DNA of 44,535 nucleotides from an uncultured Candidatus Saccharibacteria bacterium (GTDB lineage Bacteria; Patescibacteriota; Minisyncoccia; Phycocordibacterales; CSBR16-119). The notes beneath the pieces are model-generated. The model ran no database searches, was not told the DNA's origin, and was given only the letters and a program-made list of their open reading frames with translations. A program made the translations under genes and the position numbers. Below, one piece after another: positions 1-44,535 of the stretch. Position 1 is the first letter of the stretch; each line of letters opens with the position of its first letter. The stretch covers positions 1 through 44,535 of the forward strand of contig CAYHDV010000005.1 of NCBI GenBank assembly GCA_964355515.1, written 5' to 3'.

Positions 1-351
1 TTTTTCTTGGCAAAAAAGGAACAAAAAGCCAAGACACCTCACTTTTTACTAAAAAAACCACAATTTTTCCTAAAGTCGCTAACCGGCTACGCCTTCAAGC
101 GCTCCTTCTTAACGAAAAAATTATGTTGTTTTCTTAACATAAAAAGTTCAAGTGTCGGGAAGTTTTGCAAGTGTTAGATGAGTGGTTTTTGACACTTGAG
201 CTTTAACTTTTAAAATATTCACGGTTTTTTTGATTAGTGCGTAGCTTTAGCGACAGCGATCAGCGTAGCACCAAAAAAACCGTGAGTTATTTTTTAGGTA
301 AAGTGAGGTGTCTTGATCTTTTGCCTACTTTTCTATTAAGAGAAAAGTAGG
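1..351. repeat. Nested inverted-repeat (REP/REPIN-like) intergenic element, possibly truncated at the window edge
   Basis: Perfect 16-bp IR CAAGACACCTCACTTT (30-45) / AAAGTGAGGTGTCTTG (300-315). Inner IR AAGTTCAAGTGTC / GACACTTGAGCTT (144-203). Hairpins CACGGTTTTTTTG / CAAAAAAACCGTG and CCTACTTTTCT / AGAAAAGTAGG. Confidence 0.75.
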
Positions 352-413
352 ATTATATTTCAGTGATGAAAAAGAAAGAGAAGTTTTGACAGGAAAAAAA
401 GAAATGGAGGCTT

Positions 414-1067
414 TTAATCATCTTTTTTGTAAAGACCTGGGATTATTGTCGGCACATAATCAGTAACTGCTTTTGTTAGATTCTTGAAAAAGCTTTTGCT
501 TAAGAACCTTAGGAACAGAACAACAACTATCACACCGAGGATCAACAAGAAATAATCTTTGAAGTTTGCCACACCTTGGGCTATTTCTGAAATATAGTTG
601 TGGAAATAATTTCCTACAAAAAGGACTGTCGGTACATACACGCAGAGGGCTATGAAGTCATAAAAAAGAAATGTGCTCCACTTCGTACGAACTCCACCAG
701 AGAGCACCGGCCCAAGAAAACGAAAATATATGACAAATCGTGATATGAAAATAATTTTCTTTACATGTTTTTTAATCCAATCCTCATTTTGGAAATTTTC
801 GCTTTTTATTTTACTTTTTAATTTATTTATAAACTTACCCCCGCGTCTTGATAGTGAAAAAAGAATAATATCTGATGTGAACATCCCTGCAATCATAATA
901 GGTATTACGATAAATATATTAAAAGCCCCAGTTCCTGTTAGATATCCAATAACAAGTAAAATAATTTCTTCCGGTGCAAGAGGAAAAGAATTTGCAATGA
1001 GTCCTATAAAAGCGATACCCCAGTAAGAAAAACTTCCAAGAGATTGAATTATTTCATTTAATTCCAT
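414..1067 (-). CDS. dedA: DedA family membrane protein
   Basis: PEEIILLVIGYL, G-x-FTSD and ISRFV..FR..GP motifs of the DedA/SNARE-associated family; hydrophobic throughout. Confidence 0.85.
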   Translation of the reverse strand: MELNEIIQSLGSFSYWGIAFIGLIANSFPLAPEEIILLVIGYLTGTGAFNIFIVIPIMIAGMFTSDIILFSLSRRGGKFINKLKSKIKSENFQNEDWIKKHVKKIIFISRFVIYFRFLGPVLSGGVRTKWSTFLFYDFIALCVYVPTVLFVGNYFHNYISEIAQGVANFKDYFLLILGVIVVVLFLRFLSKSFFKNLTKAVTDYVPTIIPGLYKKDD

Positions 1068-1104
1068 GTACGGATATTATACCTCATGTAGTACAATAAT
1101 ACAT

Positions 1105-1671
1105 ATGGATAAAGGTAAAAGATTTAAATTAATAACATTGGGAATTGCTTTTATGGGCCTATGTTTAGGGTTTTATGTCTTTGTTTGGAATAAGACTGAT
1201 GAGAAACTATATGATAGTGTGCATGATCCAAAAATAGAAGAGACTGGCTCTATACCAAAAGAAGAAGTAGAAATAGGAACGACAGGAGAAAGGATTTTCT
1301 CTGGAGAAGTCCTGGCAGGAGGCTCGTCTCCTTTGATTGATTTTAATGAAAAGGACTATCTAAAAGCCAAAGATTCTGGGAAAACTATTTTTCTTTATTT
1401 TTATGCAAAATGGTGCCCGACATGTAAAGCAGAGATCCGGGATTCACTGATCCCAGCATTTAATGAATATGGTGGATCTGATTTTGTTGGTTTCCGTGTA
1501 AATTACAACGATAGAGACACCGATGATATTGAAAAAGACCTTGCAGAAGAGTTTGGCATCTTGTATCAACATACAAAAGTAATAATTTCAGGTGGAGATG
1601 TCCGAGTATTCCCAAATGTATGGACTAAGAGCCAGTACACAGAAGAATTTTTAAACAATATACAAATATGA
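1105..1671 (+). CDS. Membrane-anchored thioredoxin-like protein
   Basis: N-terminal TM helix and FYAKWCPTC (CxxC) motif. Start moved to ATG 1105, which follows TACAAT at 1092-1097. Confidence 0.85.
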   Translation: MDKGKRFKLITLGIAFMGLCLGFYVFVWNKTDEKLYDSVHDPKIEETGSIPKEEVEIGTTGERIFSGEVLAGGSSPLIDFNEKDYLKAKDSGKTIFLYFYAKWCPTCKAEIRDSLIPAFNEYGGSDFVGFRVNYNDRDTDDIEKDLAEEFGILYQHTKVIISGGDVRVFPNVWTKSQYTEEFLNNIQI

Positions 1672-2144
1672 CAGCTTTCTTAATTTTCTTTTCTTTCTTT
1701 TTATTTATATTAGCAGGCCTGACCATTGTTCCGGCTCTTCCTGTAGTTCTTTTCCAGTTTTTACTAATTTTTGTTTTTGCTCTTGCGTCTTCTTTTGGAG
1801 TAATTTCCGGGGGTGAGCTATTTGTATTTGGGATAATAGCGGGGCTATCTCTGATTGTTGATTATAGCGCAGGGGCTGTTGGTGCGCGCCTTGGAGGCGC
1901 GCACCGGAGATCTGTCTTTGCAGGGATTATTGGAGGTATTACTGGGTCAATAATCTTTCCACCATTTGGAGCCTTTGTGGGGGTACCTTTGTTTGTGTAT
2001 GTATCAGAACTCTTTATCAAAAAGTCTCCAGAACAATTGATCAAAGCCACTGGATTTTCATTGCTCGGTGTCGTGGCAGGAGTTGTATTAAATGCCTTGC
2101 TCGCGTTTACCACAGCTATATTGTTTATAATATTTATTTTTTAA
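1668..2144 (+). CDS. DUF456-like membrane protein
   Basis: Hydrophobic, with VPALP, DY.AGAVGARLGGA and PPFGAFVGVP patterns typical of DUF456. ATGA overlap with the upstream gene. Confidence 0.7.
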   Translation: MTAFLIFFSFFLFILAGLTIVPALPVVLFQFLLIFVFALASSFGVISGGELFVFGIIAGLSLIVDYSAGAVGARLGGAHRRSVFAGIIGGITGSIIFPPFGAFVGVPLFVYVSELFIKKSPEQLIKATGFSLLGVVAGVVLNALLAFTTAILFIIFIF

Positions 2145-2163
2145 GTACAATGTATTTATAAAT

Positions 2164-2937
2164 ATGAAAAAATATATAATTTTATTAGCATGTTTTCTCC
2201 CAGGGTTGGCTTTTGGAGCAGGGTTTGTTCCAGACTCTATTTGGCTTTCCAATGATGCTCCATCTCATGGGGAAGTGATAGATATTTTTGTTACTGTTTT
2301 TAATACTGAAAACAAAAATCTAGAGGGGGATGTTTTGTATTATGACGGAGAGGTTCTTCTAGGTGAGATGCCAATTATTATTTCTCCAAATTCAGCCAAG
2401 CTTGTTTCATTTTCTTGGGAGGCGACACAGGGTGATAGGGTTATTTATGCCCAATTCAACGGAAAGGGCTTACCATCAGAAGAAACAAAAAAGATAAGAC
2501 TTCGTGTAAAGCAACCCATTGTCCCTGAGGTGTCAGATGAAGAAAGCAAAGAACCAGATGGCGAGGAAAAAGCTGGTGATAAACTTCCCTCTGGTAGTGT
2601 AGAAGATTTTGCAAAAAAAGCAGTAGAGAAAACTGTTTCTTTGGCAGAAGATGGTTTTTCTAAAACAGAAGAAGGGCGTGATTCTTCCTTGAATTTTTTT
2701 GAGAGATCAAAAGAGAGCACTCAAGACAAAAAAGATGCCCTTTTGTCAGACAAAGATAAAAAGACTAATTCAGAATTTTCTTATAACGTAAAAAAGGTTT
2801 TGCTTACAGCTCTTATTTGGCTCTTGGCTGTGCTTGTGTTTATTTCCACTTATAAAATCCTTTTTTACGGTGTAATCATCGCCCTACTGTATCTCTTGTA
2901 TAAGACTATCAGGAGAAGAAGAGAAGCTTACGACTAG
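2164..2937 (+). CDS. Exported membrane protein with Ig-like (CARDB-like) beta domain and C-terminal TM hairpin
   Basis: Signal peptide, beta-rich segment (IFVTVFN...VSFSWEA), charged linker, two C-terminal TMs followed by RRRR. Confidence 0.6.
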   Translation: MKKYIILLACFLPGLAFGAGFVPDSIWLSNDAPSHGEVIDIFVTVFNTENKNLEGDVLYYDGEVLLGEMPIIISPNSAKLVSFSWEATQGDRVIYAQFNGKGLPSEETKKIRLRVKQPIVPEVSDEESKEPDGEEKAGDKLPSGSVEDFAKKAVEKTVSLAEDGFSKTEEGRDSSLNFFERSKESTQDKKDALLSDKDKKTNSEFSYNVKKVLLTALIWLLAVLVFISTYKILFYGVIIALLYLLYKTIRRRREAYD

Positions 2938-3040
2938 TTTTTTAAATAGCCTGGTATAGCGTATAATAGATAAATAGCCCGAAAGAAAGGCTGATTATTG
3001 AGTTTTTCCTTATAAATTCAGATTAAGTACATAGATTAAC

Positions 3041-3295
3041 ATGAAAAGAATTGGCTGGTTTTTGTTGATACTGTTTTCTATATTTTTCCTCCCATGGTAT
3101 TTGACCATGATTTTTGGACTAGCAGGATTTATTTTTTTTACCGAATATTACGAAGGGATATTTCTGGGTTTTTTGTATGATGCTCTTTATTTTTCAGTCG
3201 GAGGAGGCCAGACTATTCCGGTATGGTTTTTTTGTGGAGTAGGGTTATTTTTTCTTATCTATTTTATCCGACCAAGAATAAGAGCTTATGTTTAA
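3041..3295 (+). CDS. Small integral membrane protein, possibly MreD-like
   Basis: 84 aa, three hydrophobic segments with a GFLYD motif, overlaps the pbp2 start. The MreD call rests on position only. Confidence 0.5.
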   Translation: MKRIGWFLLILFSIFFLPWYLTMIFGLAGFIFFTEYYEGIFLGFLYDALYFSVGGGQTIPVWFFCGVGLFFLIYFIRPRIRAYV

Positions 3296-4991
3296 TTTTT
3301 TTAAAAAGAAAAAAAGATTTTTTGACGATATAGATCCGGATGATATTTTTCTAGATTCTCAAAATATCTCATCTCTAGACACTCAGCAATTTGAAGGAAA
3401 AATTGAAAAAGCTATTCCAGAGAAATCAATATACATACTCTTTTTTTCTTTCGTTTTGGTTAGCTTTATCTTTACTATTAAGTTGCAAGCACTTCAGATT
3501 CAAGATGGAGAATCTTTTTTAGAAAAAAGTAGAAACAATAGCTTGTCTCAAAATATTTTATTTTCAAACAGGGGAGTTATCTATGATAGAAACTTAGAAG
3601 AACTTGCATGGAACGAAATTCTAGATCTAGAGAGTGAAGAGATATTTCCTCATAGGGTTTATACCGACAAACAGGGATTTTCTCATGTATTGGGGTACGT
3701 GGGTTACCCAGAAAAAGACTCAAAAGGTTTTTATTGGCAAAAAGAATTTATTGGGAAAGGAGGAATTGAAAAATTTTATAACGAGGCATTGAATGGTAGA
3801 AATGGCTTGAAGTTGATTGAGCATAACGTGCAGGGGGATGTTACTTCTGAAAATACTGTAGAAGCTCCTATTGATGGTGAAAATATTGTCCTGACTATTG
3901 ATGCCGGTCTTCAAGAGGTTTTATTCCAAGCAATAAAAAGTCTTACAGAATCAAACAAATTTATCGCAGGGACAGCTCTAATCATGGATATTGATACCGG
4001 AGAATTAATTGCTTTGACAAGCTATCCAGAATATGACTCTGAAGTACTTTCTCTCGGTGAAGACACAGGGAAAATAAATGAGTATCTAACAGGGGCCAAC
4101 AAGCCACTTATCAATAGAGCACTTTCTTCATATACTCCAGGTTCTATCGTAAAACCTTTTTTGGCAATGGCTGCGCAATATGAAAATATTATTGAGCCAG
4201 ATGAATGGCTTGTTTCAAATGGTCAGATCATTGTCCCAAACCCTTTTGACCCAAGCAACCCTACAATTTTCAAAGATAACCATGTCCATGGATTGGTTGA
4301 TATGAGAAAAGCTATTGCTGTTTCTGCGAACACTTATTTTTATGAAATAGGTGGTGGATTCAATGGAAGAAAAGGTCTAGGTATTGATAAAATTGGGAAA
4401 TATATGAGAGAGTTTGGTTTTGGTTCGCCAACAGGCTTTGATACTTTGGGAGGTGAAGCCTCTGGAGTGATACCTTCTCCTGAATGGAAGAAAAAAACCT
4501 TTGCTGAGGGTGCATGGAAACTCGGAGATACCTACAACTCTTCTATCGGTCAGTATGGTTTCCAGTTCACCCCACTTCAAGCCCTAAAGGGTGTGGCGAC
4601 AGTGGCAAGTCGAGGAAAGGTGGTTACTCCTCACATAGTCAAGACGGATATTTCAGAAGAAGATATTACAGAGATTGAAACTCCATTTACGGATGAAGAA
4701 TGGACAGTGGTTCACGAGGGTATGAGGCAGGGAGTTACAGATGGTACCTCAAGCTTCTTTGATCTTGAAAGTGTAGAGGTGGCAGCTAAAACAGGTACAG
4801 CCCAAGTCGGGGTGGGAAATATTTACTCTCACTCATGGTCCACAGGATTTTTCCCATATGACAAACCCAAATATGCTTTTGTAGTATTCATGGAGAAAGC
4901 CCCTCGAGGATTTACCCTGAGTGCAAACGCTGTTATGAGAGAGGCCTTCTTATGGATGAAAGACAATAATCCTGAATATCTAGAAAATTAA
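3288..4991 (+). CDS. mrdA: Class B penicillin-binding protein, PBP2-type
   Basis: TM anchor; RGVIYDRN, HVLGYVG and GKGGIE motifs; SxxK (PGSIVK), SxN (SAN) and KTG motifs. Confidence 0.88.
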   Translation: MFNFFKKKKRFFDDIDPDDIFLDSQNISSLDTQQFEGKIEKAIPEKSIYILFFSFVLVSFIFTIKLQALQIQDGESFLEKSRNNSLSQNILFSNRGVIYDRNLEELAWNEILDLESEEIFPHRVYTDKQGFSHVLGYVGYPEKDSKGFYWQKEFIGKGGIEKFYNEALNGRNGLKLIEHNVQGDVTSENTVEAPIDGENIVLTIDAGLQEVLFQAIKSLTESNKFIAGTALIMDIDTGELIALTSYPEYDSEVLSLGEDTGKINEYLTGANKPLINRALSSYTPGSIVKPFLAMAAQYENIIEPDEWLVSNGQIIVPNPFDPSNPTIFKDNHVHGLVDMRKAIAVSANTYFYEIGGGFNGRKGLGIDKIGKYMREFGFGSPTGFDTLGGEASGVIPSPEWKKKTFAEGAWKLGDTYNSSIGQYGFQFTPLQALKGVATVASRGKVVTPHIVKTDISEEDITEIETPFTDEEWTVVHEGMRQGVTDGTSSFFDLESVEVAAKTGTAQVGVGNIYSHSWSTGFFPYDKPKYAFVVFMEKAPRGFTLSANAVMREAFLWMKDNNPEYLEN

Positions 4992-4995
4992 TATA

Positions 4996-5024
4996 TTGCA
5001 AAAATATTGCCCTATCTGTATAAT
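4996..5024 (+). promoter_or_regulatory. sigma70-type promoter of greA (leaderless spacing)
   Basis: TTGCAA (4996-5001), 17-nt spacer, TATAAT (5019-5024), then ATG at 5032. Confidence 0.7.
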
Positions 5025-5031
5025 CAAACAG

Positions 5032-5496
5032 ATGACAGATCAAGAATTTATAACAAAAGAAAAACTGGCAGAACTAGAAGGAGAGCTTCATGGGCTGGAA
5101 ACTATTCGACGTAAAGAGATTTTAGAGGCGTTGGAATATGCCAAATCTCTTGGTGACTTATCAGAAAATGCAGAATACCACCAAGCACGAGATGACCAAG
5201 CTCGTCTTGAAGACCGTATTTCTACTATCAAGACATTATTGCAGAATGCAGTTATTGTAAAACTTCATACTAGTAATATCGTTGAGGTTGGTACGACTGT
5301 TGTGGTAAAGAAAAAGGGTGATACAAAAGAACGGACATTTCAGATCGTGGGCTCTGAAGAAGCTGATATGACACTAGGGAAAATCTCTTACAAATCTCCT
5401 CTAGGAGAAGCCCTTCTGGGAAAGAAGAAAGGTGATTCCGCTCACTTTGAAACTCCAGTTGGAATGACTGAATATTTGATTGTAAAAATTCAATAA
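5032..5496 (+). CDS. greA: Transcription elongation factor GreA
   Basis: GDLSENAEY and ISYKSPLGEALLG signature motifs. Start moved to MTDQE. Confidence 0.96.
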   Translation: MTDQEFITKEKLAELEGELHGLETIRRKEILEALEYAKSLGDLSENAEYHQARDDQARLEDRISTIKTLLQNAVIVKLHTSNIVEVGTTVVVKKKGDTKERTFQIVGSEEADMTLGKISYKSPLGEALLGKKKGDSAHFETPVGMTEYLIVKIQ

Positions 5497-5526
5497 TATA
5501 AAAACCGCCCACTGGCGGTTTTTATA
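5497..5526 (+). terminator. Rho-independent terminator
   Basis: TATAAAAACCGCC-CACT-GGCGGTTTTTATA. Confidence 0.8.
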
Positions 5527-5564
5527 TTTACCCAGATCTGTATTTCCTGTATACTTCTTTGTAT

Positions 5565-7052
5565 ATGGCATCAATTGAAGAAATTAGAACAGGGAAATTG
5601 GAAAAGATTGAACTTCTTAAAAAATATGGGATGGATCCTTTTGCCAAGGACGCTATTCGTGACCTCACCCTTGGGGACGCCGTTCAGAGATTTTCTGATC
5701 TTGAGAAATCTGGAGAGGAGAAAACCATTGCAGGAAGAATAATGATTCTTCGTGGTCAGGGAGCGATTATGTTTGCTGTACTTCGTGATGGCACAGGGGA
5801 GTTTCAGGTAGTTTTCAAAAAAGATGAAATGGAAGAAAAACTTTTTGAACTTTTTTCCGACGCTGTTGATATGGGGGATTTTATTTCAGTAACGGGGATA
5901 TTTTTTGTGACTCAACGTGGGCAAAATAGCTTGCTAGCAAAGACTTGGAAAATGGCGACAAAAACTCTTCTTCCTCTCCCAGAAAAATGGGCAGGTCTTC
6001 AAGATGTGGAAGAGCGATACAGAAAACGATACTTGGATATACTTTCAAACCCTGAGGTTTCAGAGAGATTTGTTGTCCGTTCAAAGATCGTTTCTGCTAT
6101 TAGAAAATATTTTGATGAAAAAGGATTTATTGAAATAGAAACTCCTATCTTACAAGGTCAGGCTGGTGGAGCAATGGCTAAGACATTTAAGACTCATCAC
6201 AATGATTATGATTTGGACATGGTGCTTCGGATATCACTTGAGCTAGAGCACAAGATGCTGATGGTGGGAGGATACGACAGGGTATATGAAATAGGAAAGA
6301 ATTTTAGAAACGAAGGGTCTGATTCAACTCATATCCAAGAATTCACAATGATGGAATGGTATGCAGCCTATGAAAGTTTGGAGACAAACATGAATTGGAC
6401 AGAAGAGCTTTTGAAACACTTGGCAAAAGATGTTGTGGGTAAGACAGAGTTTACTGTATATGATAAGAATGGAGAGGGCGTGACGGTAGACTTCAGTGGA
6501 GTATGGACACGAAGAAGTTTTGCAGAAATTGTAAAAGAAAATACTGGAATTGATATTCTTTCTGCCGGCCGAAAAGACCTTGAAGAAAAAGCAGGGGAGT
6601 TTGGTATGGATGCTAAAGAAATAAAGAAAACAGGAGATGCAAATCTAATGGATTTTATATTCAAGAAGTCATCAAGACATAAGATTATTCAACCAACATT
6701 TGTGACCAACTATCCTGGGGCACTTAAACCTCTCGCTCAACAAAACGCAGATGGTACAGCAGACGTGGCTCAGCTGGTGATTGCGGGATCTGAGATTACA
6801 AATCAATATGCTGAGCTTGTTGACCCTATTCGTGAAAGAGAGTTACTCGAGATGCAAGCACAAGCAAAAGAAGGAGGAGACGAAGAAGCCATGGATGTAA
6901 ATGAAGAATTCCTTACTGCTATGGAACACGGCATGCCACCTATGACAGGATTTGGGATGGGAATAGACAGACTTGTGGCAATTCTTACTGAACAAAAAAA
7001 CTTGAGGGATACAATTTTCTTTCCGATTATGAAGCCGAGAGATGGGGAGTAG
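5565..7052 (+). CDS. lysS: Lysine--tRNA ligase (class II)
   Basis: OB-fold N-terminus; RYRKRYLD, EIETPIL, FRNEG and GMPPMTGFGMGIDRL motifs. Confidence 0.97.
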   Translation: MASIEEIRTGKLEKIELLKKYGMDPFAKDAIRDLTLGDAVQRFSDLEKSGEEKTIAGRIMILRGQGAIMFAVLRDGTGEFQVVFKKDEMEEKLFELFSDAVDMGDFISVTGIFFVTQRGQNSLLAKTWKMATKTLLPLPEKWAGLQDVEERYRKRYLDILSNPEVSERFVVRSKIVSAIRKYFDEKGFIEIETPILQGQAGGAMAKTFKTHHNDYDLDMVLRISLELEHKMLMVGGYDRVYEIGKNFRNEGSDSTHIQEFTMMEWYAAYESLETNMNWTEELLKHLAKDVVGKTEFTVYDKNGEGVTVDFSGVWTRRSFAEIVKENTGIDILSAGRKDLEEKAGEFGMDAKEIKKTGDANLMDFIFKKSSRHKIIQPTFVTNYPGALKPLAQQNADGTADVAQLVIAGSEITNQYAELVDPIRERELLEMQAQAKEGGDEEAMDVNEEFLTAMEHGMPPMTGFGMGIDRLVAILTEQKNLRDTIFFPIMKPRDGE

Positions 7053-7071
7053 AGAATAATGGAGGTAAATA

Positions 7072-7144
7072 TAAAGGGGCGCCCAAAGGGCGCCCCTTTA
7101 CATTTTTTGAAACAAAAAAGCCCCGCCGAAGGCGGGGCTTTTTT
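7072..7144. terminator. Two tandem GC-rich terminator hairpins between convergent genes
   Basis: TAAAGGGGCGCCC-AAA-GGGCGCCCCTTTA (7072-7100) and AAAAAAGCCCCGCC-GAA-GGCGGGGCTTTTTT (7114-7144). Confidence 0.85.
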
Positions 7145-7340
7145 AGGTCTTGTACCAGAGCCGATTAAAAGAATCTTTTTTAACTTCTCCGTAAGTGGGG
7201 AAGTCGCTCTTTACTTTAATAACTTTTCCTGGCTCTAATTCTGTAAAAAAGAATGGGACCAGATGCCCATTACCAAATCTGGGAGGCTCTATTTGTAATC
7301 GTTTTTCCATAGGACGTAGTCTTTGAAATAAACAATACAA
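7143..7340 (-). CDS. Small hypothetical protein (start may be MEKRL)
   Basis: Fills the lysS-mraZ gap and its stop runs into a terminator hairpin. No recognisable motif. Confidence 0.4.
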   Translation of the reverse strand: MYCLFQRLRPMEKRLQIEPPRFGNGHLVPFFFTELEPGKVIKVKSDFPTYGEVKKDSFNRLWYKT

Positions 7341-7375
7341 GATTTAAGAATTTTTGTCCACCCCAGAAATACCAT

Positions 7376-7442
7376 GTGGAAAACTATTTGAGTATAGTGG
7401 GATAAAGTGGTGTATAATTAACCTAAGGTGGGATAAAGTGGG
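7376..7442 (+). promoter_or_regulatory. MraZ-binding GTGG repeats around the mraZ -10 box
   Basis: GTGGA 7376, GTGGG 7397, GTGGT 7407, TATAAT 7413-7418, GTGGG 7428, GTGGG 7438. The ~10-bp phasing matches known MraZ operators. Confidence 0.8.
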
Positions 7443-7455
7443 AAGCAATAAAATC

Positions 7456-7890
7456 ATGTTAATCGGAGAATACAAACACACCATAGATGACAAAAGTCGA
7501 ATATCTCTTCCGGCGAAATTTCGCAAGGAGATGGGTAAAAAACTTGTTATCACTTATGGTCTAGACCATTGTCTGTTTGTTTTTACTGAGAAAGAGTGGG
7601 CAACCATTTCTAAGCATCTTTCAGAATTTTCACTTTTGCAGTCTGATAATCGAAGTTTCAACCGATTCATGTTTGGAGGTGCTGTAGAAGCATCTGTGGA
7701 CTCTATCGGGAGAATATTGATTCCAGACCATTTAAAAAATTGGAGTTCATTGAAACAAAAGGGAGTAATAATTGGTGTTCAAAACAGATTAGAAATCTGG
7801 AGTGAGAACTCATGGAATTCTTACAAGAGAGAGGTTGAGAAGAGAGCTGATGGCTTGGCAGAAAAGCTCGGTGGAGCTGGTATTTTATAA
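7456..7890 (+). CDS. mraZ: Division/cell wall cluster repressor MraZ
   Basis: MLIGEYKHTIDDKSRISLPAKFR and VDSIGRILIP AbrB-like repeats. Confidence 0.96.
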   Translation: MLIGEYKHTIDDKSRISLPAKFRKEMGKKLVITYGLDHCLFVFTEKEWATISKHLSEFSLLQSDNRSFNRFMFGGAVEASVDSIGRILIPDHLKNWSSLKQKGVIIGVQNRLEIWSENSWNSYKREVEKRADGLAEKLGGAGIL

Positions 7891-7894
7891 AAAT

Positions 7895-8782
7895 ATGGAA
7901 AAGTCAGTTCACAAAACAGTCTTGTTAAAAGAAACCATAGAAGGTCTAAATTTGTCATCTGGAGCAGTTGTCGTGGACGGTACACTCGGCGGCGGCGGTC
8001 ACACAAAGTTGATTTGTGAGACATATGGAGATGCAAAAATATTTGCTTTTGATTTGGACAAAGGAGCAATAGATAGATCATCGAAAATATTATCAGGTTG
8101 CGATGTTGAATTTATCCAAAGCAACTTTCGAAATATTAAATCAGAACTTGAGAGAAGAGGTGTTCCCGAAGTGGATGGGATAGTCCTAGACCTTGGTTTC
8201 TCTTCAGACCAGCTAGAACAGTCAGAGAGAGGATTTTCTTTTCAGAAAGATGAGCCATTGGTCATGACTCTCGCAGACAGTGGAGAAGGTCTCACGGCAA
8301 GAGAAATAGTCAATGAATGGGGTGAAGAAACATTGGCGGATATCATATTTGGTTTTGGCGAAGAAACGTACTCCCGAAGAATAGCCAAAGCAATAGTCGA
8401 AGCCAGAAAACAGAACCCCATAGAAACAACATTTCAATTAAGAGACATTATCACAGAATCTGTCCCAAATTTTTATAAAAAAGGAAGAATAAATCCAGCC
8501 ACAAAAACATTTCAAGCAATCAGAATAGCAGTAAACGAAGAGCTGGAAGTTCTAAAAGAAGTGATGCAGGACGGATTTGAATTATTAAAACCAAAAGGAC
8601 GCATGGCGATAATCTCATTTCACTCTCTTGAAGATAGGATTGTCAAAAGATTTTTTAGAGAAAAAGAAGATAGCGGAAGAGGTCGCCGAATTACAAAAAG
8701 ACCAATTATCGGAAGTAAGGAAGAATTATCAGAAAACAAAAGAGCTCGAAGCGCAAAACTTCGAATTATAGAAAAAAACTAA
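7895..8782 (+). CDS. rsmH: 16S rRNA m4C1402 methyltransferase
   Basis: HKTVLLKE, VDGTLGGGGH, DLGFSS, FQAIRIAVNEEL, ISFHSLEDR and RARSAKLR motifs. Confidence 0.97.
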   Translation: MEKSVHKTVLLKETIEGLNLSSGAVVVDGTLGGGGHTKLICETYGDAKIFAFDLDKGAIDRSSKILSGCDVEFIQSNFRNIKSELERRGVPEVDGIVLDLGFSSDQLEQSERGFSFQKDEPLVMTLADSGEGLTAREIVNEWGEETLADIIFGFGEETYSRRIAKAIVEARKQNPIETTFQLRDIITESVPNFYKKGRINPATKTFQAIRIAVNEELEVLKEVMQDGFELLKPKGRMAIISFHSLEDRIVKRFFREKEDSGRGRRITKRPIIGSKEELSENKRARSAKLRIIEKN

Positions 8783-8783
8783 A

Positions 8784-9077
8784 ATGAATACACTTACAAA
8801 CAAAAAAACAAACTTAGCAAATGTAACTAAAAAATTGATGATTGGATCAGGAGTTGTATTCTTTGCTTACATATTCATATTGGGTAACACTATTTTTGAT
8901 GTTGTGGGAAGAAAAGTGGCTGAAACTGAGTCACGAAATCTTTTGGCTGAGATAAGTTCTCTTGAGCATTCTACTTTTGACTTGTACAAAGGGCTTTCTC
9001 TGGATGAGGCATCAAGGGTTGGTTTTGTGGAATCTACTCCTCACTTTGCTTCTCGGTCTCTTTTTGTAGTAAGATAG
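8784..9077 (+). CDS. FtsL-like cell division protein
   Basis: Short basic N-terminus, one TM, coiled-coil; sits between rsmH and ftsI. Confidence 0.55.
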   Translation: MNTLTNKKTNLANVTKKLMIGSGVVFFAYIFILGNTIFDVVGRKVAETESRNLLAEISSLEHSTFDLYKGLSLDEASRVGFVESTPHFASRSLFVVR

Positions 9078-9118
9078 GAGTATAAATTTGAAGGAAGTTA
9101 TTTCCTGCTTTTAACATA

Positions 9119-10819
9119 ATGAAAAAGAAACAATACTACACACGTCTTCATATTATTTCTTTTTGCATTATGTTTTTTGCTTTGTGTATTATTGGTAAAC
9201 TTTTTTTATTGCAAGTCGTCCAAGGTGAAAAGTACAAAGAGAGAGCAGAGAGGTCATACATCCAAGCTGTCGACACCTTCGAGCGTGGGACTATTTTTTT
9301 TACAAAAAGAAATGGGGACAAGATATCTGCTGCCACAGTAACAACTGGTTTTAGAATTGTCATGAACACAGATTTGATAGGATCCCCAGATACTCTCTAT
9401 GAGAAAATAAATCCAATCTTAAATATAGATAGAGATGAATTTATAAAAAAAGCTTCAAAAATAAATGACCCATACGAAATAATCGCTGAAAAGATAACAA
9501 AAAATATTGCAGACAAAGTAGGTGAGATGGATCTCCCAGGTGTAAGTCTAGAGCGTCAAAAATGGCGATTCTATCCAGGGGGTCAGATGGCCTCTCAGAC
9601 GCTTGGTTTCGTGGCATACAAGGGTGATGAGCGAGTTGGACAGTATGGCTTGGAGAGAAATTTTAATGGTGTTCTATCTCGAAAAGAAGATGAGCTATAT
9701 GTGAACTTTTTTGCAGAAGTATTTTCTGGATTGAAGGCCACATTTTCTGGTGAAAGAGAGGGAGATATTGTGACTACCATAGAACCAAATGTCCAATCAT
9801 TTCTTGAGCATGAATTAAAAAATATTGATGAAAAATGGGGGAGTGAAGCCTCTGGAGGAATTATTCTTAATCCAAAAACAGGAGAGATTCTAGCAATGGC
9901 AAACACTCCAACTTTTGATCTAAACAATTTCTCTACTGAAGGGAATCTTTCATTGTATGCAAATCCTCTGGTTGAAAACATCTATGAGTTTGGTTCGGTT
10001 ATCAAACCTTTGGTAATGGCAATCGGAATTGAAAAAGGTGTAGTGACGGCAGATACCACTTACTATGATTCAGGATTTGTAAATGTTGGAGTGGAAAAAG
10101 TAAGAAACTATGACAAAAAGGGGAGAGGAACAGTTTCTATGCAAGAAGTGCTCAACCAGTCACTAAACACAGGGATGGTTTTTGTAGAACAAAAAATAGG
10201 AAAAGAGGATTTCCGAAAATATATGAAAGAGTATGGTTTCGGAGAAAAGTCTGGTATAGAACTTCCAAATGAAGCGATGGGAATTGTTACAAACTTGGAT
10301 AGCAATCGAGATATAGAGCACGCGACAGCTGCCTTTGGTCAAGGTATCGCCTTTAACCCCATTGTTGCCGCGAGAGCCTTTTCTGCTTTGGCAAATGGTG
10401 GGACTATGATTGAGCCACATCTAATAAAAGAAATTGATTACAAAGATGGAGGCAAAGAAGATATTAAAATCCCAGAAGGAAAAAGAGTGATCACAAAAGA
10501 AGCTTCAGAAGAAGTGAGTCGGATGTTGGTTGAGCTTGTGGACACAGCACTTTTCGCAGGCAGGGAAAAACTAGACAGACACACAATCGCTGGTAAAACA
10601 GGTACTGCAGAAATCGCTGATCCAAACGGGGGATACTTAGAAGGCAAAAACCTTCATACATTTTTCGGATATACTCCTGCATACAATCCTGAGTTTCTTG
10701 TAGTTATTTTCACCCAGGCTCCTCGGGGCGCACTGTATGCTTCAGAAACAGTTGCCCCTGCTTCCATGGAAACAATCAAATTCCTCCTTCAGTATTACGA
10801 AGTACCACCTGATCGGTAA
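9119..10819 (+). CDS. ftsI: Class B PBP, FtsI/PBP3-type
   Basis: ERGTIF, RFYPGG, GQYGLE, GSVIK, SLN and KTGT motifs; dcw cluster position. Confidence 0.88.
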   Translation: MKKKQYYTRLHIISFCIMFFALCIIGKLFLLQVVQGEKYKERAERSYIQAVDTFERGTIFFTKRNGDKISAATVTTGFRIVMNTDLIGSPDTLYEKINPILNIDRDEFIKKASKINDPYEIIAEKITKNIADKVGEMDLPGVSLERQKWRFYPGGQMASQTLGFVAYKGDERVGQYGLERNFNGVLSRKEDELYVNFFAEVFSGLKATFSGEREGDIVTTIEPNVQSFLEHELKNIDEKWGSEASGGIILNPKTGEILAMANTPTFDLNNFSTEGNLSLYANPLVENIYEFGSVIKPLVMAIGIEKGVVTADTTYYDSGFVNVGVEKVRNYDKKGRGTVSMQEVLNQSLNTGMVFVEQKIGKEDFRKYMKEYGFGEKSGIELPNEAMGIVTNLDSNRDIEHATAAFGQGIAFNPIVAARAFSALANGGTMIEPHLIKEIDYKDGGKEDIKIPEGKRVITKEASEEVSRMLVELVDTALFAGREKLDRHTIAGKTGTAEIADPNGGYLEGKNLHTFFGYTPAYNPEFLVVIFTQAPRGALYASETVAPASMETIKFLLQYYEVPPDR

Positions 10820-10868
10820 GATTGACATTTTGTTTTTTTCTGTTAATTTGAAATAAAAAACAGAACAA

Positions 10869-11468
10869 ATGAGAACACATTTTATTGACATGGGGATTGA
10901 ACTCCAAAAGATGCTTGTTTCCTTCCATGACCTTGCAAAATCTGTATCAAACTTTAGGTTTGGCTCACGAATTGACCCACTATCTTTTGTATATGAAGTT
11001 AGTAAAAGGAGTGACTTCCCGGAGCTTATTACAGACAAAAGGATTGGGTTAAATCCTAGGGTTGTTAGTGCTTATTTTGTGGAAGCTCTTTATAAATATC
11101 AGAATATTGAGCTTTTATTAAAAGAAAACTTGTATTCTTCTGGTGGTATGACCTATCTTCAAAATAACAATGATACGGAGTTTAAATGTATTAATTGTCG
11201 AAATTACAATGATGGTGTCAAAAAGCTTTTTGCAGAGATGAAGAAGTCATACATCTTTCTCAGGCAACCTAGTGTTAAACAAGTGGGTTCTGGGATGACT
11301 CTAACTTATCCAATAAAGGTTTTTGTTTGGATAGATCAGAAGAAATCTTTTGTCTGCATTGCTGAACAAAAAGACAGAAGTGACAATAGGTTCTATCGAA
11401 CAGAAGGATGGGGAGATTATCTGGACTTTTTTGGTAGAAAAAAAAATAAAACCCTGAAAAGTAAGTAG
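10869..11468 (+). CDS. Hypothetical protein
   Basis: 199-aa ORF with TTGACA upstream (10822) and a terminator downstream. Contains CxxC (CINC) but no family recognised. Confidence 0.65.
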   Translation: MRTHFIDMGIELQKMLVSFHDLAKSVSNFRFGSRIDPLSFVYEVSKRSDFPELITDKRIGLNPRVVSAYFVEALYKYQNIELLLKENLYSSGGMTYLQNNNDTEFKCINCRNYNDGVKKLFAEMKKSYIFLRQPSVKQVGSGMTLTYPIKVFVWIDQKKSFVCIAEQKDRSDNRFYRTEGWGDYLDFFGRKKNKTLKSK

Positions 11469-11469
11469 C

Positions 11470-11498
11470 AAAAAACGAGCCGATTCGGCTCGTTTTTT
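11470..11498 (+). terminator. Rho-independent terminator
   Basis: AAAAAACGAGCCG-ATT-CGGCTCGTTTTTT. Confidence 0.8.
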
Positions 11499-11527
11499 AA
11501 TTGGGATTTACTGGTATAATGAACTTC

Positions 11528-12328
11528 ATGACAAAAATAATAAACTTGTGTTTGTTGCTCGGTATGGCGTCTTTTGGCTGGTTTCCTGTCTTGGCAGAAG
11601 AAGTAGTCACAGTTGTCAAAGAGACTCCAGCTCAGATAGAAGTCATTGTGAGGCAAACATTTGTGGATGAGCCAATCATGATTCATATTGCTAAATGTGA
11701 ATCCACTTTCCGGCAGTATTATGATAGCGGGACAGTTTTCAAGGGCGCAGGGAGGTATGTTGGGATTTTCCAAATAGATGAAATAATCCACAACAGTGCA
11801 GCACAATCTCTAGGATTTGATATTTATACAGTGGAGGGGAATATTGGCTATGCTAATCATATCTTCCAAAACGAGGGATCACGCCCATGGCTAAATTGTT
11901 CTCGGAGCTATGTGTCTGTGGATACTCCAGAAAATCCAGCCACCCCAGAAGAAGACCCGGTGATTGAGACAAATGAAGAAGTATCTTTGGTTCTTGGTTC
12001 TGGAGTATGTCCAGCAGAACTAAGACTTAGCGAAAATCTAAAAGTTACAGATAGAGATGGGAGATACAGCTCATATCAAAAAGGAGAAGTAAGTGAGGTT
12101 GCACTTCTACAAGCTCATATAAATAGAATCCTCGAGAGTAAGTACAATGAGGCCTCAGGCCCAGTTGATGGTATCTTCGGACCACTAACCAAACGCGGGG
12201 TAGAGAGACTTCAAACAGCTCTAAATGAAGTGCTAAAGCCCGCCAAACCTCTTGTGATAGATGGTGTCGTGGGGCCGTATACAAGGGAGGCGGTGAATAA
12301 TTCTTGTGGAGGAGTGGCAGTAAAATAA
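11528..12328 (+). CDS. Secreted lysozyme-fold/transglycosylase-like protein with C-terminal peptidoglycan-binding domain
   Basis: Signal peptide; IAKCES...GIFQI...PW SLT/Rpf-like motifs; DGIFGPLT..V..LQ and IDGVVGPYT PG_binding_1 motifs. Confidence 0.75.
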   Translation: MTKIINLCLLLGMASFGWFPVLAEEVVTVVKETPAQIEVIVRQTFVDEPIMIHIAKCESTFRQYYDSGTVFKGAGRYVGIFQIDEIIHNSAAQSLGFDIYTVEGNIGYANHIFQNEGSRPWLNCSRSYVSVDTPENPATPEEDPVIETNEEVSLVLGSGVCPAELRLSENLKVTDRDGRYSSYQKGEVSEVALLQAHINRILESKYNEASGPVDGIFGPLTKRGVERLQTALNEVLKPAKPLVIDGVVGPYTREAVNNSCGGVAVK

Positions 12329-12334
12329 ATTAAT

Positions 12335-12362
12335 AAAAAACGTCCTCACTGGACGTTTTTTT
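12335..12362. terminator. Bidirectional terminator
   Basis: AAAAAACGTCC-TCACT-GGACGTTTTTT between convergent genes. Confidence 0.8.
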
Positions 12363-12371
12363 GTATACAAT

Positions 12372-12626
12372 TCAAAAATTCTTTTCTTTCTCAAGTATCC
12401 TTCTTTTTGCTTCTGGCCCACCGCGGTTGTATTCTCCGACATTTCCATCACTTTTTACAACTCGATGACAGGGGATAGAGGTGTTGTAATTATTTTTCAT
12501 AAGTGTTCCAACAGCACGAAAAGCCCCCGGACTTCCGGCTTTTGTTGCTACTTCTTTGTAGGAGAGAGTTTGCCCCTTGGGAATATTTTTTACTATTTGA
12601 ATAACTTTTTCTGCAAATTCACTCAT
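12372..12626 (-). CDS. O6-alkylguanine DNA alkyltransferase (MGMT C-terminal domain only)
   Basis: IPKGQTLSY, RAVG and the active-site PCHRV motif. Start moved to MSEFAEK. Confidence 0.9.
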   Translation of the reverse strand: MSEFAEKVIQIVKNIPKGQTLSYKEVATKAGSPGAFRAVGTLMKNNYNTSIPCHRVVKSDGNVGEYNRGGPEAKRRILEKEKNF

Positions 12627-12671
12627 GGTGTATATGGTAACATGGTTGTTAGAGTACACAGCAAAGAATAC

Positions 12672-12703
12672 AAAAAGCGCCTTGGGAAATCCAAGGCGCT
12701 TTT
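12672..12703 (-). terminator. Rho-independent terminator
   Basis: AAAAAGCGCCTTGG-GAAAT-CCAAGGCGCTTTT. Confidence 0.75.
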
Positions 12704-12825
12704 AAATGCAAATTCCTACTTAGCCGCAAGTTCAATTTTTTGAGATTTTTCAAACAGGTCGCTTAAAGTGGCAAGACCCACGAAGAAATAGCTAAATTAA
12801 TATGATCTAGTTAGGGGAACAAAGC

Positions 12826-13215
12826 TTATTCGGCTAGAAATTTTTCTAAAGTATCCTTTGTTGGAGAAATATCATATATTTCCTCAGGAGTGATAATTAT
12901 AAGACCCTTAACGACCCTTTCTGGTAGTATAGATTTTATCCAGACCACAGCTTCATCAAAGTCTTTTCCGGAAGTGATGTAAGAAGCCACTCCCTTTATT
13001 TGATATCCCATCATTTTTCTCCAACATACAAATGCCACACTTGGGTTATTTAATATATTAGATAGGGTTTTATCCATAAAATAGTTTATAAGCCAGATTT
13101 TGCCATCCACTATTTTAATAGAAGAAACTGGTACGACATTTAAATTATTTTTTGAACATGTTGCGATAGCTTTGGATTCAGAAGAAAGTATAAAATTTTC
13201 AATATTTTTTTCCAT
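12826..13215 (-). CDS. Pyridoxamine 5'-phosphate oxidase-like FMN-binding split-barrel protein
   Basis: IATCS..NVVPV, KTLSNILNNPSV, GYQIKG and EEIYDISP patterns. Confidence 0.85.
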   Translation of the reverse strand: MEKNIENFILSSESKAIATCSKNNLNVVPVSSIKIVDGKIWLINYFMDKTLSNILNNPSVAFVCWRKMMGYQIKGVASYITSGKDFDEAVVWIKSILPERVVKGLIIITPEEIYDISPTKDTLEKFLAE

Positions 13216-13240
13216 AGTTTTTACTTGTTGATTATGTTAT

Positions 13241-13282
13241 ATTGATAATGGTCTATATATATTAACATAGATACTCATCTAT
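13241..13282. promoter_or_regulatory. Candidate ArsR operator pair in the divergent intergenic region
   Basis: Perfect ATAGAT-N4-ATCTAT (13267-13282) abutting the ArsR ATG, plus a degenerate copy ATTGAT-N4-GTCTAT (13241-13256). Confidence 0.55.
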
Positions 13283-13681
13283 ATGAAAACAAAAAAAGAC
13301 ACAAAAAAACAGCAGACTGTAAAAGAAAACAAAAGTCAAAAAAAGACATATTCTATACCGAGTTGGGTCCCAGCCTCTTCTATTTCTGAAGAGGAATTAT
13401 GTCCAGATTGTTTCAAAGTTGTTGGTGAAAGAAGTCGTTATAATTTGGTTTGTCTGCTTGGTAAATCAAAAAATGGCCAAACAGTTACAGAATTGACGGA
13501 TAAAATGTCTCTAAAACAGCCTACCATTACTCACCACCTAAAGATGCTTCAATCAGTAAATGCAGTACATGCAAAAGTATCTGGTCGGGAAAAATATTTC
13601 ACCTTGAACCGTAGCGCACACTGCTTTGAGGATTGTAAAATACCTTATAAAAAGGGGCCTAGTGTAGTACATTTGCAATAA
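13283..13681 (+). CDS. ArsR/SmtB family transcriptional regulator, Cys-rich
   Basis: FKVVGERSR...TVTEL...LKQPTITHHLKML...GREKYF HTH motif. Five Cys (CPDC, LVC, CFEDC). Confidence 0.9.
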   Translation: MKTKKDTKKQQTVKENKSQKKTYSIPSWVPASSISEEELCPDCFKVVGERSRYNLVCLLGKSKNGQTVTELTDKMSLKQPTITHHLKMLQSVNAVHAKVSGREKYFTLNRSAHCFEDCKIPYKKGPSVVHLQ

Positions 13682-13682
13682 T

Positions 13683-15779
13683 ATGGACACAGCATCATTA
13701 CACGGCATACTTCTCATCATCCATTTATTTGGGGTAGTTTTGGGTGCTGGAGGCGCATTTATGAGTGACGGCATCTTTTTTACATCACTTAAGGATAAAA
13801 TGCTATCAAAAGACGAGTTCCGCATATTGGGGACCGCTTCTAATTTTATATGGGGAGGGTTATTTCTCCTTGTCATTTCAGGAATCGGACTTTTTGCTCA
13901 GGATGTCGAGGCACTATCTTCCTCTGAAAAGTTCATCTCTAAAATGACAGTTGTTGTGATCATTATTTTAAATGGTATTGTTTTTCATTTGGTCCATCTC
14001 CCGTTCCTAAAAAGACACCTGGATAAAAAATTAGCGTCAAAAGCAGAGCCTTCGTCTGCAAAATTGATACCATTCATTCTTGCAAGCGGAGTCATTTCTG
14101 TTGTTTCTTGGGTATCTGCTGTAATCTTGGGATCATTGCGATCATTTTCCTATTCATACGCTACAGTTTTGTCTGTCTATGCGCTGATTATTGGATTTGG
14201 AATATTCACTACATTACTATTATTCTCCGCTTACATAGATCGGAGGAATAAAAAAATTCTTGGGATGATTGGTGTCGGGATACTTGCCTTGGGAATAACC
14301 ATTGGGCTGATTTCTTTCTATTCACAAAAATCAATTGTTGACAGCAAAAATCCTGTCACAGGGATTAATGCAGAAATATTTGCAATGGAGAATGTTGCAA
14401 AGCACAATAATAGTGAGGATTGTTGGCTTATTATAGATAATAAAGTGTTTGATGCGACACCTGCGTCAAAAGTGCACCCGGCACTGTTTAATTGTGGTAC
14501 TGATGCGAGTGTAAATTATCACAAAAATCATGGGAAAGGTATTAGTGATAAAATGATGGTGTTTTATATAGGAGATCTTGGTGGAAACATTTCATCAAAA
14601 ACCGAAAAAGAAGAAGAAACGAAATCATACACAGAACTTAAACCTAAAAAAGAATTATATGTACCGAGTATGTCTTGGAGCCCTGATGAATTGATGGTGG
14701 TGGTAGAAAAAGACGCAGAAAAACTTCTTTTTATAGATGGAAATACTCATGCTGAAATCGGTCGCATACACGATATAGGATTCCAGCCTCATACATCGGT
14801 ATTTTCTTCTGACAAAAAATATATGTACATTATATCTAGAGATGGATGGCTTAGTAAGATCGATATCACGACGCTTGATCCAATTGTATCTATTCGTGTA
14901 GGTGAAAACTCTCGTGGAACCGCACTTACTGATAATGATAAGTTTTTAGCTGTTGGTAATTATGAACCACATACTCTGGTGATTATAGATACCGAAACAA
15001 TGCGTATTATCGAGACCATTGAAACCTCAGGTGAAATAAAAAATGAAATTATCGGATCTCGTGTTGGTGTTGTCGTGGAATCAGGACAGGATTTTATCAT
15101 CGCACTCAAAGATGCCAGTAGTGTATGGGTCATAGAGCAAGACAGAAACAAAAAATGGATTGTGAAAAATAAATATTCGAACATTGGTAACAACAAAGCA
15201 CCGCTTCACGATGGGTTCCTCACTCCTGATGGAAAATTTTTTGTTGTCGCAGTGCAAGGGGCAAATTCCGTATGGGTATTGGATACAAAAACATGGAAAG
15301 TCGTTGGAGAAGTTCCCACAGGGAAATTGCCACACACTGGACCTGGTGCTGTATGGAAAAATACAATATACATACCGGCTCTCGAGGAGGGACTTATTAC
15401 CGCAATAGATATGAACACATGGAAACCGATCGCAAGTATTAAAACTGGCGGACCAGGACTATTTGTTCGCAGTTATTCAAAAAACCCAGAATACCCCTAT
15501 GTATGGGCAGATACTGCCTTTGGTGATCATAAAGATGAAATCTATGTCATCGATGCCCGTGTAAATAAAATAGTGGAGACATTGATCCCTGTAAAAGGAA
15601 AAAATTCATGGCATCCGGAATTCACCTATGACGGAAAATTTGTGTATGTTGTTTCTCAGGAGGGTGGAGAAGTTACAGTGCATGACGCATATACATTTGA
15701 AGTAGTAAAAAGAATCAAGGCAAATACGCCTTCTGCTGTATCAAATGTTGGTTTACGAATAGAGGAACCTGGGCTTTAG
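13683..15779 (+). CDS. Fusion of multi-TM domain + cytochrome b5-like heme domain + NirS-type cytochrome d1 beta-propeller
   Basis: About six hydrophobic helices. b5 motif VAKHNNSEDCWLIIDNKVFD...HP...GTDAS...H. d1-domain motifs QPHTSVFS..RDG, LHDG, PHTGPGA, GGPGLFVRS and HPEF. No CxxCH. Confidence 0.85.
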   Translation: MDTASLHGILLIIHLFGVVLGAGGAFMSDGIFFTSLKDKMLSKDEFRILGTASNFIWGGLFLLVISGIGLFAQDVEALSSSEKFISKMTVVVIIILNGIVFHLVHLPFLKRHLDKKLASKAEPSSAKLIPFILASGVISVVSWVSAVILGSLRSFSYSYATVLSVYALIIGFGIFTTLLLFSAYIDRRNKKILGMIGVGILALGITIGLISFYSQKSIVDSKNPVTGINAEIFAMENVAKHNNSEDCWLIIDNKVFDATPASKVHPALFNCGTDASVNYHKNHGKGISDKMMVFYIGDLGGNISSKTEKEEETKSYTELKPKKELYVPSMSWSPDELMVVVEKDAEKLLFIDGNTHAEIGRIHDIGFQPHTSVFSSDKKYMYIISRDGWLSKIDITTLDPIVSIRVGENSRGTALTDNDKFLAVGNYEPHTLVIIDTETMRIIETIETSGEIKNEIIGSRVGVVVESGQDFIIALKDASSVWVIEQDRNKKWIVKNKYSNIGNNKAPLHDGFLTPDGKFFVVAVQGANSVWVLDTKTWKVVGEVPTGKLPHTGPGAVWKNTIYIPALEEGLITAIDMNTWKPIASIKTGGPGLFVRSYSKNPEYPYVWADTAFGDHKDEIYVIDARVNKIVETLIPVKGKNSWHPEFTYDGKFVYVVSQEGGEVTVHDAYTFEVVKRIKANTPSAVSNVGLRIEEPGL

Positions 15780-15804
15780 GCAGGATTCTGTGTATAATAA
15801 TGTT

Positions 15805-16455
15805 ATGATATTTTCGGTTCAATCTCGTGATGAAAAATCTTTGGAAAAATTTTATCATAGATCTGTAAAAGAACTCGATGATTTTTTCGGCTTGAATTTG
15901 AAGGAGGATAAACCAAGAATTTTCCTTGTTAAAAATCGAGAATCTATCAATAAACTAATGAGACAAAAAACGCCTGCTTGGGTTGTTGGTTGGGTTAACA
16001 ATACAGACATTTTTATTTTAGACAAGAATACCTATGAAAAAGAGAGTTCTCATACATATTCTGATGTCGAATATTCTCACCTAATGAAACATGAGTTGGT
16101 TCATGTATTTACCAAGGTGTATTCAGGAATTTTTAACAAATCCATCGAGCCTGATTGGCTCTGGGAAGGTTTGGCAACATATTTGTCTGGTCAAAATAAA
16201 ATCGAAAAAAACCAAGGCCAGTTGAAGGAATTTTTACAACACTACTCTCGGGTTAACAAAAACCTAAGCATTTTTTACAAAGAATCTGGTCTCGCGGTTG
16301 AATTTCTAGTTAAAAATTTTGGAAAACAAAAACTATTGAAATTAATAAAATCTTTCAAGGATATAAACTCCGAAATGGAATTTGTCATATGGTTTGAAAA
16401 AATTTATGGTTTTAAATTGAACTATAAAAATTTTCAAAAACCTTTTAAAAAATAA
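15805..16455 (+). CDS. Gluzincin-like (peptidase MA-like) metalloprotein
   Basis: HELVH plus downstream PDWLWEGLATYLS. TATAAT at 15793-15798 precedes ATG 15805. Confidence 0.75.
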   Translation: MIFSVQSRDEKSLEKFYHRSVKELDDFFGLNLKEDKPRIFLVKNRESINKLMRQKTPAWVVGWVNNTDIFILDKNTYEKESSHTYSDVEYSHLMKHELVHVFTKVYSGIFNKSIEPDWLWEGLATYLSGQNKIEKNQGQLKEFLQHYSRVNKNLSIFYKESGLAVEFLVKNFGKQKLLKLIKSFKDINSEMEFVIWFEKIYGFKLNYKNFQKPFKK

Positions 16456-16467
16456 TCACCAATCTTT

Positions 16468-17721
16468 ATGTTTAAATATCTTATTTTTGAAGCAATATCT
16501 GGAATAGTCGGTTTTGTAGCTTTTGTCATACTTGTGCGATATGTATGGAAACAGGGACATTTCCATTCAATTTTCAAGCAAAAATGGCTTTACCTGCCGG
16601 TCACTCTTGTCATTGTTGCTTTTTTTACAGGACTGGTAGCAAACAAAACATACCCACCAGACTTTGCAATGCCAGCATTTGTACATTCACATGCTCCAGG
16701 GGGGCTACCACCATCTATACCATTTTCTAATATTATAAATTTCTTTAGGTATGAACATCGTTTCGATAAAGTCGCAGATATTGGTGCAGATCCGACAGTT
16801 GTTCCAGAAAAACCACAAGCACCTGAAGCAGACGGTATTGTGCGTATTAGTTTGACTGCACAAGAAGTCCTCGGAGAGGTATCTCCTGGAATTTATTTTA
16901 ATTACTGGACATACAATAAACAAGTCCCTGGCCCGATGCTTCGTATTCGCGAGGGTGATACAGTGGAATTAACACTTACAAATGATCCATCAAGCCTCCA
17001 TGATCACAATATAGACTTACATGCAGTTACAGGCCCAGGAGGCGGAGCGTCAGTTACTCATGTAGCACCTGGAGAAACAAAAACATTCAGATGGAAAGCA
17101 TTAAACCCAGGGCTTTATATTTATCACTGCGCAATGCCAAATGTTTCTACACATAATTCTCACGGACAATACGGAATGATTTTAGTTGATCCTAAAGAAG
17201 GATTTGCAGAAGTTGATAAAGAATTTTATGTTATGCAAGGCGAACTATACACCATAGGACAACTTGGTAAAAAAGGATTAGTACCATTTGATCCTGACGC
17301 ACTGCTTGATGGTCGTCCCAATTATGTAACATTTAATGGTCTTATAGAAACGACTCCACGAATGCAAGCAAAAGTTGGTGATAAAATTCGTATGTATGTC
17401 GGCAATGGTGGAGTAAATCTGATCTCTTCTTTTCATGTAATTGGTGAGATTTTTGATACCGTGTATCCAAATGCAAGTATTGGTGGATCGCTTGAACATA
17501 ACACTCAGACGATAGCGGTTCTCCCTGGTGGAGCAAGTATCGTAGAATTTACTGTTGATGTCCCTGGTAAATACTTGATTGTAGATCACGCTCTAGCACG
17601 AATGAACAAGGGTGCATGGGCTGTTCTTGAAGTGACAGGAGATGAAAATGGAGAGGTCTTTAAAAAGATTGAAAGTAGTGAGGCCATGTCAGGATATATG
17701 GATATGCATCAATCTAAATAA
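16468..17721 (+). CDS. nirK: Copper-containing nitrite reductase, AniA-like, with two N-terminal TM helices
   Basis: VPGPMLR, HNIDLHAVTGPGGG, YHC-x7-H, EFYVMQGE, SSFHVIGEIFD and VDHAL motifs. Axial position is Gln. Confidence 0.93.
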   Translation: MFKYLIFEAISGIVGFVAFVILVRYVWKQGHFHSIFKQKWLYLPVTLVIVAFFTGLVANKTYPPDFAMPAFVHSHAPGGLPPSIPFSNIINFFRYEHRFDKVADIGADPTVVPEKPQAPEADGIVRISLTAQEVLGEVSPGIYFNYWTYNKQVPGPMLRIREGDTVELTLTNDPSSLHDHNIDLHAVTGPGGGASVTHVAPGETKTFRWKALNPGLYIYHCAMPNVSTHNSHGQYGMILVDPKEGFAEVDKEFYVMQGELYTIGQLGKKGLVPFDPDALLDGRPNYVTFNGLIETTPRMQAKVGDKIRMYVGNGGVNLISSFHVIGEIFDTVYPNASIGGSLEHNTQTIAVLPGGASIVEFTVDVPGKYLIVDHALARMNKGAWAVLEVTGDENGEVFKKIESSEAMSGYMDMHQSK

Positions 17722-17781
17722 CTCTGTTTTTCTACTGCTTCCGCCTTAATAGGTCGCTGTAAGCAAAGAAGTTTGCTCTGT

Positions 17782-18159
17782 GGTCACGAGTTACTAAGCA
17801 TAATCTTTCGAAAACTCAGATTCTGATAAGTACTCTCGACCCCGCCTCGCTCACTAAAAGTATCGCTGTGGCTGTCACACAGGTACAAATCTGAAGCAGT
17901 TCAGATTTTAACAACAAAACTACCACTTCCAACGGAAGTGGTAGTTTTGTTGTTACCTGTGTGACCCTACGGAGAATCGGTCACTCTCGTGGATATGTTT
18001 TTCAAACATATCTCACTCCCTCGACCCCCACTCGCCGTCTCAGCTCTGCGAGCTGGCTTCGCGACGCCTCGGTTCGATTCCCCTTAGTATCTTCACATCA
18101 AAAACACCCACTCTTTCAGAGTGGATGTTTAAGATGTGATGTGACCCTACGGAGAATCG
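17782..18159. repeat. tRNA-3'-linked structured repeat modules
   Basis: 20-bp direct repeat TGTGACCCTACGGAGAATCG at 17960 and 18140 (180 bp apart). Two GGTCAC-hairpin-CTCGACCCC-NN-CTCGC modules. Perfect 22-bp stem at 17909-17955. Confidence 0.75.
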
Positions 18160-18213
18160 AACTCCGATTTTAAGAATGAGAATCTTATGTCCTAGCCGTT
18201 AGACGATAGGGCC
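18142..18213 (-). tRNA. tRNA-Glu (anticodon CTC), CCA not encoded
   Basis: Reverse complement folds as a cloverleaf: acceptor GGCCCTA/TAGGGTC, anticodon arm TAAGA-TTCTCAT-TCTTA, T arm CGGAG-TTCGATT-CTCCG. Confidence 0.95.
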
Positions 18214-18339
18214 TTGAATATTTAATTATGTTTTTACACTTTCGCAACCGTTTGTTTCCTGAAAGGATTTTCAGTAGGTCTAACGGTACCCATACTTAAT
18301 TTAACGATAGGGCCAAATTGTTTATTGTAAACGATAGTA

Positions 18340-18368
18340 AGAATACTCCATTTAGAGTGATTTTTCAA
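18340..18368 (-). promoter_or_regulatory. Candidate sigma70 promoter for tRNA-Glu
   Basis: Minus strand TTGAAA (18368-18363), 17-nt spacer, TATTCT (18345-18340). Confidence 0.5.
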
Positions 18369-18396
18369 GTTTTTTATTATGATATGATGTTTTCTA

Positions 18397-19053
18397 GTGG
18401 AGACAGAAATTCAAGAAAAAGTCAGAGCAATCATTGGGGTGATTACAATTGTTACCTTAGCTTTTTTGTCATACAACGCTACACAATATTTGACAGATGA
18501 TTACAATGTAAATCCTGTACCATATGACCGTTTTGATGTGGTTATTCTTGGGGACTCAATCACTGAAGGATTGGGAGCGTCGGAGGGTAGAGACTATGTC
18601 TCACTTCTCCGAGCTCATACAGGAGTGAAGATCAGAAATAGTGGGATCAGAGAGTATAAGACAGGGGATGCTCTTATTCGTTTGGATACAGATGTACTTG
18701 CTTATGATCCAGACATTGTGGTGATCTTGCTTGGGGGAAATGATTTTATAAAGCGTACGCCAAAAGAAGAGACGTTTTCTAACCTTTCTCAAATTATAGG
18801 AAAGCTACAAGAAGAAGATGTTGCAGTTTTGCTTGTCGGCGTGCCTGGTGGACTGTTTTTTGATTCTTACAAAAATGAATTTGACGCACTAGCTTCAGAA
18901 TTTGGGGTTGCGTATATTCCAAATGTTCTAGAGGGTGTTATAGGTACTTTCCGATACATGAAAGATCCTCTTCATCCAAATGATGTGGGCCACCAGATAT
19001 TATTTGAAAGAATTGCTCCAGAATTAGATAAATTACTCCAGATGCATTATTAA
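18397..19053 (+). CDS. SGNH/GDSL arylesterase-like hydrolase with N-terminal anchor
   Basis: GDSITEG, LGGND and DPLHPN catalytic blocks. Confidence 0.9.
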   Translation: METEIQEKVRAIIGVITIVTLAFLSYNATQYLTDDYNVNPVPYDRFDVVILGDSITEGLGASEGRDYVSLLRAHTGVKIRNSGIREYKTGDALIRLDTDVLAYDPDIVVILLGGNDFIKRTPKEETFSNLSQIIGKLQEEDVAVLLVGVPGGLFFDSYKNEFDALASEFGVAYIPNVLEGVIGTFRYMKDPLHPNDVGHQILFERIAPELDKLLQMHY

Positions 19054-19101
19054 ATAGAGATTGTGATATACTCAGGTTATATTAATTAACGAAACACGAG
19101 T

Positions 19102-19659
19102 ATGAGTAATGGATATAATGCGATGAAAAAGAATGCAACATATGGGATTTTAGCTCTTTTTGTAGTGATTATCATCTTTGTTGTTATTTTTTCAGGAAAG
19201 AAGAAGGAGCCTAAAATAGAAGATATTTCTCCGACAAGAGAAGAAATATCTTCTATTGCCATGCAACCAGTAGAAAAAGATATCTATACATATCAGTTTG
19301 AAGGAATTGATTGGCAATTTCCACAAGAAGGAGATGGGACACGGGTGAACTTTATGTTAAAAAACTTTTCTCGAATAGAGGGTGCGTATGTAACCTTTGG
19401 TAATCCATACAAGCTTGGAGTGCACCAGGGTGACTGTCACGAAGTAGAAAGTTTGTATTTTGACAAAGAAAAAACTCCTGGGATACCAGTTAGCTATGCT
19501 GAATGTGTTGCTCCTGATATGACAACGCAGTTTATATTGTTCCAGCAAGGAGAAGAAATCGTGGCAAAGATGAGGCGAATGTACAAAGAGATAGAAGGAT
19601 ATGAAGAGCCAGAGTTTAGCACTTTGTATACTATAAACCTTACTGAAATTGTGGAGTAA
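19102..19659 (+). CDS. Membrane-anchored hypothetical protein (alternative start MKKNA)
   Basis: Single N-terminal TM followed by a beta-rich domain with two Cys. Confidence 0.7.
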   Translation: MSNGYNAMKKNATYGILALFVVIIIFVVIFSGKKKEPKIEDISPTREEISSIAMQPVEKDIYTYQFEGIDWQFPQEGDGTRVNFMLKNFSRIEGAYVTFGNPYKLGVHQGDCHEVESLYFDKEKTPGIPVSYAECVAPDMTTQFILFQQGEEIVAKMRRMYKEIEGYEEPEFSTLYTINLTEIVE

Positions 19660-19661
19660 AG

Positions 19662-19691
19662 AAAGCCCGGCGCCAGAGGCGCCGGGCTTTT
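19662..19691 (+). terminator. Rho-independent terminator
   Basis: AAAGCCCGGCGCC-AGA-GGCGCCGGGCTTTT. Confidence 0.8.
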
Positions 19692-19708
19692 GTGATACTA
19701 TTAAACAT

Positions 19709-20401
19709 ATGGAAAAAAGAAAGGTGGCATTTTTTGATATTGATGGGACGATTTTTCGATCGAGCTTACTTATTGAACTTGTAGAAGTTCTAATTGAGAC
19801 AAAACTTTTCCCAGAAAAATCTCGCAAAGAATTTTCTAAACAAGAAAAACTTTGGCTTGATAGAAAGGCGGATTATGATGAATATATCATTGCTGTTGTG
19901 GAAGTATTTATGAAATATATAAAAGGTATTCACTACAAGGATCTTCTAGATGCCTCGGATATTGTTTTCGAAAAAAACATGGACCGAACATATGTCTACA
20001 CAAGAAAGCTCGTTACTGATCTAAAGAAAAAGGGTTATTACCTGGTGGCAATTTCTCAATCACCCAAGACGACGCTAGACTCTTTTTCAAAAAGGCTTGG
20101 TTTTGATAAGGTTTACGGAAGGGGATATGAACTTGGCCCAAATGATAGATTCACGGGTGATGTGATGGATCTTCATTTAATTGAAAACAAAGCAAACATT
20201 ATAAAAAGAGTTATCGAAAAAGAAAATCTAACGCTGAAAGGTTCGGTGGGGGTGGGGGATACAGAGGGAGATATCAGCATGCTTGAAATGGTAGACAAGC
20301 CTATTGCTTTTAACCCAAACAACAAGCTCTATCGCTATGCAAAACGTGCCAAATGGAAAGTAGTTGTGGAAAGAAAAGATGTTATTTATGAAATAGACTA
20401 A
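19709..20401 (+). CDS. HAD-superfamily IB (SerB-like) hydrolase
   Basis: FFDIDGT, ISQS, K and GDTEGD..ML motifs I-IV. Start moved to MEKRK. Confidence 0.88.
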   Translation: MEKRKVAFFDIDGTIFRSSLLIELVEVLIETKLFPEKSRKEFSKQEKLWLDRKADYDEYIIAVVEVFMKYIKGIHYKDLLDASDIVFEKNMDRTYVYTRKLVTDLKKKGYYLVAISQSPKTTLDSFSKRLGFDKVYGRGYELGPNDRFTGDVMDLHLIENKANIIKRVIEKENLTLKGSVGVGDTEGDISMLEMVDKPIAFNPNNKLYRYAKRAKWKVVVERKDVIYEID

Positions 20402-20493
20402 AACCTTGTTTTAATTCTGAGATACTTAGATATTACGAAAGGTTGACCTTTACTATATTTTTTGGTATAAAGTAACAAAATAAAATTGAACAT

Positions 20494-20874
20494 ATGGAAG
20501 ACCTTTCAACTGGACTAATCTTGGTAGGCATACTAATAATTTCATGGGGTGCAAGTAGGACTCTTTGGCAATTGAGATTTTCAAGACTTGAAAAAAAACT
20601 TGAAAGATTGAACATTGGTCTTTATCAATATTCCTCTTTATCATTTGAAGAGACAAGAAAACTTTTAATCATTGATGCTCAAGCATTTATTTCTGAAGTT
20701 TTGATTTGCCAACACAGATACGTGACTTCTAGTTTCCCGAAACCTTCTTTCATTGATCCTCAAAGCGGGAGAGATGATTTCTATGATTTGATTCTCAAAG
20801 CAAGATCTCTTAAAGAAGAGTCAGAAAATTCTCTCAAATATATGCATGTGTTTGAGAAAAAAGCCTCGGTATGA
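20494..20874 (+). CDS. Hypothetical protein with N-terminal TM
   Basis: Open 126-aa ORF with TTGACC...TATAAA upstream. Its stop lies in a terminator loop. Confidence 0.6.
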   Translation: MEDLSTGLILVGILIISWGASRTLWQLRFSRLEKKLERLNIGLYQYSSLSFEETRKLLIIDAQAFISEVLICQHRYVTSSFPKPSFIDPQSGRDDFYDLILKARSLKEESENSLKYMHVFEKKASV

Positions 20875-20887
20875 CCGAGGCTTTTTT
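20857..20887. terminator. Bidirectional terminator
   Basis: AAAAAAGCCTCGGT-ATG-ACCGAGGCTTTTTT between convergent genes. Confidence 0.8.
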
Positions 20888-20899
20888 ATTTTCATTGTT

Positions 20900-21961
20900 T
20901 TAATCTTCCATTTGGGGCTTATCAAGAGCAATTGGTTCTATTTCTATAGAGTCACCAGTTATTCTTGTGACATCCTTATCAACTTTCTTTAACTCTTTGT
21001 GAGCCATGTTGTAGTGATTGACTGTTGTCCCGAGGGATGCACCAAGTTTATTCATGTATGTCTCATATTTCCCAATATGAGTCCCAAGCTCACCAACCCT
21101 TTTTATAATATCCTTTGCTGAGTCTTCTATCTGCATAGCCTTGAGACCCTGAAGCACAGTTTGCAAGTATGCCAGAAAAGATGTAGGAGAAACAATGATT
21201 ACTTTGTGTTTGGAAGCTGCACGCTGTATCAAGTTTTCTGTATCTTCGTTTGTAAGAGACCCAATTTTGTTTATCAAAAGGTCATAATAAATAGCTTCAT
21301 GAGGAATAAACATAAAAGCAAACTCCATAGTATTTTGTGATGGCTGGATATATTTTGAAGTTTCTGTAATTCGCAATTTTAAATCATTTACAAAAAGCTT
21401 TTCAAGTCTGTCTTTTTCACTTTTATCACTGGCCTCCACCATCCTGTTGTAGTTTTCAAGTGAAAACTTAGAATCAATTGGAATTATTTTATCTTTTATA
21501 AATACCACTGCGTCCACGATTTCACCATTATTAAATGCGTATTGCATTTGATATGAACCAGGTGGCATGACGTTTTTTAAAAGTGTTTCCAGATAGTATT
21601 CTCCCAGAACACCTCTTTGTTTCGGATTTTTCAAAATATCTTGAAGACTTTTTAGTTGATCAGCAAAAGATATAACTTGCTTGTTTGTCTCGTCTAGTTT
21701 TGTTAGGCGTTCGGTCACATCCCTGATGATGTTTATAGATTCAGTAGATTGGTGCTTGAGTGATGCATGCATCTCTTTTGCTGATTCACCGAGCTTTTCT
21801 TGGACAGAATTTTTTAACTCTTCTTGTCTTCGAGTGAGTTCGTTTAACTGCTGAAGAAGAAGGGAAGAGGCTTCAGAATTTTCTTTTTTTTGTGGTCGCG
21901 CAAGAATCCAGACCAGAAGTCCCGCGATTATTATCAAAAATATAATGATGATTATTTCCAT
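20900..21961 (-). CDS. rmuC: DNA recombination protein RmuC
   Basis: N-terminal TM and coiled coil; KQRGVLGE, VDAVV, PIDSKF, FMFIPHE and VSPT motifs. Confidence 0.93.
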   Translation of the reverse strand: MEIIIIIFLIIIAGLLVWILARPQKKENSEASSLLLQQLNELTRRQEELKNSVQEKLGESAKEMHASLKHQSTESINIIRDVTERLTKLDETNKQVISFADQLKSLQDILKNPKQRGVLGEYYLETLLKNVMPPGSYQMQYAFNNGEIVDAVVFIKDKIIPIDSKFSLENYNRMVEASDKSEKDRLEKLFVNDLKLRITETSKYIQPSQNTMEFAFMFIPHEAIYYDLLINKIGSLTNEDTENLIQRAASKHKVIIVSPTSFLAYLQTVLQGLKAMQIEDSAKDIIKRVGELGTHIGKYETYMNKLGASLGTTVNHYNMAHKELKKVDKDVTRITGDSIEIEPIALDKPQMED

Positions 21962-22010
21962 ATAGGATATTGTACATCAATTTTGGGGGAATTAAAAAAG
22001 CTAGTGTAAA

Positions 22011-22382
22011 TCAATACACTAGCTCTTTCGTAGACCTATACCTACGATATATTTCAATGTGTTGCCAGAGTTCTTTCGTGCGCTTGGGATCTTCGGAGAA
22101 ATCCTGAATATCGACAATCTCTTTAGAATCGCTCGACTTTATCCTAAAACTGACCCTGACTCCTTCACTTTTGGCATCCAGTTCTTCAATCCTCATCTCT
22201 CTTTGAGTGGGATCTCCAATTGAAAATACAAGATTTGATTTTTGGACAGACACTCTTAGCTCTTCTGTGCTTTTGATGTTTTTCTTGTATTCCAAGAGAA
22301 ACATCATTGCCCACATTTTCTGCCTAGGCAATACCTTGCTTTTCTGGAAAAATATTTTTGAGACGATCTCTCTTTCTGTCAT
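22011..22382 (-). CDS. Hypothetical protein
   Basis: 123-aa ORF filling the gap, co-oriented with its neighbours. Confidence 0.6.
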   Translation of the reverse strand: MTEREIVSKIFFQKSKVLPRQKMWAMMFLLEYKKNIKSTEELRVSVQKSNLVFSIGDPTQREMRIEELDAKSEGVRVSFRIKSSDSKEIVDIQDFSEDPKRTKELWQHIEIYRRYRSTKELVY

Positions 22383-22436
22383 GGTTCTTCTTTTTTTCTA
22401 TATCCTACAAGCAAAAAATCTTTTTGCAAGCACTTT

Positions 22437-23171
22437 CTACTTACTCAACCAGTACTCCAGTGTGTAAATAAAATCTTCATCCTGTGGGTCGTTGGCTTTT
22501 CTTTTTTCTTTTAGTAGCCAATCCAGATAGCCTATATCTTTTTTGGCTACCTCTTCTATTGAATCATTCTTATATTTACCAAATTTGAACCACTTTACTA
22601 GTGCTGGCTGTGAAGAGATGTCTATCATCTGATCAATTGCAGTATCTGCAGAAATATTTTCTTTTTCCATAATCTTTTTCAAGAGTCTCCAGAATAATTG
22701 TTCGAGTACAAGAATATCCCCAAAGGCATCATGAGCAATCGCATCAACCTCAATTCCAAGCAAATATCGGAGGTATTGGAGTGCATAGCTTTCGATTTTA
22801 CCTTCTGCATCTAGATGTCTAGCCACTTTTAGAGTATCCACGACTGGGCCAACTTTCAATCCCTCTTTTTCTATCATCGCCACATCAAATTTTGCATTGT
22901 GAGCAATAAATATTTCTCCATTTAGAAAACGAGATTCCAAATCTTTGTAGACGGCACTTCCCACAAAAGATGGTTTACTTTCAATCATTTTTTCTGTGAT
23001 GTGATGCACCGCCATAGCTCCAATCTTGATTGGGATACCGGGGCTAAATAGCTCGTTTACATCTGGTGATTCATCTGTTGTTTTATAAGCTATTTGAATC
23101 AGCTTATCGTCGGTATCATTTCCTGTTGTTTCTGTATCTATAAATATGAGTGTGTTTTTTAGTTTTTCCAT
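22437..23171 (-). CDS. DEDDh 3'-5' exonuclease, exodeoxyribonuclease X-like
   Basis: IDTETTG, AHNAKFD and AHDAFGD motifs; C-terminal FKFGKYK...GYLDWL domain. Confidence 0.88.
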   Translation of the reverse strand: MEKLKNTLIFIDTETTGNDTDDKLIQIAYKTTDESPDVNELFSPGIPIKIGAMAVHHITEKMIESKPSFVGSAVYKDLESRFLNGEIFIAHNAKFDVAMIEKEGLKVGPVVDTLKVARHLDAEGKIESYALQYLRYLLGIEVDAIAHDAFGDILVLEQLFWRLLKKIMEKENISADTAIDQMIDISSQPALVKWFKFGKYKNDSIEEVAKKDIGYLDWLLKEKRKANDPQDEDFIYTLEYWLSK

Positions 23172-23207
23172 ACAGACATTATATCAGAATTAAGTTATAC
23201 TATATTC

Positions 23208-23663
23208 ATGTCACTACAATTAGATTTAAAAGAAAGCTTAAAAGAGTCCATGAAAGCAAAGGACACTGTGAGACTTTCTGTTATTAGAAATATAATTTCA
23301 TCAGTTACAAATGAGCTTGTGTCTCGGGGGAAAACACCTCAAGACCAGCTTTCTGACGAAGAAGTGGTCGCGGTTATAAAACGCCTTTCAAAACAAAGAA
23401 AGGACTCTATCGATCAGTTTGAAAAGGGCGGTCGTCCAGAATTGGCTGAAGCTGAAAAGACAGAACTTGCTATTCTTGAAGAATATTTGCCAGCTCTTAT
23501 GAGCCAAGATGCTATTCGTCCTATTGCTATGGCTAAAAAATCAGAGCTAGGAATCGAAGATCCCTCAAAAAAGGGACAGCTAATGGGAGCTATTATCAAA
23601 GAGCTTAGAGGATCTGCAGATGGTGTCGATGTAAAAGCTGTTGTTGATTCACTTTTTTCTTAA
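23208..23663 (+). CDS. yqeY: GatB/YqeY domain protein
   Basis: ESMKAKD..RLSVIR, KQRKDSIDQFEKGGRPELAE.E and YLP motifs. Confidence 0.92.
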   Translation: MSLQLDLKESLKESMKAKDTVRLSVIRNIISSVTNELVSRGKTPQDQLSDEEVVAVIKRLSKQRKDSIDQFEKGGRPELAEAEKTELAILEEYLPALMSQDAIRPIAMAKKSELGIEDPSKKGQLMGAIIKELRGSADGVDVKAVVDSLFS

Positions 23664-23665
23664 TT

Positions 23666-24001
23666 ATGAAGATACTTCTCAGATGGTTCATACTTTCACT
23701 TGCCGTTTTTATCACAGGATTTGCTGTGGCTGGGGTATTCGTTGAAAATATTTGGATTGCTATTCTAGTCGGAGCGATACTTTTGTTTATCTATATGATA
23801 ATCAAGCCTATAGTAAAAATCCTCACTCTCCCTCTGACATTGATAACCTTTGGACTTTTTGGTTTTGTCTTGAACGCACTGTTCTTCCTTTTTGTTTCAA
23901 AATTAATCGGAGGATTTGATGTTTCTGGATTTATGCCGGCTCTTTGGGGATCAATAATTGTTTCTATTATGAATTGGTTATCAGATAAGATGTTGGATTA
24001 A
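23666..24001 (+). CDS. YvlD-like 4-TM membrane protein ('phage holin family')
   Basis: IKPIVKILTLPLTLITFGLFGFVLNA signature. Confidence 0.85.
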   Translation: MKILLRWFILSLAVFITGFAVAGVFVENIWIAILVGAILLFIYMIIKPIVKILTLPLTLITFGLFGFVLNALFFLFVSKLIGGFDVSGFMPALWGSIIVSIMNWLSDKMLD

Positions 24002-24005
24002 TATC

Positions 24006-24926
24006 ATGAAAATACCTGGAATATCATTTTTAAAAACGAAGAAACTTATTGTTACTCATGATAGTGGCTTTCACACTGATGATGTCTTTGCTGCGGCTAC
24101 GCTGTCTCTTATATTCGAAAAAGATGACCAGCCATTTATTATCAGACGTTCACGAGAGGCATCTGATATAGAAAAAGCAGATATCGTTTTTGACGTTGGT
24201 GGAATATATGACCCAGAAAAAGGAAGATTTGACCACCATCAGACAGAGGGAGCCGGAGTAAGAGAAAATGGAGTACCATACGCTTCTTTTGGACTTGTGT
24301 GGAAACATTTTGGGATGAATTTGGTTGATAGTGAATACTTGTGGCAATCAATAGATAACCAGCTTGTTGCACCCATAGATGCTCCTGATAATGGATTTTC
24401 TTTGGTTACTCTTACTGTCCCTGGGATCCAACCCTTTTATTTGGGAGACGTTATCAGCACCCTTTTTTCTAGAGGCCAAGACCCTGATAGAGAATTCTTC
24501 CAAGCGGTACTATTCGCAAAGAGACTGCTTACTGAATCTATAGAAAAGATTAAAGCCGGAGAAGAAATAAAAAATAAAATTATAGAAAAATACGAAGAGG
24601 GAGGAGATAAGAGACTAGCGGTGATAGATATTCCTACTACTCGCCAGATGATCTGGGTGTCACTTGTGGACAAAAAAGAAGTTTTGTTTTCTGTTTTTCA
24701 AAGCAAAACAAGCGGCGACTGGAAAATACTTGGAATGAAAAACGACTTATCTGCTTTTCCTGTCAAAAAAGATTTGCCCGCTAGCTGGTCGGGACTTCAG
24801 GGAGAGGAACTAAGTCGAGTATCCGGCGTTTCGGGGGCAATTTTCTGTCACAGAAATTTATTTTTAGCTTCTGCTGAAACAAAAGAAAGCGCTCTTCGGA
24901 TGGCGAAGATTGCACTCGATAATTAA
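24006..24926 (+). CDS. MYG1 family (DHH-like) nuclease
   Basis: THDSGFHTDDV, DVGGIYDP, FDHHQ, ASFGLVWKHFG and FCH motifs. Confidence 0.92.
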   Translation: MKIPGISFLKTKKLIVTHDSGFHTDDVFAAATLSLIFEKDDQPFIIRRSREASDIEKADIVFDVGGIYDPEKGRFDHHQTEGAGVRENGVPYASFGLVWKHFGMNLVDSEYLWQSIDNQLVAPIDAPDNGFSLVTLTVPGIQPFYLGDVISTLFSRGQDPDREFFQAVLFAKRLLTESIEKIKAGEEIKNKIIEKYEEGGDKRLAVIDIPTTRQMIWVSLVDKKEVLFSVFQSKTSGDWKILGMKNDLSAFPVKKDLPASWSGLQGEELSRVSGVSGAIFCHRNLFLASAETKESALRMAKIALDN

Positions 24927-24929
24927 AAT

Positions 24930-25244
24930 ATGGGAGAACAATTTGAATTAAAATTTGAAAGGGAGCTCACCCCTCCTGAAAAAATAAGGAGAGACCTTCT
25001 GGTCTCTGCGATAGAGAGAGCGACTCTACCTTCTGGAGAAATTGATATGTTTCTTCTAGACAAAGATTTTGCTTTGCTTAGAGAGACATACACCTCACCG
25101 AAAATCCCAGAACAAATGGTGGAATTTTTTAATGAGTATGCAGAAGAACATAAATTAAACCAGAGAGTGCATCTACATAAATTTTTGGATAGATTTGGTC
25201 ATGCACGATACAACATCGAAAAAGATTTGAAAGAAGCCGCATAG
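24930..25244 (+). CDS. Hypothetical protein
   Basis: 104-aa charged ORF starting 3 nt after the MYG1 stop. Confidence 0.65.
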   Translation: MGEQFELKFERELTPPEKIRRDLLVSAIERATLPSGEIDMFLLDKDFALLRETYTSPKIPEQMVEFFNEYAEEHKLNQRVHLHKFLDRFGHARYNIEKDLKEAA

Positions 25245-25340
25245 GAAGAGTTGGATTTGTTTATCACTTGATTGATATATTTTTATATCCAAAACACATC
25301 TTGATTAAAAGTATGTCAAGTGTTATACTAATTAACATAT

Positions 25341-26312
25341 ATGGCATTTGTAGATGAAATAAAAATTTATGCAAAAGCAGGAGACGGCGGAAACGGCGTT
25401 GTTCGTTGGCGTCATGATAAATTTGAACCAAAGGGAGGCCCAGCTGGTGGAAATGGCGGAAATGGTGGTGATGTCTATATTCGAGCGACAAGGGATTTGG
25501 GTATACTTTCTAAATACAGCCACAATCCAAAATTTCTTGCAGAAAAAGGAGAGAATGGTGCAGGGAGTGGACTCTTTGGTAAAAATGGAGAAAAACTATA
25601 CATCGATATTCCAGTAGGGTCTGTTGTGACCAATCTTGAAACTGGAGAAAAATTTGAACTGGATGAATCAGATAAAGAAATAAAAATTCTTGGTGGAGGA
25701 AGAGGAGGATTTGGTAACGAACATTTCAAAGCTTCCACAAATACTACTCCTGTAGAATGGACACCAGGGAAACCAGGAGAAGAAGCAGATTATCTGATAG
25801 AGGTAGAGCTTTTTGCTGATGCAGGATTTGTGGGGCTACCATCCGCAGGAAAGTCCAGCCTTCTAAACGAGCTGACAAACGCAAAATCAAAAGTTGCAGA
25901 ATACCACTTCACAACACTTGATCCTCATTTGGGTAAATATCATGAATTTATTCTTGCTGATATTCCAGGACTTATCGAAGGTGCTTCTTCTGGAAAGGGT
26001 CTTGGTCATAAATTTCTTAGACATATAAAAAGAACAAAGCTTCTTGTCCATATCGTATCGTTTGAATACGGAGATGAAATGATTGATAAATATACAGGGA
26101 TTAGAAAAGAGCTCGAAACTTATGATCCGGAACTTAGTGAAAAGGAAGAAATAATTCTACTTTCAAAAACAGACCTTGTGGATGGTGCAGAAGTAAAAAA
26201 GAGAAAAAAAGAATTTGAAAAAACAGGGAAAAAAGTATTCACCATAAGTCTATATGACAATGAGGAAGTAAAAGATTTTTCAGATGAGTTGGTTAAAATA
26301 CTAAGAAATTAA
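25341..26312 (+). CDS. obgE: GTPase ObgE/CgtA (no C-terminal extension)
   Basis: FVDE...GDGGNG Obg fold; GLPSAGKS, YHFTT, ADIPG and SKTD motifs. Confidence 0.96.
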   Translation: MAFVDEIKIYAKAGDGGNGVVRWRHDKFEPKGGPAGGNGGNGGDVYIRATRDLGILSKYSHNPKFLAEKGENGAGSGLFGKNGEKLYIDIPVGSVVTNLETGEKFELDESDKEIKILGGGRGGFGNEHFKASTNTTPVEWTPGKPGEEADYLIEVELFADAGFVGLPSAGKSSLLNELTNAKSKVAEYHFTTLDPHLGKYHEFILADIPGLIEGASSGKGLGHKFLRHIKRTKLLVHIVSFEYGDEMIDKYTGIRKELETYDPELSEKEEIILLSKTDLVDGAEVKKRKKEFEKTGKKVFTISLYDNEEVKDFSDELVKILRN

Positions 26313-26337
26313 AAAAGCCCACAAAAGGTGGGCTTTT
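26311..26337. terminator. Bidirectional terminator
   Basis: AAAAAAGCCCAC-AAAAG-GTGGGCTTTT. Confidence 0.75.
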
Positions 26338-26347
26338 CTTATTTCTT

Positions 26348-26743
26348 TTATTTCACTTTCTGTCGGTATTTGTTCAATATCCGATTGAATTCGGTTGTGT
26401 CCGAGACATAAAAGTAGTTTGTCCACCTATCTATGGCTGGGGCTCCGGGTTTTGTTTTAATGTATTTTTTCCCATTCTCCGTTTCGGATATGTGGATTAC
26501 TCTTACAAATTCACCGGCATTAAAGAATTCAAATCCGAGATTCATGCCGAACCTCTCGCAAGAACCACAATCCTTCATGCGGACCAGTCGGACCTTGTCG
26601 AAATACTCAAACTTTTTGATAATGTTTAACACCTCTGTCCCTTCATCTTGTGACAAAGAAAAAGTGTCAATATACAGTGTCGTCTGAGCATGAAGATTGT
26701 TCAACATACACAACAAAAATAGGGCAAAAATTATTTTTTTCAT
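26348..26743 (-). CDS. Secreted hypothetical protein
   Basis: MKKIIFALFLLCMLNNLHA-Q signal peptide and a CGSC motif. Confidence 0.7.
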   Translation of the reverse strand: MKKIIFALFLLCMLNNLHAQTTLYIDTFSLSQDEGTEVLNIIKKFEYFDKVRLVRMKDCGSCERFGMNLGFEFFNAGEFVRVIHISETENGKKYIKTKPGAPAIDRWTNYFYVSDTTEFNRILNKYRQKVK

Positions 26744-26857
26744 AGAGAACTTTTTTCTTATTTTTAGCACAAATTATTTAATTGGTCAATTTGATTATCT
26801 TAGATATACTATATGAGTAAAAGAAGAATGTATTATTAAAAATATAAAACAACTATT

Positions 26858-27526
26858 ATGAAAAATACAATTTACACGATAATAATGATTGCACTCTTGG
26901 CCGTAGCAACATTTCTAATTATTAGCCCAAACAAAAGTGTAGCTCCAGCAGATAATGGAGGAGATACAAGCCAAACAGAAGAAGTTATCACTGGATCAGA
27001 TGAAGAGACTTCATACCAAAAATCTGTTGACATGGAGCGGAGTGAGGTCACTTGGGTTGGTAAAAAATCTTTTGTTGAAGGATATGAAGACAAAGGGACA
27101 ATAGCTCTTTTGAGTGGAGGACTTAATGTCCCAACCGAAGAAAGTGAAATTGGCGGAGAATTTGTTTTTGATATGAATTCTATTGTCGTTACAGAAACTG
27201 GAGTAGGTGGAGGGTTCGCTGGATTAGAGAAAGATTTGAAGAGTGAAAACTTTTTTGATATTCTGAACCACCCAACAGCCAAGTTTGTGATTACCGGCGG
27301 AAACCAAACATCAATTGTGGGGGATCTAACAATAAAAGGAATTACAAAATCAGTTACGGTAGGCGTGTCTTCTTGGAATGAGACGGAGCAATTTGTGGAA
27401 GGATCTATAGCGGTGAATAGACTAGACTTTGGAATGGATTTCCGATCAGAAGGTCTTATTGGCCGAATAGAAAATCAAGTTATTGCTGATACTTTTGATA
27501 TTAATTTCAAAATCTACTATAAATAA
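26858..27526 (+). CDS. YceI family lipid/polyisoprenoid-binding protein
   Basis: SEVTWVGKK, LKSENFFD..HPTAKF, GDLTIKGITK and NRLDFG motifs. Confidence 0.9.
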   Translation: MKNTIYTIIMIALLAVATFLIISPNKSVAPADNGGDTSQTEEVITGSDEETSYQKSVDMERSEVTWVGKKSFVEGYEDKGTIALLSGGLNVPTEESEIGGEFVFDMNSIVVTETGVGGGFAGLEKDLKSENFFDILNHPTAKFVITGGNQTSIVGDLTIKGITKSVTVGVSSWNETEQFVEGSIAVNRLDFGMDFRSEGLIGRIENQVIADTFDINFKIYYK

Positions 27527-27547
27527 TAATTGATAATGTGATATATG

Positions 27548-27580
27548 AAAAAGCCCCGCCGAAATTCGGCGGGGCTTTTT
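27548..27580. terminator. Bidirectional terminator
   Basis: AAAAAGCCCCGCCGAA-A-TTCGGCGGGGCTTTTT. Confidence 0.85.
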
Positions 27581-27585
27581 AGCAG

Positions 27586-27972
27586 CTAGTTCTCTTTCAT
27601 GGATAGGCAGTGCTTGTAGTAACCACTGTAAGTAAAGAAACTAGAATGGATAGGTTTTAGGTGATAGAGACGTCCATCTTTTTGAATTTGGAATTCTTCT
27701 TTTCCAATCTCAATATTACAGTCTTTTATCCCGTACAGATAGTCGTACAATTTTCGAGATTCTATTGATGAGTCTAGATCTGGAAGAAATTTTTTACTCG
27801 TGAGCTCCCGCACTGTTTGTATCATCGTGTGTAAAGTAAGATTTTCCTCGTTTATTAGTATAATTCCTCCACCTTCTGATAGGGTTGGTTTATCTTTGGA
27901 AGCATAGACCATTTTATACTGATACAAAAATATTTTTACCATTTTTCTAAGTTCAAATTTGTTTTCCCTCAT
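27586..27972 (-). CDS. Hypothetical protein
   Basis: 128-aa ORF ending just before the terminator. Confidence 0.55.
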   Translation of the reverse strand: MRENKFELRKMVKIFLYQYKMVYASKDKPTLSEGGGIILINEENLTLHTMIQTVRELTSKKFLPDLDSSIESRKLYDYLYGIKDCNIEIGKEEFQIQKDGRLYHLKPIHSSFFTYSGYYKHCLSMKEN

Positions 27973-28035
27973 ATTACAATTTTAAACTACAAAGTCAACT
28001 AAACCTCAAAACTCCTATCTGGTATACTAGTTTTT

Positions 28036-29478
28036 ATGGAATCAAAATATTTTGTCACAATCGGGCTTGAAATTCATGTGGAATTAAACACAAAAACAAA
28101 GATGTTTTCTTCTGCTCCAAACAATCCCGACGAAAAAACTCCAAACCAGAATATTGACCCCGTGTCTCTGGCTCATCCAGGGACTCTTCCTGTGATCAAC
28201 AAGCAGGCTGTGGAGCATGTGATCCGTGTAGGACTTGCGCTGGATTCAAAGATCGCCAATTTCACTGAGTTTGATAGGAAAAACTATTTCTATCCAGACA
28301 TCCCAAAAGGCTATCAGATTTCTCAGTACAAATATCCTATTGTCTCTGGTGGGTCGCTGGCTGGAGTGGATATTACTCGAGTGCACCTAGAAGAAGATAC
28401 CGCTACAAGCAAGCACCTCTCGACCTCGCTCGAGGCGGGTGATAAGGGTGGCTACTCACTTGTAGATTTTAATCGTGCAGGAGTACCGCTCATGGAGCTG
28501 GTAACAGAGCCTTGTATTCATGATGTAGAAACTATTGGAACATTTGGACGAGAACTCCAAACAGTACTTCGGTATCTTGGCGTGTCAGAAGCAAACATGG
28601 AAAAGGGGGAGATGCGAGTAGAGGTAAACCTTTCTATTTCACCAGATAAAGATATTCTAGGTACAAAGGTAGAGGTAAAAAATATCGCAAGTTTCAAGAT
28701 GGCAGAAAAAGCCGCCGAATATGAAATTGCCAGGCACACAGCTCTTTGGGAAGAGGGAAGACAAGGAGAGCTAGTACAAGAGACTCGTGGTTGGGATGAT
28801 ATAAACCAAAAAACATTTTCTCAAAGATCAAAAGAAAACTCCGCTGATTATCGGTATTTCCCAGACCCAGACTTGCCAAAGCTTTATTTACATGAAATGT
28901 TTGACTTGGATAGTTTGAAAGCCGGACTCCCAGAGCTTCCATCATTGAAACGAGAGAGGTATAAAAAAGATTTTGGAATCAAAGATGAAGATATAGAAAG
29001 TTATGTCTTGGACAAAAATCTTGGATCTTATTTTGAGTCTGTCATCGAAACTCTTGGAAATGGAGACCTAGCGAAGCTTGCTTCAAATTACATTACAACA
29101 GACGTTGTGGGTCAGGTTGCAAATGATGAATCACTGAATTTTCCAGAGGTAGCCCACTTTGCCAGACTGCTGAAAATGACAAATGAAGGAGCTATTGGTT
29201 CTCGAACAGCAAAGGATCTGCTCCTTCGATACATGCAAGGAGAAACAAAAGATCCAGAAGAGATTGCTGAGGCAGAGGGATTGATCCAGAAAAACGATCC
29301 AGATGCTATAAAGAAAATTGCTGAACAAGTAATCACAGAAAACCAAAAAGCGGTAGAAGACTACAAATCTGGAAACGAAAACTCCCTGAGATTCCTGATG
29401 GGTCAAGTGATGAAGCTTTCAAAAGGGTCTGCAAATCCAAAGATGGCAGAAGAAATAATCAAAGAATTACTCGGTTAA
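28036..29478 (+). CDS. gatB: Asp/Glu-tRNA amidotransferase subunit B
   Basis: IGLEIHVEL, FDRKNYFYPD.PKGYQISQ, HLEED, NRAGVPLMELVTEP and DYRYFPDPDLP motifs. Confidence 0.97.
   Translation: MESKYFVTIGLEIHVELNTKTKMFSSAPNNPDEKTPNQNIDPVSLAHPGTLPVINKQAVEHVIRVGLALDSKIANFTEFDRKNYFYPDIPKGYQISQYKYPIVSGGSLAGVDITRVHLEEDTATSKHLSTSLEAGDKGGYSLVDFNRAGVPLMELVTEPCIHDVETIGTFGRELQTVLRYLGVSEANMEKGEMRVEVNLSISPDKDILGTKVEVKNIASFKMAEKAAEYEIARHTALWEEGRQGELVQETRGWDDINQKTFSQRSKENSADYRYFPDPDLPKLYLHEMFDLDSLKAGLPELPSLKRERYKKDFGIKDEDIESYVLDKNLGSYFESVIETLGNGDLAKLASNYITTDVVGQVANDESLNFPEVAHFARLLKMTNEGAIGSRTAKDLLLRYMQGETKDPEEIAEAEGLIQKNDPDAIKKIAEQVITENQKAVEDYKSGNENSLRFLMGQVMKLSKGSANPKMAEEIIKELLG
28416..28435. repeat. REP-like mini-palindrome inside gatB
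   Basis: CCTCTCGACCTCGCTCGAGG, stem CTCGA/TCGAG; encodes LSTSLEA in a loop after HLEED. Confidence 0.55.
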
Positions 29479-29521
29479 GAAATCCCCAGTTCTAGGGGGC
29501 ATGATATGTTACAATTCCAAT

Positions 29522-30028
29522 ATGTCTATTTCTGAAGAAAAATTTGATAAAGTGATGTCCACTATTATTGATCGGTTAGATACGATGGATGGGCGGTTTG
29601 ATGGTATGGACAAGAAACTCCAGACCATGGATGGACGGTTTGATTCTGTGGAAGGTCACCTAGAGAACGTGGGGTCTGAATTGGATGGTATGGACAAGAA
29701 ACTCCAGACCATGGATGGACAGCTTGGAACCATGTCAAGTCGTTTTGATGCTATAGAAGAGAGAATTGAGCATTTGGCCATAAGTACTGCAAAAGGCTTT
29801 GAACAAGTAGATAATCGATTTGAACAAGTAGATAAAAGGTTCGAGCAAGTAGATAATCGCTTTGAAACAATCAAAACAGAAATAGTAGATGAACTCCGAA
29901 CTGAAATCCAAAATTCAAAACTAGAGATTATCGATACAAAGGCCTCTACTGCTAGAGTGGAGGACCTAGAATCTCGGGTTTCTGATATTGAAGAAATAAT
30001 GTCAAAGATAGACTTGAAAACATCTTAA
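29522..30028 (+). CDS. Heptad-repeat coiled-coil protein
   Basis: MDGRFDG / MDKKLQT / FEQVDNR 7-aa repeats. Start moved to MSISE after TACAAT (29510-29515). Confidence 0.8.
   Translation: MSISEEKFDKVMSTIIDRLDTMDGRFDGMDKKLQTMDGRFDSVEGHLENVGSELDGMDKKLQTMDGQLGTMSSRFDAIEERIEHLAISTAKGFEQVDNRFEQVDKRFEQVDNRFETIKTEIVDELRTEIQNSKLEIIDTKASTARVEDLESRVSDIEEIMSKIDLKTS
29600..29860 (+). repeat. Intragenic direct and tandem repeats
   Basis: Identical 37-mer at 29600-29636 and 29684-29720. Three 21-bp units TT(T/C)GA(A/G)CAAGTAGATAA.... at 29798-29860. Confidence 0.9.
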
Positions 30029-30067
30029 AATCACCCAAGTGGTGTTTTTTTGGTATAATGAAAATAT

Positions 30068-31093
30068 ATGAAAAAAATAAACGTAGCTATAAATGGATTT
30101 GGGAGAATTGGGCGGGCTTTCTATAAAGCATCCATGGAAAGAGAGGAAATAAATGTTGTCGCAATAAATGACCTTGGTGATGTGGAAAACCTAGCTTACT
30201 TACTAGAATATGACACCGCATATGGTGTGAGCGAATTTGAGGTTTTTGCAAAAGAGGGAAACCTGGTGATAGATGGAAAAGAGGTAAAAGTTTTTCAAGA
30301 AAAAGAACCAGCAAATCTTCCTTGGGGTAAATTGGATGTTGATGTGGTGGTAGAGTCTACTGGATTTTTCACTACATATGAAAAAGCTAAATCTCACTTA
30401 GACGCTGGCGCAAAAAAGGTTGTTATCTCTGCTCCTGTCAAAGGTGAGCAAACTCCGGGTATTGTGGGTGCAACAGTTCTTATGGGAATCAATGAACATG
30501 AGCTACAGACTTGCCAGATATCATCAAACGGATCTTGCACTACAAACGCCTCAAGCCCACTTATCTCAATTCTAGATGAAGCTATCGGTATAGAAAAAGC
30601 AATTCTAAATACTGTCCATGCATACACAGCCAGCCAGTCTGTTGTTGATGGACCTAAAAAAGATTTTAGAGAGGGTCGTGCGGCTGCTCAAAATATTATT
30701 CCCACCTCAACTGGAGCTGCTATTGCTGTGACTCAAGTTCTTCCTCAGCTGAAAGGTAAGTTTGATGGTGTAGCTATGCGCGTGCCGGTGGTGGCGGGGT
30801 CTATAGTGGATGTTACTTTCATTTCAAAAAAGCCTACAACAGTAGAAGAGATAAATGAAATCCTCAAGAAAGCATCCACTGATTCCCGATGGGCAAATAT
30901 TTTTGGGGTAACAGATGAGCCAATTGTCTCGTCAGATATTATTGGTTCTCCGCTTGCTTCTATCGCAGACTTGGCTATGACACGAGTTGTCGATGGAAAC
31001 TTGGTAAAAGTAATGGCATGGTATGACAATGAAATGGGGTATACACATACGTTGGTTGAGCATGTAATTAAGACTGGAGGTGGAATTATCTAA
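30068..31093 (+). CDS. gap: Type I glyceraldehyde-3-phosphate dehydrogenase
   Basis: INGFGRIGR, VVESTG, SCTTN, IPTSTGAA and WYDNE motifs. Confidence 0.97.
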   Translation: MKKINVAINGFGRIGRAFYKASMEREEINVVAINDLGDVENLAYLLEYDTAYGVSEFEVFAKEGNLVIDGKEVKVFQEKEPANLPWGKLDVDVVVESTGFFTTYEKAKSHLDAGAKKVVISAPVKGEQTPGIVGATVLMGINEHELQTCQISSNGSCTTNASSPLISILDEAIGIEKAILNTVHAYTASQSVVDGPKKDFREGRAAAQNIIPTSTGAAIAVTQVLPQLKGKFDGVAMRVPVVAGSIVDVTFISKKPTTVEEINEILKKASTDSRWANIFGVTDEPIVSSDIIGSPLASIADLAMTRVVDGNLVKVMAWYDNEMGYTHTLVEHVIKTGGGII

Positions 31094-31204
31094 AACTAAA
31101 TATATACACAAAAAAGCCCGCAAGTAAGGGCTTTTTTGTGCTATTGACTTTTATCATTATATATGATATGATATATTTAAATATGAACCTATAAACCTTA
31201 TACC

Positions 31205-31696
31205 ATGAAACTGTTCAGTGTAATTTTTGGAAATGAAGGAGACTCTGTAGTGAATGGAGCCAGCCTCTCATCTAATCACAAACTCAAACTTGGAAATGAA
31301 GAAATCCCATGTCTTGGGCTGGAGAAGTCTGACATTTGCTCAGGCAAAGCCCACCGATTGAATGCTGTCAAAAGAGGGATCCACTTGAACATCTACAAAG
31401 ATCACAAAAAAGATGATTCAGGGGTTCTCTTCCTAGTCAGTTCGTTGTTTAATGCAGAAACTGTCGTAGGAAATCAGAAGTTCTTCCACAAACGTGGTAG
31501 GAACACTCTTGTGGCGGTAGAATACCAACCAGAAACCTTGGTTGCTGCGATTCATCTTCCGGGCCACAATGTCATCTTCCACATCAAGGGAGAGGAAAGA
31601 GCTCGGATGTTGCCAGAAAAAGAATTCAATCAGCTGATTAAAAAGGCTATCAAGGACCCAGCCAGAGCTCTCGAGCTTCTGCGAATAGCGGCCTAA
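31205..31696 (+). CDS. Hypothetical protein
   Basis: 163-aa ORF with TTGACT...TATGAT upstream and hairpins on both sides. Confidence 0.65.
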   Translation: MKLFSVIFGNEGDSVVNGASLSSNHKLKLGNEEIPCLGLEKSDICSGKAHRLNAVKRGIHLNIYKDHKKDDSGVLFLVSSLFNAETVVGNQKFFHKRGRNTLVAVEYQPETLVAAIHLPGHNVIFHIKGEERARMLPEKEFNQLIKKAIKDPARALELLRIAA

Positions 31697-31769
31697 GATT
31701 CTTTCGATCATGTGTGAAAACCCTTCCGCCTTTGGTGGGAGGGTTTTTTATTTGCTATACTATATAAAT

Positions 31770-32147
31770 ATGGGAAATGAAAATAATAAAAAAATAGAAG
31801 AATTTTTAGGAGGAAGTTTCTTAATATCTTTTCTTTTTTATGTAACGGTAGGTTTAATAATTGGGATTGTTGATCCTCTAGTTTTTTGTACGGGTCCTTG
31901 TTTAACGCCTGCTTTTAATGGTCAGCTTTCTAATTTTATTGAACCACTTCTAAGTTGGGGAGCTTTTATATTTGTTTTTATTCTAGGTGGGTTAATTGGT
32001 CTGAATAGCAATGTTAGAAAGTATACGACTTGGGTTCTTGTTTCTGCATTAATTTCATTTTTAATTTTTGGTACTATCCATCAAATCAAAGAATCTAAGA
32101 GAATATCAAAAGTTCCTTATCCTCCTGTTATTATGATTCCAAACTAA
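31770..32147 (+). CDS. Hypothetical membrane protein (3 TM)
   Basis: Hydrophobic segments and a CTGPC loop. Start moved to MGNEN after TATACT (31756-31761). Confidence 0.65.
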   Translation: MGNENNKKIEEFLGGSFLISFLFYVTVGLIIGIVDPLVFCTGPCLTPAFNGQLSNFIEPLLSWGAFIFVFILGGLIGLNSNVRKYTTWVLVSALISFLIFGTIHQIKESKRISKVPYPPVIMIPN

Positions 32148-32158
32148 ATAGAGTAAAT

Positions 32159-32596
32159 ATGAAAATATACCTAGCTGCAGATCACGCTGGATTTGAAATG
32201 AAAGAGTCCATGAAGAAATATTTGGAAGGAGAGGGTCACCAAGTGACTGATTTTGGTGCACATGAGTACAACGAGTCTGATGACTATCCAGACTTTATTC
32301 GTCCGTGCGCGGAAGCAGTAGCTGGCGACAGCTCTTCACTTGGGATTATCTTTGGTGGGTCTGGTCAGGGAGAAGATATGGTCGCGGACAAAGTGGTGGG
32401 AGTTCGGTCTGCGGTTTATTATGGTGGACCACTTGAGATAGTTAGCCTTGCCAGAGAGCACAACGATGCTAATATACTTTCCATAGGAGCACGATTTGTG
32501 GGAGAAGAGAATGCGAAAGAAGCAGTGGATTTGTTTATAGAAACACCATTTTCAGGGGACGAGAGACATATTAGAAGAATAGAAAAAATAGACTAA
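32159..32596 (+). CDS. rpiB: Ribose-5-phosphate isomerase B
   Basis: ADHAG, DYPD, GGSGQGE, AREHNDAN and RHIRR motifs. Confidence 0.95.
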   Translation: MKIYLAADHAGFEMKESMKKYLEGEGHQVTDFGAHEYNESDDYPDFIRPCAEAVAGDSSSLGIIFGGSGQGEDMVADKVVGVRSAVYYGGPLEIVSLAREHNDANILSIGARFVGEENAKEAVDLFIETPFSGDERHIRRIEKID

Positions 32597-32598
32597 CC

Positions 32599-32994
32599 AT
32601 GAGATTTTCACAAGAACAACCAGATAAAAAAGAAATAACAGATCCAAAAGAAAGAAAAGCTGAAATACTTGGAGAGCTAGCTTGGATTGATGGTGATGGC
32701 AAAGAAGAAGAAATTGATATTGAGATACGAAATATTGAAAATAATATTCTGGAAATTCGTAATGAGATAGCGAGTCTTGAGGGGTGGAGCTCAGAAGAGG
32801 TCTCTCCGAAAGACATAGGTGGCGACCCAATAAATCAGGGGAAAATAGATTCTTTGAGAGAGAAAAAAGACAAAGAAGTCTCAAGAAAAAGACAATTAGA
32901 GGTACAGCTAAAGAAATTTACCCCAGGATACAAAGACGCACTTATCGAAGAGCTTGTTGATATAAATAGAGAACTAGAAAAACATCAAGATTAA
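32599..32994 (+). CDS. Hypothetical acidic coiled-coil protein
   Basis: Tightly packed between rpiB and rpe (2-nt and 1-nt gaps). Confidence 0.7.
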   Translation: MRFSQEQPDKKEITDPKERKAEILGELAWIDGDGKEEEIDIEIRNIENNILEIRNEIASLEGWSSEEVSPKDIGGDPINQGKIDSLREKKDKEVSRKRQLEVQLKKFTPGYKDALIEELVDINRELEKHQD

Positions 32995-32995
32995 T

Positions 32996-33643
32996 ATGAT
33001 TGAAATAATTCCGGCAATAATGCCACAGACAATTGAAGAAGCGAGAGAGAAGGCGGGGCTTGTGCCAGAAGCGCTTTCTCTTCAGTTAGACCTGATGGAT
33101 GGGAAATATGTGGGGGAGAGGACTTTCCCTTATAACGGCAATGAGAAAATGTCTCCACTTGAGATTGGTGTATTTGAGCTTGATTTGATGATCAAAAATG
33201 CTTCAGACAGGATCCCAGAGTGGCTTGGTTTGGGGGCGACACGACTTATTTTTCATATTGAGGCGGAAGACGGATTACTTGATAATTTCCAAAAGTATGG
33301 GGAAGCTTTGGTGGGAGTGGAGAGAGGTCTTGCTGTGGGTATAGATACTCCAGATGAGCGCCTAGACGAGCTGGTACCGTATGTTGATTTCGTACAGTTT
33401 ATGGGTATTCAGAAAATTGGATACCAAGGCGAGCCTTTTGCAGAAGAGATAATAGAAAAAATAAAATCATTTAAGCAAGTGTACCCTGATGTGATAGTGA
33501 GTGTGGATGGCGGAGTTTCAAAAGAAAATATCCTGAGATTAAAAGAAGCAGGTGTGAATAGAGTGGTGGTTGGTTCTGCTATTTTTGGTTCTGGTGATCC
33601 AGGTGAGAATTTGGAAGAACTGGAAGAGTTAATAAAGGATTAA
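32996..33643 (+). CDS. rpe: Ribulose-phosphate 3-epimerase (divergent)
   Basis: DLMDG, DLMI, FHIE, GYQG, SVDGGV and VVGSAIF motifs; operon context. Confidence 0.88.
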   Translation: MIEIIPAIMPQTIEEAREKAGLVPEALSLQLDLMDGKYVGERTFPYNGNEKMSPLEIGVFELDLMIKNASDRIPEWLGLGATRLIFHIEAEDGLLDNFQKYGEALVGVERGLAVGIDTPDERLDELVPYVDFVQFMGIQKIGYQGEPFAEEIIEKIKSFKQVYPDVIVSVDGGVSKENILRLKEAGVNRVVVGSAIFGSGDPGENLEELEELIKD

Positions 33644-33752
33644 ATTGTTGCTAAGTTTATCAAGAACAGTCCTTGCAAAAATGTATTGTTCTTGTGAAAT
33701 TCTATAAACACCTCCCGCAGGTGTTTTTTCACTTTCTTGGTATACTATACCC

Positions 33753-34637
33753 ATGCATGTAAGTGATGAAAAAATAAAAGAGCTTGAGCTGAAGGCAAAC
33801 GAGATTCGGATGTCTATTGTGGATATGCTCGAGGATGCTGGATCGGGGCACACTGCGGGTCCACTTGGGATGACAGACATATTCACTGCTTTTTATTTTC
33901 ATATTTTAAATCACGATCCCAAAAATCCAGATATGGAAGGGAGGGATAGATTGATACTTTCAAATGGTCACATTGTCCCTGTGCGATATGCCACTATGGC
34001 ACATGCGGGGTATTTCCCAATAGAAGAATTAAAGACACTTCGGAAATTTGGTACTAGACTACAGGGTCACCCAGAGCGGACACTCTTGCCAGGACTTGAG
34101 ACTACTTCTGGGCCACTTGGATCTGGGCTTTCTCAGGCTGCAGGGATGGCGTATGTGGCACGAATGGATGCTTCGACAAGCTCAGCACAGGTGACTCACC
34201 AGCCACAAATATACTGCCTACTCTCTGATGGTGAACTTCAAGCAGGGAATACTTGGGAGGGAGCGATGTTTGCTGGGGCAAACAAACTGGGAAATCTGAC
34301 CTGTGTTGTGGATAGAAACAATATCCAGATTGGTGGACGAACAGAAGAAGTGATGCCACTTGAACCACTAAAAGATAAATTCGAAGCTTTTGGATTTCAT
34401 GTGATGGATGTTGATGGGCACAATATAGAGGAGTTTATAAATGCAGTTGAACAAGCAAAGGCTATCGTAGAAAAGCCTGTTTGTATTTTGTCGCATACAA
34501 TCCCCGGCAAAGGAATAAAAGAAATAGAGCATGATTTCCTGTGGCATGGTAAGTCGCCAAATAAGGAAGAAGAACAGAAGTTCTTGAAAGAACTTCGGAC
34601 ATTACAAGGAAAGATAGAAGGAGGCCACTCTGAATAA
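33753..34637 (+). CDS. Transketolase, N-terminal (TPP-binding) subunit
   Basis: GSGH, RDRLILSNGH, LQGHP, SGPLGSG, SDGELQAG...N and WHG motifs. Confidence 0.95.
   Translation: MHVSDEKIKELELKANEIRMSIVDMLEDAGSGHTAGPLGMTDIFTAFYFHILNHDPKNPDMEGRDRLILSNGHIVPVRYATMAHAGYFPIEELKTLRKFGTRLQGHPERTLLPGLETTSGPLGSGLSQAAGMAYVARMDASTSSAQVTHQPQIYCLLSDGELQAGNTWEGAMFAGANKLGNLTCVVDRNNIQIGGRTEEVMPLEPLKDKFEAFGFHVMDVDGHNIEEFINAVEQAKAIVEKPVCILSHTIPGKGIKEIEHDFLWHGKSPNKEEEQKFLKELRTLQGKIEGGHSE
34169..34187. repeat. REP-like palindrome inside transketolase
   Basis: TGCTTCGACAAGCTCAGCA (reverse TGCTGAGCTTGTCGAAGCA); encodes ASTSSA. Confidence 0.65.
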
Positions 34638-34641
34638 CAAC

Positions 34642-34824
34642 ATGGAAAAACCAAATTTTATAGATCAAGAATTAAAAGAGCTTGCAAGACTTTCTCTTGA
34701 AAATGAGAGAGGAAATTTGAGCAGAGATCAAAAAAAACTTCTTGAAAGAAGGCTCTCTCACCATGTGGTGTATGAAGAGAAAATACAATATTTGATTCAA
34801 GAGATAAAAAATAAGAATAATTAA
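34642..34824 (+). CDS. Small hypothetical protein between the transketolase halves
   Basis: 60 aa; GGAGG upstream; fills the gap exactly. Confidence 0.6.
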   Translation: MEKPNFIDQELKELARLSLENERGNLSRDQKKLLERRLSHHVVYEEKIQYLIQEIKNKNN

Positions 34825-34836
34825 AAAACATAAAAA

Positions 34837-35829
34837 ATGCTTAATAAATCTGCAAAACTTCATAAAGATACTTTGAACAAAGAAAAGCTCAAGATGGTTC
34901 CCACTCGAGATGGTTTTGGTGAAGGGTTGGTTGCGCTTGGAGAAAAGAATCCAAATATTCTTGCTCTTTGTGCAGACTTGGCAGAATCGACTCGGATAGA
35001 GCCATTCAAAAATAAATTCCCTGATAGATATGTGGAGCTGGGTGTTGCAGAACAGAACTTGGCAACTGTTGCCTCTGGTATGGCGGCAATGGGGAAAGTT
35101 CCTTTTATTGCGAGTTATGCTACTTTTTCTCCTGGGCGAAACAACGAACAAATCAGGACAACTATCGCAATCAATGAAAGCAACGTAAAAATTGTGGGGT
35201 CTCATGCAGGGGTGTCTGTTGGGCCAGATGGTGCGACTCATCAAGCATTGGAGGACATAGGACTTATGCGGATGATGCCAAATATGACGGTGATAGTACC
35301 TGTTGATGCAGAAGAGGCTAGAAAGGCGACGCTGGCTATTGGAGGCACAGATAAGCCTGCTTATATACGTCTAGGACGCTCAAAAACACCTCTATTCACC
35401 ACGAAAGATACTCCATTTGAAATAGGGAAGGCTGAGGTTTTGTATAGCGCTGATCACCCTATGGTGGGGATTATAGGAGCAGGGCCGGTTTTGTATAATG
35501 CCCTTTTGGCAGCTCATGAAATGACAGAAGCAGGTGTTCCCACAAGTGTCCTCAACCTCGCAACTATCAAGCCAATAGATAAAGAGTCTATTGTGGAATT
35601 TGCAGAAAAGTGTGGAGCAATAGTGACTGTAGAAGAGCATCAAATCGCCGGTGGAGTGGGGTCAGCAGTGGCGGAAGTCTTGGCAGGCGAGTATCCTGTA
35701 CCGATTGAGTTTATCGGAGTGCATGACCAGTTCGGGCAGTCAGGAGAGCCAGATGAATTGATATCTCACTATAAAATGGACAAAGATTCTATCAAGGATG
35801 CAATAGAAAAAGTTTTGAGGAGAAAATAA
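34837..35829 (+). CDS. Transketolase, C-terminal subunit
   Basis: TRDGFG, ADL..ST, GVAEQN, GPDGATHQALED, TVEEH and FGQSG motifs. Confidence 0.95.
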   Translation: MLNKSAKLHKDTLNKEKLKMVPTRDGFGEGLVALGEKNPNILALCADLAESTRIEPFKNKFPDRYVELGVAEQNLATVASGMAAMGKVPFIASYATFSPGRNNEQIRTTIAINESNVKIVGSHAGVSVGPDGATHQALEDIGLMRMMPNMTVIVPVDAEEARKATLAIGGTDKPAYIRLGRSKTPLFTTKDTPFEIGKAEVLYSADHPMVGIIGAGPVLYNALLAAHEMTEAGVPTSVLNLATIKPIDKESIVEFAEKCGAIVTVEEHQIAGGVGSAVAEVLAGEYPVPIEFIGVHDQFGQSGEPDELISHYKMDKDSIKDAIEKVLRRK

Positions 35830-35860
35830 AAAACCCAGTTTCTCATGGGTTTTTTATAAT

Positions 35861-36349
35861 CTATCTCTGGCCAGTGTTTTCTTCGTACATTGGAAGAAGT
35901 AGATCAATGGTCTTTTTTGTTTTTTCTAGAGTATCAAGCGTATCCTTAAGTTTCTTCTCAATCTTTATACATCTTTGAGCCAGAAGATTGTATTCTGCTG
36001 TATTTTTTAATCCTAAATTAAGTCGTTCTTCTAAAACATTTTTTATTTCAATATCTTGTTGTACGTTTTCGAGTCTTTGGATCAAAAGCTTGTAGTCTAC
36101 CTCAAGCTCACGCTCTAGCTTTGATTTTTCAAATAATACTTGAGTTAGCATGTTTTCCAATGAATCTTTAGCTTCATTGGTGTTCACTTGAGCTGCATGT
36201 TTTTCAATAGTTTCCATCTCTTTTGTCCCAAGATCTAAAGAAATTCCTTCGGCCTCTCTTGATATAGAATCAGCATTAATAACAACTCCCATTTTTGATG
36301 CTTGGTCAAAGGCCTCTCTCCCTTCATTTTCTGATTTTTTATATTCCAT
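35861..36349 (-). CDS. Hypothetical coiled-coil protein
   Basis: E/K/L-rich 162-aa ORF, last gene of a tightly packed minus-strand operon. Confidence 0.7.
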   Translation of the reverse strand: MEYKKSENEGREAFDQASKMGVVINADSISREAEGISLDLGTKEMETIEKHAAQVNTNEAKDSLENMLTQVLFEKSKLERELEVDYKLLIQRLENVQQDIEIKNVLEERLNLGLKNTAEYNLLAQRCIKIEKKLKDTLDTLEKTKKTIDLLLPMYEENTGQR

Positions 36350-36353
36350 AATA

Positions 36354-36998
36354 TTAATTATTGTATAAATTTTTTCCGGGTCGTAAAATTTCTTGAATCT
36401 TTTTTAAGGCAAGAGTTGCTTCTTTTACTTCTGCCTTGGTCATGAGTAGTTTGTCTTCAAGCATTTCAATATGAGCTTGGGCCCGCAAGATTTCTTTTTC
36501 AAGTTTTGCTCCTGTTTTTCCAACCTGGAGTATCATTTCTTTTTGTTGTCGGAAGAAGTTTTTTTTCTTGATTTCTTCTTTTGGTACAGGAAGAGTTAGA
36601 ACAGTGTGTAAATCATTGTACATCTCATTTAATTCTTTGGTTTTATCTTCAATCATCTGCGTTAGCCCTTCTTTTTTGTAAGAATTTGCACTATATAGAC
36701 GAAGTGTTTCGGTGAAAGATTCCTCCATAGAATTTAGTCTAGAGTGAAGTTCATTTGTCAGCTCAGCATTTTTTATATTGGTTGCTTCTTGTATTGCGAG
36801 GGCAATTGCTTGTTTTTGTTCATCTTCTCTATCTAGCCCAATATCAATAGCATCCATTTTTGGTAACTTGCGTAGAATTTCTTCCTCATCTTTTCGAGAA
36901 AGAGGACTTTTGGCGGTAGCTTTGTGGAGAGCTTTTTCTTGGGCAGATCTTTTATCTTCTTTTTCTTCGCTACTAAAATTGTCGAGATCAGGAAACAT
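36354..36998 (-). CDS. Hypothetical coiled-coil protein
   Basis: E/K/L-rich 214-aa ORF starting 1 nt after the kinase stop. Confidence 0.7.
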   Translation of the reverse strand: MFPDLDNFSSEEKEDKRSAQEKALHKATAKSPLSRKDEEEILRKLPKMDAIDIGLDREDEQKQAIALAIQEATNIKNAELTNELHSRLNSMEESFTETLRLYSANSYKKEGLTQMIEDKTKELNEMYNDLHTVLTLPVPKEEIKKKNFFRQQKEMILQVGKTGAKLEKEILRAQAHIEMLEDKLLMTKAEVKEATLALKKIQEILRPGKNLYNN

Positions 36999-36999
36999 A

Positions 37000-38019
37000 T
37001 TAAATAATAGTTACTTTGTAATCTTCAGGAGCTTTTGAAAGCCATCCCTCTATTTCTTCTCTCGTTAGGAGTCCAGCTTGAGCTCCAATGTGTTGAACAA
37101 CGTTCATAGAGTTAATTGGTGCACGAAGAAGCGCTTCTTCTATGCTCATCCCACTTGCTATAAAAGAGGTGAAAGCAGAAGAAAATGAATCACCTGCACC
37201 AGTTCTCTCTACTGGAGGTTTGGGGTCTGGGTACATTGGTACAAAAAGCATCTGGCTTCCATCATAAGCGTAAGCACCATTTCTTCCATAGGTGATGGCA
37301 GTAATTTTTGGGCCCAAATCATGTATTCCTTGGAGGAGTTTTTTGATATCTGTTTCGTCTTTTGAAATTTTCCCTGATTCAACCAGAATTCTTGTCGCTT
37401 CTTCTTGGTTACAAAAGAACAATTCAGTTCTTGCATAGATATCTTTTAATTTTTCATAGCCAAGCTTTATTTGGAAAGTTCCAGGCTGGAAAGCCAACTT
37501 TGTTTCTGGGTGAGAAGTCAGATATTCCGCAATCTGTTTGTGATAGAGAAGAGAATTTTCCGCAAGAGAAGAAAGATACATCCAGTCAACAGATTCAACA
37601 TCTTTGATTTCAGAGTTCAAATCATAATCAAATTCTGCGTGCTTTATAAGAATAGTTCTTTCTGCTTCGTAGGAAAGAACATAATGATAGTTTGTATCAA
37701 TTCCTTCCTGTTTTTTGATTAGGCTTACATCCACGTTATTTTTAGTAAGAGCACCTATACAATCCTCTCCATGTCGATCAGCTCCTACATGTGTGAGAAT
37801 AGATGAAGCAAGCCCAAGCTTTGAAGCAGAAACACTCGCATTTGGACTATTCCCAACTCCCTCTACAATAGTCGCCTTTTTAAAAGGTATTTTGTCACCA
37901 AATTTCATTGAAATGGTGCAGTTTTTATCATTTATGTCACAAGTCACTCTAGCATCTTCTAGTTCAATAAAAGCGTCAATTACCACGTCCCCAATGGCCA
38001 AAAATTCTATTTTTTTCAT
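37000..38019 (-). CDS. PfkB/ribokinase family carbohydrate kinase
   Basis: GNSPNASVSASKLG, VGAD..G, NQEEA, TYGRNG and ERTGAGDSF motifs. Confidence 0.92.
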   Translation of the reverse strand: MKKIEFLAIGDVVIDAFIELEDARVTCDINDKNCTISMKFGDKIPFKKATIVEGVGNSPNASVSASKLGLASSILTHVGADRHGEDCIGALTKNNVDVSLIKKQEGIDTNYHYVLSYEAERTILIKHAEFDYDLNSEIKDVESVDWMYLSSLAENSLLYHKQIAEYLTSHPETKLAFQPGTFQIKLGYEKLKDIYARTELFFCNQEEATRILVESGKISKDETDIKKLLQGIHDLGPKITAITYGRNGAYAYDGSQMLFVPMYPDPKPPVERTGAGDSFSSAFTSFIASGMSIEEALLRAPINSMNVVQHIGAQAGLLTREEIEGWLSKAPEDYKVTII

Positions 38020-38054
38020 ATAGAGAATTATATCACATATGATATACTCAAAAT

Positions 38055-39725
38055 ATGGAAGATCTGAAGACTCAAATTGAAAAGTTTTTTTCAGGTGACG
38101 TTGTGCTTGATAGGGCAGATTTAAAAAAGGCTAGCAGGGACTGGAGTCTTTTTGAAGTGACACCAAAAATGATCGTATATCCTAGAAATTCTCGAGATAT
38201 ACAAGAGCTGGTATCTTTTGTCTCAAAGAAAAAGAAAACTCAAAAATGGGGTGACCTCTCTCTGACTGTTCGTGCTGCAGGTACAGACATGTCTGGTGGC
38301 CCACTAAATGATTCTATTATTATAGACGTGACTCGATATATGAAGGGGATTATTTCTATCGACGAAAAACAAGTGGTTATCCTCCCTGGTACTTATTATA
38401 GAGATTTAGAAAAGAAAACAGATGAGCTGGGTGTTATGATGCCGTGTTTTCCCGCATCAAAAAGTATTTGTGCTGTCGGAGGAATGGTTGCGAACAATGG
38501 TGCAGGGGAGTTGTCTCTTCGATATGGCCAAAACAAAGATTGGGTAAAATCTCTAAAGGTTGTACTTGCAGATGGTAAAGAATACGAATTCAAACCTGTC
38601 ACAAGAGATGTGGTCCAGGCAAAGAGCTTACAGAAAGACTTGGAAGGCGAGGTGTATAGAAAAGTCTGGCATCTTGTCCAAAGAGCAAAGGATGACATCC
38701 AGTTGGCAAAACCAAAAACAAGCAAAAATAGTTCAGGCTATCTTATTTGGGATACCTGGAATGAATCTCTAGAACTTTTTGACCTTACAAAGCTGGTTGT
38801 CGGCGCTCAGGGTACAACTGCGATCATCACAGAAATAACATATGCCCTCACTCCGAAATCAAAGACAAAAATAATGATTGTCTCATTTTTGCGAGATTTC
38901 AAATCAATTCCAGAATTAGTGGAAACTCTTCTTAAGACAAACCCAGATTCTCTTGAGGTGTATGATGATAATACATTCAAGTTCGCCGCAAAATTTTTTA
39001 AAGACCTTGTAAAAGACAAGGGGTTCTGGGGAGTTATTCATTTTGGATTACGGTTTATTCCTGAATTTTTTATGTCTTTGTTTGGAGGTATCCCTAAAAT
39101 GGTTGTCTTGTCTGAGTACTCAGGAGAGACTACCAAAGAGGTTCAAGAGAAAGCAAAAGAAGTAAAAAAACTTTTGAGAAAAATTAAAAACATTCGTTCT
39201 AGAATCATTTCTTCTCCCAAAGAAGCAGAGAAGTATTGGCAGATCAGACATGATAGTTTCAAGCTTCTTACAGAACACTCAAAAGATGAAAGTCACGGTA
39301 GTAGAACCGCGCCTTTTATTGATGATATAGCAATAAATCCAGAATATCTGCCAGAATATCTGCCCAGACTTATTGGAATATTGGAACAATACAATTTGCT
39401 CTACACGATAGCAGGACACCTCGGAAATGGGAATCTTCATATCATACCGATTATGGACTTTAATGATCCTCGGACAAAAGAAGTTATTTTAGAAATAACA
39501 CCAAAAGTCTACGAATTGGCAAAGGAATACCAAGGCTCATTTACCGCAGAGCACAATGACGGGATTATCAGAACGCCATATCTTTCTATGATGTATGGTG
39601 AAAAGACAGTAGAAATTTTCAAAGAAATTAAGGACATTTTTGATCCTCTAAACATCTTTAATCCAGGGAAAAAGGTTGGAGGTACAATCAAATATCTAGA
39701 GGACCACATAATCTTAGAAAAATAG
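38055..39725 (+). CDS. FAD-binding oxidoreductase (GlcD/D-lactate dehydrogenase-like)
   Basis: RAAGTDMSG, VGGMVANN, GAQGT, GHLGNGNLH, AEHNDG and FDPLNIFNPGK motifs. Confidence 0.88.
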   Translation: MEDLKTQIEKFFSGDVVLDRADLKKASRDWSLFEVTPKMIVYPRNSRDIQELVSFVSKKKKTQKWGDLSLTVRAAGTDMSGGPLNDSIIIDVTRYMKGIISIDEKQVVILPGTYYRDLEKKTDELGVMMPCFPASKSICAVGGMVANNGAGELSLRYGQNKDWVKSLKVVLADGKEYEFKPVTRDVVQAKSLQKDLEGEVYRKVWHLVQRAKDDIQLAKPKTSKNSSGYLIWDTWNESLELFDLTKLVVGAQGTTAIITEITYALTPKSKTKIMIVSFLRDFKSIPELVETLLKTNPDSLEVYDDNTFKFAAKFFKDLVKDKGFWGVIHFGLRFIPEFFMSLFGGIPKMVVLSEYSGETTKEVQEKAKEVKKLLRKIKNIRSRIISSPKEAEKYWQIRHDSFKLLTEHSKDESHGSRTAPFIDDIAINPEYLPEYLPRLIGILEQYNLLYTIAGHLGNGNLHIIPIMDFNDPRTKEVILEITPKVYELAKEYQGSFTAEHNDGIIRTPYLSMMYGEKTVEIFKEIKDIFDPLNIFNPGKKVGGTIKYLEDHIILEK

Positions 39726-39828
39726 GCTTCCCCGATATAAACTAATATAGAGAAATATAGAATTAGGATTTTCTTGAGAAAGGGAATTATTATTTGATTT
39801 TTAAGTCAATTGGTGTATAATAGCCTCC

Positions 39829-40455
39829 ATGACAACACTTAACGGTAAAAACCGAGATATAAAAATAAGCCTAGACTCTCTTCGAGCTCAAGGTGTTATT
39901 CCTGCTGTTTTTTATGGAGCAGGGAGTGTTACAACTTCAATTTCTATTGATTCTAAAGAATTCGATAAGATTTTTGATGAAGTTGGAGAAACACACACTA
40001 TTACTCTTGATGTGGAAGGAAAGAAAGTAGATGCACTAGTGCACGAAGTTTCAAGACATCCAATCTCAAATGTTCCTATTCACGTAGATTTTTTGGTTGT
40101 TGATACAAACAAACCTGTTGAAGTAGCTATTCCTCTTGAATTCATCGGAGTATCAGAAGCAGAAAAAGCTGGTGGAATCATCACAAAGACCCTTCATGAA
40201 GTTGAGGTTAGAGCTCTGCCTGCAAATATTCCAGATGTTATACAAGTAGATTTGTCACTTCTTGTAAATGAAGAATCAGTTATTCACCTAAAGGACTTGA
40301 AGTTCCCAGCAGGAGTAGAATTCGTAGATGAAGCAGAAAAAGTAGTAGCTTCTATCACTATCGCAAAAGAAGAGGAAGAGAGCACAATTTCTGCCGAAGA
40401 TGCTCTAGCAAAGATTGCTGTTGAGAAAAAAGGTAAAAAAGAAGAAGAAGTGTAA
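39829..40455 (+). CDS. rplY: 50S ribosomal protein L25/Ctc
   Basis: LR..GVIPAVFYG, HP...PIHVDF and GG motifs; acidic tail. Confidence 0.94.
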   Translation: MTTLNGKNRDIKISLDSLRAQGVIPAVFYGAGSVTTSISIDSKEFDKIFDEVGETHTITLDVEGKKVDALVHEVSRHPISNVPIHVDFLVVDTNKPVEVAIPLEFIGVSEAEKAGGIITKTLHEVEVRALPANIPDVIQVDLSLLVNEESVIHLKDLKFPAGVEFVDEAEKVVASITIAKEEEESTISAEDALAKIAVEKKGKKEEEV

Positions 40456-40468
40456 TATTGATCAAAGG

Positions 40469-40503
40469 AAAACGTCATCTACCTTGAGTAGATGACGTTT
40501 TTT
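40469..40503 (+). terminator. Rho-independent terminator
   Basis: AAAACGTCATCTAC-CTTGA-GTAGATGACGTTTTTT. Confidence 0.8.
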
Positions 40504-40566
40504 GACTAGAGGTACTGTTGAAAGAAGACTTTGAGATGACTTATAAAAAGGTATAATAATATCACT

Positions 40567-41925
40567 GTGAAAATACAAAAAACAAAAAATATAATTGCAA
40601 TTTCTTTCCTTTTTGGGATAGTTTCCCTGACTTCTTTTTTGATGATAACTCAAAACGTTTTTGCCTTAACAGCAAGTGAGAGATCTGCTCTTGAGGCAGA
40701 ATTGGCAAAACTTGAAGCAGAAATAAAAAAACAAGAAGCAATTCTTTCTCAACAGAAAAATCAATCTGTTTCTATTTCAAGTGAAGTGTCGAAACTAAAA
40801 GCCCAAGTAGACACTGCTCGCTCAAAAATAAATTATAGAAATACTCAAATCAAGAAACTATCTTCAGATATCACAACAAAGGACAAGGTGGTGAAGACGC
40901 TTAGCGCTGACATCGAAGATAAGAAAGGCTCAATATCTAAATTGGTTAGAGAAACAAGAGAGCTTGATGATAGAGGGACACTTCACTTGGTCTTAGCTAG
41001 TGAAAATATATCTGATTTTTACAAAGAAGCAGACTCATTTGTTTTTGTTCGGAGGTCACTAAAGGATAAAGTGGATGAGCTCCTAGGTGTGAAGACTCTT
41101 ACAGAAGAAGAAAAGAAAAACCTTGAGGCTAAAAAGGGGGAAGAAGAGGTGGCTCGTCTTGAGCTTGAAAGACAAAAGAAAATTGTAGAACAAAACAAAG
41201 CAGAACAAGACACCCTACTTTCTAAGAGTAAAAACAAAGAAAAAGCTTATGAATCTATTATTGCCGAAAGAGAAAAAGACGCTGCAAAGATTCGAGCTCA
41301 ACTCTTTGAGCTTGTGGGTATTCCAAAGGGTGGTATCCCTTTTGGAGAGGCTTATGAATATGCTAAATATGCAGAAACTAAAACAGGTGTTGACGCGGCC
41401 TTTCTTCTGGCTATCGCTACCCAAGAAACTGGTATTGGTAAAAATGTAGGGACATGTAATCGTCCCGGTGATGCCAAGAAATGGTATGACATTATGCCTG
41501 GTCCAGATGACAATTCATGGAGAGATGACCAAACCATATTCTTGCAAATAATGAAAGACCTGGGGATGAATCCCGAAGGTGTGCCTCTTTCTTGTCCTGC
41601 TTCATGGGGTGGATGGGGTGGAGCTATGGGTCCTATGCAATTTATTCCAGCGACATGGAAACAATATGCCCCAAGAGTAGCAAAAGCCGCCGGAGTAGCC
41701 GTTGCGAATCCTTGGAACCCTCAACATGCATTTATCGCTTCTTCCACATATTTGGCTGATCTTGGTGCCGGGAAACAGACTTTCGAAGCTGAAAGGGAAG
41801 CAGCATGCAAGTATTATTCAGGTAAATCATGTTATGCGCCAAAGGTTACAAACCTGTTTTATGGTAACTCTGTAATGGCCCACAAATCCGCAATTCAAGC
41901 CAAAATCGATGTCTTGGAGAGATAG
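40567..41925 (+). CDS. Secreted coiled-coil (PcsB/CwlO-like) protein with lytic transglycosylase domain
   Basis: Signal peptide, long coiled coil, AIATQET catalytic Glu, GAMGPMQFIPATW and NPWNP motifs. Confidence 0.85.
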   Translation: MKIQKTKNIIAISFLFGIVSLTSFLMITQNVFALTASERSALEAELAKLEAEIKKQEAILSQQKNQSVSISSEVSKLKAQVDTARSKINYRNTQIKKLSSDITTKDKVVKTLSADIEDKKGSISKLVRETRELDDRGTLHLVLASENISDFYKEADSFVFVRRSLKDKVDELLGVKTLTEEEKKNLEAKKGEEEVARLELERQKKIVEQNKAEQDTLLSKSKNKEKAYESIIAEREKDAAKIRAQLFELVGIPKGGIPFGEAYEYAKYAETKTGVDAAFLLAIATQETGIGKNVGTCNRPGDAKKWYDIMPGPDDNSWRDDQTIFLQIMKDLGMNPEGVPLSCPASWGGWGGAMGPMQFIPATWKQYAPRVAKAAGVAVANPWNPQHAFIASSTYLADLGAGKQTFEAEREAACKYYSGKSCYAPKVTNLFYGNSVMAHKSAIQAKIDVLER

Positions 41926-41963
41926 TATTGCCTTTTTAAAGAAATCTGCTACTATGTAAACTT

Positions 41964-42224
41964 ATGAAAACAGATATTCACCCAAAAAACAATCGACCCG
42001 TAATATTCGAAGACAAAGACGCTGGAGTGCGGTTTTTGATTCTTTCAACTGTTAAGACAACAGAGAAAGCGAAGTGGGATGATGGCAAAGAATACGATCT
42101 TTATTCAGTAGAAATCTCTTCCGCCTCTCATCCATTTTATACAGGAAATGAAAAAGTTCTTGATACCGCTGGACGAGTGGATAAGTTCAAAAAACGAGTT
42201 GCTGCATCAGCTTCAAAGAAATAA
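41964..42224 (+). CDS. rpmE2: 50S ribosomal protein L31 type B (Zn-free)
   Basis: MKTDIHP...[12 protein letters not shown]...GRVDKF; no Cys. Confidence 0.95.
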
Positions 42225-42257
42225 ACAAAAAACGCACTCTGTGCGTTTTTTGTTTAT
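42221..42257. terminator. Bidirectional terminator
   Basis: ATAAACAAAAAACGCAC-TCT-GTGCGTTTTTTGTTTAT. Confidence 0.8.
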
Positions 42258-42262
42258 GATTG

Positions 42263-43009
42263 CTATGTAACAACCAAAACTCGGTCTTTCTCATACTGGT
42301 CTTTGATTATAGAATAGTTAGAAATTCCTTGCATCTTCAGAAATTCAAGGATATCCATTGTTTGGTCTTCTCCATATTCAATATACAGTTTTCCATTGGG
42401 CCGTAGATATTTGGGAGATTCTTTGATAAGTTTTTTAACAAAAAACAATCCACTATCTTCTGCAAACAGAGCTAGGTGGTCTTCGAAGTTTAGAACCGAA
42501 TCTTGGACTGTTTCTTTTCTTTCTAAAGATATATAGGGTGGGTTTGCAAGGATGTAGTCATATTTTTTAAGAGGGATATTTTCAAAAACATCTGATTGGT
42601 AAACATGGTATCTATCCTCAGACACTTTATTTAAGAATAGATTTTTTTTGATTTGTTTAATATTCTCATTTTTTATTTCTCCAAAATCAACGGATGATTG
42701 AGTATTATTTTTTAGAATACTGATACCAATACATCCTGAACCAGAAAAAATATCTAAAATATCAACTTTTTTATCTTTAATTTCTTTTGTAATAAGGTTG
42801 TTTATCCAATACTCTGTCTCTGCTCTCGGGATTAGAGGCTTGTATTCAAGGTCAATAAAAGCTCCACAAAAAGGAATGTTTCCAATAACATAGGCAAGAG
42901 GAGTTCCAGCAGAAAGAAGCTCTAAATCTTTCTCAAAATCTGTTGATTTTTCACCATTATATTTCTCTTTGAGAAGCCACAAAGCTTCTTTCTCTAGGTC
43001 ATTATTCAT
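42263..43009 (-). CDS. prmC: Release factor glutamine methyltransferase
   Basis: PLAYVIG, LIPRAETE, LDIFSGSGCI and ANPPY motifs. Confidence 0.93.
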   Translation of the reverse strand: MNNDLEKEALWLLKEKYNGEKSTDFEKDLELLSAGTPLAYVIGNIPFCGAFIDLEYKPLIPRAETEYWINNLITKEIKDKKVDILDIFSGSGCIGISILKNNTQSSVDFGEIKNENIKQIKKNLFLNKVSEDRYHVYQSDVFENIPLKKYDYILANPPYISLERKETVQDSVLNFEDHLALFAEDSGLFFVKKLIKESPKYLRPNGKLYIEYGEDQTMDILEFLKMQGISNYSIIKDQYEKDRVLVVT

Positions 43010-43109
43010 AAGTATCTATATTAGCTAGTTTAAGATTCTGAGACAAGCATATTCAGAGGTGATTGACGTTCTGCCTGTTTATCAATATGATGTAAGGCAC
43101 AGTATAAGT

Positions 43110-44096
43110 ATGGATTTAATAAATGAGAAAATAGAAAAATTAAATTTCGAAAAACTTCTGGCAGATCACCAGACGTCTTTTGTTGCTGGTGAAATCCAAA
43201 AATTAAATACTCAATACTTAGAAAACAAAGAGTTGATAAAAGCTGATCCATCCATGAAAGAGATGGTAGAAGATGAACAATCAAACTTAGAAATACAGCT
43301 TTCAGCATATGTAGATCAAATAGAGAAAATTCTAAAATCAAAAGAAGAGGAAGAAAAATTCCCAAACGAACTTATCTTGGAGATTCGAGCTGGGGCTGGG
43401 GGAGACGAAGCCAGCTTGTTTGGGAGGCAACTTGCCACCATGTATGAAAGATACTCAGAGATGCAAGGGTGGACATGGAGTATCGTAGATGAATCAATGA
43501 ATGATGTGGGAGGGTACAAAGAAGTCTCAATTGAGATCAAGGGTCTTGGCGTGTACAAGGCTCTTCGGTTCGAAACAGGGGTGCATAGAATCCAGAGAAT
43601 CCCTGCCACAGAAAAGCAGGGGAGAATCCACACATCAACAGCTTCTGTTGCTATTATGCCACTCTTCAAGCAAGTGAAATTTGTCTTAAATGAATCAGAC
43701 CTAGAATTCGAAACTTCTCGTTCGGGAGGGGCCGGAGGACAAAATGTAAACAAGGTAGAAAGTGCCGTGCGAGTAATCCACAAGCCAAGTGGTCTATGGG
43801 TGCGTTCTACAGCAGAAAGAACCCAGCTAAAAAATAAAGAAAAAGCCATGAATCTCCTGGCTCAGAAGCTTCAACAAATAGAGGAAGAAGAGGAGGCAAA
43901 GAAAAACGCAGACAGTAGAGCCTCTCAAATAGGAACAGCAGATAGGTCAGAAAAAATCAGAACTTACAATGAGCCTCAGGATAGAATCACCGACCACCGT
44001 ATCAAGCAATCCTGGTCAAATATTCCAAAGATTTATGCCGGGAATATTGACGCTATACTTAATGCTCTAGCTGAGGCTAGTGAAGGGGGAAAATAA
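43110..44096 (+). CDS. prfA: Peptide chain release factor 1
   Basis: EIRAGAGGDEA, GVHRIQRIPAT (PxT), GGQ and RSEKIRTYN motifs. Start MDLIN lies downstream of TTGACG-17-TATGAT (43063-43091). Confidence 0.95.
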   Translation: MDLINEKIEKLNFEKLLADHQTSFVAGEIQKLNTQYLENKELIKADPSMKEMVEDEQSNLEIQLSAYVDQIEKILKSKEEEEKFPNELILEIRAGAGGDEASLFGRQLATMYERYSEMQGWTWSIVDESMNDVGGYKEVSIEIKGLGVYKALRFETGVHRIQRIPATEKQGRIHTSTASVAIMPLFKQVKFVLNESDLEFETSRSGGAGGQNVNKVESAVRVIHKPSGLWVRSTAERTQLKNKEKAMNLLAQKLQQIEEEEEAKKNADSRASQIGTADRSEKIRTYNEPQDRITDHRIKQSWSNIPKIYAGNIDAILNALAEASEGGK

Positions 44097-44142
44097 GTTG
44101 TATAATTAGATTATTATTTAGATAATATATAAAAAAATTAAT

Positions 44143-44451
44143 ATGGAATCAGTACCGAATCAAGAAAAACAGTCGATGAATCTAGAATATGTAGAAAGAA
44201 TGACTAATGCATATCGTGCTGGGAAATACCTTGCAGATGCTGTTCAATTTATATCAGACATTGATATGAAATCTTTAGATAAAGAAAAACAAGAAAAAAT
44301 TAGTAGAAGAATGGAAAATGAATTAGGTGAGGATGGTTCACTAGGAGAATATCTAAAGGATGAAGATTTTATGAATAAGTTGCGACGATTTGGATCAAAA
44401 GCAAATGAGAGTCAAATGACCATAGAGAATATAGTAAAAGGAATTCTTTAA
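44143..44451 (+). CDS. Hypothetical protein
   Basis: 102-aa charged ORF with TATAAT upstream (44101) and a hairpin downstream. Confidence 0.65.
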   Translation: MESVPNQEKQSMNLEYVERMTNAYRAGKYLADAVQFISDIDMKSLDKEKQEKISRRMENELGEDGSLGEYLKDEDFMNKLRRFGSKANESQMTIENIVKGIL

Positions 44452-44484
44452 TCAAAAAAACACCCTAGGGTGTTTTTTTTGATT
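44450..44484 (+). terminator. Rho-independent terminator
   Basis: AATCAAAAAAACACCC-TA-GGGTGTTTTTTTTGATT. Confidence 0.7.
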
Positions 44485-44535
44485 GTCTGTGATAATTTTT
44501 CTTTTTATTTTACGTGCTTCGTGCGCGTTCCAGGA

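Follow-up and report, generated by a model that had tools for sequence, protein, structure and literature searches.

A glutamine at the axial position of the type 1 copper site in a clade of Patescibacteria nitrite reductases

Of the two enzymes that channel nitrite into gaseous nitrogen oxides, one is the copper-containing nitrite reductase NirK, whose type 1 (T1) copper has, to our knowledge, long been regarded as having an invariant ligand set. The nirK gene considered here, which lies on a 44,535-nucleotide stretch of contig CAYHDV010000005.1 from an uncultured Candidatus Saccharibacteria bacterium (the window, taken at its full length), places glutamine where the axial methionine is expected. 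This raises three questions: whether the glutamine is a genuine, inherited feature of the enzyme, what it would do at the copper, and whether it discloses the source of the electrons. A first-pass annotation of the window had regarded the substitution as natural and as tuning the enzyme to a low-potential donor, for which the cytochrome b5 domain encoded two genes upstream was put forward as the obvious candidate.

Fold and copper sites of the window NirK

The gene and the positions that matter for its copper chemistry are as follows.

16468..17721, + strand: nirK, encoding a 417-aa copper-containing nitrite reductase with an AniA-like two-domain core (TIGR02376, PDB matches, AF2/Foldseek)
16468..16782, + strand: N-terminal extension, residues 1-105, a predicted two-helix membrane hairpin (2-29, 39-58) followed by a low-confidence linker (AF2 secondary structure and pLDDT)
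17005..17022, + strand: sensing loop H180 (T1 ligand)-N-I-D183 (AspCAT)-L-H185 (T2 ligand), from motif position and column conservation
17125..17175, + strand: T1/T2 loop H220-C221-x7-H229-x4-Q234-Y-G, with one T2 ligand (H220), two T1 ligands (C221, H229) and Q234 at the axial position
17128-17130, + strand: C221 codon TGC (motif position)
17152-17154, + strand: H229 codon (motif position)
17167-17169, + strand: Q234 codon CAA (motif position)
17434..17442, + strand: H323 (HisCAT), V324 and I325 (IleCAT), from motif position and conserved columns
17587..17589, + strand: H374, the T2 ligand that comes from the neighbouring subunit (motif position; column invariant in the alignment)

The protein belongs with the AniA class of NirK, as the first-pass annotation had it, and its PDB matches are 2zoo and AniA itself (1kbv, 5tb7) at E ~1e-94, in an alignment that preserves the C-x7-H-x4 spacing free of gaps. 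With 296.8 bits the protein clears the cut-off (296.3) of the NCBIfam model TIGR02376 (Cu_nitrite_red), though by just 0.5 bit. An AF2 model built from a 52-row alignment has a mean pLDDT of 85, with most of the core above 90, and Foldseek places the monomer core on solved NirK cores (6the at TMt 0.95 and rmsd 1.9 Å). The chain ends about 15 residues past this core, and the Pfam and NCBIfam searches find no C-terminal cupredoxin or other further domain there; nor is any Pfam or NCBIfam family matched by the N-terminal extension, whose hairpin would, by the positive-inside rule, hold the enzyme facing outward. The alignment consensus also picks out conserved His/Met stretches within this extension, both in the loop that joins the helices and in the disordered linker that follows them. 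The host genome comprises 657,822 bp in 30 contigs and is 97% complete; the nearest relatives by the nirK gene are Patescibacteria/CPR MAGs.

The T1-loop stretch YHCAMPNVSTHNSHGQYG is present in the translation of the open reading frame at 16468-17721 (+), and YIYHCAMPNVSTHNSHGQYGMILVDP aligns gap-free with the loop of AniA-type enzymes, so that Gln234 lies opposite the axial methionine of 'HIANGMYG' (AniA, 2zoo). The window protein therefore departs from the canonical His-Cys-His-Met T1 set at one member: H180, C221 and H229 are present and the axial position is glutamine, in agreement with the original reading of the CAA codon. That reading had also held the type 2 (T2) and catalytic residues to be intact, which is borne out by an alignment of 205 NirKs, where the columns of H180, D183, H185, H220, C221, H229, H323, I325 and H374 are conserved; this covers the T2 histidines (H185, H220, H374) as well as the catalytic D183, H323 and I325. 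For the three sensing-loop columns the counts are H 202, D 197 and H 201. Gln234 would thus be expected to coordinate the T1 copper as the corresponding residue does in TsNirK and stellacyanin, judging from the alignment and by analogy; TsNirK, the one solved exception to the canonical T1 set, is nevertheless an active NirK.

Conservation and single origin of the glutamine

To place the substitution among relatives we used two collections, in both of which the genomes are mutually related MAGs and the counts are consequently not independent. The closest-protein set holds the query and 119 other matches listed, at 72-100% identity, after 8000 candidates were scored, and the motif HGQ[YF]G occurs in all 120 of these closest protein clusters. 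The locus set derives from a scan of one genome per species, which gave 576 relative-encoding stretches; among the best 80 of the 576, which were analysed, the axial residue is Gln in 63 (56-93% identity) and Met in 17 (49-57%). The codons in the same best 80 loci are CAA in 41 and CAG in 22 for glutamine, and ATG in all 17 Met-type loci. As both glutamine codons are in use, the residue has evidently been held while its codon drifted.

These counts supply the comparison with NirK references that had been proposed as a check, and they bear out the original contention that the glutamine is neither a sequencing slip nor a product of decay: it recurs in 120 of 120 closest listed proteins and in 63 of the best 80 of 576 loci, under two codons. 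The supporting argument, that three base changes separate ATG from CAA, holds for the window codon itself but loses force across the clade, where 22 of 63 relatives use CAG, only two changes away from ATG.

The wider family offers a few other departures from methionine. When the 150 representatives at 50% identity were read by eye, ten had no readable HC loop, and the rest showed Gln in five, Leu in four, Ala in one and Met in the others. Among these natural NirK-like proteins, P0127, P0135, P0209, P0142 and P0145 carry an axial Leu, Ala or lone Gln, and one representative lacking the axial Met is labelled as a multicopper oxidase from a Methylocella MAG. One related genome (G002; loci L003/L152 and L173) has two kinds of NirK on separate contigs, a Gln-type enzyme at 91% identity and a Met-type enzyme at 54%.

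For the phylogeny, the 205 aligned rows comprised the window protein together with locus NirKs and representative matches of at least 300 aa each. Residues 105-400 were used as input, and six rows with fewer than 230 aligned residues were dropped, leaving 199 core sequences for FastTree (LG+gamma, midpoint root, SH-like supports). In the tree, 62 tips, all of them with Gln, form a single clade (support 1.0). Its sister group consists of the Met-type Patescibacteria sequences, 17 in number (support for the pair 0.98), and the outgroups around both are Met-type; a lone further Gln sequence, P0145, falls elsewhere. Apart from Q234, the residues that separate the Gln clade from its sister clade and outgroups are S227, N230, E294 and N380, and the first two of these, both polar, share the copper loop with Q234. 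The rows of the alignment with other axial residues number four Leu, two Ala and the one lone Gln; the closest relatives of the Patescibacteria clade include two of these Leu rows as well as the Gln row and the two Ala rows. The change from methionine to glutamine is real, has a single origin and is fixed in a large clade.

Gene neighbourhood and candidate electron donors

In the window, nirK closes a tightly spaced row of genes on one strand (+), and the features relevant to the question of the donor are these.

12826-13215, - strand: PNPOx-like flavin-binding split-barrel gene, 129 aa
13283..13681, + strand: ArsR-family regulator at the head of the gene row (Pfam HTH_5, HTH_20)
13683..15779, + strand: b5-d1 gene, whose product joins a six-helix membrane domain to a cytochrome b5 domain and, at residues 334-689, a d1-type beta-propeller (Pfam/PDB)
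14385-14579, + strand: cytochrome b5 domain of b5-d1, residues 235-299 (Pfam Cyt-b5, 1.9e-8)
15790..16455, + strand: Peptidase-MA-like 221-aa gene between b5-d1 and nirK (Pfam Peptidase_MA_2, 3.4e-6, below cut-off)
38055-39725, + strand: FAD-linked oxidase (D-lactate dehydrogenase-like)

The Peptidase-MA-like gene recurs in only one of the best 80 of 576 loci (L003), and neighbourhood clustering over 81 loci revealed no universal nirK neighbour, the commonest family reaching 15 of 81. ArsR-type genes stand beside nirK in 15 of the 81 loci (clusters 6 and 12, with nine and six), P-type ATPases are neighbours in 15, B12-dependent RNR in 12 (with cobalamin adenosyltransferase in ten), PNPOx-like genes in 11 and the FAD-linked oxidase in six. 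The 11 loci with a PNPOx-like gene within a few kb of nirK, the window included, are all Gln-type, set against none of the 17 Met-type loci, though the numbers are small. In six other loci (L047, L052-L055 and L067) a member of the FAD-linked oxidase family is encoded no more than about 5 kb from nirK, in most of them at under 1 kb, and is a possible source of reducing equivalents. A promoter and terminator scan of 12600-18400 gave no promoters beyond the shuffled expectation. Just downstream of nirK there is an exact 20-nt direct repeat (17960-17979 and 18140-18159), in which the 3' end of a tRNA-Glu(CTC) gene (18141-18213, -) is duplicated 180 bp away. Shuffled sequences predict no such match, and the repeat has the look of an att-type scar left by an integrating element, but no recombinase family was seen among the scanned ORFs of the window.

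The conventional donors are not apparent in the window's genome. PF00127 (cupredoxin) and PF13442 (cytochrome c) have no match in it, PF13473 matches only NirK itself, and PF00115 (COX1/NorB) gives nothing above cut-off. The b5 domain of b5-d1 is the sole recognisable small redox domain locally and the only b5 domain in the genome. Its partner propeller is matched by Pfam Cytochrom_D1 at 8.2e-69 and finds its best PDB match in NirN (6rtd, 2.2e-53), then in NirF (6tv2) and then in NirS, so that b5-d1 resembles NirN or NirS with b5 in place of cytochrome c. In cd1-type NirN and NirS proteins the fused cytochrome feeds its own propeller, and given the NirN-like character of the propeller, the b5 domain most simply serves the propeller to which it is attached. 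The genome, at 97% completeness, has no match to ALAD, and this leaves the haem supply of b5-d1 unexplained. The six-helix domain (13683-14357) has a paralogue fused to a VKOR (vitamin K epoxide reductase) domain on contig C8 of the same genome (~25010-26077, -); the module matches CopD weakly (E 9e-4, below cut-off) and occurs in many NirK-carrying genomes, both as a stand-alone form of ~190 aa and as a fused form of ~340 aa.

How far b5-d1 accompanies NirK was assessed in both directions. Starting from NirK (the best 80 of 576 loci), a full or near-full b5-d1 is encoded in four of 63 Gln-type and one of 17 Met-type genomes, and it adjoins nirK in two of 80 loci; the co-occurrence of Gln-axial NirK with the b5-d1 fusion, which the first-pass annotation had proposed to test, is thus limited to a few genomes. 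For the reverse test a b5-d1 scan gave 44 loci with 37 substantive matches, and the 36 genomes concerned were searched for NirK. A nirK gene lies within the 7 kb of fetched flanks in seven of the 37 loci (five Gln, two Met), and 22 of the 36 genomes encode NirK, 12 of them Gln-type and ten Met-type only, with one genome carrying both types. By comparison, an even sample of the phylum yields NirK in five of 301 genomes at E ≤ 1e-20 (three above cut-off), an enrichment with a Fisher p of ~1e-20, which the kinship of the genomes overstates. We conclude that b5-d1 genuinely accompanies NirK in Patescibacteria, whichever residue fills the axial position. The suggestion of the b5 domain as donor therefore survives in part: its linkage to NirK is real, while as a reason for the glutamine it is not supported, the NirK-bearing b5-d1 genomes being divided between 12 Gln-type and ten with Met-type only. 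A functional coupling between the two proteins, be it electron transfer or a shared nitrite and NO chemistry, is supported by the co-occurrence, and any electron path to NirK is one that we infer.

Two broader associations were also tried. A b5 domain of any kind (PF00173) is found in 23 of 63 Gln-type and two of 17 Met-type genomes from the best 80 of 576 loci, and in 75 of 301 genomes of the phylum sample; tracking of Gln-type NirK by b5 is unproven on these figures, with Fisher p = 0.076 against the Met-type genomes and p = 0.063 against the phylum, both overstated by kinship. Four small b5 proteins were inspected, and all have an N-terminal anchor followed by a linker, from which they probably face outward. 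Small cupredoxins (frames <330 aa; the count sets aside frames of at least 400 aa, some of which are likely to be NirK itself) occur in 21 of 63 Gln-type and seven of 17 Met-type genomes from the same 80 loci, which rules out the idea that cupredoxins are absent from the former and present in the latter. Because the Met-type sisters inhabit similar organisms with similar accessory genes, such counts provide no adaptive link between the glutamine and the type of donor.

Known glutamine sites and competing explanations

Gln-axial NirK is already known in nature. Full-text literature searches returned one case, TsNirK from Thermus scotoductus SA-01 (PDB 6HBE), in which the core T1 copper is held by His75, Cys115, His125 and Gln130; the glutamine, five residues past the second histidine ligand, binds copper through its side-chain oxygen, and its authors describe the site as never seen before in NirKs (PMC6400189). 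The source organism also carries a d1-type nitrite reductase gene, so that TsNirK and the window enzyme have in common both this setting and a His2-Cys-Gln core site with the glutamine at like spacing. However, TsNirK is a three-domain protein whose fused C-terminal cupredoxin feeds a buried Gln site, it has a SerCAT, and nine residues separate its Cys115 from His125 (PMC6400189), whereas the window NirK has no C-terminal domain, keeps AspCAT (D183, in the loop H-N-I-D-L-H), has the C-x7-H spacing and begins with a two-helix anchor. The window protein matches 6hbe at E 1.6e-33, compared with 1e-94 for AniA-type cores. The window lineage is separate from TsNirK, and the differences in domains and catalytic residue, together with the weak 6hbe match, make an independent origin of the glutamine in the window clade most likely.

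The nearest analogues in sequence and fold are instead AniA of Neisseria gonorrhoeae (1KBV, 5TB7) and the cores of the tethered NirKs (2ZOO, 6THE, RpNiR, HdNiR), at 45-48% identity over ~300 residues. These share the loop lengths, the T2 and catalytic residues and some form of membrane attachment or tethering with the window enzyme, but all have an axial methionine; moreover, AniA is lipid-anchored and the tethered NirKs carry fused donor domains, while the window NirK has a transmembrane hairpin. The Patescibacteria/CPR clade treated in two surveys has both gene family and phylum in common with the window NirK, and is described there as a distinct clade with its electron donor unresolved (PMC5581439, PMC12931201). 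Danczak 2017 reports conserved T1 and T2 ligand sites in CPR NirK, and the passages of that paper make no mention of glutamine (PMC5581439); nor do the words ligand, glutamine, methionine or T1Cu occur in the main text of the Adv Sci 2025 survey (PMC12931201). The likeness to stellacyanin is one of site chemistry only, namely the His2-Cys-Gln ligand set (in part after PMC6400189), and an engineered M150Q NirK exists as well, whose CD spectrum has been described.

Our preferred explanation, to which as a whole we would give a probability of about 0.65, is a membrane-tethered NirK with a Gln-axial T1 site of single origin and lowered potential, whose donor is not fixed by the ligand. On this view the window NirK would be a working, outward-facing enzyme that converts nitrite to NO in a 0.66-Mb Patescibacteria genome, with its T1 copper held by His180, Cys221, His229 and axial Gln234 in a site of the stellacyanin and TsNirK type. 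The glutamine would have a single origin, at the root of a large clade of Patescibacteria NirKs and in company with S227, N230, E294 and N380, and selection would have maintained it thereafter. If other Gln-axial blue copper sites are a guide (stellacyanins being single-domain plant phytocyanins), it would lower the T1 potential, which may favour transfer from T1 to T2 and would suit donors below azurin and cytochrome c, neither of which appears to be encoded in this genome; that such a potential suits organisms lacking high-potential carriers is plausible. In this genome b5-d1 may exchange electrons or intermediates with NirK, an exchange that would be neither required by the glutamine nor specific to it.

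A narrower reading, that glutamine tunes the T1 site specifically for electrons from the b5 domain of b5-d1, draws on the placing of the two genes on the same strand in a tight row under an ArsR-type regulator, on the outward orientation predicted for both proteins, on the absence from this genome of any other b5 domain and of any match to a cupredoxin or cytochrome c, and on the enrichment of NirK in b5-d1 genomes (22/36 against 5/301), with nirK within 7 kb in seven of 37 b5-d1 loci. We regard it as improbable nonetheless, for b5-d1 is confined to four of 63 Gln-type and one of 17 Met-type genomes and adjoins nirK in two of the best 80 loci, and where it is accompanied by NirK the enzyme is of Met-type only nearly as often as it is Gln-type. 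A b5 domain of any kind is found in 23 of 63 Gln-type genomes, set against 75 of 301 in a phylum sample in which NirK is rare; a NirN/NirS-like protein would be expected to use its fused cytochrome for its own propeller; and the haem for b5 is unaccounted for, there being no match to ALAD, a haem synthesis enzyme. It is more improbable still, and in our view very unlikely, that Gln234 does not bind copper, with Met237, Met223 or His232 as the fourth ligand or a three-coordinate site. In favour of this, His232 is conserved in the Gln clade, but it is equally common in the Met-type sister enzymes, where methionine is the ligand. Position 237, the methionine of GQYGM, named beforehand as an axial ligand that would overturn the glutamine assignment, is leucine in 47 of the 63 Gln-type loci (from the best 80 of 576) and for that reason is not the ligand, and position 223 varies likewise (Met in 43 of the 63, Thr in 17, and Val, Leu and Gln in one each), so that all three substitutes are rejected. 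In TsNirK, moreover, a glutamine at like spacing binds the copper through its side-chain oxygen (PMC6400189).

The remaining alternative is that the glutamine is a historical, near-neutral founder change, locked in by co-adapted residues of the loop and devoid of meaning for the donor. In its favour, the glutamine arose just once, where its clade begins, and the Met-type sisters do live in the same kind of genomes with a similar content of cupredoxins and b5-d1; no conserved neighbour gene marks the Gln-type loci, where the commonest family reaches 15 of 81, and other axial residues (four Leu, two Ala and the lone Gln) have appeared in the family, several of them among the nearest relatives of the clade. 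What weighs against it is the lack of any reversion in 63 species loci or 120 listed protein clusters despite synonymous turnover, the polar co-changes S227 and N230 in the same loop, and the behaviour of stellacyanin and M150Q, whose Gln-axial sites are known to differ in spectrum and potential. On balance we consider it unlikely, while granting that it deserves a serious hearing. Beyond the membrane-tethered, low-potential enzyme that we prefer, one may tentatively go further and picture a distinct wiring of NirK that dispenses with cytochrome c, the bc1 complex and cupredoxin, in which the low-potential T1 site of an outward-facing, membrane-anchored enzyme would be fed by low-potential b-type haem or flavin carriers (anchored b5 proteins, b5-d1, or even carriers derived from a host) and nitrite would act as an external electron sink for a fermenter and not as part of a respiratory chain; this is speculative, and we think it rather improbable as stated.

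The finding matters for annotation, because published surveys call the copper ligands of these enzymes conserved. It also bears on how bacteria that have no respiratory chain feed electrons to NirK. A clade with a fixed glutamine, widespread in Patescibacteria from groundwater, wastewater and lakes, offers a natural experiment on the relation between axial ligand, potential and the choice of donor, and the association of b5-d1 with NirK, which is maintained regardless of the ligand, points to a two-enzyme nitrite and NO module in Patescibacteria.
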